Positions 1 through 29,517 of a stretch of DNA of 29,517 nucleotides are shown piece after piece. Position numbers and translations under genes: made by a program. This stretch comes from Candidatus Wolframiiraptor sinensis (GTDB lineage Archaea > Thermoproteota > Nitrososphaeria_A > Caldarchaeales > Wolframiiraptoraceae), in the NCBI GenBank assembly GCA_023261815.1, contig JALNKA010000014.1, positions 1-29,517 of the forward strand, read 5' to 3'. Below the pieces are notes generated by a model. The model ran no database searches, was not told the DNA's origin, and saw nothing but the letters and a program-made list of their open reading frames with translations. Within the stretch, counting starts at the first letter, position 1. Each line of letters begins with the position of its first letter.

Positions 1-674
1 ACGCATACGTTTTGTCGAGGATTCATGGTATGCCAAAGGCCTTTGCGGAAGTCACGCCCCTCGACGTGGAGTTCAAGCCATTGCTGATGAGGGAGAGGAG
101 GGTGGTTAAGATCCTGAACGAGTTATACCAGTTGCAGGCGCTCGGCGTCTATATTGAGGACGAGGTTATTAAGGATCACAAGAAGTGGCTGACGGAGATA
201 CGTGAGGAAATTGTCGAGAAAGCGCAAGAGAGGATTCCTCGATTCACCGAGATCGCTGAGAAGCTAGGACTGGACAATGATGACGTCAATGCGCTGTCGG
301 CGCTGGCTGGGCTGCTAATCTACCTGAAGTGGCCGTTTAATGTGCCATCATATCATAAAGCTAGGAGGTTTCTAGGATTGTATAAGCCGACAAAAGATGA
401 TAAGAGAAAGTATGAGGAGAAGATGAGGGAGAAATTCGTGAGGCGTTATAACAGCTATGCTAGGAGATATTTAAACTCGCTGACGGCGGCAATGTTTGCC
501 AAGAAGAAAATTTTTCCGCCGAGGACGAGGGATGAGAAGGAGGTGCTGAGGGAGTTACTAGGAGTTCTGAGAACCTTCAACGGCGCCAATGAGGTGGAGG
601 AGCAGGATAAAAGCCCTGATGAGGCCCGTGGTCGCCCTAATTACTGCTCCACGAGGGAGTGGTTCCAAAATTAA
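1..674 (+). mobile_element. IS110-family (DEDD/Nop-domain) transposase-like gene, 5'-truncated by the window edge
   Basis: The frame is open back to the window start and reads (D)AYVLSRI, matching the end of the IS110 DEDD/RuvC 'D..DA..LA' motif. It continues into a helical linker and ALAGLLIYL...PSYHKARRFLGLY, resembling the Transposase_20 motif 'A.LLAEI...F.S...L.AYAGL'. Composition looks more AT-rich than the neighbours. Confidence 0.7.
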
Positions 675-711
675 TGGCGGGTGAAGGGCTGTCTAGATGC
701 TCCTCCCCCTC
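591..711 (+). ncRNA. Predicted structured RNA overlapping the 3' end of the IS110-like gene
   Basis: Nested stems: 591-604/698-711 (13 of 14 complementary), 612-616/686-690, 624-628/678-682 and 643-650/656-663. The G-U wobbles favour the + strand. The internal loop is UGAUGAG/GAA, and a T-run follows at 726-730. Confidence 0.55.
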
Positions 712-736
712 TCCCCGCATCCCTCTTTTTCCCTTA

Positions 737-754
737 TGAATTAATTGAATTAAT
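737..754. repeat. 9-bp tandem duplication (TGAATTAAT x2)
   Basis: TGAATTAAT at 737-745 and 746-754, just downstream of the IS110-like element. Confidence 0.7.
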
Positions 755-826
755 TTTGGGCTTGAAGAGCTCGCTGAAAGCTCAAGGCTAATATACCGAG
801 AAGACGATTATGAGGCGGCCGAGCTC

Positions 827-1057
827 ATGGATCTGGTCTTAATCTTCCTCGGCCTCGGCTTAGTTTTTGTGGGAGGGGTATTATTGCTTCTCGCGGCCTC
901 TCTGGGCCGGGCGAGGGTTAGGGGAGGGGGATTAATCCTGATAGGCCCAATACCGATAATATTCGGCGACAGATCTCTGGGGATTATCCTGCTGATTATT
1001 GCTCTTTTAGCGTTAATCCCGGTAATCCTTCTCATGCTCATCGGAGTCGTGAGGTGA
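827..1057 (+). CDS. DUF131 (TIGR00304-like) small membrane protein
   Basis: Two hydrophobic segments flank the GGGLILIGPIPIIFG signature. Confidence 0.85.
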   Translation: MDLVLIFLGLGLVFVGGVLLLLAASLGRARVRGGGLILIGPIPIIFGDRSLGIILLIIALLALIPVILLMLIGVVR

Positions 1058-1063
1058 TAGCGC

Positions 1064-1357
1064 TTGGAGGATCGGGCGAGGATCTCGCCGGAAGCATCAT
1101 TCCTGCTTCTCATGCTCGGATTCCTCCTCATCTTAATCGGATTCTTCCTAGTTCTCGCTGGATTATTCTCCTCAAGCAATATAGTGGGGGCCGAGGGCGG
1201 AGGCCTAATCCTAATAGGCCCGATACCGATACTATTCCACGGCGAGCTCGGACCCCTCGCAGTACTCTTGATCTTCATAGTCATGGCTCTTGCATTTCTA
1301 TTACCATTGATGCATCTTCTGAGGCTGAGGAAGGCGTGCGAAGAGGGGCGAGAGTGA
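1064..1357 (+). CDS. DUF131 small membrane protein, second paralogue
   Basis: GGGLILIGPIPILF signature between TM segments; Shine-Dalgarno GAGGTGA upstream of a TTG start. Confidence 0.8.
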   Translation: MEDRARISPEASFLLLMLGFLLILIGFFLVLAGLFSSSNIVGAEGGGLILIGPIPILFHGELGPLAVLLIFIVMALAFLLPLMHLLRLRKACEEGRE

Positions 1358-1453
1358 TCCGCGATGGCCAAAAGCCCTGAGCGCTTACGCTGGAGCTCGA
1401 TGCAGCGTTGCGGCGGATCAAATATTAATTAGTTTTCATGCTTCTCTTATCCA

Positions 1454-1744
1454 GTGTTTACCCAGCTTGAGAGGCAGATAATCCGCGGGCGAGCCTATCT
1501 CAGGGGCTTGAGGAATGTTAGGCGCGGGCTCCTCACCAGGTCTAAGATCATAGATGCTTTATCCAGGAAGGCCTCGACTATCTCGCAGATAGCTGAGGAG
1601 ATAGGGTTAAGCAAGTCGGCGGTGAGAAGGCACTTGAAGAACATGCTCGCTGAGGGCATAGTCGAGAAGCTCAGGTTTAAGGGCAAGATTCTGTGGAAGC
1701 TGAGCGGATCCGGGCAGCTCAATCTCGAGGAGGCTCTAGCTTAA
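1454..1744 (+). CDS. Winged-HTH (ArsR-like) transcriptional regulator
   Basis: TRSKII..L...TISQIAEEIGLSKSAVRRHLKNMLAEGIV, a winged-HTH pattern. Confidence 0.8.
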   Translation: MFTQLERQIIRGRAYLRGLRNVRRGLLTRSKIIDALSRKASTISQIAEEIGLSKSAVRRHLKNMLAEGIVEKLRFKGKILWKLSGSGQLNLEEALA

Positions 1745-1758
1745 CCCCTCGCCGCGCC

Positions 1759-1935
1759 TCATGGAATCAATGGAATCAGCTTATTCATTATTATCGTTAC
1801 GGCTATCAGAAGGCTTGCCAGGATCAGGATTATCTCCGGCCGGATCTTTATGCCCTTAGCCTCCTCCTCGAAGAATCTCAGTAGGCCTGCTGCCGATGCC
1901 GGTAGCGGAGCCCCCCTACGCCTTCTCGCGGCCAA
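1759..1935 (-). CDS. secG: Preprotein translocase subunit Sec61-beta/SecG (58 aa, not in the ORF track)
   Basis: Hand translation gives MAARRRRGAPLPASAAGLLRFFEEEAKGIKIRPEIILILASLLIAVTIIMNKLIPLIP*. It carries the AGLLRFFEE...IKIxPE motif and one C-terminal TM helix; GAGGG lies upstream of the TTG start. Confidence 0.9.
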   Translation of the reverse strand: MAARRRRGAPLPASAAGLLRFFEEEAKGIKIRPEIILILASLLIAVTIIMNKLIPLIP

Positions 1936-1988
1936 CCCTCTTCATCCCCACGAGGGCTGCTTCACCTTATTAATTCTCCCTTCCCAGT

Positions 1989-2948
1989 TCATGGGACGCG
2001 GGCTAATGCCTCAGCCCGTATCCCCCTTCTCCTGAGATGCCTCGCCAGCTCCTCGGCGAATCCATGAACGAGGTATATTCGCCTGGCCCCGCTCTCCTCC
2101 GCGTAGCTCATCAACCCTGGGAAGTCGGCGTGGCTACTGAGGGGGAATGCGGCGTCAAAGCCGTTTAGCCGGTATCTTAAGGCCCAACCCGTGGCGGCTG
2201 CCCACCTGATCCTATGCCTGGAGGGCGGGCTATACCTCTTGCTTGAGACGTATACGCACTCGCCTTGCCTGAGCGCCTCGAGGCCCTCGGGGCTATTTAT
2301 TGGGAGGTGATCGAGCTTGAAGCCGTATTGTGAGAGGCTCTCAGTTATCCTGCTTATGGTGAAGCTCGTCAGGACCGGTACCTCGAGATAGGCGTTGATC
2401 AAGCCCACTATCTCCTGAGCTTTTCCGAGAGCGTAGACCTTGAATGCCGGCACCTCGCCAGCCTTTATCGTCTCGATTATCCAGCGGATTATCTTAGCGT
2501 AAACCTCCTCTCTCTTGGGGAAGATGTAGCGCGGCGAGCCATAGGTCGCCTCAAGTATCAGCACCTCGGATTCCAGGAGCTTCGCCCCCCTCAATATTAT
2601 GCTGTCATAGGTGTTCAGGTCGCCGGTGTAGACGAGGCTCACGCCATCGCCCTCCATGAGAAACTGGCTTGAGCCGATCACGTGGCCGGATGGATGGGCT
2701 GAAACCCTGATGCCGCCGAAGTCTATGCTCTCATCATACCTTATCAGCCTCTCGACCCTATGCGGGCCGAAGAGTTTCAGTACGCTCGCGGTCTCCGGCG
2801 TCGCTATAATCCTGCTGGACCTTCCGGGAGCATGGTCCATATGGGCGTGCGAGACCAGGCTCACGCCATTACCCTCAGCCGCCGAGTCCAGCCATATCCT
2901 CGTATCGCCAGCTTTCACGAGAAATCCGCGCCCGCCAAGAACCTCCAT
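1989..2948 (-). CDS. Metallo-beta-lactamase-fold exonuclease (COG1236/beta-CASP-like)
   Basis: Motifs SHAHMDH, SGHVIGS, YTGD, EATYG and LSSHADF. Likely start is ATG 2948; the ORF extends to 3008. Confidence 0.85.
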   Translation of the reverse strand: MEVLGGRGFLVKAGDTRIWLDSAAEGNGVSLVSHAHMDHAPGRSSRIIATPETASVLKLFGPHRVERLIRYDESIDFGGIRVSAHPSGHVIGSSQFLMEGDGVSLVYTGDLNTYDSIILRGAKLLESEVLILEATYGSPRYIFPKREEVYAKIIRWIIETIKAGEVPAFKVYALGKAQEIVGLINAYLEVPVLTSFTISRITESLSQYGFKLDHLPINSPEGLEALRQGECVYVSSKRYSPPSRHRIRWAAATGWALRYRLNGFDAAFPLSSHADFPGLMSYAEESGARRIYLVHGFAEELARHLRRRGIRAEALARVP

Positions 2949-3043
2949 GGCCCCGCCCAGTAGGGGATAAGCTCCCCCCGGGCTAAAGAGCTTTTCCACG
3001 AATGTCACAGTTTATAAGTCCGCCCACATCCCGCTAGAAAGAG

Positions 3044-4756
3044 TTGAAGAGCGCCACCTCCCAGCTATCATCGCTGTACAGGTTTCTCTGGGGCATCCCG
3101 CTACGCGGGAGACTTCTCGCCATCGCGATATGCGCCAACGCGATCGTATCGCTTGCGATATCCTTTCTCGGCGGGGCTGGCGCCTACACGCCGCTAATCC
3201 TAGTGGGCTTCATGGCCGGCATCCTGCTAGGCTGGATCGTGGAGCGCCTGGAGATCGATCTGGGAATGATCAACTCGAGGAGGCTGAATCAGCTGGCGAT
3301 AGTGAGCTCCTGCTTCATGGCCCTCGGGCTGGCGGCCTCGGTAACCCCGCTTGGATTAGCCGCTCTCGCGGCGATTGTTAGCATCAGCTTATTCATAAGG
3401 GGGGTGGTCTTTCTCACGCTGGCGGGAAGAAAACTGCTTAAGGCGCTGCCCGCATTCGCGCTGATGCTCTTCGCGGAAGCCGCGCCTATGCTCTTTCTCC
3501 AGAACACCGCCTACGCGATCTCGATCATAAAAGGATATCTCATCGGAGCGGCCTTCTCCTTGACATTGATTCTCATGTTCAAGCGCGTTCTGATGATTAA
3601 GGGTGCTCCGGTGCTTGACTACGTATCAAGCGTATTCGCATATCTTCTAGATGATAGGAGGGATTTGCTCAGGGAGATCTCCGAGAGGCTTGATGATGAG
3701 GGCTTTACGAGCTTGGACCTCCTGCTCTTCAGGAACATGACTCGGAGGGTTGTCGCCGCGATAATCATCCCCTACTTCCACCCGGGGCCGTTCAAGGATT
3801 ATGGTAGCAGTGGCCTAATGTATAGGATTCATGAGGAACTTCGGCAGAACGGCGTTAAGGCGATCTTTCTCAAGGGGTTCTCGAATCATCACGATAACCT
3901 GATCTCTGAGGAGGATTGCGAGCTGATCCTGAAGAGAATTGGGAAATTGGTGTTCGAGAATCAGGACGATCTCACGTATTCTTCTCACGCTTATCCGCCG
4001 AAGATCCTGCACGAAGGTCATGTCAAGGGAATGCTTCTGGGCATTGGCGACGCCAGACTCCTCCTAGTCACCACTCATCCGCGCGGCATGGAGGATATTC
4101 CGAGATTCCTGTGCAACAACTCCGGCGACCAATTCCTGATACCCGTCGATTGCCATAACAGCTTCTCCGACTTCGTGAAAGATCTAGGTGAGGATAGCCT
4201 CCAGATGATCTCGAGGCTCCTGAAGAGGGCTGAGGAGACCGAGCTGGGCGAGAGGAGGAACCTGATATTCGGCTACGCGCAGCTAGGGTTTGATGGATAC
4301 TCTCGGGAGGATGGCGCGGGAGACCTGGGGGTTTCAACTGCGGTCTTCATCCTCGATGGCCGCCCATCGGCCATAGTAAGCCTGGATGGCAACAACTGCC
4401 TGCCACAAGTTAGAGACATGATCTTGGAAAGGCTTAGAAGTCTTGGATTCGAGCACGTCGAGGTCGTGACGACCGATACTCACGTAGTTAATGGGCTTAG
4501 GTTTGGTGGGCGAGGATATCACCCCTTAGGTGAGGTCGTTCCCGCCGAGGTCATCGCCGAGAAGGCTGTGGAAGCGGCCAAGAGAGCATTGGAGAATGCC
4601 GAGCCCGCGGAGTCCGCGTGGGTTAGGCTGAAATTCCCCCGCGTGAAGATAATGTCCCAAAGCTTTCTACAGGAGACGGCGGCGAGAACCCGGCAAGGAA
4701 TTATCATCTTCACCCTATTCCTCTTGGGATCCCTGATAGCTGGCGCCCTCATTTAA
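3044..4756 (+). CDS. DUF2070 family membrane protein
   Basis: Multi-TM N-terminus, then HPGPF, DCHN, DGNN and TTDTH motifs, and a C-terminal TM helix. Confidence 0.85.
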   Translation: MKSATSQLSSLYRFLWGIPLRGRLLAIAICANAIVSLAISFLGGAGAYTPLILVGFMAGILLGWIVERLEIDLGMINSRRLNQLAIVSSCFMALGLAASVTPLGLAALAAIVSISLFIRGVVFLTLAGRKLLKALPAFALMLFAEAAPMLFLQNTAYAISIIKGYLIGAAFSLTLILMFKRVLMIKGAPVLDYVSSVFAYLLDDRRDLLREISERLDDEGFTSLDLLLFRNMTRRVVAAIIIPYFHPGPFKDYGSSGLMYRIHEELRQNGVKAIFLKGFSNHHDNLISEEDCELILKRIGKLVFENQDDLTYSSHAYPPKILHEGHVKGMLLGIGDARLLLVTTHPRGMEDIPRFLCNNSGDQFLIPVDCHNSFSDFVKDLGEDSLQMISRLLKRAEETELGERRNLIFGYAQLGFDGYSREDGAGDLGVSTAVFILDGRPSAIVSLDGNNCLPQVRDMILERLRSLGFEHVEVVTTDTHVVNGLRFGGRGYHPLGEVVPAEVIAEKAVEAAKRALENAEPAESAWVRLKFPRVKIMSQSFLQETAARTRQGIIIFTLFLLGSLIAGALI

Positions 4757-4807
4757 GAGACCTGAAAATAGATAACTATCACCATTTCCCAAATCTTCTG
4801 AATAAGG

Positions 4808-5077
4808 ATGCCGAGATCCCAGGTTATAATCGGTAGGAAGAACGTGATGAGGTACGTCACGGCGTGCATAACCCTGTTTAATAGGGGTGAGAAGGAGATA
4901 GTCCTTCGGGCTAGGGGGAGGAATATAGATAACTGCATTAAAACCATCATGCTCCTCAGAAGCGGGTTCTACTCGAATCTGAGGATCAAGGAGATAAATT
5001 TGTCGAGCGACGAGCTGCGGAGAGATGATGGGAGGGTGATATACGTCGGGGTTCTTGAGGCCGTGATATCATTATAG
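4808..5077 (+). CDS. albA: Alba DNA/RNA-binding chromatin protein
   Basis: IIGRKNVMRYV...EIVLRARGRNI in an 89-aa basic protein. Confidence 0.85.
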   Translation: MPRSQVIIGRKNVMRYVTACITLFNRGEKEIVLRARGRNIDNCIKTIMLLRSGFYSNLRIKEINLSSDELRRDDGRVIYVGVLEAVISL

Positions 5078-5105
5078 AGCAAGGCATGCGCGAGGTCCAT
5101 CGGCG

Positions 5106-6425
5106 ATGAAGAGTGATCTTCCGAAGATAACGCGTCCTCCAGCTTCAGGCGATGCCGCGAGGATAATCTCGAGAGATATCAAGCTCATGGCCCGAGCCTG
5201 CAGGAGAAAGTTCTCGATCGCTGTGAAGAAGATCGAGGGATCCATAGTGCTCGACGTGAACGATAATGCATACATAGACTTCACAAGCGGCTTCGGAGCT
5301 CTGCCGCTGGGAGGCCAGCATCCGGAGATAATCAAGGCCGTGAAAACTTGCGCTGAGAACTCAATGTCGATCCCGCCTGCTCTCTATTATGAGGGGGCCG
5401 TTGAGCTCGCAGAGGAGCTCGCCAGAATCGCGCCGATCAGGGGAGGCGTGAGAATATTTTTCTGCGACAGCATCTCGGAGGCAATCGACGCGGCGGCCAG
5501 AGCCGCGAGATGGCATTCCGGCAAAAGCGTAATCCTAGCCTTTACCGGAGGCTATCACGGGCCTATGGGAGAGGCTTTAGTGCTCTCAGCCAGCTCGAGG
5601 CTCAGGAGGCCGCCGATGAAAATCGTTGACGTGGTATATGGTGTTGGCCGCAATTGCGCTGAGTGCCCGATCAGCTTGGAGCCGGAGAGGTGTCGAGGCG
5701 AGTGCCTCAAGTTATCGCGCGAGATCGTGGAGGCCGTGGCACCCGATGACCTGGCGGCCATAGTCTTCGAGCCAATGGGCCTAGAGACGCCGACGCCTCC
5801 GCCAGTTTCCTATATGGAGGCGCTTGAAGGGCTCGCGAGGGATTTTGGCGGCCTGCTTGTAGCGAATGAGAGAGCTACCGCGCCCGCTAGAGCTGGCAGG
5901 TGGTTCGCCCTAGATCGCTGGAACTTTAAAGCCGATATCGTGTGCTTGGGTGAGCAGCTCGCCTCAGGACTTCCCCTCGGAGCCCTGATCGCCAGGGATG
6001 AGATCCTAGACATGGAGCCATCTGAGCATGATTTCTGCTGTGGGAACGCGTTATCGATCTCAGCCGCCCTCGCGACCCTCAGAGTGATCAGGGATGAGGG
6101 GCTAGTGGAGAGGGGCGAGAGAATCGGAAGAACTCTCTTGAAGAGAGTTAGGGAGATGGCCGGGGAACTAGGATGGATGGCTCATGGATTGGGCATGCTC
6201 GTCGGGATATGGCCGCCGAGGAGGAGCGCCGGAGCCGGCGAGAGAGAGGCGAGGATCATCGTGGATGAGTGCTTTAGGGCCGGGCTTCTTCTCTGGAGAA
6301 TCAGCTCCACGATCATCATAGCGCCCGCGCTGAATATGGAGGAGGAGATCTTGGAGAAGGGGCTGGAGATCTTGGGGGAGAAGATCGGCGAGGTCAGCCG
6401 ACTATCTCGAGCTTCCTCAGCCTAA
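5106..6425 (+). CDS. Class III aminotransferase homologue, probably unable to bind PLP covalently
   Basis: Fold motifs DVNDNAYIDFTSG, GGYHG, AAIVFEP, GLGMLVG and IIIAPAL are present. The catalytic 'LGK' reads LGE and 'DEVQTG.GRTG' reads NERATAPARAG. Confidence 0.8.
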   Translation: MKSDLPKITRPPASGDAARIISRDIKLMARACRRKFSIAVKKIEGSIVLDVNDNAYIDFTSGFGALPLGGQHPEIIKAVKTCAENSMSIPPALYYEGAVELAEELARIAPIRGGVRIFFCDSISEAIDAAARAARWHSGKSVILAFTGGYHGPMGEALVLSASSRLRRPPMKIVDVVYGVGRNCAECPISLEPERCRGECLKLSREIVEAVAPDDLAAIVFEPMGLETPTPPPVSYMEALEGLARDFGGLLVANERATAPARAGRWFALDRWNFKADIVCLGEQLASGLPLGALIARDEILDMEPSEHDFCCGNALSISAALATLRVIRDEGLVERGERIGRTLLKRVREMAGELGWMAHGLGMLVGIWPPRRSAGAGEREARIIVDECFRAGLLLWRISSTIIIAPALNMEEEILEKGLEILGEKIGEVSRLSRASSA

Positions 6426-6672
6426 TGCCCTTCCTATGTATTGTGTAGCCGCATTCCTTGCATATCAGCTTCAGCGTCTGCTTTTGGGTCGTCTTAGACT
6501 TCTTCCTCTGTATTGGGTACTTCTGGCCGCCATAGCCGCGCAGCTCCCGCTCGTGGTGCCTAGCGCCCCTCGCCAGAGACCTATCCTTACCCTTCTTATA
6601 AAGCGTAACCTTATGCTCGGTATGCTTCCGGCACCTACGGCAATACGTGTTGATTGAGGATGGAACCTTCAA
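6394..6672 (-). CDS. rpl44e: 50S ribosomal protein L44e (eL42)
   Basis: TYCRRCRKHTEHKV, GYGGQKYP and CKECG motifs. Confidence 0.97.
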   Translation of the reverse strand: MKVPSSINTYCRRCRKHTEHKVTLYKKGKDRSLARGARHHERELRGYGGQKYPIQRKKSKTTQKQTLKLICKECGYTIHRKGIRLRKLEIVG

Positions 6673-6696
6673 CTCAGGGCATGGAGAGAGCTGAAT

Positions 6697-6704
6697 AATT
6701 TAAA
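6697..6704 (-). promoter_or_regulatory. Putative TATA box for rpl44e
   Basis: Reads TTTAAATT on the minus strand, ~25 nt upstream of the TTG start. Confidence 0.5.
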
Positions 6705-6868
6705 GTTTACTCCGAAAGGCCGGCGCAGGGAGGATGAGAAAGGTTCGAGGAAGCCCCTTAATTATCACCTCGCGTGTATCTTGGTCGTCACAGTCCGGGG
6801 GCTCCACTCTTCCGGGTGCAGAGGAAAAATAGGTTAATTAGGGGAGTTTGCCTTAAATTCGGCCGGTC

Positions 6869-7069
6869 ATGGAGGTTGACTGGGAGAAGCTGATACCGAA
6901 GCCCAGGTCCAGGTTCCTCCTAGTCCAGTGCAATGAGTGTGGTCATAAGCAGATAGTATTCGATCACGCGAAGATAGAGGTTAAGTGCCAAGTGTGCAGC
7001 GCGCCCCTCGCGATGCCTAAAGGCGGTAAAGCCAGGATCCTGGGAAGAGTTCTGGAGGTCTTAACTTAA
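6869..7069 (+). CDS. rps27e: 30S ribosomal protein S27e
   Basis: IPKPRSRFLLVQCNECG..QIVF...CQVC...PKGGKA zinc finger. Confidence 0.97.
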   Translation: MEVDWEKLIPKPRSRFLLVQCNECGHKQIVFDHAKIEVKCQVCSAPLAMPKGGKARILGRVLEVLT

Positions 7070-7097
7070 ATTCACGATCATCATTCAAGTATTCTAG

Positions 7098-7883
7098 ATG
7101 TCTGAGTTCGTTGAGAGAAGTGCTCCAACCGTTGATGAGCTCGTGATCGGCTTGGTTAAGCGCGTCGAGAAGTATGGCGTATACTTGGATCTCCTAGATT
7201 ATCCCGGCTGGGAGGGCTTTGTTCACGTCTCGGAGATCTCGCTCAAGTGGATAAGAAATATCCGGGATTATCTCAAGGAGGGCCAGAGAGATGTGTTCAG
7301 GGTTCTTAGGATAGATCCGGCTACAAGGCAGGCGGATGTCTCTTATCGAAGGGTTTCTCAGAAGGAGCGGGAGGATAAGATGCGCTTTTGGAAGCGTAAA
7401 CAGAGGCTGCTGAGAATACTGAAGCTCTTATCAGAGAGGTCTGGTAGAAGCGAAGAGGAGCTTAAGAGGCTCATAGTCGAGCCCGCTTTAAAGCGCGGCT
7501 TAAGCCTATACGATGTCCTGCTCGAGTCGCTTGAGGAGGAGAAGCTTCCCGAGTGGATGGAACTCGACGAGGGCCTCGCCAAGCTGCTGATGGAGATAAT
7601 CGGCCAAGAGATAAAGATAAGAGAGGTGACGGTTCAGGGAGTATTGGTGATGAGCGTTCCGAGGGGCGATGGCGTGGAGGTGATAAGGCGCGCGGTCAGC
7701 CGTGGGCTCGAGGCGGCGAGAAAAGAGGATGTCTTGATAACGACAATAGGATCTCCGAGGTATCTCATAAGCGTCAGGGCGGAGGACGCGGAGAGCGGCA
7801 GAAAGGTAATCGAGAAAGTCGCGGAAGCCTGCCTCGCGGTGATCAGAGAAGCCGGGGGAAAGGGAGAACTCCAGCTGAAGTGA
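7098..7883 (+). CDS. eif2a: Translation initiation factor 2 alpha subunit
   Basis: S1 domain (EGFVHVSEIS..WIRNIRD) and C-terminal GSPRY; lies between rps27e and nop10. Confidence 0.95.
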   Translation: MSEFVERSAPTVDELVIGLVKRVEKYGVYLDLLDYPGWEGFVHVSEISLKWIRNIRDYLKEGQRDVFRVLRIDPATRQADVSYRRVSQKEREDKMRFWKRKQRLLRILKLLSERSGRSEEELKRLIVEPALKRGLSLYDVLLESLEEEKLPEWMELDEGLAKLLMEIIGQEIKIREVTVQGVLVMSVPRGDGVEVIRRAVSRGLEAARKEDVLITTIGSPRYLISVRAEDAESGRKVIEKVAEACLAVIREAGGKGELQLK

Positions 7884-7890
7884 GCGCGCG

Positions 7891-8055
7891 ATGCCCGGCC
7901 TCCTTAAAAAATGCATAAAATGCGGCAGATACACCATAAAAGAGGAATCATGTCCCGTATGCGGAGGGCCCCTGAAATCAGCTCATCCACCAAATATATC
8001 CCTCAAACACAGGTACATAGATCTTATAACTAAGGCGCGGCGTAAGGAATTGTAG
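7891..8055 (+). CDS. nop10: H/ACA RNP protein Nop10 (54 aa, not in the ORF track)
   Basis: Hand translation gives MPGLLKKCIKCGRYTIKEESCPVCGGPLKSAHPPNISLKHRY...; canonical position after eif2a. Confidence 0.93.
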   Translation: MPGLLKKCIKCGRYTIKEESCPVCGGPLKSAHPPNISLKHRYIDLITKARRKEL

Positions 8056-8135
8056 CGGCATGATCTACGGCCGGGGCAAGTGACCTTTCTTGCATACAGG
8101 AGTCATGCTGCTGTGGTCCACGGCTGGGAGAACGA

Positions 8136-8142
8136 TTTAAAT
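8136..8142 (+). promoter_or_regulatory. Putative TATA box for the PAC2 gene
   Basis: TTTAAAT ~27 nt upstream of ATG 8169. Confidence 0.45.
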
Positions 8143-8168
8143 CGCGGTGGTTAGGACTTACTGGCAGC

Positions 8169-8945
8169 ATGCCTTCTCGCAGAATGCTGGAGGATAGCGT
8201 GATCCTAGTTGAGCTGGATAAGTCTGTCGACCTGAGCGGTGCTCATGTTATTGATGCTACTCCTTCGGCGGGTATAGCGCCCTCCATAGCGCTCAGCTAC
8301 ATGATAGATGGATTAAGGCCTGTGAAGATCGCGGAGGTCAGGTCCCGCTACTTCCCGCACGTGAGCCTTGTCAGCAATGGCGTTGCTTCTCAGCCGAAGA
8401 TCGAGCTCTACAAGTATGAAAGCGGCGGGGTAAAGCTCGTCCTGATCTCAAGGAATTTCGTCATGGAGGATGGCGAGCCGAGCTACTTAATCGCGGAGAG
8501 GATATACCGGTTCCTCATAGAGCGGAATGCTAGGAACTATTATCTGCTGACCGGCATAAGGCTTACGGGGTCAAGAGGCGTCTACATAGCGTCAGCGGAT
8601 CCCAATAGTATTGGAGTATTCCTTAAGGCTGGCGCGAAGCTCCTGAGAAGCCTTGATGAAGTGCCCGCCGACAAGCTCTCATCGCATCTCATGCACCTCT
8701 ACTTGAAGGGAACAGGCAAGGTCTGGCTGCTCGCCGCCGAGGTGATGCCTTACTTCCCGGATCCAGCCGCCGCAAAGGACCTCCTAGAGCTGTTATCGCG
8801 TGTACTCGGTTTCGAGATAGATCTAGAGAAACTCGAGGATGAAATTAGGAGGCAGAGGGAGATGATAGAGGAGTTTAGGCGAGATTACGAGAGGATGCTC
8901 CAAGACAGGATTAAGGGCGAGAGGGAGCCCCATTACATAGGCTAA
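8169..8945 (+). CDS. PAC2-family proteasome assembly chaperone
   Basis: FPHVSLV and PDPAAAK.LL motifs, a C-terminal coiled coil ending in YIG, and the usual position after nop10. Confidence 0.8.
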   Translation: MPSRRMLEDSVILVELDKSVDLSGAHVIDATPSAGIAPSIALSYMIDGLRPVKIAEVRSRYFPHVSLVSNGVASQPKIELYKYESGGVKLVLISRNFVMEDGEPSYLIAERIYRFLIERNARNYYLLTGIRLTGSRGVYIASADPNSIGVFLKAGAKLLRSLDEVPADKLSSHLMHLYLKGTGKVWLLAAEVMPYFPDPAAAKDLLELLSRVLGFEIDLEKLEDEIRRQREMIEEFRRDYERMLQDRIKGEREPHYIG

Positions 8946-11029
8946 TCGACCAGCTCGTAGATGTAAACATAGGCGTAGCTCGTGTAGGGCTCATCCGAGG
9001 CGTAGACGAGCTTGAAGTGCCTGAGATTAGATGGGTTGTAGATGTGGTATGTCTGGCCACTGATCTGATAGGGCTTAAAGGGGATTAGCTGGCCGAGCGT
9101 TGTCTCGCTCCAGAACTTGTCGGTCGGGCTGCCCTCGGGGGTCATGTACTCGCTCTCGTTCAGCTGATAGCCCTCTTGCACTGCTATCCTCAGCATCCAG
9201 ATCCATTTACCTTCATCGCCATATCCCAGGAGAACTCCGGCTTGCTGGCCATAGGGGTAGTGCGTCACGAAGATCAAGACATGCGTTGCTCCGAGAGTCT
9301 TGAACACCTTGTAGGCTGTCTCCTCGGGGGACATGAATGCGTATCCCACCTCGCCTATCTGAGTCGAGTTAAGTGTGGCGTTATCTACGATGCTTGTCCT
9401 ATTGCCGAGTATCGTTATCCAGTAGCCGTAATCCCACCATGATGCCACCACAGAGTCCTCTGGCAGGTTCTCCCTCATCCACTCAAGTGCTTTAAGCCAC
9501 GATGCTATCTCCATTCTAGCCCCGATGGATGAGGAGACTATCGTGGGCGGAGCATAAGCCGCATCTATCCCGGATAGTGGATACCTGATCCCATAGGCGC
9601 CTGGAGTGAATGAGAAGAGGAGGATGAAGCCCACTAGGATGGGGGTCAAAAGATAATACTCGATTCCGACCGCCCTGGTCTTGGGCTTAAGCGCCGTGGC
9701 CTTCAAGCTTCTCGCGAAGCCCGTGACGAGCTCCGCGAGCCCAAGGCCGGCTAGAATTGCAACAAAGGGCGCTGCTAGCGTCGATAGCCTAACCATCGTT
9801 GATGCGAAGTATATGCTCAGGATCGCGAATACCGCGAGTATTAAGTCCTCATCCCTCCTTCGCCTCAGCGCGTAGTAGACGCCAACGATCATCAGAATTG
9901 ACTGGAACCCGAAATCTCTGAAAAGCATGCTCCATGTTGAGAGCTGGTTCTCGGCGACGGATACGAATATCGGCAGATCATATCTGAGTGATGGAATGAG
10001 GACGCTGAGGAACTTGAAGCCCGGAAGCCCGGCGGCGCCCAGCACCATGAGAGCGGCGAAGCCGAGAACGCTGGCCGCAATCACGTAGTATGGAAGCCTT
10101 TTAGTATGCTTTCCCTCGGGCAGGAGCCTCGAGACCTCGAAGGATAGGAGTATTATGAAGGCCGCGAAGCCGGCGAGTATCGTCATCTCCCTAAGGTATC
10201 CTGGGCCGAGCTTCGGAACCATCACCGCTATCAGGGTATAAGTTGAGAAGGTTATGGTGAAGGCGGTCAGCAATTCTCTTCTATATCTCCCGAGGAGCGC
10301 GAGTAGGACAGATATCAGGGGGATGAAGGCTAACGGGAACCTCGCGGCTCCCCAGCTAGCGGACATATATCCGAAGGATAAGCCCGCTAGAACTGCGTAA
10401 GCGACCACACCTCTTTGGCTCCTGTCATCCTTCAGCGCCTGAATGTAGGCCCAGATGCCTATCAGCATGAGGGGGAGGCCTATGCTCTCGTCATCAAACC
10501 AGCCGAAGAGGCTTCTCTCAATGTGCCCGCTACTGATCGACAGGAAGAATGCTGAGAGGAGTCCGGCCGGCTTTCCGCCCAGCTCCCTTCCCAGCAGATA
10601 TGCGAAGATTATGGTTATTACTGCCATCATCGGCGGAAACATTGCCGCGAGCTCAAGAGCATTCACTTCAACGCCCATCCCGTGGAGCAGGTGATAGATG
10701 AAGGCCGCCATGAATGGTAGGCCTGGGAATGCGGTCCTCCCAATATCTCTCCCATGAGGATACCAAGATGTATAGTCATGCCAGCTGAAGAAGTCTATAA
10801 ACCCCCTCCAACCCCTCTCGATGACATAGTTCATCTCCTTGAATTGCATCCATGGATCGAACTCCATCAAGTATACTCCCCATCTCATTGGCAGAATTCT
10901 GATCATGAAGCCGAGGAGTAGTATGGATATCAGGAGGAAGATTTCAAACAGCATCAGCCTGCCCTTCAGAGCCCCCTTCACGGCTCCAGCCAGCTTACCG
11001 CCAAACCTCTTCATCGATCTCGGGTGCAT
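8942..11029 (-). CDS. aglB: Oligosaccharyltransferase AglB (STT3 family)
   Basis: EFDPW, GWFDDE, SVAE, WWDYG, DNAT and DEGK motifs; many TM helices. Confidence 0.95.
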   Translation of the reverse strand: MHPRSMKRFGGKLAGAVKGALKGRLMLFEIFLLISILLLGFMIRILPMRWGVYLMEFDPWMQFKEMNYVIERGWRGFIDFFSWHDYTSWYPHGRDIGRTAFPGLPFMAAFIYHLLHGMGVEVNALELAAMFPPMMAVITIIFAYLLGRELGGKPAGLLSAFFLSISSGHIERSLFGWFDDESIGLPLMLIGIWAYIQALKDDRSQRGVVAYAVLAGLSFGYMSASWGAARFPLAFIPLISVLLALLGRYRRELLTAFTITFSTYTLIAVMVPKLGPGYLREMTILAGFAAFIILLSFEVSRLLPEGKHTKRLPYYVIAASVLGFAALMVLGAAGLPGFKFLSVLIPSLRYDLPIFVSVAENQLSTWSMLFRDFGFQSILMIVGVYYALRRRRDEDLILAVFAILSIYFASTMVRLSTLAAPFVAILAGLGLAELVTGFARSLKATALKPKTRAVGIEYYLLTPILVGFILLFSFTPGAYGIRYPLSGIDAAYAPPTIVSSSIGARMEIASWLKALEWMRENLPEDSVVASWWDYGYWITILGNRTSIVDNATLNSTQIGEVGYAFMSPEETAYKVFKTLGATHVLIFVTHYPYGQQAGVLLGYGDEGKWIWMLRIAVQEGYQLNESEYMTPEGSPTDKFWSETTLGQLIPFKPYQISGQTYHIYNPSNLRHFKLVYASDEPYTSYAYVYIYELVD

Positions 11030-11087
11030 CTATTTCTATCTCAATCAATCTATTCAAATATATGTTTTCTCTCCTCTTGATGGTAGT

Positions 11088-11378
11088 CTAGGATTTTATC
11101 TCGAAGCGCTCGCCGGAGCAGTGGACGAGACCTTTCACCCTCCTGATGAATGAGGTGCAGACAAAGCATCTTAGAAATGATACTTTCTCCCCTTTTAAGG
11201 GGCACTCGACGTATTCCCGCTTATCCAGTAGGCGTTTTCCCGTGAGGGCTTTCAAGGCTTCTGATGTCTCCTTTTCGATCTTCAGAGGCTTCTCCGCTCT
11301 CTCGACCTTCAACACGAATCTAGCCTCCTTGACCATGCATGTTGATGCGCTTAGCCGCCTTTTTATCATATTGCTCAC
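11088..11378 (-). CDS. Small hypothetical protein with four Cys (possible metal binding)
   Basis: 96 aa with ECPLK...CFVC...HCSG; fills the gap between aglB and the divergent DUF35 gene. Confidence 0.65.
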   Translation of the reverse strand: MSNMIKRRLSASTCMVKEARFVLKVERAEKPLKIEKETSEALKALTGKRLLDKREYVECPLKGEKVSFLRCFVCTSFIRRVKGLVHCSGERFEIKS

Positions 11379-11430
11379 TCTCCGGGGATAGTGGTTTTCC
11401 TTATTAAATGGCTTGGATCAGGAGATGCTG

Positions 11431-11922
11431 ATGAGCGAGGGCACGAATTTATCCGAGCTCTTCCCGATCATGGTGGATGATAAGTCCGGAGCCATGCTCT
11501 GGAAGGATCTCAGAACCCTTGTACTCCAATACGTGATGCCTGTGGGAAGATTGAGGAAATTCTATGAGGGGATTGCTAGAGGGGTGCTTTACGGGACCCG
11601 GTGCCCCAAATGCGGCGCGAAATACTTTCCGCCGAGGCCAGATTGCTCTCGCTGCGGCTCGAGCGATCTCGAGTGGATCGAGGTTAGCAGGGAGGGAAGG
11701 TTACTAGCCCACGCGGTCGTCAACATTAAGCCGGAGAGCTATCAACGATACGAGGATTACACGGTCGGGATCGCGGAGATGGATGATGGGTTTAAGGTTC
11801 TAGCGTGGATCAGATGCGATGATCCGAAGAAGCTAAGACGCGGCGCGCGAGTAAGGCTCGAGATAGCCAAGATTAGGGAAAATGATATCCCATTCTACCA
11901 CTTGATCCCCGCTGAAGAGTGA
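11431..11922 (+). CDS. DUF35 Zn-ribbon/OB-fold protein
   Basis: FYEG...GTRCPKCGAKYFPPRPDCSRCG...G.L...V. GGAG precedes ATG 11431; the ORF extends to 11413. Confidence 0.9.
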   Translation: MSEGTNLSELFPIMVDDKSGAMLWKDLRTLVLQYVMPVGRLRKFYEGIARGVLYGTRCPKCGAKYFPPRPDCSRCGSSDLEWIEVSREGRLLAHAVVNIKPESYQRYEDYTVGIAEMDDGFKVLAWIRCDDPKKLRRGARVRLEIAKIRENDIPFYHLIPAEE

Positions 11923-11941
11923 ACTTCGATGAGAAGGGTGC

Positions 11942-13159
11942 TTAAGTCTTCTTTCGCCCCGATATTATCGAGAGCACATCCCTATCCTTGAGCTTATAGC
12001 TCGCCGGAAGTCTGAGCCCCGTCCGCGCATCGATGGCGTATAGTATTCCCTTTGCCAGGTCGCTGTGTATCTCCCTCGCAAGATCCTCGACTGACGCGCC
12101 CTCGGGCATCAGGTATGCATCCGGAAGGACATTGCCCTTATGGTCAGATAGCTTCTTGATGTCGTAGACCGGGTAGACGGCGCTCATCTTGAGGAGCTTG
12201 AAGACGGCGACGTTCAGGGCGAACTGTACGCCAGTCCTCATATACTCGTCTAGAACCTTGCGCCTGATTATCTCTAATGCCCACCTCTGCTTATCCGTCA
12301 GAGCCGCCTCGTTGGGGATCTCGAACTTCTCCTCGCCCGGTACATATTTTATCAACCCCTTCTGCTCGGCTCTCCTGAGTATCAGCTCGGCCTCCGCGCT
12401 ACATGGAACAACTATTTTATCCACCAAGTTATCCCTGAGCCTTCTGAAGTTCTCGGGCGCCGTGTCGAGATCCATCTTGTTAGCGACAACGATCGTCGGC
12501 TTCGAGATCTCGCGCAACGCCGTCGCGAACTTCCGGTCATCGGATGGAGTCCAGTTCTCGAACTCCTTCTTATCCAAGCCCGTGACCTCGAGAGCCCTCT
12601 TAATATCACGAGCCGACACCTTCACGCCCCTGAAAACCTCCTCCATCGCGGCTGGGAGCTCCAGGCCCTTCTTCAACCCCTTGATTATCTTCTCCTCGGA
12701 GCGCTCGAGAAGCTTGATAAACCACATTATCAGCTCCTCCTCGATGTCATAATAGTCGGCGAGAGGGTCACCCGTCCCCGGCTCTGCGAGCCTACCCTCC
12801 TCATCGACGCTGCCGCTAGCATCAACAACGTGGAGAAGCGCATCCGATTGAGATGCCACTGAGAGGAACTGGTTTCCGAGGCCCTTGCCAGCCCAGGCGC
12901 CCTTAATCAGCCCGGGAAGATCTATGAGCTCTATCGGGATATGCCTCCACCCGTTAATGCACTGGGAGTTTCTGGGATTATCTTGGACGTTGAACTCCCT
13001 GCAGACGCATAGGGTCACGACGTGGGCTGTCCCATAATTCGGCTCCTTCGTCGTGAAGGGGTATGTTGATACCTCGGCGGTCCCGAGGGTCGCGGCGTTG
13101 AAGAACGTGGTCTTCCCGGTATTCGTCTTGCCTATGAGGCCTATTCTCACTAGGGCCAA
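11942..13159 (-). CDS. ychF: YchF/Obg-family ATPase/GTPase with TGS domain
   Basis: GKTNTGKTT, YPFTT, DLPG, GLGNQFL, NKMD and a C-terminal TGS domain (IHSDL). Confidence 0.93.
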   Translation of the reverse strand: MALVRIGLIGKTNTGKTTFFNAATLGTAEVSTYPFTTKEPNYGTAHVVTLCVCREFNVQDNPRNSQCINGWRHIPIELIDLPGLIKGAWAGKGLGNQFLSVASQSDALLHVVDASGSVDEEGRLAEPGTGDPLADYYDIEEELIMWFIKLLERSEEKIIKGLKKGLELPAAMEEVFRGVKVSARDIKRALEVTGLDKKEFENWTPSDDRKFATALREISKPTIVVANKMDLDTAPENFRRLRDNLVDKIVVPCSAEAELILRRAEQKGLIKYVPGEEKFEIPNEAALTDKQRWALEIIRRKVLDEYMRTGVQFALNVAVFKLLKMSAVYPVYDIKKLSDHKGNVLPDAYLMPEGASVEDLAREIHSDLAKGILYAIDARTGLRLPASYKLKDRDVLSIISGRKKT

Positions 13160-13455
13160 GCTTAGAGACTCACCCCAATGATGAGAAGGGGAGGCTGGTA
13201 GAAAACCTTATTCTCGGCCGGCTTCAAGGAGGCTGCCCCCGCCTAAAGCAGGGCTACGAATAAGAGTATTGCCAGAAGTAGCGTGTTCAAGACTATTAAG
13301 GCCGTGAGCTTTATCTGCGAGAGCGATGATCTCCGCTCCATCCCGGAGATTAACACGCCTCATGGATGGTTTAATTCTTGCGATTCTAGAACCGTCGCAC
13401 CCATATTCTGGACCGCATTCTAGTAATTCTAGGAGAGTCTTCATCCGCTTTTGAT

Positions 13456-14037
13456 CTATTCATCGGCCTGCTCCTGCTCTTTCTCCCCGCCTTGAGCCGA
13501 CTCCTCCAGGCGGAACTCGAGGATCGATTTCAGGAGCTCCTGCTGATCCACCTCGACCCTCGTCCGCCAGCCCACCACTAGGACATCGTCATCCATCTTC
13601 TCTAGGTAGCCTCTTCGAATAGCCCTCTCGATATACGCCTCGGCCTTCCACCTCGGGAGCTTTGCCTCTAGGACTTCTAGGATATCCCTTAGAGGAGCCT
13701 TGCCTCCCCTGCTGGCTAGGATGGATAGGGCCACTGCTAGGGCCGCGACCTCATCTATGCTCCAGCCGGCCGCCACGAGATCTGATAAGGTCAATTGATG
13801 TGAGAGGACTATGTAGAACCTGGCCTTATCCAGATCACCACCTTCCTCGAGGACCGTCTTCACCTCGAGCCCCATTCTCTTGAGATATGAGTTCAGGGCA
13901 TCGATTACCTTCATATAGTTTTTGCCGAGCTTCTGCTTCAGCTCCCATCCTTTGACGCCGGGCCTGCGGTGGCTTCGGAATAGCAACATCGCGGCCGCGA
14001 CCGCGAGCTTTCTCGAGAAAGCCTCATCGCTGCTCAT
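13456..14037 (-). CDS. Kite-type (ScpB/Nse1/Nse3-like) tandem winged-helix protein
   Basis: IDALNSYLKRMGLEVK and IRRGYL...VGWRTRVE resemble Nse1/Nse3 WH-A and WH-B; directly follows the kleisin gene. Confidence 0.7.
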   Translation of the reverse strand: MSSDEAFSRKLAVAAAMLLFRSHRRPGVKGWELKQKLGKNYMKVIDALNSYLKRMGLEVKTVLEEGGDLDKARFYIVLSHQLTLSDLVAAGWSIDEVAALAVALSILASRGGKAPLRDILEVLEAKLPRWKAEAYIERAIRRGYLEKMDDDVLVVGWRTRVEVDQQELLKSILEFRLEESAQGGEKEQEQADE

Positions 14038-14044
14038 TGGCTCA

Positions 14045-14797
14045 TCAACTCCTCAAGGTTATTACGAGGGAGGACGGCCGTTTTCTCTCCGATTTCTCCC
14101 TCTTGGGCACGAGCTTTATCTCGCCCCTCAGTGGATTCCTTTTGACATCTACGTAACCGTTCGTTATGAGAAAGCTCAGGAGATATGCTCGCTCGAATGT
14201 CTCCTCGAACCCCTTGCCGCGCACGAAATCCCAGTAATCTATCTCACCCTCGAGCCTGTATCTCTCGATCAGCTCTTGATGGAGCTTCTCCAGCTTTTCG
14301 GATAGCTCCTCCTCTAGCTCCAAGCTTCCTCTAGCCTGCTCAACATCTCTCCGAGAGATCTTCCATCCCAAGCTTCTCTCGCCGGTTCTCGGCGGCAGGC
14401 TGAGAAAGTGCTCGATCCCATGCCTAAGCCTGTGAATCGTTATCTGCTCTAGGGAGATTGCCGGTCTCCAAGCCTTGAGGAATGCCCTGACTATTGACTT
14501 GTTGTCGAGCGCGATGAGCCTCGCCTGAATCATCTGAGCATCTATGAAGAGGGATTGGGCTCGCTCCCTAAGCCACTTGTGCTGGAGCGCGATTAATGCG
14601 GCTATTCTATACATGGTCTCGGCGTCTAAGATGTAGTGATCGAGGTCTCCACCCTCCTCGAGAAGCTTCCTGAGCTTCTCCAGCAGCGCCCTCACGTTGA
14701 CTGTGAACGGGTCGAGCCCCCTCCTCTCGATGTTCTCGCAGATCTGTATTATTCTCTCAAGCTCCTCCCTCGAGACCTTGAATGATTTCGAGGACAT
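14045..14797 (-). CDS. Kleisin (ScpA/Nse4-like)
   Basis: N-terminal LDPFTVNV..LL..L helices and C-terminal WH (AYLLSFLITNGYV...GEIKL); start overlaps the SMC stop (TAATG). Confidence 0.75.
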   Translation of the reverse strand: MSSKSFKVSREELERIIQICENIERRGLDPFTVNVRALLEKLRKLLEEGGDLDHYILDAETMYRIAALIALQHKWLRERAQSLFIDAQMIQARLIALDNKSIVRAFLKAWRPAISLEQITIHRLRHGIEHFLSLPPRTGERSLGWKISRRDVEQARGSLELEEELSEKLEKLHQELIERYRLEGEIDYWDFVRGKGFEETFERAYLLSFLITNGYVDVKRNPLRGEIKLVPKREKSERKRPSSLVITLRS

Positions 14798-16554
14798 TAC
14801 TCCGGCCTCCCGATCATGGATTTCCCTCCAACGTTCTGGACTAGTATCACGTTCATGCCTTCCTTCACCGGGATCTTTCCGGGCGTGATTATTATGTACT
14901 GGGATCTCGGCTCCTGCTCAGCCACGTTCACCAGGAGCTTTATCATCCTCTCGCGATTCAGGGGGTCCAAGTGGACGTCAAACTCGTCAACCGCCCTGAA
15001 GGGCGACTTGATGTACCTCTGGAGAGCTAGGAGGAATGCGAGGGTCCCGACGATCCTCTCCCCGCCACTATGGGTTTGGGCGTCGAGTAGGACCGGCTCG
15101 GCGCCCCGGAACCCGACGTGAAGCTCTATGCTCGCCTTCTCCAGATCCTCTAGGTTTCTTAGCACTATTCTTCCCGCGCCATCGACTATTGAGAGGATTG
15201 AGTCGAACTTGGGCTCAACGTCCTTCACGAGGTCTCTCAGGAACTTTCTCCAGAGCTCCTTCCTATACTCGAGCTCCTCCATCGCCTTCTTCAGGTTCTC
15301 CTCGAGCTCCATGGACCTCTGCTCCGTCTCCCTATACCTGGCATCCGCGACGAGATACATGTCCTCAGCCTCCTCGAATACTTCTCCGAGGGATGCTATC
15401 TGGAGCCCAATCGACCGGATATCCTCCAGTATCTCCTGAGGCCTTCTAGCGGTCTTGACCCTCTCCCCGAGAGCTGAAGCGCTCGCCATCTTCTCCGCCA
15501 GCTCCTTCTCGATCCTCTTGAGCTCATAGCCAAGCCTCTTCTGCTCAGACCTGTTCTCCTGGAGCCTGTATTTCGCGACCTCAGCGAGCCCCTTCTCATC
15601 CAATAGCACGTCCAAGTCCTTCCCGAATCCCTCCAAGTTCACGAGCTCGCCGCGCTTAACAGCGTCTATCAGGTCCAAGAGCTTCCGCCTTATCCTCTCG
15701 ACCTCGCCCTCATGATACTCTATCTCACCCAGGAGCTTCCTCTCCTCGAGCATAAGCGCCTCGATCCTCTCTCTGAGCTTGTTCGCCGATGCTTCCGCCT
15801 CGGAGACGAGGGCCCATGCATACTCCAGCTCAAGCCTCCTCTTTTCCCCTTCGAGCCTCCTTTTCATCATAAGCTTCTCGTATTGCTCCTTCCAGTATTC
15901 CACCGCGGCCCTCGCCTCCTCCAGCGCCCTCTTCAAGCTATTCTCCTGAGCCTCTATGTCCCTGAGCTTGGCCTCGGCCTCTATTATCCTCTGCCTGAAC
16001 TGCGATGCGCCGACCGCATCCTCCACCATCTTCAGCTTCTCGACATTGTTCTTGGAGGCGAACTCCTCTATCATGTTCTGATGCATTATTATCAGCATGT
16101 TGTTCGGATTTATCCCGAGCCTTCTCAGGAGATGATCGACCTCCGCCTTGGTCTTAAGCCTGTTATTGACATAATGCCAGTATTCGCCCGTCCTTTTCAG
16201 GTACCTCGTTATCACGAGTTGATCGGATTGCAGCCAGGGGATCGGCCTCCGCCCATCAACCTCCGCGTTATCGAAGATTACCGTTAGCCTCGCCGCCTTC
16301 TCACCTCTCCTTATCAGGTCGCTGAGCTTTCCAGCCCTATCGGTATAAGTTTGACCAAGGGCCACTGATATTCCTAGGAGGATCGAGGATTTCCCGGAGC
16401 CGTTGGGCCCCGTGATCACGTTGAGGCCCGGTGAGAGCGTAATCCTTGAGTACTCGTGACTCATGAAGTTCTCGAGGATGACCTCGCGAATATAGGTGCC
16501 GGTGGGCTTGGAAGCCTCCTCCATCGCGCCGGCGGATTCCCCGCTCGATGCCAT
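14797..16554 (-). CDS. Short SMC-family ATPase (Smc5/6-like, coalescin-like)
   Basis: LENFMSH, Walker A GPNGSGKS, Q-loop (MHQN), signature HSGGE, Walker B/D-loop PFRAVDEFDVHLD; central coiled coil; 585 aa. Confidence 0.9.
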   Translation of the reverse strand: MASSGESAGAMEEASKPTGTYIREVILENFMSHEYSRITLSPGLNVITGPNGSGKSSILLGISVALGQTYTDRAGKLSDLIRRGEKAARLTVIFDNAEVDGRRPIPWLQSDQLVITRYLKRTGEYWHYVNNRLKTKAEVDHLLRRLGINPNNMLIIMHQNMIEEFASKNNVEKLKMVEDAVGASQFRQRIIEAEAKLRDIEAQENSLKRALEEARAAVEYWKEQYEKLMMKRRLEGEKRRLELEYAWALVSEAEASANKLRERIEALMLEERKLLGEIEYHEGEVERIRRKLLDLIDAVKRGELVNLEGFGKDLDVLLDEKGLAEVAKYRLQENRSEQKRLGYELKRIEKELAEKMASASALGERVKTARRPQEILEDIRSIGLQIASLGEVFEEAEDMYLVADARYRETEQRSMELEENLKKAMEELEYRKELWRKFLRDLVKDVEPKFDSILSIVDGAGRIVLRNLEDLEKASIELHVGFRGAEPVLLDAQTHSGGERIVGTLAFLLALQRYIKSPFRAVDEFDVHLDPLNRERMIKLLVNVAEQEPRSQYIIITPGKIPVKEGMNVILVQNVGGKSMIGRPE

Positions 16555-16733
16555 TCTCTCTAAGGCGGTTGAGGAATCCCCATATTAAGGGATATGCCCG
16601 CGCGCTTTTCGAAGCATACTCACGAAAATCTCCCAGAATTATCCCAGTAACTCGGGCGCCCCGCGGTAAAAGCTATTTTAGGACGCGCGTAATCTCCTCC
16701 GCTGGAGAAGCCTCCCGTAAGAGCGGATGGTGG

Positions 16734-17144
16734 ATGTCTGTGGAGATCGATGTGAAGACGACGCTCGAGAAGTTTAGGAGGTTCATGATTCTGAATACCT
16801 GCTACTCCTTCATACCAAAGGGCTACCTGAAAGATCCATCCATCTTTCCTGAGAGGGATCCTCCCGGGAGAATTCACGTGGAGGCGGTCTCAAAGTTCAG
16901 TCTGGAGACCGTTAAGGAGATAAAGTTCGTCAAGGCTTATGAGGTCCTCGGGATCATCTACAACTCCAAGAGCGGGAATACGAGCCTGATCTGGAGGCAG
17001 GTTAAGGGGGCCATTGGGAGGGTCTCGGGCAAGGCGTCCCCGAACTCGATCGTGAACCTCGTTGAAGCCGAGGTCCTGCCGAAATCCCATGTGAAGAGAT
17101 TACTCAAGGAGCTTGAGGCCAGGGCTGGGTCAGATGAGGCGTAG
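16734..17144 (+). CDS. Hypothetical protein (136 aa), divergent from the SMC operon
   Basis: Protein-like composition from ATG 16734 (preceded by GGTGG). The upstream extension to 16548 looks like non-coding promoter DNA. Confidence 0.7.
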   Translation: MSVEIDVKTTLEKFRRFMILNTCYSFIPKGYLKDPSIFPERDPPGRIHVEAVSKFSLETVKEIKFVKAYEVLGIIYNSKSGNTSLIWRQVKGAIGRVSGKASPNSIVNLVEAEVLPKSHVKRLLKELEARAGSDEA

Positions 17145-17645
17145 CTTCGCGAGGCACCTCCTGCATGGCCTGCTCATCTTGTAGTCCGTGTCGATTATCG
17201 AGTTGCTGAATGCCATGACGCATCTCCGATCATCGCAGTGCGTCAGCCCATGGAGGTGGCCGACCTCGTGCACCGCCTCCTTAACCGCCCTCTCTTTCAA
17301 TAGGCTGTGGTCCGGCGGCTGGCCATAGAATTCGGGGAAAAGCCTGTGAACCGAAATTATCGCAACGCCCCTCCACGCGAGGCCGAAGACGAAGTTCAGC
17401 CCTGCTGCGTAGAGATCCTTATCCGTTACTAGGAGTATGTACTCGTCCTCACCGAGCATCTCGCGGTAGTATTGAACTATCTTCCATGCATCATACTGCC
17501 CTCTATCGCGGTCGAGGAAACCTTTTCCGATCAGGTTCTCCGCGAACTCTATCTCGACCACTTCGCCGTAAACTCTCCTCAGCGCCTCCGCGATCTCCCT
17601 GAGCACCTCCTCATCCGCAAACTCCGAGATCAGCTTTATTCTCAT
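17130..17645 (-). CDS. amzA: Archaemetzincin Zn metalloprotease
   Basis: LNFVFG and HEVGHLHGLTHC...CVM.FSNS...C..C. Confidence 0.93.
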   Translation of the reverse strand: MRIKLISEFADEEVLREIAEALRRVYGEVVEIEFAENLIGKGFLDRDRGQYDAWKIVQYYREMLGEDEYILLVTDKDLYAAGLNFVFGLAWRGVAIISVHRLFPEFYGQPPDHSLLKERAVKEAVHEVGHLHGLTHCDDRRCVMAFSNSIIDTDYKMSRPCRRCLAKLRLI

Positions 17646-18181
17646 CTTTCCCCTCTCCGCGGTCTCCTCTTCAGCCTATGGCCGCATCTCGGGCACAATT
17701 CGCCCGGCCTGCCATCTCCAACCCACCCGCAGGCTCCACAATAAACCTCCCAGCTTATCACCTCCCTTATGCCCTGATGTAATATCGGCTTGACCTTTAG
17801 CCCCATCCTCGAGGCCAGGTTCTGGATTGAGTAGTCTGAGGTGAGGATGCATGTATCCCAGCCCGACTTGGAAAGTTGCAGGGCGAGGGCGAGGACGCTG
17901 ATATCGGCCTCGGAGAGCTCGATCTCGCCCAGGCCGCGCGCTTCCTCCTTAACCTTCTCCATGTATGCCGGCTCCGGCTCCATAACCTTTACCAATGCGC
18001 TCTCCTGGGCGGCGAGAGCCCTGTATCTCGCCTCTCGATCCCTGGCCTCCTCCAGCACCCTGCTCGAGGTCACTGCAAGAGCGTCCTCGATATGCGTGAA
18101 TCCGAGGATGAGGGCCGCGGCATCCAGCACGATGGCTCGCCTAGCCGAGCTTCTTCCTGATCCTCCTAGCAAGGCCTCCAC
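17642..18181 (-). CDS. nob1: Nob1 rRNA-processing endonuclease (PIN + Zn ribbon)
   Basis: VLDA, LSEADI..LALA, TSDYSIQN, CGAC...CPRCG. Exact start uncertain. Confidence 0.9.
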   Translation of the reverse strand: MEALLGGSGRSSARRAIVLDAAALILGFTHIEDALAVTSSRVLEEARDREARYRALAAQESALVKVMEPEPAYMEKVKEEARGLGEIELSEADISVLALALQLSKSGWDTCILTSDYSIQNLASRMGLKVKPILHQGIREVISWEVYCGACGWVGDGRPGELCPRCGHRLKRRPRRGER

Positions 18182-18950
18182 CCGGCCTCAGCCTTAGGAA
18201 GGCGGCCCGCCTGCTCGACCTGCTCACAGCAACAATTACCGATCTCTTGTCGATCCTTCTCAGGAGATAGCCGTCTATCAGGATCGAGAAGCCGTAGTCG
18301 CCGCCGGCAGCCACCTCCACTCTGTGCTCGAGGGAGAGCACCATGGGCCTTAGGCCGCCGATAGGGCAGACTGGAGTGAGGATAACAGCCTCCAGATCAT
18401 CATCAACTACGGGGCCTCCGGCCGAGAAGCTGTAAGCCGTTGAGCCGACCGGTGATGCTATTATCAAGCCGTCCGCGAGGCCTCTGGCGATCACCTCATC
18501 ATCTCTCCTCACCTCGAGGCTTAGGGTCTTTCCCATTGCCTGAGACGCGATATACGCTTCATTGAGCGCTTCTCCGATAATCTCGCCATCAACGGTTATT
18601 GAGAGAAGCATTTTGTGCTCCACCGAGTAGCCTCCCGCGAGAACCTTTTCCAGGGCCTCACCGAGCTCCTCCGCCTCGACCTCCGTGAGGTAGCCGCCCC
18701 TCCCGAAATTCACGCCGAGTACCCTTGCCTCCGGTTTTCTCAGAGCTCCGATGGTCTTCAGTATTGTGCCGTCGCCTCCGAGCGTGATCGCGAGCGAGGT
18801 GCTCTCAGGGAGAGAGTTGTCCACAAGCATCGAGGCGCTGTAGATCTCGGCGGCTATCCCCCGATCCTCTAGGATTCTTTTAGCCCTCTCCGCCGCCTCG
18901 CGCGCTCTCGGATTCCGCTCAGTATAGACTATGGCATAGAGCTCGTCCAT
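18141..18950 (-). CDS. nadK: NAD(+) kinase
   Basis: GGDGT, LNE and DGLIIASPVGSTAYSFSAGGP. Confidence 0.95.
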   Translation of the reverse strand: MDELYAIVYTERNPRAREAAERAKRILEDRGIAAEIYSASMLVDNSLPESTSLAITLGGDGTILKTIGALRKPEARVLGVNFGRGGYLTEVEAEELGEALEKVLAGGYSVEHKMLLSITVDGEIIGEALNEAYIASQAMGKTLSLEVRRDDEVIARGLADGLIIASPVGSTAYSFSAGGPVVDDDLEAVILTPVCPIGGLRPMVLSLEHRVEVAAGGDYGFSILIDGYLLRRIDKRSVIVAVSRSSRRAAFLRLRPGGGLARRIRKKLG

Positions 18951-19030
18951 CCAATCTCCATCTCCATGATGCGGTGGTTAACTTTATCTTTGATTTTAAA
19001 AAAGTTAATATGAGCCGGGCACGCGCGCCG

Positions 19031-19120
19031 CTAGATAGACCGTCTCCTCCGAATGCTTCTGCCCTCCACTTTGCCCCCATTAGCCTCAACCAGCAATAAT
19101 ATTAGATCGCCTAGCTTCAT
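19031..19120 (-). pseudogene. Remnant of a YwgA/SocA-like winged-helix gene (frameshifted, truncated)
   Basis: Reads MKLGDLILLLVEANGGKVEGR, with TVYLA following in a shifted frame; resembles the 'ILLLL..GG.IEGRT.LQK.VYL' pattern. Confidence 0.35.
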
Positions 19121-19236
19121 CCCCCAACACCTTTTAAGGAGACCATTCTCCTGACACGATTCTGCGAATCTTCTCCCGCACAGATAATTCTTATAAGCCT
19201 CAAGATGACCGATAATCGCCTTCCCACTGTAAGCCT

Positions 19237-19683
19237 TTATCTACCTATACTCGACGCCCGGCTTGGACTTGATGTTAGGCCACTCCTTAACCTCCTCGCC
19301 CTCGCTATTATGATAGCGGCTATCGCGGTGGCGGCGAGCGCTATTGCCGCCGTCGTTGGGATGCTCGGGATAGCCTCTTCCTCAACCTCGATGATCTTTG
19401 TGGCCGTGACCGTCACTGTCTCGACCTTCAGAATCGCCTCGATTTCCGGGACCTTCACGGTCTCCGTAACCGTAGCCTCGATTGTACCAGTCACGGTCAC
19501 CGTCGCGGTGCTCGTGACGGCCTCCCAGACCGTGGTCGTCCTGGTCGTGGTCCAGTTGGGGGGGTGAGCGGCCTCCTCGTCCGTCCTGGTCGTAGGCGCG
19601 GGCCCTATTCCCGCGGATTCGGCGCCCACTCCCAGGATCAGGGCCAGCGCGATTAGCGCCGTCAAGATGATTCTCCAGCTCAC
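19237..19683 (-). CDS. Small secreted Thr-rich protein with C-terminal membrane anchor
   Basis: Signal peptide, TVTVT repeats, then IPSIP, an Ala/Ile TM helix and basic residues. Confidence 0.75.
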   Translation of the reverse strand: MSWRIILTALIALALILGVGAESAGIGPAPTTRTDEEAAHPPNWTTTRTTTVWEAVTSTATVTVTGTIEATVTETVKVPEIEAILKVETVTVTATKIIEVEEEAIPSIPTTAAIALAATAIAAIIIARARRLRSGLTSSPSRASSIGR

Positions 19684-21620
19684 CTAGCCCACCTCCTGGC
19701 GGCGATCGCCGCGGACGCTATTATCGCCGCCGCGATGGCCGCGGCCATTATCGGGATAATCGGCACCGTGACCCTCTTCGCCACGACCTCGGCGGTTTCG
19801 GTTGTCGTGACGGTCTTGGTCGTCGTGATGGCCGAGCGCTCCGTCGTGGTGACGGTCTCCGTCGAAATCCTGTACTCGACGACGACCTGCGCGATCGTGG
19901 TCCAGGCGGTTTCGCGCTCCGTCTTCGTGACGGTGACTGCTACCGGCTTCCTCACCTCGTCGCTCGGGATATTGACGGTCCTCTCCAGATCAAAGCCCAG
20001 GTTCAGCTTGCCCGCGTAGGAGTATCCGCCTCCCCAGCTCAGCTCGACGTCATACGTTCTATAGAGCGGCAGGCGCTCGAAGAGGGCCTCTCCCAGCCCG
20101 TCCGTCGTCGAGTTGAAGGATACCCCATCCGTGGTCAGCTTAACCGCCGCGTTCGCTATCGGCTCGACCCCATCCAGCAGGAACCTCATCCTCACGTCCC
20201 CGATCGGAACCGGGAACTTGTCCTTGGCGAGATCCAAGTAATTCGCCACCACCATCACGTACTCCAAGCCCGTCTCCGGAAGCCTTAACCTGAGGGTGTA
20301 CTTCCCGGCTGGGAGGCTCTCGATGACCATCCTCGACGATGGGCGGCCGCCCGAATCGAACCTGAGCCCCCCGCTCCCCTCGAGGACCCAGTAGACCTCG
20401 CAGGGCTTATGATCCCATGTCACGAACTGCATGTCGACCCTCACCGGCTTTAGGTCCAGCGCGATCGCCACCTCCTCCGGCCCCCTGACCTCTATCGCCC
20501 TCTCCGCGACGACCTCGCCGAAGGAGGCTTTCAGCGAGTGCCTCCCCGGCCTGACGAGGTAGAATGTCGCCACGCCCTCATCGTTTGTCCGCTCGCCCCA
20601 GCCGTCCAGCTCCACCCTCGCCCCCATGAGCGGCGCGCCCTCCCTCGACGTAACCCTAACCCTTATCGTGTAGAAGGGGCCCTTCTCCGGCGGTATCACC
20701 ACCTCGCAGACCTTCTCCGGGTCGGGCATGCAGGACCCCTCCGCCAACTCCTCCCACGTGTAGTGGTACACGATGCGCAGCTTCAGCGGGACTATCGGGA
20801 CCGGCGCTATCCAAACCGGATAGGGGCGCGTCAAATACGAAATGATGAACCTCTCGCCCTCATCCATTATACGGACTGCGGTGCGGACGCCCTCGCCCAT
20901 GTAGGTTACCAGCAGCCTGAACTCCGTGGTGTTCGTCGTGACCCGGATCTTGAGCTTCTTCAGCTCCTCCCTGTAGTGGTCCGGGTCATCTATGCCCGGG
21001 ATGTATCCGCGGAGGTGGTCGAGCCCGACGTATATCTCCCCGTCGTAGACCTTGTATCCAGCCCACCAAACCTCCAGCCTATGCGCGCCCTGCGGCACCA
21101 TCTCCGCCTCGGCGGACATCGGCGTAAACTGCGGCGGCTCGCCCCTCACGAGCTCGACGCCGTCGAGATATATCCCCGCGAACCTCTCGAACACCTTCCC
21201 CTTCACCGGGTTCGCGAGGAGCGCCAGCTCTCCGCCGCTCGCGGTCACGGGCATTATCGAGGCTTTGAAGACGTGGGCCCTGACCTCCTCAGCGGCCAGC
21301 AGCTCGCCTCCCCACATCTCCCTCCTGAGGACCAGCGCGCTCCCGGCAGCGAACCTCGACCCCTCCCAGTAAACCTCCAAGACGTATCTCGCGGCTGCCC
21401 TGATCCCCGGTATCACGACTACCCCGTCATCGCTGGCATGGTATTCGCGCCTATCGGCCGGATTGGCCGCATCGATCACGACAACCTTGGCCCCAGCGAG
21501 CGGTTTAACACCCTCAAAGTCCTTCAACATGATCCTGGCCTCGGACTGGGCGGCGGCATGCGCCAGCTCGAGCAGCATCATCGCCAAGACCACGAACCCG
21601 ATGACAACCCTCCACCGCAT
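19680..21620 (-). CDS. Large cell-surface protein with carboxypeptidase-regulatory-like beta-sandwich repeats
   Basis: Signal peptide; repeats PLAGAKV/PLMGARV/PIANAAV...TxxxG...F; Thr-rich stalk; VPIIP, a TM helix and RRWAR. Confidence 0.8.
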   Translation of the reverse strand: MRWRVVIGFVVLAMMLLELAHAAAQSEARIMLKDFEGVKPLAGAKVVVIDAANPADRREYHASDDGVVVIPGIRAAARYVLEVYWEGSRFAAGSALVLRREMWGGELLAAEEVRAHVFKASIMPVTASGGELALLANPVKGKVFERFAGIYLDGVELVRGEPPQFTPMSAEAEMVPQGAHRLEVWWAGYKVYDGEIYVGLDHLRGYIPGIDDPDHYREELKKLKIRVTTNTTEFRLLVTYMGEGVRTAVRIMDEGERFIISYLTRPYPVWIAPVPIVPLKLRIVYHYTWEELAEGSCMPDPEKVCEVVIPPEKGPFYTIRVRVTSREGAPLMGARVELDGWGERTNDEGVATFYLVRPGRHSLKASFGEVVAERAIEVRGPEEVAIALDLKPVRVDMQFVTWDHKPCEVYWVLEGSGGLRFDSGGRPSSRMVIESLPAGKYTLRLRLPETGLEYVMVVANYLDLAKDKFPVPIGDVRMRFLLDGVEPIANAAVKLTTDGVSFNSTTDGLGEALFERLPLYRTYDVELSWGGGYSYAGKLNLGFDLERTVNIPSDEVRKPVAVTVTKTERETAWTTIAQVVVEYRISTETVTTTERSAITTTKTVTTTETAEVVAKRVTVPIIPIMAAAIAAAIIASAAIAARRWAR

Positions 21621-21751
21621 TTTCCCCTCAAAAGTAAGCTCGTGTGAGAGACCGATTATAAATGTTCTCAGACGTGCTTAACGCTTATTGGTGCGCGTCG
21701 TTAGTGGATCGAGCGAATTACCATATTGAGAAGAGATAGGCATGCTTTTTG

Positions 21752-21843
21752 ACGAAGGCAAGGAACCAGAAGAGGGTGCTGAGCGTCCTGGGGGCTTGCA
21801 TCAATGGCGCTACGGGTGGAGGGACAAAATAAAAGCCCTGATG
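21752..21843 (+). mobile_element. Decayed remnant of the same IS110-like element seen at 1-711
   Basis: Collinear matches to ~520-621: GGTGCTGAG, TCAAyGGCGC, GGTGGAGG and an exact 15-mer ATAAAAGCCCTGATG (607-621 = 21829-21843). Confidence 0.65.
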
Positions 21844-21909
21844 GAAATAAGTTATGTTCCTCTCGAGGTTACCTTTAATTAAGCCTCCAGCGTGCTAGCA
21901 TTCCGGGCC

Positions 21910-23049
21910 ATGATAGGCAAGGATGAGATAGCCTCGATTATTGAGGGCTACTCCCGAGATGATTTGAGGATCGGGGTTCTCGGAAGCCACTCGGCCCTAG
22001 AAATATGCAGGGGCGCGAAAGATGAGGGGTTCAAGACGGTAGTGGTTTGCGAGAAGGGGAGGGAGAAGACTTATGCCAATTACTATAGGAGGAGGATTAT
22101 CTTCGGCCGCGAGGTCGGCGTGGTCGATGACGCAATAATTCTAGATAAGTTCAGGGAGATCTTGCGCGACGATGTGCAGTTAGAGCTAAGGTCGAGAAGC
22201 ACGATATTCATCCCCCATAGATCCCTCTGCGTATACGTTGGCTACCGGGCCCTGGAGGATGAATTCAGGATACCCATGTTCGGGAATAGGTTTCTCTTGA
22301 AGGTGGAGGAGCGGGATGTTGAGCGCAATCAGTATTACCTGATGGAGAAGGCCGGAATCCCCCATCCAAGGATTTTCAGAGATCCATCTGAGATAGATGG
22401 GCTCGCGCTCGTGAAGGCTCCTGAGGCGGCGAGAGGATTTGAGAGGGCATTCTTCCTAGCATCCTCTCCTAGAGAATTCGAGGAGAAGGCCGAGGATCTC
22501 ATTCGGAAGAGGGCCCTGACGCGAGAGGGGCTTGAGAGGGCGGTGATCGAGGAGTTCATAGTCGGCGCGCCATTCAATTTCAACTTCTTCTACTCGCCGC
22601 TCACCGGCGAGGTCGAGCTCCTCGGCGTGGATACGCGGAGGCAGACGAACCTCGAGGGAATAATGAGGCTGCCCGCGCCCTATCAAGTTGAGGTCCTTAA
22701 GCACATGGAGCTCAAGACTATCGAGGTCGGGCACATAGCCTGCACCGTCAGGGAGTCCCTTCTCGAGAGAGCTTTCGAGCTCGCAGAGAAGCTCGTGAAG
22801 GCTGCGAGAGAAGAGTATCCACCGGGAATCATAGGCCCCTTCGCCCTCCAGAGCATGATCATCCCGGGCCCGCCGCACGAGGACATAGTGGTCTATGATC
22901 TGAGCGTCAGGGTTCCCGGGTCCCCTGGAACAAAGTTCACTCCATACTCCGAGAATCTTTGGGGATTTTCCATGAGCGTCGGGAGGAGGATAGCGCTCGA
23001 GATCAGGGAATCCTTAAAGCAGGATAGGCTCCTCGATCTCTTAACATGA
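21910..23049 (+). CDS. purP: PurP-like ATP-grasp protein (divergent paralogue)
   Basis: GSHSAL, FGNR, NFNFFYSP and GPFALQ. The Gly-rich loop is replaced by EAARGFERAFF. Confidence 0.85.
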   Translation: MIGKDEIASIIEGYSRDDLRIGVLGSHSALEICRGAKDEGFKTVVVCEKGREKTYANYYRRRIIFGREVGVVDDAIILDKFREILRDDVQLELRSRSTIFIPHRSLCVYVGYRALEDEFRIPMFGNRFLLKVEERDVERNQYYLMEKAGIPHPRIFRDPSEIDGLALVKAPEAARGFERAFFLASSPREFEEKAEDLIRKRALTREGLERAVIEEFIVGAPFNFNFFYSPLTGEVELLGVDTRRQTNLEGIMRLPAPYQVEVLKHMELKTIEVGHIACTVRESLLERAFELAEKLVKAAREEYPPGIIGPFALQSMIIPGPPHEDIVVYDLSVRVPGSPGTKFTPYSENLWGFSMSVGRRIALEIRESLKQDRLLDLLT

Positions 23050-24146
23050 TACCTAGGGAGGAGCTGCTGAGGATTCTCTCTAGATATGATGAGGGGGACA
23101 TCAGGATCGCCACGATCTGCTCCCACTCCGCTCTCCAAATATTTCACGGAGCTAGGATGGAGGGCTTCGGCACTATAGGAATAGCATTGAGGAGGAATAG
23201 GCCATATTATGAGAGCTTTCCGAAGGCGAGCCCCGAGATCATGATGGAGGTCGAGAGCTACAGCGATATCCTGAAGGAGGAGTTTCAGGAAAAACTGATC
23301 TCTGAGAGCGCGCTGATCATACCCCACGGCTCCTTCGTCGAATACGTCGGCGCCGAGAACATCCTCGAGAGACTCAGGGTTCCGATGTTCGGGAATAGGC
23401 GCACTCTCTACTGGGAGGGAGATAGGGAGAAGCAGAGGAGGTGGATTGCGGAGGCCGGGGTGAGGGCTCCAAGGCGATACGCGTCGCCGGATGAGATAGA
23501 TGGCCCGGTTATGGTGAAGCTTCATGGCGCTAAAGGCGGAAGAGGGTATTTCAGGGCATCGAGCCCGAGCGAGCTCAGGAGGAAGCTCGATGAGCTCAGG
23601 ATGAGAGGTTCTATGAGCGGCGAGACCGGCTTCATAATCGAGGAGTTCATCCCCGGCGTCAGGTTCTATCCCCACTTCTTCCTCTCACCCCTAGAGAGGC
23701 CGAATCTCCCGGGGCTTGCGCATGGCAGGCTCGAGCTCCTCGGAATGGATCGGAGGCTCGAGATCATAGACGAGATTTATCGAGGATTCCCTGACATGAT
23801 CGAGGAATACTTGGACTATACTGTGGCCGGGAATACTCCCGTCATTGTCAGGGAGAAGTTTATCGTCGATCTCTTGGAGGCAGCTGCGAAGATAGCATCG
23901 GCGGCGCGAAGGCTCTTCGATCCCGGCCTCATAGGCCCATTCTGTCTCGAGACGATATATCATCCGAGACGCGGATTCGTGGTCTTCGAGATCTCGGCTA
24001 GAATCGTCGCCGGGACAAACCTCTATCCCATGGGCTCCCCATACTCCCCATACTACCATGATGAGCCCATGTCCACCGGCAGGAGAATAGCCAGGGAGAT
24101 AAAGAATGCCGTTAAGCTGGGGAGGCTAAGTGATTTGGTATACTAA
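23046..24146 (+). CDS. purP: Formate-dependent FAICAR synthetase PurP
   Basis: CSHSALQI, PHGSFVEY, GAKGGRGYF, GPFCLE and FEISARIVAGTN. Confidence 0.92.
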   Translation: MIPREELLRILSRYDEGDIRIATICSHSALQIFHGARMEGFGTIGIALRRNRPYYESFPKASPEIMMEVESYSDILKEEFQEKLISESALIIPHGSFVEYVGAENILERLRVPMFGNRRTLYWEGDREKQRRWIAEAGVRAPRRYASPDEIDGPVMVKLHGAKGGRGYFRASSPSELRRKLDELRMRGSMSGETGFIIEEFIPGVRFYPHFFLSPLERPNLPGLAHGRLELLGMDRRLEIIDEIYRGFPDMIEEYLDYTVAGNTPVIVREKFIVDLLEAAAKIASAARRLFDPGLIGPFCLETIYHPRRGFVVFEISARIVAGTNLYPMGSPYSPYYHDEPMSTGRRIAREIKNAVKLGRLSDLVY

Positions 24147-24325
24147 GTCCATGTTCGATCGGCTTTTTGCAGCTTCACTCCAGCGCTCATCCTCATGATT
24201 ATTCTTCTTTCACGCTTATCAAGAGCTTCTCCATCCCAAGATCTTTTCACGGGTTCTCCGAGGTATTCGCGCGGAGGATGAGATATAAGGCTTTTACGCA
24301 AATTCGGAGGCGGTGAAGGTGGGTA

Positions 24326-25015
24326 TTGGGCGCTAAGAGGCTGGCGGCTCTCTTCAGCGGCGGAAAGGACTCGACGCTGGCAATACAGCTGGCCGAGTCC
24401 ATGGGCTATCACGTTGACTACTTGATCACGATCAAGCCCGCCTCCGATGAATCCTACTATTTTCATTATCCCAATATCTGGGTTACCGGGCTCCAAGCGA
24501 GAGCCATGGGAAGAAGGCAGATCATGGTTGCAGCGAGGTCAGCGTCTAGGGAGGATGAGATTCGCGCCCTCAGGGATGCCATCGAGCTCATCGGGGATGA
24601 GGTTGATGGCCTGCTATCGGGGGTCAGTAGAAGCGGGTCCCAGCACGAGCTCTTCCAGCGATTGTGCAAGGAGCTAGGGCTGGAGTTCATCGCCCCCCTC
24701 TGGATGAGAGATCCAAGCCAGCTTCTCGATGAGATCATCTCCAGCGGAATAGCCGCCATGATCGTGGGCGTCGCGGCCATGGGGCTGGGAAGGGAGCTCC
24801 TGGGGAAGATCATCGACCAGGAGCTGATAATTCTGCTCCACTCCCTCTCCGAGAGGTATGGCGTGGATCTACTCGGCGAGGGCGGCGAGTTCGAGACGCT
24901 CGTGCTGGACTCGCCCCTATTCAGGAAAAAACTCGAGATCCTGGATTACGAGGTCAGCTGGAGCGGGTATAGCGGCTTCCTAATTGTCAAGGATGCGAGG
25001 CTCATCAAAAAGTAA
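24326..25015 (+). CDS. dph6: Diphthine-ammonia ligase (PP-loop ATPase)
   Basis: LFSGGKDS, PLW and GEGGEFETLVLDSPLF. Confidence 0.9.
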   Translation: MGAKRLAALFSGGKDSTLAIQLAESMGYHVDYLITIKPASDESYYFHYPNIWVTGLQARAMGRRQIMVAARSASREDEIRALRDAIELIGDEVDGLLSGVSRSGSQHELFQRLCKELGLEFIAPLWMRDPSQLLDEIISSGIAAMIVGVAAMGLGRELLGKIIDQELIILLHSLSERYGVDLLGEGGEFETLVLDSPLFRKKLEILDYEVSWSGYSGFLIVKDARLIKK

Positions 25016-25035
25016 GATGGCCAAGCTGAGACGGC

Positions 25036-25431
25036 TTAGCCTGTCTTCACGTTGACTATCATGTACCTCCCCATGATCCTCCAGTACTCGACCGTTGCGC
25101 CGGGCTCGAGCCTCTCGCGGAGCTTTTCATCCTGCGGGATCGGGACCTCGACTATCTCATAGGTCTCATTATCCATAACGCTGACCATGTCTCCCATGGA
25201 GACCACTTGGCCCGTCTTCTTCTCGATTATCGGCACCTCGACCTTGCTATCCGCCGGCCCCACGAGCGTCCGCTTAACATTATCGAAAATCCCTATTGCC
25301 ACGATCCTGACCTTAGCCGAGCCATGCTTCCCCGGCTTGCTCTTCTCCAGCTCCACAATCCTACAGGGCTCGCCATCTATCACAATATTATGGCCGACCT
25401 TAAGCGAGCCGAGCTCGGCGGGCTTGCTCAT
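25036..25431 (-). CDS. eif5a: Translation factor aIF5A/eIF5A
   Basis: Hypusine motif KPGKHGSAK. Likely start is ATG 25431, not the 25503 start in the ORF track. Confidence 0.96.
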
Positions 25432-25534
25432 GTTCTCCGAAAATCCGGATAATTCGCATATATAAGGGTGTTCTCCGCCGTGTGGCTCGACGAGGGACAT
25501 CAAAGCTTTTAAGATCCGTTATTTCACTCGCGGC

Positions 25535-26770
25535 GTGGATTTGAGCTCCATAATCAGCTTAAGGTTCTCGGATATCAATGGCGTGCTCAAGGAGGTGCTG
25601 ATCTCCGAGCGGGAGTTTGAGAGGGCCGTATCCAGGGGCATTTGGTTCGATGGCTCATCGATAGAGGGCTTCGCTAGGAGATTCGAGAGCGATATGATGC
25701 TTGTAGTGGACTCAAGCGCGCACTACACGGTTAACGGCGTGAAGACCTATTTCTGCGACGTCTATAAGAATGGCGCCCCATTCGACGGAGACCCTAGAAC
25801 CATCTTGAAGGACATGCTCATGAGGCTCGAGAAAAATGAGGGCTTCACGTTCATCGCCGCCGGCGAGCTGGAGTTCTACGTGCTCAAGGATGGGGAGCCC
25901 ATCGACAGTGGAAGCTACTTCGACGTCTCCCCGAGGGATAAGGCGAACGCGATCAAGATAAGGATAGCTGAGAAGCTCTCGGAAGCTGGCATCGAATGGA
26001 GCATAAGTCATCATGAGGTTGGGCCTGGCCAGAATGAGGTCGACATACTTCACGACCAGGGGCTGAGGATCGCCGATAAGACCCTCCTAACGAAGAACAT
26101 CATCAAGCTGGTCTGCGAGTCAATGGACCTAAAAGCTTCATTCATGCCCAAGCCATTCCATGGCAAGCCCGGAAACGGGTTCCACATACACATGAGCATC
26201 TGGGCCGGCGAGGATAACCTCTTCTATGATGAGCGTGATCCCTATGGCCTCTCCAGCCTGGCGAGGAACTTCATAGCCGGAATCTTTGAGCACGTAGATG
26301 GAATTACCGCCATCGCGAACCCGACCGTGAACTCGTATAAGAGGCTGGGAGAATTCGAGGCTCCGAAATACGTCTACTGGGGCATGAAGAATAGGGATGC
26401 CCTGATAAGAGTGCCGGAATTCCGCGGAAAAGCTGGGGCGAGGATAGAGTATAGAGCTCCTGATCCATCCTCGAACCCGTATCTGCTGTTCACGGTCCTG
26501 CTGGCGGCCGGAATGGACGGCGTCAAGAGAAACCTAGAGCCCCCTGAGCCCATCGAGAAGGACATCTACGAGTATGGGCTGTATAGGGATCTTCCAACCC
26601 TGCCCCAAACTCTCGAGAAGGCTTTGGATGCTCTGGAGGAGGATAAGCTGCTCAGGAGCTCTCTACGGCTGGCCGGCGAGAACTTCATCAAGCTGAAGAG
26701 GCAGGAGTGGGAGGATTACGCCACCCGGAGGATAACGGACTGGGAATACGAGAAATACTTCGACGTTTAG
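25535..26770 (+). CDS. glnA: Glutamine synthetase type I
   Basis: FDGSSIEGF, ELEF, HHEVGPGQNE, FMPKP...GNGFHIH, NSYKRL and IEYRAPDPSSNPY. Confidence 0.95.
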   Translation: MDLSSIISLRFSDINGVLKEVLISEREFERAVSRGIWFDGSSIEGFARRFESDMMLVVDSSAHYTVNGVKTYFCDVYKNGAPFDGDPRTILKDMLMRLEKNEGFTFIAAGELEFYVLKDGEPIDSGSYFDVSPRDKANAIKIRIAEKLSEAGIEWSISHHEVGPGQNEVDILHDQGLRIADKTLLTKNIIKLVCESMDLKASFMPKPFHGKPGNGFHIHMSIWAGEDNLFYDERDPYGLSSLARNFIAGIFEHVDGITAIANPTVNSYKRLGEFEAPKYVYWGMKNRDALIRVPEFRGKAGARIEYRAPDPSSNPYLLFTVLLAAGMDGVKRNLEPPEPIEKDIYEYGLYRDLPTLPQTLEKALDALEEDKLLRSSLRLAGENFIKLKRQEWEDYATRRITDWEYEKYFDV

Positions 26771-26786
26771 CGAGCTCGAGCAGACT

Positions 26787-27878
26787 TTAGAGCTCCAGGC
26801 TTCTCACATCGATGTAGGCTAAAGGTGATCCTCCTCTGGATCCTGGCGTAACATAGACTTTGTCGGGGAACTGTATCGCGAGGCTATTGAATGCGTCGTG
26901 CATCATGCTTAGATTAGCTATCGAGCCTAATTCTATCAGCGATATTATCGCCATGCACTCGAGCCTTAACAGGTCAACGTTCTCCCCGAAATGCCTGCTC
27001 ATGATGTTATACGTCTCGATGATTGCTCTTGATGCCTCGTACCTGTCGGCCTGCCTATACACCTTCTCAAGCGGCTTAAGGAACTCCCCGAAGAGGTATT
27101 GCTCGATCCTCTCCGGCGGAAGGGATGCGAGCTTCAATATTCTCTCGGGGTCATAGATCATCTGAGTATTCACTTCGTATTTTCCCCTACCGCTCCGCTT
27201 GAGCACGCCGCAGTCGACAAGCCACTCGAATCTCGGCGGAGCTATGTGCCTGTACTTCGCGTACTGGCTGCTCTTTATCCACTCGACCTTATCTCTTATC
27301 ATGAGCCTGCGCTCCCTGAACTTCTCGGCCTCTTGAACCTCCCTCATCCTGCTCTTTGGCAGAACCCGCTTCAGCGCCTGCGGATAGGCCTCCTCCATCG
27401 CGTATATCATCGCCTCCTGCCTCCTGAACTTCCCCTTCTTTATCGCCCAGCCGACTATCATTTGTATGAACGGGTAGTCTCTCGTGAAGATGTTCCAGAG
27501 GAAGAAGAGCTTCTCGGCATCATTCAGCATCAGGAGGTCTATCAGCCTCATAGACCTATCTCCCTCTACGAGCCTCCTAAATCTTGAGGCGCTTCTCGAG
27601 CACAGGTAAAGCTTCCCAAAGACCCCAAGCCTCTGGCTCTTCCTATCTATCAGGTCGAGCTCCGCGGCCAGGGTTACGTAGTTTCTAGCGTTCACGAGGC
27701 TGGTTATGAGGCCGATCGGCCGCCCAGTCAGGAAATCCCTGTCGCCAACGCTCCTGACGATCTCGTGGAGGACGGATGCGAGGAAATCGAACGTCTTCGG
27801 AGCCTCATCCTCCAGCAGGCATGGTATTATCCTGAGGTAGCCGAGCCTGCAGATGTCGCCGTGAGCCTCCAGTATCAT
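26787..27878 (-). CDS. Hypothetical protein, possibly several winged-helix domains, coupled to the methyltransferase
   Basis: 363-aa ORF with an ATGA overlap with the MTase stop; PRFEWLVDCGVLKRSGRGKYEV is WH-like. Confidence 0.75.
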   Translation of the reverse strand: MILEAHGDICRLGYLRIIPCLLEDEAPKTFDFLASVLHEIVRSVGDRDFLTGRPIGLITSLVNARNYVTLAAELDLIDRKSQRLGVFGKLYLCSRSASRFRRLVEGDRSMRLIDLLMLNDAEKLFFLWNIFTRDYPFIQMIVGWAIKKGKFRRQEAMIYAMEEAYPQALKRVLPKSRMREVQEAEKFRERRLMIRDKVEWIKSSQYAKYRHIAPPRFEWLVDCGVLKRSGRGKYEVNTQMIYDPERILKLASLPPERIEQYLFGEFLKPLEKVYRQADRYEASRAIIETYNIMSRHFGENVDLLRLECMAIISLIELGSIANLSMMHDAFNSLAIQFPDKVYVTPGSRGGSPLAYIDVRSLEL

Positions 27879-29080
27879 CCAACCACCTCCTCCCTCGCGA
27901 TCGTCAGCGGCTTCGCATTCTCCCAGTCTATGCGGATCGGGCTCGGCTCGAAGTCCCCCTTATGGAGCTCCAGTATCACCTCCTTACTGACCCCGTCATC
28001 TTCCTTCAGGTACCAGAGATGCTTGTTCGACTTTGGTATGGAGTCGGAGATTATTCCAGCAACCTTGAATCCCATTTCCTCCGCGATCGGCGCTGTTACC
28101 TCGGCCATGTCTATTATCATGCCCTTCAGCTTAACCCTTCCGAGAACTATCACCGCGGCTCTATCCCATTTAAGAACCCTGAAGATCTCCTCCAAAACAT
28201 CCTTGATGAACTGCTTGAACTTCTTGACGGACTCGGTGTGGAAAAGCCTCCGCGCGACGTCCTCGTAATCGTATCCCAGGAACCAGAGCCTGAGCCAGTT
28301 ATCCCAAGCATATGTCTGCATATTGAAGTATGGTGGCGAGGTTATGACGAAGTCCACGGACTCATCCTCGATCGGGAGTCTTCTAGCATCCTCCATGTAC
28401 GCCTCGCCCCTAACCGCCGGTATCCCATCCCTGAAAACCCTCTCGGCCTTCATCCTCAAGCACCTCAGCACGTTTCTCCTCGGCTTCCTCACGCAATTCT
28501 CCCTAACATACCTCTTCACGTAGCCAGGCGCCATGGAGAAGGAATGGGAGCACCTGACGCTTAGATGCATTCTCGTCGGGCCGTGGAGTATCCCGAGCAT
28601 GAGAGCTCTGATGAAGTTCGCGAGATCCTCGTCGCCAGTCTCATCTATCAGGTCGCGCACCGCGAGAATCTGCCTCAGCGTGTAATTGCTGAAGAACGCC
28701 TTGACGTCATCGCTGACTTCGGATAACCTGTAGCTCGAGGGATTCATCCTGGCCTCAGCCCACCTTATCCATTCTAAAACGCGCTTGTAGGGGACGGGCC
28801 TAACCTTCGCCTTAGTCAAGACATAGGCCTCCGGAGAGAGGTCATTGCCTATTCCGACCCTGCCGTTTAGGCAAGCCTCGAGCGGCGCAGTCCCCTTACC
28901 GCTAAACGGGTCGAGAACCACGTCCCCGAACCTCGAGTACTTCATGATGAAGTAGTAGGCTAGAGCCGGGGGGAAGCTTCCAGTCCTAGAGCAGATCCTA
29001 TGTAGGGCGATACCCCATCCATCCCTCGCCCGCTTCCACGAATCCGTGAGCTCATAGCTCAGAAGGCATGTAGCCTGCAA
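27875..29080 (-). CDS. SAM-dependent DNA amino-methyltransferase (probably m4C, alpha-type motif order)
   Basis: Motif X FPP, then motif I DPFSGKGT, a long insert, and motif IV TSPPY. Confidence 0.85.
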   Translation of the reverse strand: MQATCLLSYELTDSWKRARDGWGIALHRICSRTGSFPPALAYYFIMKYSRFGDVVLDPFSGKGTAPLEACLNGRVGIGNDLSPEAYVLTKAKVRPVPYKRVLEWIRWAEARMNPSSYRLSEVSDDVKAFFSNYTLRQILAVRDLIDETGDEDLANFIRALMLGILHGPTRMHLSVRCSHSFSMAPGYVKRYVRENCVRKPRRNVLRCLRMKAERVFRDGIPAVRGEAYMEDARRLPIEDESVDFVITSPPYFNMQTYAWDNWLRLWFLGYDYEDVARRLFHTESVKKFKQFIKDVLEEIFRVLKWDRAAVIVLGRVKLKGMIIDMAEVTAPIAEEMGFKVAGIISDSIPKSNKHLWYLKEDDGVSKEVILELHKGDFEPSPIRIDWENAKPLTIAREEVVG

Positions 29081-29352
29081 GGCGGCGGCGCTTTCGAGTC
29101 AGCGGCTTTATCCATTCATCTCAAAATGGCCAGAAAATAATTCGCGAGAAACCTCTAGGTATGCTACTGGATATTCGGATTCGAAGAATATGCTCGAGAG
29201 AACATCGCCGGCTGCGGATAAGATCCGCGTATATCGCGTGAGAACACTCCGCGAATAACGGGGAGAAGATGATCCGCGACGAAGCATCCTCAGCATTAGC
29301 ACGCCTTAAAGTGGTCAAAGCATCCTCCCAGGCCTCACCCCCGGATCTTATG

Positions 29353-29360
29353 TTTTAATA
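29353..29360 (+). promoter_or_regulatory. Putative TATA box of the tRNA gene
   Basis: TTTTAATA ~30 nt upstream of the tRNA 5' end. Confidence 0.55.
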
Positions 29361-29390
29361 GAAGCCTGAGAGATAGTATTATCCCGGGGA

Positions 29391-29517
29391 AGCCCGGTCG
29401 TCTAGCGGCCAAACCCACAGCTGGTCAGAATAGTTGTGGGGGTTAAGGATCTCGGGCTCTGGATCGGGCTCTCCGAGGAGAGCCCCGAGGACCCCGGTTC
29501 GAATCCGGGCCGGGCTA
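29391..29517 (+). tRNA. tRNA-Gln(CUG) with two introns (21/22: 29413-29446; 37/38: 29463-29482)
   Basis: Acceptor AGCCCGG/CCGGGCT (A1-U72, typical of archaeal tRNA-Gln), anticodon stem TCGGG/CCCGA, CTG at 29459-29461, T-arm CCCGG-TTCGAAT-CCGGG. Both inserts fold as BHB-type motifs. Confidence 0.93.

Follow-up and report, generated by a model that had tools for sequence, protein, structure and literature searches.

A putative mobile element with a RuvC-Nop protein and a two-guide RNA directed at its own insertion site in a Caldarchaeales archaeon

The window comprises 29,517 nt (positions 1–29,517, forward strand, of contig JALNKA010000014.1 in assembly GCA_023261815.1) from Candidatus Wolframiiraptor sinensis (Caldarchaeales). 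Its start is best read as the interior of a selfish or mobile element of a Caldarchaeales-type hot-spring archaeon. The element contains a gene for a protein of ~300 amino acids and, immediately 3′ and overlapping the 3′ end of the gene, an RNA of ~140 nt. Filled and empty sites leave little doubt that the two guides of this RNA specify the insertion site of the very copy that encodes them. Homing or insertion guided by the RNA and performed with the element-encoded RuvC-Nop protein is the best overall reading of the data, and we regard it as an evenly balanced judgement. The coordinates of the features are collected in Table 1.

Table 1. Features at the start of the window.
Feature	Position	Strand	Remarks
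RuvC/coiled-coil/Nop-like protein gene, 3′ two-thirds	3..674	+	truncated by contig start
Guide RNA gene (scaffold)	593..735	+	~140 nt; based on fold, copies and covariation
L5, 5′ strand of internal loop	630..645	+	contains guide 633–643
L3, 3′ strand of internal loop	661..676	+	contains guide 665–675
Copy-specific spacer, RNA tail to element right end	736..747	+	includes first AATTAAT tandem-repeat unit
Native chromosomal DNA, core and right half of bipartite target	748..759	+	element-free in four related genomes and three metagenome runs

The element and its protein

The right end of the element was placed at position 747, so that the junction between element and target is 747|748. The element possesses no terminal inverted repeats and its ends are not conserved between copies: the right end lies 0–110 nt past the RNA, and the stretch between the two is unrelated from copy to copy. 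The genome harbors 19 copies of the RNA in units that are dispersed singly, many of which are RNA-only. These copies are old, with a mean scaffold identity of 74% (maximum 90%), and the sign of a recent burst is absent. A small upstream ORF had no Pfam match. A tRNA-like sequence beside the C17 copy was rejected as a tRNA, as none was found there by ARAGORN.

The protein-coding ORF is open at the window start and reads ...RRFLGLYKPTKDDKRKYEEKMREK... The N-terminal part, which the first-pass annotation had advised recovering from adjacent sequence, was found on contig C14, whose last 127 nt coincide with window positions 1–127; a frameshift interrupts the gene upstream on that contig. The RNA gene is traversed by the final ~22 codons (about 609–674), and most paralogues stop at the TAA at 608–610. 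The sole intact full-length copy of the gene in the assembly is on C12 (669–1583, 304 amino acids), and P0026 is an orthologue of the window copy with an intact frame. In the protein, a DEDD/RuvC domain like that of IS110 is combined with a coiled coil and a Nop-type RNA-binding domain. An AF2 model (pLDDT 91.3) bears out the earlier assignment of a DEDD/RuvC and Nop-like protein, its fold matching those of TasR, IS621, ISCro4 and TasH. The ten top-listed Foldseek matches were all chains of TasR, IS621 or ISCro4, and 13 matches were obtained at E≤0.001. VIA Z-scores were 16.4 for TasR (9mty, 253 residues), 14.8 each for IS621 and ISCro4, and 12.3 for the TasH Nop domain. The structural alignments with IS621 and ISCro4 included 260–266 residues that spanned residues 2–295, and the C-terminal domain matched Nop56/58 from pre-ribosome structures with a Z-score of 7.3. 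A RuvC/coiled-coil/Nop-type fold is supported for the modeled protein, with strong structural matches solely to TasR, IS621, ISCro4 and TasH.

Residues Asp-9, Asp-46, Asp-97 and Asp-100 are invariant across 38 close sequences. In a wider set of 21 sequences Asp-100 also is invariant, and the other three residues are at least 90% conserved. The RuvC motif is of the IS110-type, K(T/S)DxxDA, which takes the form K-T/S-D-x-G-D-A in the 38 close sequences. The apparent absence of the catalytic serine loop, as noted previously from the ORF, was upheld: alignments revealed no conserved serine after YLGL in either the 38 close or the 21 distant sequences. The stretch following YLGLYK is helical or deleted, and the confident model contains no β-hairpin at this position. 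Judged from alignments and model together, the IS110 serine hairpin is absent.

Queries of Pfam, NCBIfam and PDB sequences by means of the fragment encoded in the window, of the intact paralogue and of a family profile returned only a keratin coiled-coil match and sub-threshold matches to IS110. The match to NF033542 (IS110) had an E-value of 0.3 and 10 bits compared to a cut-off of 140, and PF01548 was matched below threshold in one relative (E 0.0098). PF01548, PF02371 and PF01798 produced no match at the Pfam cut-off, and likewise 0/27 distant relatives reached any Pfam cut-off. Comparison by hhalign of the family profile with one canonical IS110 protein from a related genome gave no alignment, which is uninformative as a single sequence is too little for this purpose. 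The family is small, with 132 cluster representatives among 1.84 billion, and is an unannotated archaeal family that probably was missed by profile-based surveys because it lacks annotation. An archaeal lineage linking IS110 to Nop5 was not found in a survey from 2024 (PMC11213020); the family described here may be a living representative of this ‘missing’ lineage, an archaeal RuvC-Nop group that would stand between the IS110 recombinases and Nop5. The earlier description of the protein as intermediate between IS110 and C/D systems is an evolutionary guess.

Scaffold and guide loop of the RNA

Window positions 588–742 fold as nested stems with a minimum free energy of −59.3 kcal/mol (z −2.94), and 3/200 shuffled sequences were equally stable. 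The four stems that had been noticed at the 3′ end of the gene were recovered as P1 (596–604/698–706), P2 (612–617/685–690), P3 (624–629/677–682) and P4 (646–650/656–660). A conserved internal loop is located after P1, a large internal loop lies between P3 and P4, P4 forms a hairpin at 646–660, and the 3′ part comprises a C-rich tail and a T-run (726–730). Comparison of homologous 3′ ends, which the first-pass annotation had recommended, disclosed compensatory changes on both sides in 24/29 base pairs as well as variable loops that match flanking DNA. In addition, 92% of alignment cells were paired compared to 40–53% when the partners were slid. The RNA directly follows the gene on the same strand at 63/80 metagenome loci and 11/18 genome loci. 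No Rfam family was matched at the gathering score, and three chance-level matches had E-values >3. One internal loop is variable, with hypervariable guides on both strands, and the other is conserved. The large internal loop is pseudo-symmetric, each strand conforming to RRU-N7-UU(G/A)A-U.

The GAUGAG sequence at 618–623 is opposite UGA at 682–684 and adjoins a 6-bp stem. The arrangement corresponds to a consensus kink-turn in which a 3-nt bulge (GAU) is followed by G.A and A.G pairs, and was present across 16 aligned genomic copies of the window's clade, in which the subsequent pair was GU in five, GC in five, AU in four and another combination in two. The kink-turn is confined to this genus-level clade; the other clades have an uninterrupted helix with a bulge of 3 nt at this position. 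Thus, the box C/kink-turn likeness reported previously stands for the clade of the window, but does not extend to the others. The genome specifies two L7Ae-family proteins and a separate canonical Nop5 (C9:58521–59195). One clade of the family, judged by its RNA sequences, has a kink-turn, and hence possibly L7Ae, beside the guide loop.

Guides and insertion sites

The guide at 665–675 is the reverse complement of positions 749–759 (11 nt). A direct repetition of AATTAAT in the RNA and in the tandem repeat had been remarked upon in the first-pass annotation: the 7-mer match exists and the tandem region coincides with the element/target junction, but the significant relation is the 11-nt reverse complement. 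The guide at 633–643 is identical, in the same sense, to the empty target over its left half and core; the left-half evidence for the window site derives from loose ends before position 748 in runs X10, X12 and X13. Among the 19 genomic copies, ten had a loop that matched their own downstream flank perfectly, as reverse complement, over at least 9 nt, compared to 3/342 cross-pairings, and same-orientation matches of at least 9 nt were observed in 0/19 copies and 0/342 cross-pairings. At independent metagenome loci, guide-to-flank matches numbered 20/69 versus 144/4692, or 7/69 versus 7/4692 at a length of at least 11 nt, and every match was located in one of the two loop strands. No flank match of at least 9 nt was detected in 9/19 genomic copies and 49/69 foreign loci. 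In the 300 nt that precede the gene, matches to the second guide were not enriched (3/56 compared to 235/3080 cross-pairs). Left ends were located at variable distances, −109 to −1289, with eight matches in 50 loci versus 0.087 per cross-pair, which is a weak enrichment.

Comparison of empty and filled sites, also advocated in the first-pass annotation, established that the DNA from position 748 onward is native, with empty sites seen both in relatives and in three further metagenome runs, and that the guides spell the insertion site. The window site is empty in four relatives, strain-level empty sites were evident in runs X10, X12 and X13, and filled junctions were seen in X2 and X10; presence of the element therefore is polymorphic at strain level. 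The left junction of the window copy resides on another contig, within a hybrid element, and no contig spans both junctions. The uninterrupted target consists of guide 1 in the same sense followed by guide 2 in reverse complement, that is N7-TTAA-like-N7 of ~18 bp, and is interrupted centrally by the element, which destroys the target site. The bipartite target of copy C9a was matched at 18/18 positions in the empty sites of two genomes, that of C23 at 18/18 in two genomes and 17/18 in one, and that of C5b at 16/17 in the empty-site comparison with relatives. Both halves border a 370-nt insertion without ORFs at C14b and also were found around three metagenome elements. For C4a the right half alone was confirmed, and the left side of this intergenic region differs among relatives. 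The filled and empty sites are shown to be described by two N7-plus-core guides that would define an ~18-bp site, one reading against the bottom strand of the left half and the other against the top strand of the right half. The assignment of loop strands to sides is interchangeable, with two sites arranged one way and three the other. Contiguous pairing of the two guides with a single strand, an idea that arose from C23 with its palindromic TCTAGA, was refuted by the empty sites.

The complement of the guide is on the strand of the RNA and only 0–110 nt away, which would be compatible with a downstream segment of the same transcript that forms an intramolecular pseudoknot with the loop; the covariation then would be due to RNA structure rather than DNA targeting. 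An unusual RNA-modification guide of the box C/D-type similarly would be in keeping with the box C-like GAUGA plus UGA kink-turn in the window's clade and with the L7Ae and Nop5 genes. Both proposals are exceedingly improbable. The complement is native chromosomal DNA that is present in genomes and strains devoid of the element, and the empty sites already contradict the pseudoknot. On the other side of the element, the flank is matched by the other guide, with the opposite sense and at ~220 to >2000 nt upstream of the RNA depending on the element, and the T-run intervenes between RNA and site. Moreover, the kink-turn is missing from other clades, the nuclease active site is kept, and the canonical Nop5 is encoded separately. 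No link to RNA modification was found, the guides matching DNA insertion sites.

A host-serving or defensive role, in which the RNAs are a dispersed equivalent of a TIGR array whose guides act in trans on viruses, plasmids or promoters and the flank matches are a by-product, also is decidedly improbable. TasR provides the closest fold, many RNA-only copies are scattered in the genome in the manner of guide genes, several targets are positioned in AT-rich intergenic DNA directly upstream of genes, and catalytically dead TasR proteins are described as repressors (bioRxiv 10.64898/2026.09.09.750476). However, at five sites the full target of each tested copy was the site that this copy interrupts, and a whole-genome search for intact composite targets with at most two mismatches returned 0/52, with three-mismatch matches as frequent as in the control. 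Furthermore, the acidic RuvC residues are retained instead of inactivated, and presence/absence polymorphism between strains is the pattern of a selfish element.

Junction duplications of 2–6 bp accompany the insertions: 2 bp at the window site and C23, 3 bp at C14b, 4 bp at C9a, and 5–6 bp at the metagenome loci L093 and L091. Three of six elements have the identical 4 nt at both junctions and two more share 3/4 nt, the cores being TTAA/TTAA in C9a and L093 and TATA/TATA in L091. Such duplications would be generated if the ribonucleoprotein itself were an RNA-guided transposase or recombinase that inserts the element into the N7-core-N7 site, with the RuvC/DEDD center performing both hydrolysis and strand transfer as in RNase-H-fold DDE transposases and integrases, and with staggered attack duplicating the core. 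No serine intermediate would be needed as the RuvC/DEDD site would catalyze strand transfer. We consider this possible, if doubtful. The IS110-type K(T/S)DxxDA motif and the sub-threshold IS110 matches noted above are congruent with it, as are guides against opposite strands that overlap at the core like the target-binding loops of IS110, and the 19 genome copies each at a different site matching its own guides. Nevertheless, the RNA has no second, donor-binding variable loop. Recognition of the joined element ends by the same loop or by a second loop was rejected, as complementarity to these ends was found in 0/4 elements. The ends are neither conserved nor inverted repeats, and their distance from the RNA on the right is variable; the duplicated segment varies in position as well as in length; and the copies are old with no sign of a recent burst. 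That either loop strand takes either side is at odds with a transposon with defined ends.

Mechanism and relation to known systems

In the favored reading of RNA-guided homing or insertion, a protein dimer loaded with RNA would recognize the uninterrupted site as TasR does with two 9-nt spacers, and the RuvC sites would cut in or near the core. The element then would enter the broken site by copying the occupied allele, which is homing, and the first colonization of a site would occur by repair-mediated capture instead. RNA-only copies without ORFs would use protein made by other copies, and homing would require exchange of DNA between cells. That the chemistry is nuclease action plus repair, not direct strand transfer, is an even call. 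Short core duplications at both junctions are the expected product of staggered strand transfer and disagree with the reported TasR overhangs of 8 nt at the 3′ end. A further point against homing or insertion is that C12, with the only intact gene, bears guides that do not match its own flanks, and its site is occupied in relatives by a related tail. We tentatively suggest that the elements may form a family of homing elements, the first to be guided by RNA on the IS110/TasR/Nop5 chassis, in which a serine-less RuvC-Nop enzyme with a single, internally encoded two-guide RNA recognizes and breaks the empty allele of the site where it is inserted.

The chassis is common to three RNA-guided systems, namely the IS110 bridge recombinases, TIGR-Tas and box C/D ribonucleoproteins. 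In the present family, comparison of filled with empty sites reveals directly what each guide pair addresses, namely the insertion site of the element itself, which provides tandem-guide targeting with a testable biological role in selfish homing or insertion. If the homing reading is true, it would supply a natural role for tandem-guide targeting of the TasR-type. The natural targets of TIGR spacers are reported as mostly unknown, and the acquisition of spacers is stated as unknown, in a recent study (bioRxiv 10.64898/2026.09.09.750476). The enzyme is compact (~300 amino acids) and predicted to be PAM-less, with a single guide of ~140 nt and the simple target rule N7-TTAA-like-N7. Scaffold variants with and without a kink-turn form a natural series that bears on the origin of L7Ae-dependent ribonucleoproteins.

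The structure matched best is that of TasR of TIGR-Tas (9mty; Faure et al., 2025, PMC12045711), with its RuvC/coiled-coil/Nop fold, and the serine nucleophile is absent in both proteins. TasR forms a dimer through the coiled coil. The paper describes 9-nt spacers with symmetric roles that address opposite strands of an 18-bp target. Similarly, the new family appears to use two short, interchangeable guides in one RNA against the two strands of an ~18-bp site, one in each of its adjacent halves, and its RNA resembles the ‘stem-loop tigRNA’ (stem, guide, hairpin, guide, stem). In contrast, identity is only 11–13% with no sequence-level match to the new family, whose RuvC motif is IS110-type; the RNA matches (63/80 loci) point to a single guide unit at each locus in place of a tandem array; and the long scaffold adds two stems and a conserved internal loop, besides the kink-turn of one clade. 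The guides of the new family overlap at a core of 3–4 nt, whereas those of TasR abut. The new guides also are aimed at the site in which their own element lies, and the whole unit acts like a mobile element.

The IS110/IS1111 proteins (IS621, 8wt6/8wt9; ISCro4, 9t56) match the fold over its full length, possess a DEDD-type RuvC domain with a KTDxxDA-like motif, and are accompanied by an element-encoded RNA beside the gene. In the IS1111 group this RNA is 3′ of the gene. Guides in an internal loop of the IS110 RNA pair with both target strands around a core that is the insertion point. Unlike these proteins, the new family lacks the catalytic serine, which in IS110 is carried by a β-hairpin after the GLxP motif, and matches to PF01548 and PF02371 at threshold. 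It has one programmable loop rather than separate target- and donor-binding loops, with no donor complementarity; guides and insertion site are particular to each copy, instead of one target being common to them all; and the ends of the element show no conservation.

Archaeal box C/D ribonucleoproteins (Nop5-fibrillarin-L7Ae) share the Nop-type C-terminal domain, a pseudo-symmetric two-guide RNA and, in the window's clade, a consensus kink-turn with box C-like UGAUGA. They differ in that the new protein has an intact RuvC site, where Nop5 has an inactive N-terminal domain that binds fibrillarin, and no Pfam Nop match, the genome has its own separate Nop5, the guides match DNA insertion sites rather than rRNA or tRNA, and the kink-turn is not family-wide.

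Homing endonuclease genes and the TnpB/IscB proteins of IS200/IS605 are functional analogues. In these systems the recognized sequence extends across the point of insertion and is lost when the element inserts, the same site is polymorphic for presence and absence, and nuclease and specificity determinant are both inside the element. In the window family the recognition site likewise straddles the insertion point and is interrupted by the element, with presence/absence polymorphism. The protein family is unrelated to these nucleases, and specificity resides in two internal RNA guides instead of protein contacts or a guide transcribed from the flank.

Affinity of the protein to IS110 and TasR

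The window is contig C18 of an archaeal genome of 1.18 Mb assembled in 33 contigs. Positions 1-127 of the window are identical to the final 127 nt of contig C14. The N-terminal portion of the gene was recovered from C14 in a frame different from that of the window ORF, which points to a frameshift or base-calling error in the window copy. Other gene copies or fragments were detected with tblastn on C12, C13, C14, C33, C5, C25, C2, C10, C17 and C28, and contig ends truncate several of these. The only intact gene inside a contig is located on C12 (Table). The region immediately 5' of this gene is very G+C-rich with several frames free of stops, and yielded no Rfam match at gathering score. Contigs from metagenome runs X2 and X10 that are missing window 423-593 or 469-602 are natural deletion derivatives in which the 3' part of the gene is lost and the RNA is retained.

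No Pfam match was obtained with the window fragment or with the intact C12 paralogue, IS110 was the sole NCBIfam match (E 0.3), and sequence searches of the PDB returned nothing or a keratin coiled coil. A word-indexed search yielded 69 relatives, none with a Pfam domain and all named ones being 'hypothetical protein' of Nitrososphaerota, Thaumarchaeota or Bathyarchaeia MAGs. When 1.84 billion cluster representatives were searched exhaustively with a profile, 132 proteins were obtained at E≤0.001. When 27 more distant relatives, mostly full-length, were scanned, none reached the Pfam cut-off and one showed PF01548 at E 0.0098. The genome contigs that were matched belong to Candidatus Geocrenenecus and other Nitrososphaeria MAGs.

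Residues D9, D46, K95, D97, D100 and A101 are invariant in 38 full-length sequences, and the conserved residues include a K-T/S-D-x-G-D-A motif that we take to be the IS110 signature. The 21 sequences of a wider alignment keep K95 and D100 without exception, and conservation of D9, D46 and D97 in this set is 90% or more. The region past the YLGL(Y)K motif is a helix-forming insertion (window: KPTKDDKRKYEEK...) or a deletion, and the next serine downstream, within ..RYSG.., occupies a position that alternates among S, N, Q and C. Neither alignment has a conserved serine column after YLGL(Y)K, in agreement with the first-pass annotation, which had described an IS110/Nop-like protein apparently without the catalytic serine loop beside a structured RNA.

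The AlphaFold2 model based on the 38-sequence alignment (pLDDT 91.3, pTM 0.85) comprises an N-domain of beta-alpha type, a pair of long helices and a C-domain made up entirely of helices. Foldseek produced 13 PDB matches with E≤0.001; the top ten of the matches listed are chains of TIGR-TasR (9mty), IS621 (8wt6, 8wt9) and ISCro4 (9t56), and the next match listed has an E of 0.03. With VIA-align, Z scores were 16.4 for TasR (253 residues aligned), 14.8 for IS621 (266 residues) and ISCro4, 12.3 for TasH (C-domain only), 8.4 for RuvC and 7.3 for the Nop56/58 C-domain. The protein is an IS110/TasR-type RuvC / coiled-coil / Nop protein whose nuclease site appears intact and which has no serine-recombinase module. 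Canonical IS110 transposases are scarce: a single one of the 76 class genomes sampled matched NF033542, and the 14 genomes of the genus gave no match. The genome that contains the window encodes a separate Nop5 and two L7Ae-family genes; the canonical Nop5 gene is only ~1.1 kb upstream of the site of the element copy C9a.

Structure and variable loops of the RNA

The RNA recurs as copies that are joined to gene copies, solitary, or next to gene remnants, and has no match in Rfam. Sixteen genomic copies align well and were used to build a covariance model; the consensus, whose fold is shared by the window copy, runs 5' to 3' through P1, a conserved internal loop, P2, a kink-turn, P3, a large internal loop and a P4 hairpin, ending in a C-rich tail and then a T-run. 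The model placed the RNA immediately 3' of the gene on the coding strand at 11 of 18 loci on genome contigs and 63 of 80 metagenome loci. In 34 sequences, whose alignment was itself fitted to the model, 24 of 29 base pairs have changed at both positions, pairing holds in 92.1% of cells compared to 40-53% after sliding the partners, and the observed values were reached in none of 500 shuffles. Frequent G.U pairs are consistent with transcription of the + strand. The consensus kink-turn consists of GAUGA opposite UGA beside the 6-bp P2, and the pair that follows covaries. In more distant clades this place is taken by an unbroken helix bearing a 3-nt bulge, and the kink-turn is therefore a feature of the clade and not of the family. 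The box C/kink-turn proposed initially holds for the window clade, but not for the distant ones. Overall, what the first-pass annotation observed is borne out, and its reading as an RNA-guided RuvC-Nop protein is for the most part correct.

In the large internal loop each strand has the pattern RRU-N7-UU(G/A)A-U, and the N7 segments are wholly different from copy to copy. Copies share on average 74% identity in the scaffold and 38% in the guides, with no correlation between these values (r 0.05, 120 pairs). The first-pass annotation had suggested looking for variable loops that match flanking DNA. Read as the reverse complement, window 665-675 is identical to 749-759. Within the genome, a loop strand matches the copy's own flank just past the T-run in reverse complement over at least 9 nt in 10 of 19 copies, compared to 3 of 342 cross-pairings; same-orientation matches number 0/19 and 0/342. 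The matching strand is the 5' one in some copies and the 3' one in others. At independent loci from other genomes and metagenomes, matches of at least 9 nt occur in 20/69 versus 144/4692, and of at least 11 nt in 7/69 versus 7/4692, all falling within either loop strand.

Empty sites and the target rule

Comparison of filled with empty sites (Table) yielded the sequences that the copies interrupt. As strain-level contigs carry GATGCGAGCGCCCT immediately ahead of 748, the empty site of the window is CGCCCT/AATTAATTTTGG. One window guide (633-643) equals the left part of this site in the same sense, the other (665-675) is the reverse complement of the right part, and the guides overlap by ATTA. 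Judged at the sequence level, these comparisons show that the sequence interrupted by a copy is the one specified by its own two guides, and that the site is unbroken wherever the element is lacking. Presence of the element varies between strains. The flank matches might instead reflect a cis pseudoknot between the loop and its downstream complement, or the RNA might have a role in RNA modification; the empty sites contradict both explanations.

By the resulting rule, the target consists of N7, a 4-nt core (mostly TTAA) and N7. One guide is predicted to pair with the bottom strand across the left half and core, the other with the top strand across the core and right half. The consensus UUGA could pair with TTAA of either strand through a single G.T wobble. 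Assignment of loop strand to side is not fixed, with two sites one way and three the other. No intact composite target at ≤2 mismatches is left in the genome (0/52).

Features, insertion sites and repeats in the window and at other loci
Feature	Location	Strand	Observation
RuvC / coiled-coil / Nop protein gene, 5'-truncated ORF	window 3..674	+	open at window 5' end
Guide RNA	window ~593-735	+	~19 recurrences in genome
Intact gene	C12:669-1583		304 aa
G+C-rich region	L004:1-668 (C12:1-668)
Window site			empty in four related genomes: ...GCGAGCAACCT/AATTAATTTTGGG...; homology to window starts at 748
Window site, strain level			contigs of X10, X12, X13 (three studies): ...GATGCGAGCGCCCT immediately 5' of 748; filled junction also in X2, X10
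C14b (370 nt, ORF-less)			empty in four relatives; left flank = one guide, same sense, 10 nt; right flank = other guide, reverse complement, 11 nt
C9a	L141, C9:60322-61127		uninterrupted 18-bp site, perfect 9+9, in empty sites of two relatives
C23			target perfect in two relatives, 17/18 in third
C5b			target 16/17 in one relative
C4a			right half native in four relatives; left side not conserved among them
L046, L091, L093 (metagenome)			both target halves flank element
Left flank of window site	C4:36400-37260 (L136)		joined to hybrid element
Small upstream ORF	C14 (L005:954-1199), C17, C4, part of C13		~81 aa
Nop5 gene	C9:58521-59195
Second repeat family	L141:1727-1987 (C9:60726-60986), C4:51-284, C28:41256-41402, C16:51-195
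Second repeat family, further copies	C33:50573-50707, C5:19839-19926, C23:17377-17480, C4:36761-36845
tRNA 5'-half-like sequence	L153, C17:29900-29999		abuts C17 copy at contig end
Small hydrophobic ORFs	window 827-1057, 1064-1357		76 and 97 aa, adjacent

Junctions, mechanism and related systems

The right end of the element lies 0-110 nt past the RNA, the intervening sequence being unrelated among copies, and the left end, where located, lies 109 to 1289 nt 5' of the gene. No terminal inverted repeats were seen, and RNA complementarity to joined element ends was found in none of four elements. Core nucleotides are duplicated at both junctions: C9a, L093 and L091 repeat all four, C14b and L046 three of the four, and C23 and the window 2 nt. 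Some copies possess a conserved small upstream ORF (MGEVVEGVRLINLTPHEITIY...) with no Pfam match, in some cases with about 330 nt of conserved sequence also 5' of the gene; the homologue P0024 has an N-terminal extension similar to this ORF.

The left flank of the window site is joined on C4 to a hybrid, gene-less element in which both the guide RNA (C4a) and the right flank are different, whereas in relatives this flank is adjacent to the sequence from window 748 onward, which suggests chromosomal rearrangement through recombination of two element copies. At C9a the native left half-site with ~25 nt of flank is inverted directly 3' of the RNA, indicating an inversion there besides insertion. 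A second repeat family of ~150-260 nt, near several copies and often in opposite orientation, may be a piece of the element left region or a separate element. ARAGORN called no tRNA at the tRNA-like sequence beside the C17 copy. The small ORFs downstream in the window share the motif GGLILIGPIPI, resemble a tandem pair of paralogues encoding a small membrane protein, and have a start region conserved in relatives.

The RNP would recognize the intact site in the manner of TasR, and the conserved RuvC site would then cut it; nuclease plus repair would provide for homing into empty alleles, and for capture when a site is first colonized. Direct strand transfer by the RNP is a live alternative that draws weight from the short duplications of core nucleotides and from the RuvC motif, which is of IS110 type. 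Nuclease plus repair is favored over such transposition because the serine is missing, donor-recognition loop and conserved ends are absent, end positions and junction duplications are variable, and the copies are old lineages with one site each.

In the mainly open literature searched on TIGR-Tas, IS110/Nop5, bridge RNA and tigRNA, no serine-less IS110-like family with a single self-site guide was described. The preprint by Vaysset et al. (PMC11213020) reports finding neither homologues outside IS110, Nop5 and Prp31 nor an archaeal clade ancestral to Nop5. A 2026 preprint (bioRxiv 10.64898/2026.09.09.750476) describes stem-loop tigRNAs and notes that neither their natural targets nor the manner in which spacers are gained is known. 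Loci in a 2026 bridge-RNA survey were chosen by Pfam IS110 architecture, which the serine-less RuvC-Nop family lacks. The family forms a new branch within the IS110/TasR/Nop5 group, and its behavior is that of a selfish element guided by RNA. TasR, as described by Faure et al. (PMC12045711), recognizes a target of 18 bp with 9-nt spacers that address opposite strands and have symmetric roles, and comes with tandem arrays, whereas the element here has one guide RNA aimed at its own insertion site.

Follow-up and report, generated by a model that had tools for sequence, protein, structure and literature searches.

The hinge and the ~50-nm coiled-coil arm are central, in current models of SMC complexes, to dimerization, DNA gating and loop extrusion. 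An archaeal branch of the superfamily, the 'SMC5/6-related aSMC', was described in 2021 (main text of Yoshinaga & Inagaki, PMC8665677), and the main text of van Hooff et al. (bioRxiv 10.1101/2024.01.07.573240) reports operons encoding an SMC, an Nse4-like kleisin and an Nse1/3-like kite in TACK and Asgard archaea. According to the same text, the kites of archaea are without a RING and, in TACK archaea, the SMC5/6-related operon coexists with a canonical Smc-ScpAB operon. A half-length, hingeless build finds no mention in these two main texts that we could locate, and the supplement of the preprint may treat it. The operon analyzed here is of the same family as these published archaeal complexes and shows no difference in kind; among its relatives, PNV77659.1 (P0372 cluster, 555 aa) and RLI38935.1 (P0371 cluster, that of a 1047-aa relative) are both included in the supplementary list of 80 sequences in PMC8665677. 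Any novelty that a preliminary description of this DNA implied for the complex falls away, because both the family and the three-gene operon type had already been published.

The window (the whole stretch of DNA analyzed, 29,517 nucleotides) contains, by its list of open reading frames, three coupled minus-strand genes specifying a 585-aa SMC ATPase, a 250-aa kleisin and a 193-aa kite. The features of the locus are as follows.

14797-16554, minus strand: short SMC5/6-related SMC ATPase, 585 aa (Pfam, PDB search, AlphaFold2, head tree)
14045-14797, minus strand: Nse4-like kleisin, 250 aa (family profile against PDB, Pfam Nse4_C, ESM Atlas)
13456-14037, minus strand: Nse1/Nse3-like kite (tandem winged helix), 193 aa, without RING (AlphaFold2 and Foldseek)
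15637-15654, minus strand: apex loop codons, residues 301-306 (RGELVN), the coiled-coil turn (DSSP on the model)
15565-15702, minus strand: predicted apex dimer interface codons, residues 285-330, the putative hinge substitute (two-copy fold)
16555-16733, no strand: presumed promoter region, intergenic between the operon and a conserved divergent gene (divergent-ORF homology)

The ORF coordinates agree with the gene coupling previously described: base 14797 is common to the SMC and kleisin frames, which overlap in a TAATG stop/start, and 7 bases separate the kleisin gene from that of the kite. All of the motifs quoted in the preliminary description are likewise present in the translations (GPNGSGKSSI...ALG, HSGGE, FLLALQ, PFRAVDEFDVHLDPLN, AVKRGELVNLEGFG, IDALNSYLKRMGLEVK, WSIDEV and GWRTRVE). 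Because the operon genes have hundreds of same-length homologues and their order is kept in 38 of the 40 genomes examined (the SMC being located elsewhere in the other two), we conclude that these genes are real and exclude chance ORFs. Of 401 genomes sampled across the phylum, 198 encode the kite, and among the 24 of the organism's own family none lacks it. The neighboring genes have housekeeping functions (Alba, L44e, aIF2alpha, STT3, a GTPase, NAD kinase, PurP, aIF5A and GlnA), and a Pfam scan of the 26 flanking ORFs of the window found no nuclease or defense gene next to the operon, in keeping with the earlier observation that a JetD-like nuclease is not adjacent. A 78-aa ORF at 13208-13444 was considered as a fourth subunit and rejected, as Pfam, NCBIfam and PADLOC gave no match and tblastn found nothing like it in 40 related loci. 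Upstream of the operon, homology of the divergent ORF to six relatives begins only at its residues 55-65, and its likely start is therefore Met63 at 16734. Contigs of one library labeled as a metatranscriptome covered 29 of 30 bins of the stretch, in pieces with 4-26 differing letters each, the sole bin without depth being the intergenic region 16555-16733; as for raw-read runs over the stretch, two gave 0 reads and a third gave 30, half of which lay only partly on the stretch.

The short SMC matches Pfam SMC_N (2.8e-34) and consists of a head (residues 21-181 and 459-582) and an antiparallel coiled-coil arm (residues 184-455). The ABC-type head is complete, with Walker A, Q-loop, signature motif and Walker B, and across 48 family members G49-S56 is nearly invariant while Q159, S496-E499 and D523-E524 are invariant. 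Several comparisons place this head closest to Smc5 and Smc6. A phmmer search of the PDB ranked Smc5 (1.3e-35) ahead of Smc6 (1.1e-27), Pyrococcus Smc (4.8e-27) and Rad50 (1e-8), and a search of 1.84 billion library proteins gave eukaryotic SMC6 and SMC5 as the first matches beyond the archaeal family. Moreover, the Walker B sequence DEFDVHLD and the strand QYIIITP match SMC6/SMC5, unlike those of the genome's own canonical SMC. The head phylogeny that had been proposed as a check set the protein apart from canonical SMC: in a careful IQ-TREE analysis (56 rows, 382 columns) the SMC family and eukaryotic SMC5/SMC6 formed a clade of 41 rows with support of 100/99, versus 14 canonical archaeal and bacterial SMCs. 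A quick 102-row tree agreed on this grouping (support 98), both trees being built without SMC1-4, MukB/JetC, RecN, ASRP/ClsN or named Asgard sequences, and from head segments excised by HMMs that were themselves derived from the short-SMC family. A fold search with the whole model, a method that does not discriminate Smc5/6 from canonical Smc, returned the Pyrococcus Smc construct 5xei as its top match (E 4.4e-26, TM 0.62/0.69). A locus search by SMC alignment and a generic Walker A pattern yielded 78 loci and was replaced by a search of genomes. L009 and L010, the two that scored best (45% and 38% identity; E 9e-140 and 5e-126, respectively), belong to the family; the remaining 76 scored far lower, and those among them that were examined were canonical SMCs, many of them bacterial.

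The two partners were identified by different routes. When a profile of 30 kleisin homologues was compared with the PDB, yeast Nse4 ranked first (1.5e-5), with EID3 at 0.031 and ScpA at 0.27-0.63. Pfam Nse4_C matched 21 of the 30 members at E<=0.1 (best 9.9e-7) and the 250-aa kleisin itself at E 0.0093, its 16.6 bits lying below the Pfam cut-off of 26, and ESM Atlas linked the kleisin to eukaryotic Nse4 clusters at a score of 0.90. The protein is thereby predicted to be a kleisin with a C-terminal winged-helix domain of the Nse4_C/ScpA type. For the kite, a profile of 25 sequences found no kite and no Nse1/Nse3 in the PDB by sequence, its sole match being a nuclease (E 0.12), and the identity of this protein was therefore established by fold search. 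With the AlphaFold2 model (pLDDT 78.9) as query, Foldseek against the PDB retrieved MAGE-G1/NSE1 first (2.6e-6), followed by Nse1-Nse3-Nse4 and then MukE, ScpB and JetB; the ten best fold matches were all kites (Nse1, Nse3/MAGE, MukE and ScpB). The 193-aa protein contains no cysteine and so lacks a RING, as originally suggested. Taken together, the head tree, the Nse4 profile match and the kite fold uphold the central proposal of the preliminary description, that of a three-subunit SMC-kleisin-kite set of the Smc5/6 lineage.

The same genome encodes a second SMC cluster, on contig C4, in which a 1147-aa canonical SMC is followed by a 229-aa ORF and by ScpB (Pfam 1.8e-35). The 229-aa ORF has no Pfam match at E<=0.01 and is ScpA-like by position. 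The host archaeon, a member of the Aigarchaeota group, thus has a canonical chromosome-folding SMC complex plus the Smc5/6-related set. Above the SMC_N cut-off, the genome contains one short SMC, one canonical SMC and one Rad50-like frame. A heterodimer of the Smc5-Smc6 type was not found in this genome, and since there is a single SMC gene of the SMC5/6-related type, we infer that its product forms a homodimer. The stretch between the two head segments is 190 residues in the short SMC versus 765 in the canonical SMC, an approximately four-fold difference.

The feature that sets the short SMC apart is its arm. In the AlphaFold2 model (mean pLDDT 88.7), DSSP assigns a helix to residues 184-300, a loop to residues 301-306 and a further helix to residues 307-362, such that the sole turn of the coiled coil is a 6-residue loop (RGELVN), inside the string near which the preliminary description had located it. 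Helix 184-300 pairs with helices 307-455, giving strands of 117 and 149 residues, and the return helix is broken twice, at 363-371 and 389-395, at the expected site of a joint. The modeled arm is thus ~117 residues or ~17 nm long, compared with 47-50 nm in canonical SMC, and its tip is a plain helical hairpin; no globular hinge domain is present at the apex of this confident model. A Pfam scan at E<=1 found no SMC_hinge in the 585-aa protein. However, SMC_hinge also misses the hinges of eukaryotic SMC5/6, so that this silence alone is no proof of hinge loss and it is the AlphaFold2 model that carries the claim. As the SMC contains no cysteine at all, it is also without a CxxC. The earlier reading of a half-length SMC with neither hinge domain nor zinc hook therefore stands, and a short hingeless SMC is the norm in the phylum, occurring in all 40 of its genomes that were examined.

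Aligned family members differ in length only by insertions at the apex loop, and the sequence there is also highly variable. Long relatives carry there either a central CxxC (some long Bathyarchaeia forms) or a weak hinge match, and on this account the apex looks modular. The long relatives are nested among short ones, one deep long relative has a weak SMC_hinge match, and both canonical SMC and eukaryotic SMC5/6 are long; from these sequence comparisons the short form looks derived rather than ancestral, contrary to the 'ancestral-type' complex first envisaged. The central regions of only four long archaeal relatives, compared by hhalign with those of SMC5, SMC6 and canonical SMC, gave probabilities below 3%.

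Could two such arms be joined at their tips? A two-copy fold of residues 200-440 scored 0.67, whereas the best of three controls scored 0.22; this is a measure of model confidence, and such models readily lay coiled coils side by side. Among proteins of solved structure, 20 of 30 that pair as copies of one chain attain the 0.67 mark, as does 1 of 23 single-chain proteins; this benchmark holds only roughly here because our own alignment was supplied. The runs shared at least 80% of their contacts (partner pLDDT at least 87), and confident contacts were confined to residues 285-330 and residue 380 in a symmetric interface. Same-residue contacts at 318, 321, 322, 325, 326 and 329 indicate that the predicted bundle is parallel and in register. 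Conservation within it falls on the returning helix, residues 310-330, and persists where the apex carries a long insert: positions 310, 314, 317, 318, 322, 326 and 329 stay hydrophobic or small throughout the 48-sequence family, and the segment is richer in hydrophobic positions than a two-stranded coiled coil would need to be. Both the score over controls and the conservation of 310-330 make doubtful the earlier assertion that this complex cannot close a ring.

We consider it reasonably probable that the operon specifies a second SMC complex, composed of an SMC5/6-related homodimer, an Nse4-like kleisin and an Nse1/3-like kite dimer, with probable apex pairing and the capacity to clamp DNA. 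In such a complex the two SMC heads would sandwich ATP, and the kleisin, carrying the kite dimer, would link one SMC's neck to its partner's cap. DNA would be clamped on the engaged heads, as in the solved structures of Smc5/6, cohesin and MukBEF. The tips of the arms would probably be joined by a parallel four-helix bundle (residues ~285-330) in place of a hinge, and with its tips so held the complex would still make a small closed ring or rod. A cellular role in clamping or entrapment is wholly inferred; it would be that of a chromosomal device for maintenance or repair, a long-range loop extruder or a defense system being disfavored.

The same subunits might instead assemble without apex pairing, joined through ATP-engaged heads and kleisin, with open arms and no SMC lumen. 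Such an assembly, the one put forward in the preliminary description, would clamp DNA at the heads and have the kleisin compartment as its sole enclosure. This reading we hold to be unlikely, though by no means negligible: the SMC shows neither a hinge fold nor a Pfam hinge nor a CxxC, its apex loop region varies in length and sequence, and engineered Smc head-and-joint constructs, such as the top match 5xei, fold on their own. Against open arms are the localized, symmetric interface of a two-copy fold that passed its controls and the conserved surplus of hydrophobic positions at 310-330, which persists beside long apex inserts. A pairing of the short SMC with the canonical 1147-aa Smc, or a role in regulating it, with no complex of its own, is very improbable. 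Eukaryotic SMC complexes are heterodimers and this cell has two SMC-family heads, yet separate partner genes lie next to each of the two SMC genes and the arms differ in length about four-fold; the main texts of PMC8665677 and bioRxiv 10.1101/2024.01.07.573240 also argue for separate homodimers.

A role in anti-phage or anti-plasmid defense, with the SMC-like ATPase acting as in Lamassu (LmuB), Wadjet (JetABC) or MADS, is slightly less remote but still most unlikely. PADLOC aligned the SMC with mad3 (113.6 bits) and, end to end, with LmuB (86.6 bits), and JetB is among the fold matches of the kite. Within the family, scores are much higher (>400 bits), and SMC_prok_A too gives a higher one (201 bits); the best JetC score is only 24 bits, and in PADLOC the kleisin and kite gave nothing beyond JetA at E 0.0067 and WYL at E 0.0079, respectively. 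Neither an effector nor a JetD-like nuclease lies in the housekeeping neighborhood. Further, all 24 genomes of the organism's own family have the genes, as do all 35 of three families of the order, a vertical, core-like distribution that is unlike that of defense islands. The least likely of the readings considered is a relative of ASRP (ClsN/coalescin, Sph), Rad50 or arcadin-4 of like size. The comparison with ClsN and arcadin-4 drawn in the preliminary description is apt for size only, the 585 residues being close to the 593 positions of the ASRP model; the NCBIfam matches are weak and far below their cut-offs (ASRP 76.7 bits against 300, Rad50 models at most 64 bits against 700-1087, arcadin-4 29 bits against 860), and the partners are a kleisin and a kite.

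Our verdict is that the complex belongs to a known family and has an architecture that is under-described. As an operon it is one more archaeal SMC5/6-related complex of the published type and adds nothing to the catalogue; what merits passing on is that a sister family of eukaryotic Smc5/6 is half-length and hingeless in each of the 40 genomes examined. More tentatively, and with somewhat less than even confidence, we propose that the SMC5/6-related complexes of Thermoproteota are natural mini-SMCs, whose ~17-nm arms are closed at the tip by a hinge-free parallel four-helix bundle and whose apex is a module swappable inside a single clade: for most members a hairpin, for some long Bathyarchaeia forms a zinc-hook-like central CxxC and for others a residual hinge. 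If true, a sister lineage of eukaryotic Smc5/6 works without a hinge and without most of the arm, and would offer a small three-protein system in which to ask which activities (clamping, entrapment, translocation) need the arm or the hinge. The compact complex (585, 250 and 193 residues) would lend itself to structural and single-molecule studies of what SMC action minimally requires, and the short hingeless form is relevant to the question of how the archaeal ancestor of Smc5/6 was built.

Set beside known systems, the complex shares most with the eukaryotic Smc5/6 core: it has the closest heads, an Nse4-like C-terminal domain, tandem winged helices like those of Nse1/Nse3/MAGE and a common TP variant of the strand before the H-loop position. 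It differs in having 190 residues between its head segments, compared with 598-716 in the eukaryotic sequences used, and in having one SMC gene, no hinge and no RING. Lamassu LmuB is an SMC-like ATPase of similar length that aligns end to end, but no LmuA effector is linked to the archaeal genes, whose neighbors encode kleisin, kite and housekeeping functions. Wadjet JetABC likewise combines an SMC-like ATPase with a kite, JetB; here, however, JetD is not linked, the context is core-genome and vertically conserved, and the heads group with SMC5/6. In RecN, a short arm with a coiled-coil tip instead of a hinge domain joins two ATPases. The archaeal short SMC may work similarly to RecN and Rad50/ASRP, its apex joining two ATPases, although it scores only 29 bits against the NCBIfam recN cut-off of 408 and, relative to Rad50/ASRP, falls below the cut-offs, lacks a CxxC and has kleisin and kite rather than Mre11 as partners.

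'Hinge-less' SMC homologues with a coiled coil and no hinge domain are known from marine Actinobacteria, as part of PMC12153180 recounts; these are bacterial and related to canonical SMC, not SMC5/6, and that part reports them without kleisin or kite partners and not beside a regular SMC. The natural arm-length modes given in part of Buermann et al. 2017 (PMC5344682) are 163, 238, 341, 423 and 515 aa, with 272 aa for Smc5/6, and the archaeal strands of 117 and 149 residues are shorter than every one of these modes; the survey, as described there, was seeded with hinge alignments and is therefore blind to hingeless forms. The engineered Smc head, coiled coil and joint of 5xei gives the best whole-model fold match and resembles the short SMC in the joint-like breaks of the return helix. 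Unlike 5xei and the Mini-Smc presented in part of PMC5344682, the archaeal SMC is a natural protein with an apex of its own.

Three co-oriented genes on the minus strand of the window encode a short SMC protein, a kleisin and a small partner, the kite, as the preliminary description had proposed, and every motif that it quoted is present in the translations. The window is contig C18 of an assembly of 1.18 Mb (92% complete), and the names that its close homologues bear put the organism within Aigarchaeota/Caldarchaeales. The features of the operon, together with an ORF at its 3' end, are as follows.

14797-16554, minus strand: SMC ORF, 585 aa
14045-14797, minus strand: kleisin ORF, 250 aa
13456-14037, minus strand: kite ORF, 193 aa
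13208-13444, minus strand: 78-aa ORF just 3' of the kite gene

The SMC and kleisin ORFs share one base (TAATG), 7 bases separate the kleisin from the kite, and neither the SMC nor the kite contains a cysteine. The 78-aa ORF is probably not a real gene, as it matched no Pfam or NCBIfam family and had no relative in 40 related loci. On the other side of the operon lies a divergent gene (16734-17144, plus strand) that has no Pfam or PADLOC family and only a negligible NCBIfam match (E 0.092), and that adjoins the SMC gene in six of the 40 related loci. Homology within its 198-aa ORF begins only at residues 55-65, and so Met63 is probably the true start. An RNA-library contig of 1637 bases spans the kleisin/SMC junction and omits 118 bases within the kleisin gene (window 14328-14447); this gap, which is not divisible by three, may reflect strain variation, a broken gene copy or faulty assembly. 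The remaining genes of the window are housekeeping genes. An adjacent pair of paralogs (21892-24146, plus strand; 385 and 366 aa) each have DUF1246 and DUF1297, and ARAGORN called a tRNA-Gln (CTG) at 29422-29517 (plus strand) that extends one base past the window end. No Rfam family reached threshold anywhere in the window.

The window SMC matches Pfam SMC_N (2.8e-34), and its top NCBIfam model is the prokaryotic SMC_prok_A (201 bits, cut-off 729). ASRP scored 76.7 bits against a cut-off of 300, and the Rad50 models, arcadin-4 and RecN all fell far under their NCBIfam cut-offs. PADLOC returned only generic SMC-type matches for the SMC (mad3, 113.6 bits; LmuB, 86.6 bits) and nothing convincing for the kleisin or kite. 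Among PDB sequences Smc5 ranked first (1.3e-35), ahead of Smc6 (1.1e-27) and Pyrococcus Smc (4.8e-27), followed by the cohesin/condensin SMCs and then Rad50 (about 1e-8). When 1.84 billion representative proteins were scanned in full with HMMER, a densely populated family emerged whose members share 36-57% identity and are mainly 548-685 aa long, with a few at 982-1047 aa. Scores then fell from above 300 to about 136 bits, and the first proteins below this gap bear the names of eukaryotic SMC6 and SMC5, with a Bathyarchaeia 'chromosome segregation protein SMC' ranking later. Named family members come from Korarchaeota (555 aa), Bathyarchaeota (685 aa) and a Halobacteria MAG (570 aa).

Head phylogeny bears out the assignment to the Smc5/6 lineage made in the preliminary description. 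With head segments excised by HMMs made from the window family itself, a clade uniting the family, SMC5 and SMC6 emerged in a quick tree (102 rows, SH-aLRT 98) and in a more careful one (56 rows, 382 columns, LG+C20; support 100/99), both of them trees without SMC1-4, MukB/JetC, RecN, ASRP or labelled Asgard sequences. In the careful tree, rooted on the Rad50-like protein of the same genome, 14 canonical archaeal and bacterial SMCs fell outside this clade, including the 1147-aa SMC encoded by the genome itself. In alignments the family shares a Walker B of the form DEFDV.(L/M)D with SMC6 and a Q(Y/F)..(I/L/V)TP strand with both SMC5 and SMC6; the equivalent strand in the canonical SMCs of these archaea reads ..ISL.

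The identities proposed for the two partners also held. By itself the window kleisin gave a weak Nse4_C match (E 0.0093) under the Pfam cut-off, and a profile built from 30 homologues had yeast Nse4 as its top PDB match (1.5e-5), ahead of human EID3 (0.031) and ScpA (0.27-0.63). Nse4_C was matched at E<=0.1 by 21 of the 30 homologues (best 9.9e-7), the Pfam label is already attached to six of 107 database homologues, and the ESM Atlas returned eukaryotic Nse4 clusters (score 0.90). The third protein matched no Pfam family, and its profile retrieved no kite in a PDB sequence search. Its AlphaFold2 model (pLDDT 78.9) has the fold of MAGE-G1/NSE1 as top match (2.6e-6), then Nse1-Nse3-Nse4 and MAGE-A4, with MukE, ScpB and JetB further down. 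We identify it as a kite nearest to Nse1/Nse3; being cysteine-free, it is without a RING, as had been claimed.

We modeled the window SMC with AlphaFold2 from a 48-sequence alignment (mean pLDDT 88.7), obtaining the following layout.

Residues 21-181 and 459-582: head
Residues 184-300: outgoing arm helix
Residues 301-306: apex loop, RGELVN
Residues 307-362, 372-388 and 396-455: return helices

Given this helix-loop-helix layout, the predicted apex is a bare hairpin, with no hinge at the turn where the preliminary description had found no room for one. The return strand is broken twice where an SMC joint would lie, and over its whole length the model most closely matches the fold of 5xei (4.4e-26), an engineered construct from Pyrococcus ('Smc head with coiled coil and joint'). 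The predicted fold thus looks like an SMC truncated just past the joint. Smc5/6 head regions follow 5xei in the ranking, and a fold search by itself cannot separate Smc5/6 from Smc. At a coiled-coil rise of about 0.15 nm per residue, the arm of 117 residues would measure about 17 nm; published abstracts give 47-50 nm for canonical SMC arms. It is shorter than every natural arm-length mode reported by Buermann et al. 2017 (PMC5344682), namely 163, 238, 341, 423 and 515 residues, with 272 residues for Smc5/6. Their search started from alignments of hinges, and forms without a hinge would necessarily have escaped it.

The preliminary description held that the complex cannot close a ring through a hinge. 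The corresponding arrangement, in which heads and kleisin join two short SMCs whose arms stay unpaired at the apex, would enclose no SMC lumen. With regard to this possibility, two copies of arm residues 200-440, predicted together from the family alignment, scored 0.67, as compared to 0.22 for the best of three controls, with contact agreement of at least 80% across runs and partner pLDDT of at least 87. Among the proteins used for calibration, 20 of 30 solved as same-chain pairs and one of 23 solved as single chains attained this mark, counts that apply only roughly here because we used our own alignment. Confident arm-arm contacts are limited to residues 285-330 and residue 380. Residues 318, 321, 322, 325, 326 and 329 contact the same residues of the other copy, and residues 285-296 of one copy contact 310-318 of the other in the intrachain register. 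In our reading, the predicted apex is a four-helix bundle, parallel and in register, from which both heads extend in the same direction. Throughout the 48 family members, even those with long loop inserts, positions 310, 314, 317, 318, 322, 326 and 329 carry hydrophobic or small residues. The pairing reflects a model's judgement of a coiled coil, as opposed to a measured interaction, and this leaves the open clamp some room; set against the prediction scores and the conserved interface positions, we consider it unlikely, if not negligibly so, and the claim that no ring can close is unsupported. In the reading we prefer, the apex bundle would stand in for the hinge, and a small ring or rod would still close.

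The complex had also been called ancestral in type, for which the family offers no support. In three long relatives (P0371, P0375 and P0393; 1016-1047 aa), a C(D/E)(K/R)CGS motif is conserved near the linker midpoint and looks, from sequence, like a zinc hook at the expected hinge site; of the 56 rows examined, 50 have linkers no longer than 306 residues, and CxxC occurs in none of these. In the head tree, which does not include P0393, P0371 and P0375 nest within the short forms (100/100). A further long relative, P0402, sits at the base of the archaeal group in a position the tree does not resolve; its center is Pro/Gly-rich, and SMC_hinge matches residues 424-529 weakly (E 0.045). For P0427 (835 aa), which branches deeper within the clade on the SMC5/6 side, the Pfam hinge match is clear (4.6e-11). 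Since canonical SMC is hinged and eukaryotic SMC5/6 also has a hinge, we infer that the hinge is ancestral and the hairpin apex derived. More than one round of apex remodelling has taken place. Beside P0427 lies a second lineage of short SMCs (P0420 and P0425; 628-633 aa, no CxxC), and shortening of the SMC may have occurred more than once.

The same genome carries a canonical cluster on another contig (C4:18491-23307, minus strand), comprising an SMC (1147 aa when counted from the probable start codon), ScpB (PF04079, 1.8e-35) and, where ScpA would be expected, an ORF of 229 aa that had no Pfam match. Together with the window operon, this gives the genome two complete SMC gene sets. In a sample of 401 genomes from across the phylum, 198 encode the kite (147 of the 334 that are of high quality), including all 24 of the same family and each of the 35 that represent three further families in the order; several entire families in this sample yielded no kite. 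We picked 40 of the 198 kite-positive genomes for family diversity among the places listed. The SMC-kleisin-kite order is kept in 38 of them, with SMC ORFs of 572-756 aa. The other two (loci L097 in G333 and L099 in G039) retain kleisin and kite and encode the short SMC elsewhere, in frames of 607 and 599 aa. One displaced SMC lies about 6.5 kb off on the opposite strand and the other on a different contig; L097 has two unrelated ORFs between kleisin and kite.

The main texts of the two closest studies (PMC8665677; bioRxiv 10.1101/2024.01.07.573240, preprint supplement aside) make no statement on hinge loss or short length, and full-text literature yielded no such report for archaeal SMC5/6-like proteins; the only 'hinge-less SMC' report found concerns marine Actinobacteria (PMC12153180). 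Within these sources, then, we found no published account of the half-length hingeless build, its generality in the phylum or the modular apex. The three-gene complex itself is not new, its family and operon type both being in print. Yoshinaga and Inagaki 2021 (PMC8665677) tabulate 80 'SMC5/6-related aSMC' homologues, 66 from TACK, for which they propose homodimeric complexes; among the table entries are PNV77659.1, which belongs to the window SMC family (555 aa), and RLI38935.1, which shares a cluster with P0371, the CxxC form of 1047 aa. In the main text of van Hooff et al. (bioRxiv 10.1101/2024.01.07.573240), archaeal operons of an SMC, an Nse4-related kleisin and an Nse1/3-like kite without a RING coexist with condensin/cohesin-related operons, and the window operon is a further example of this published type of complex.
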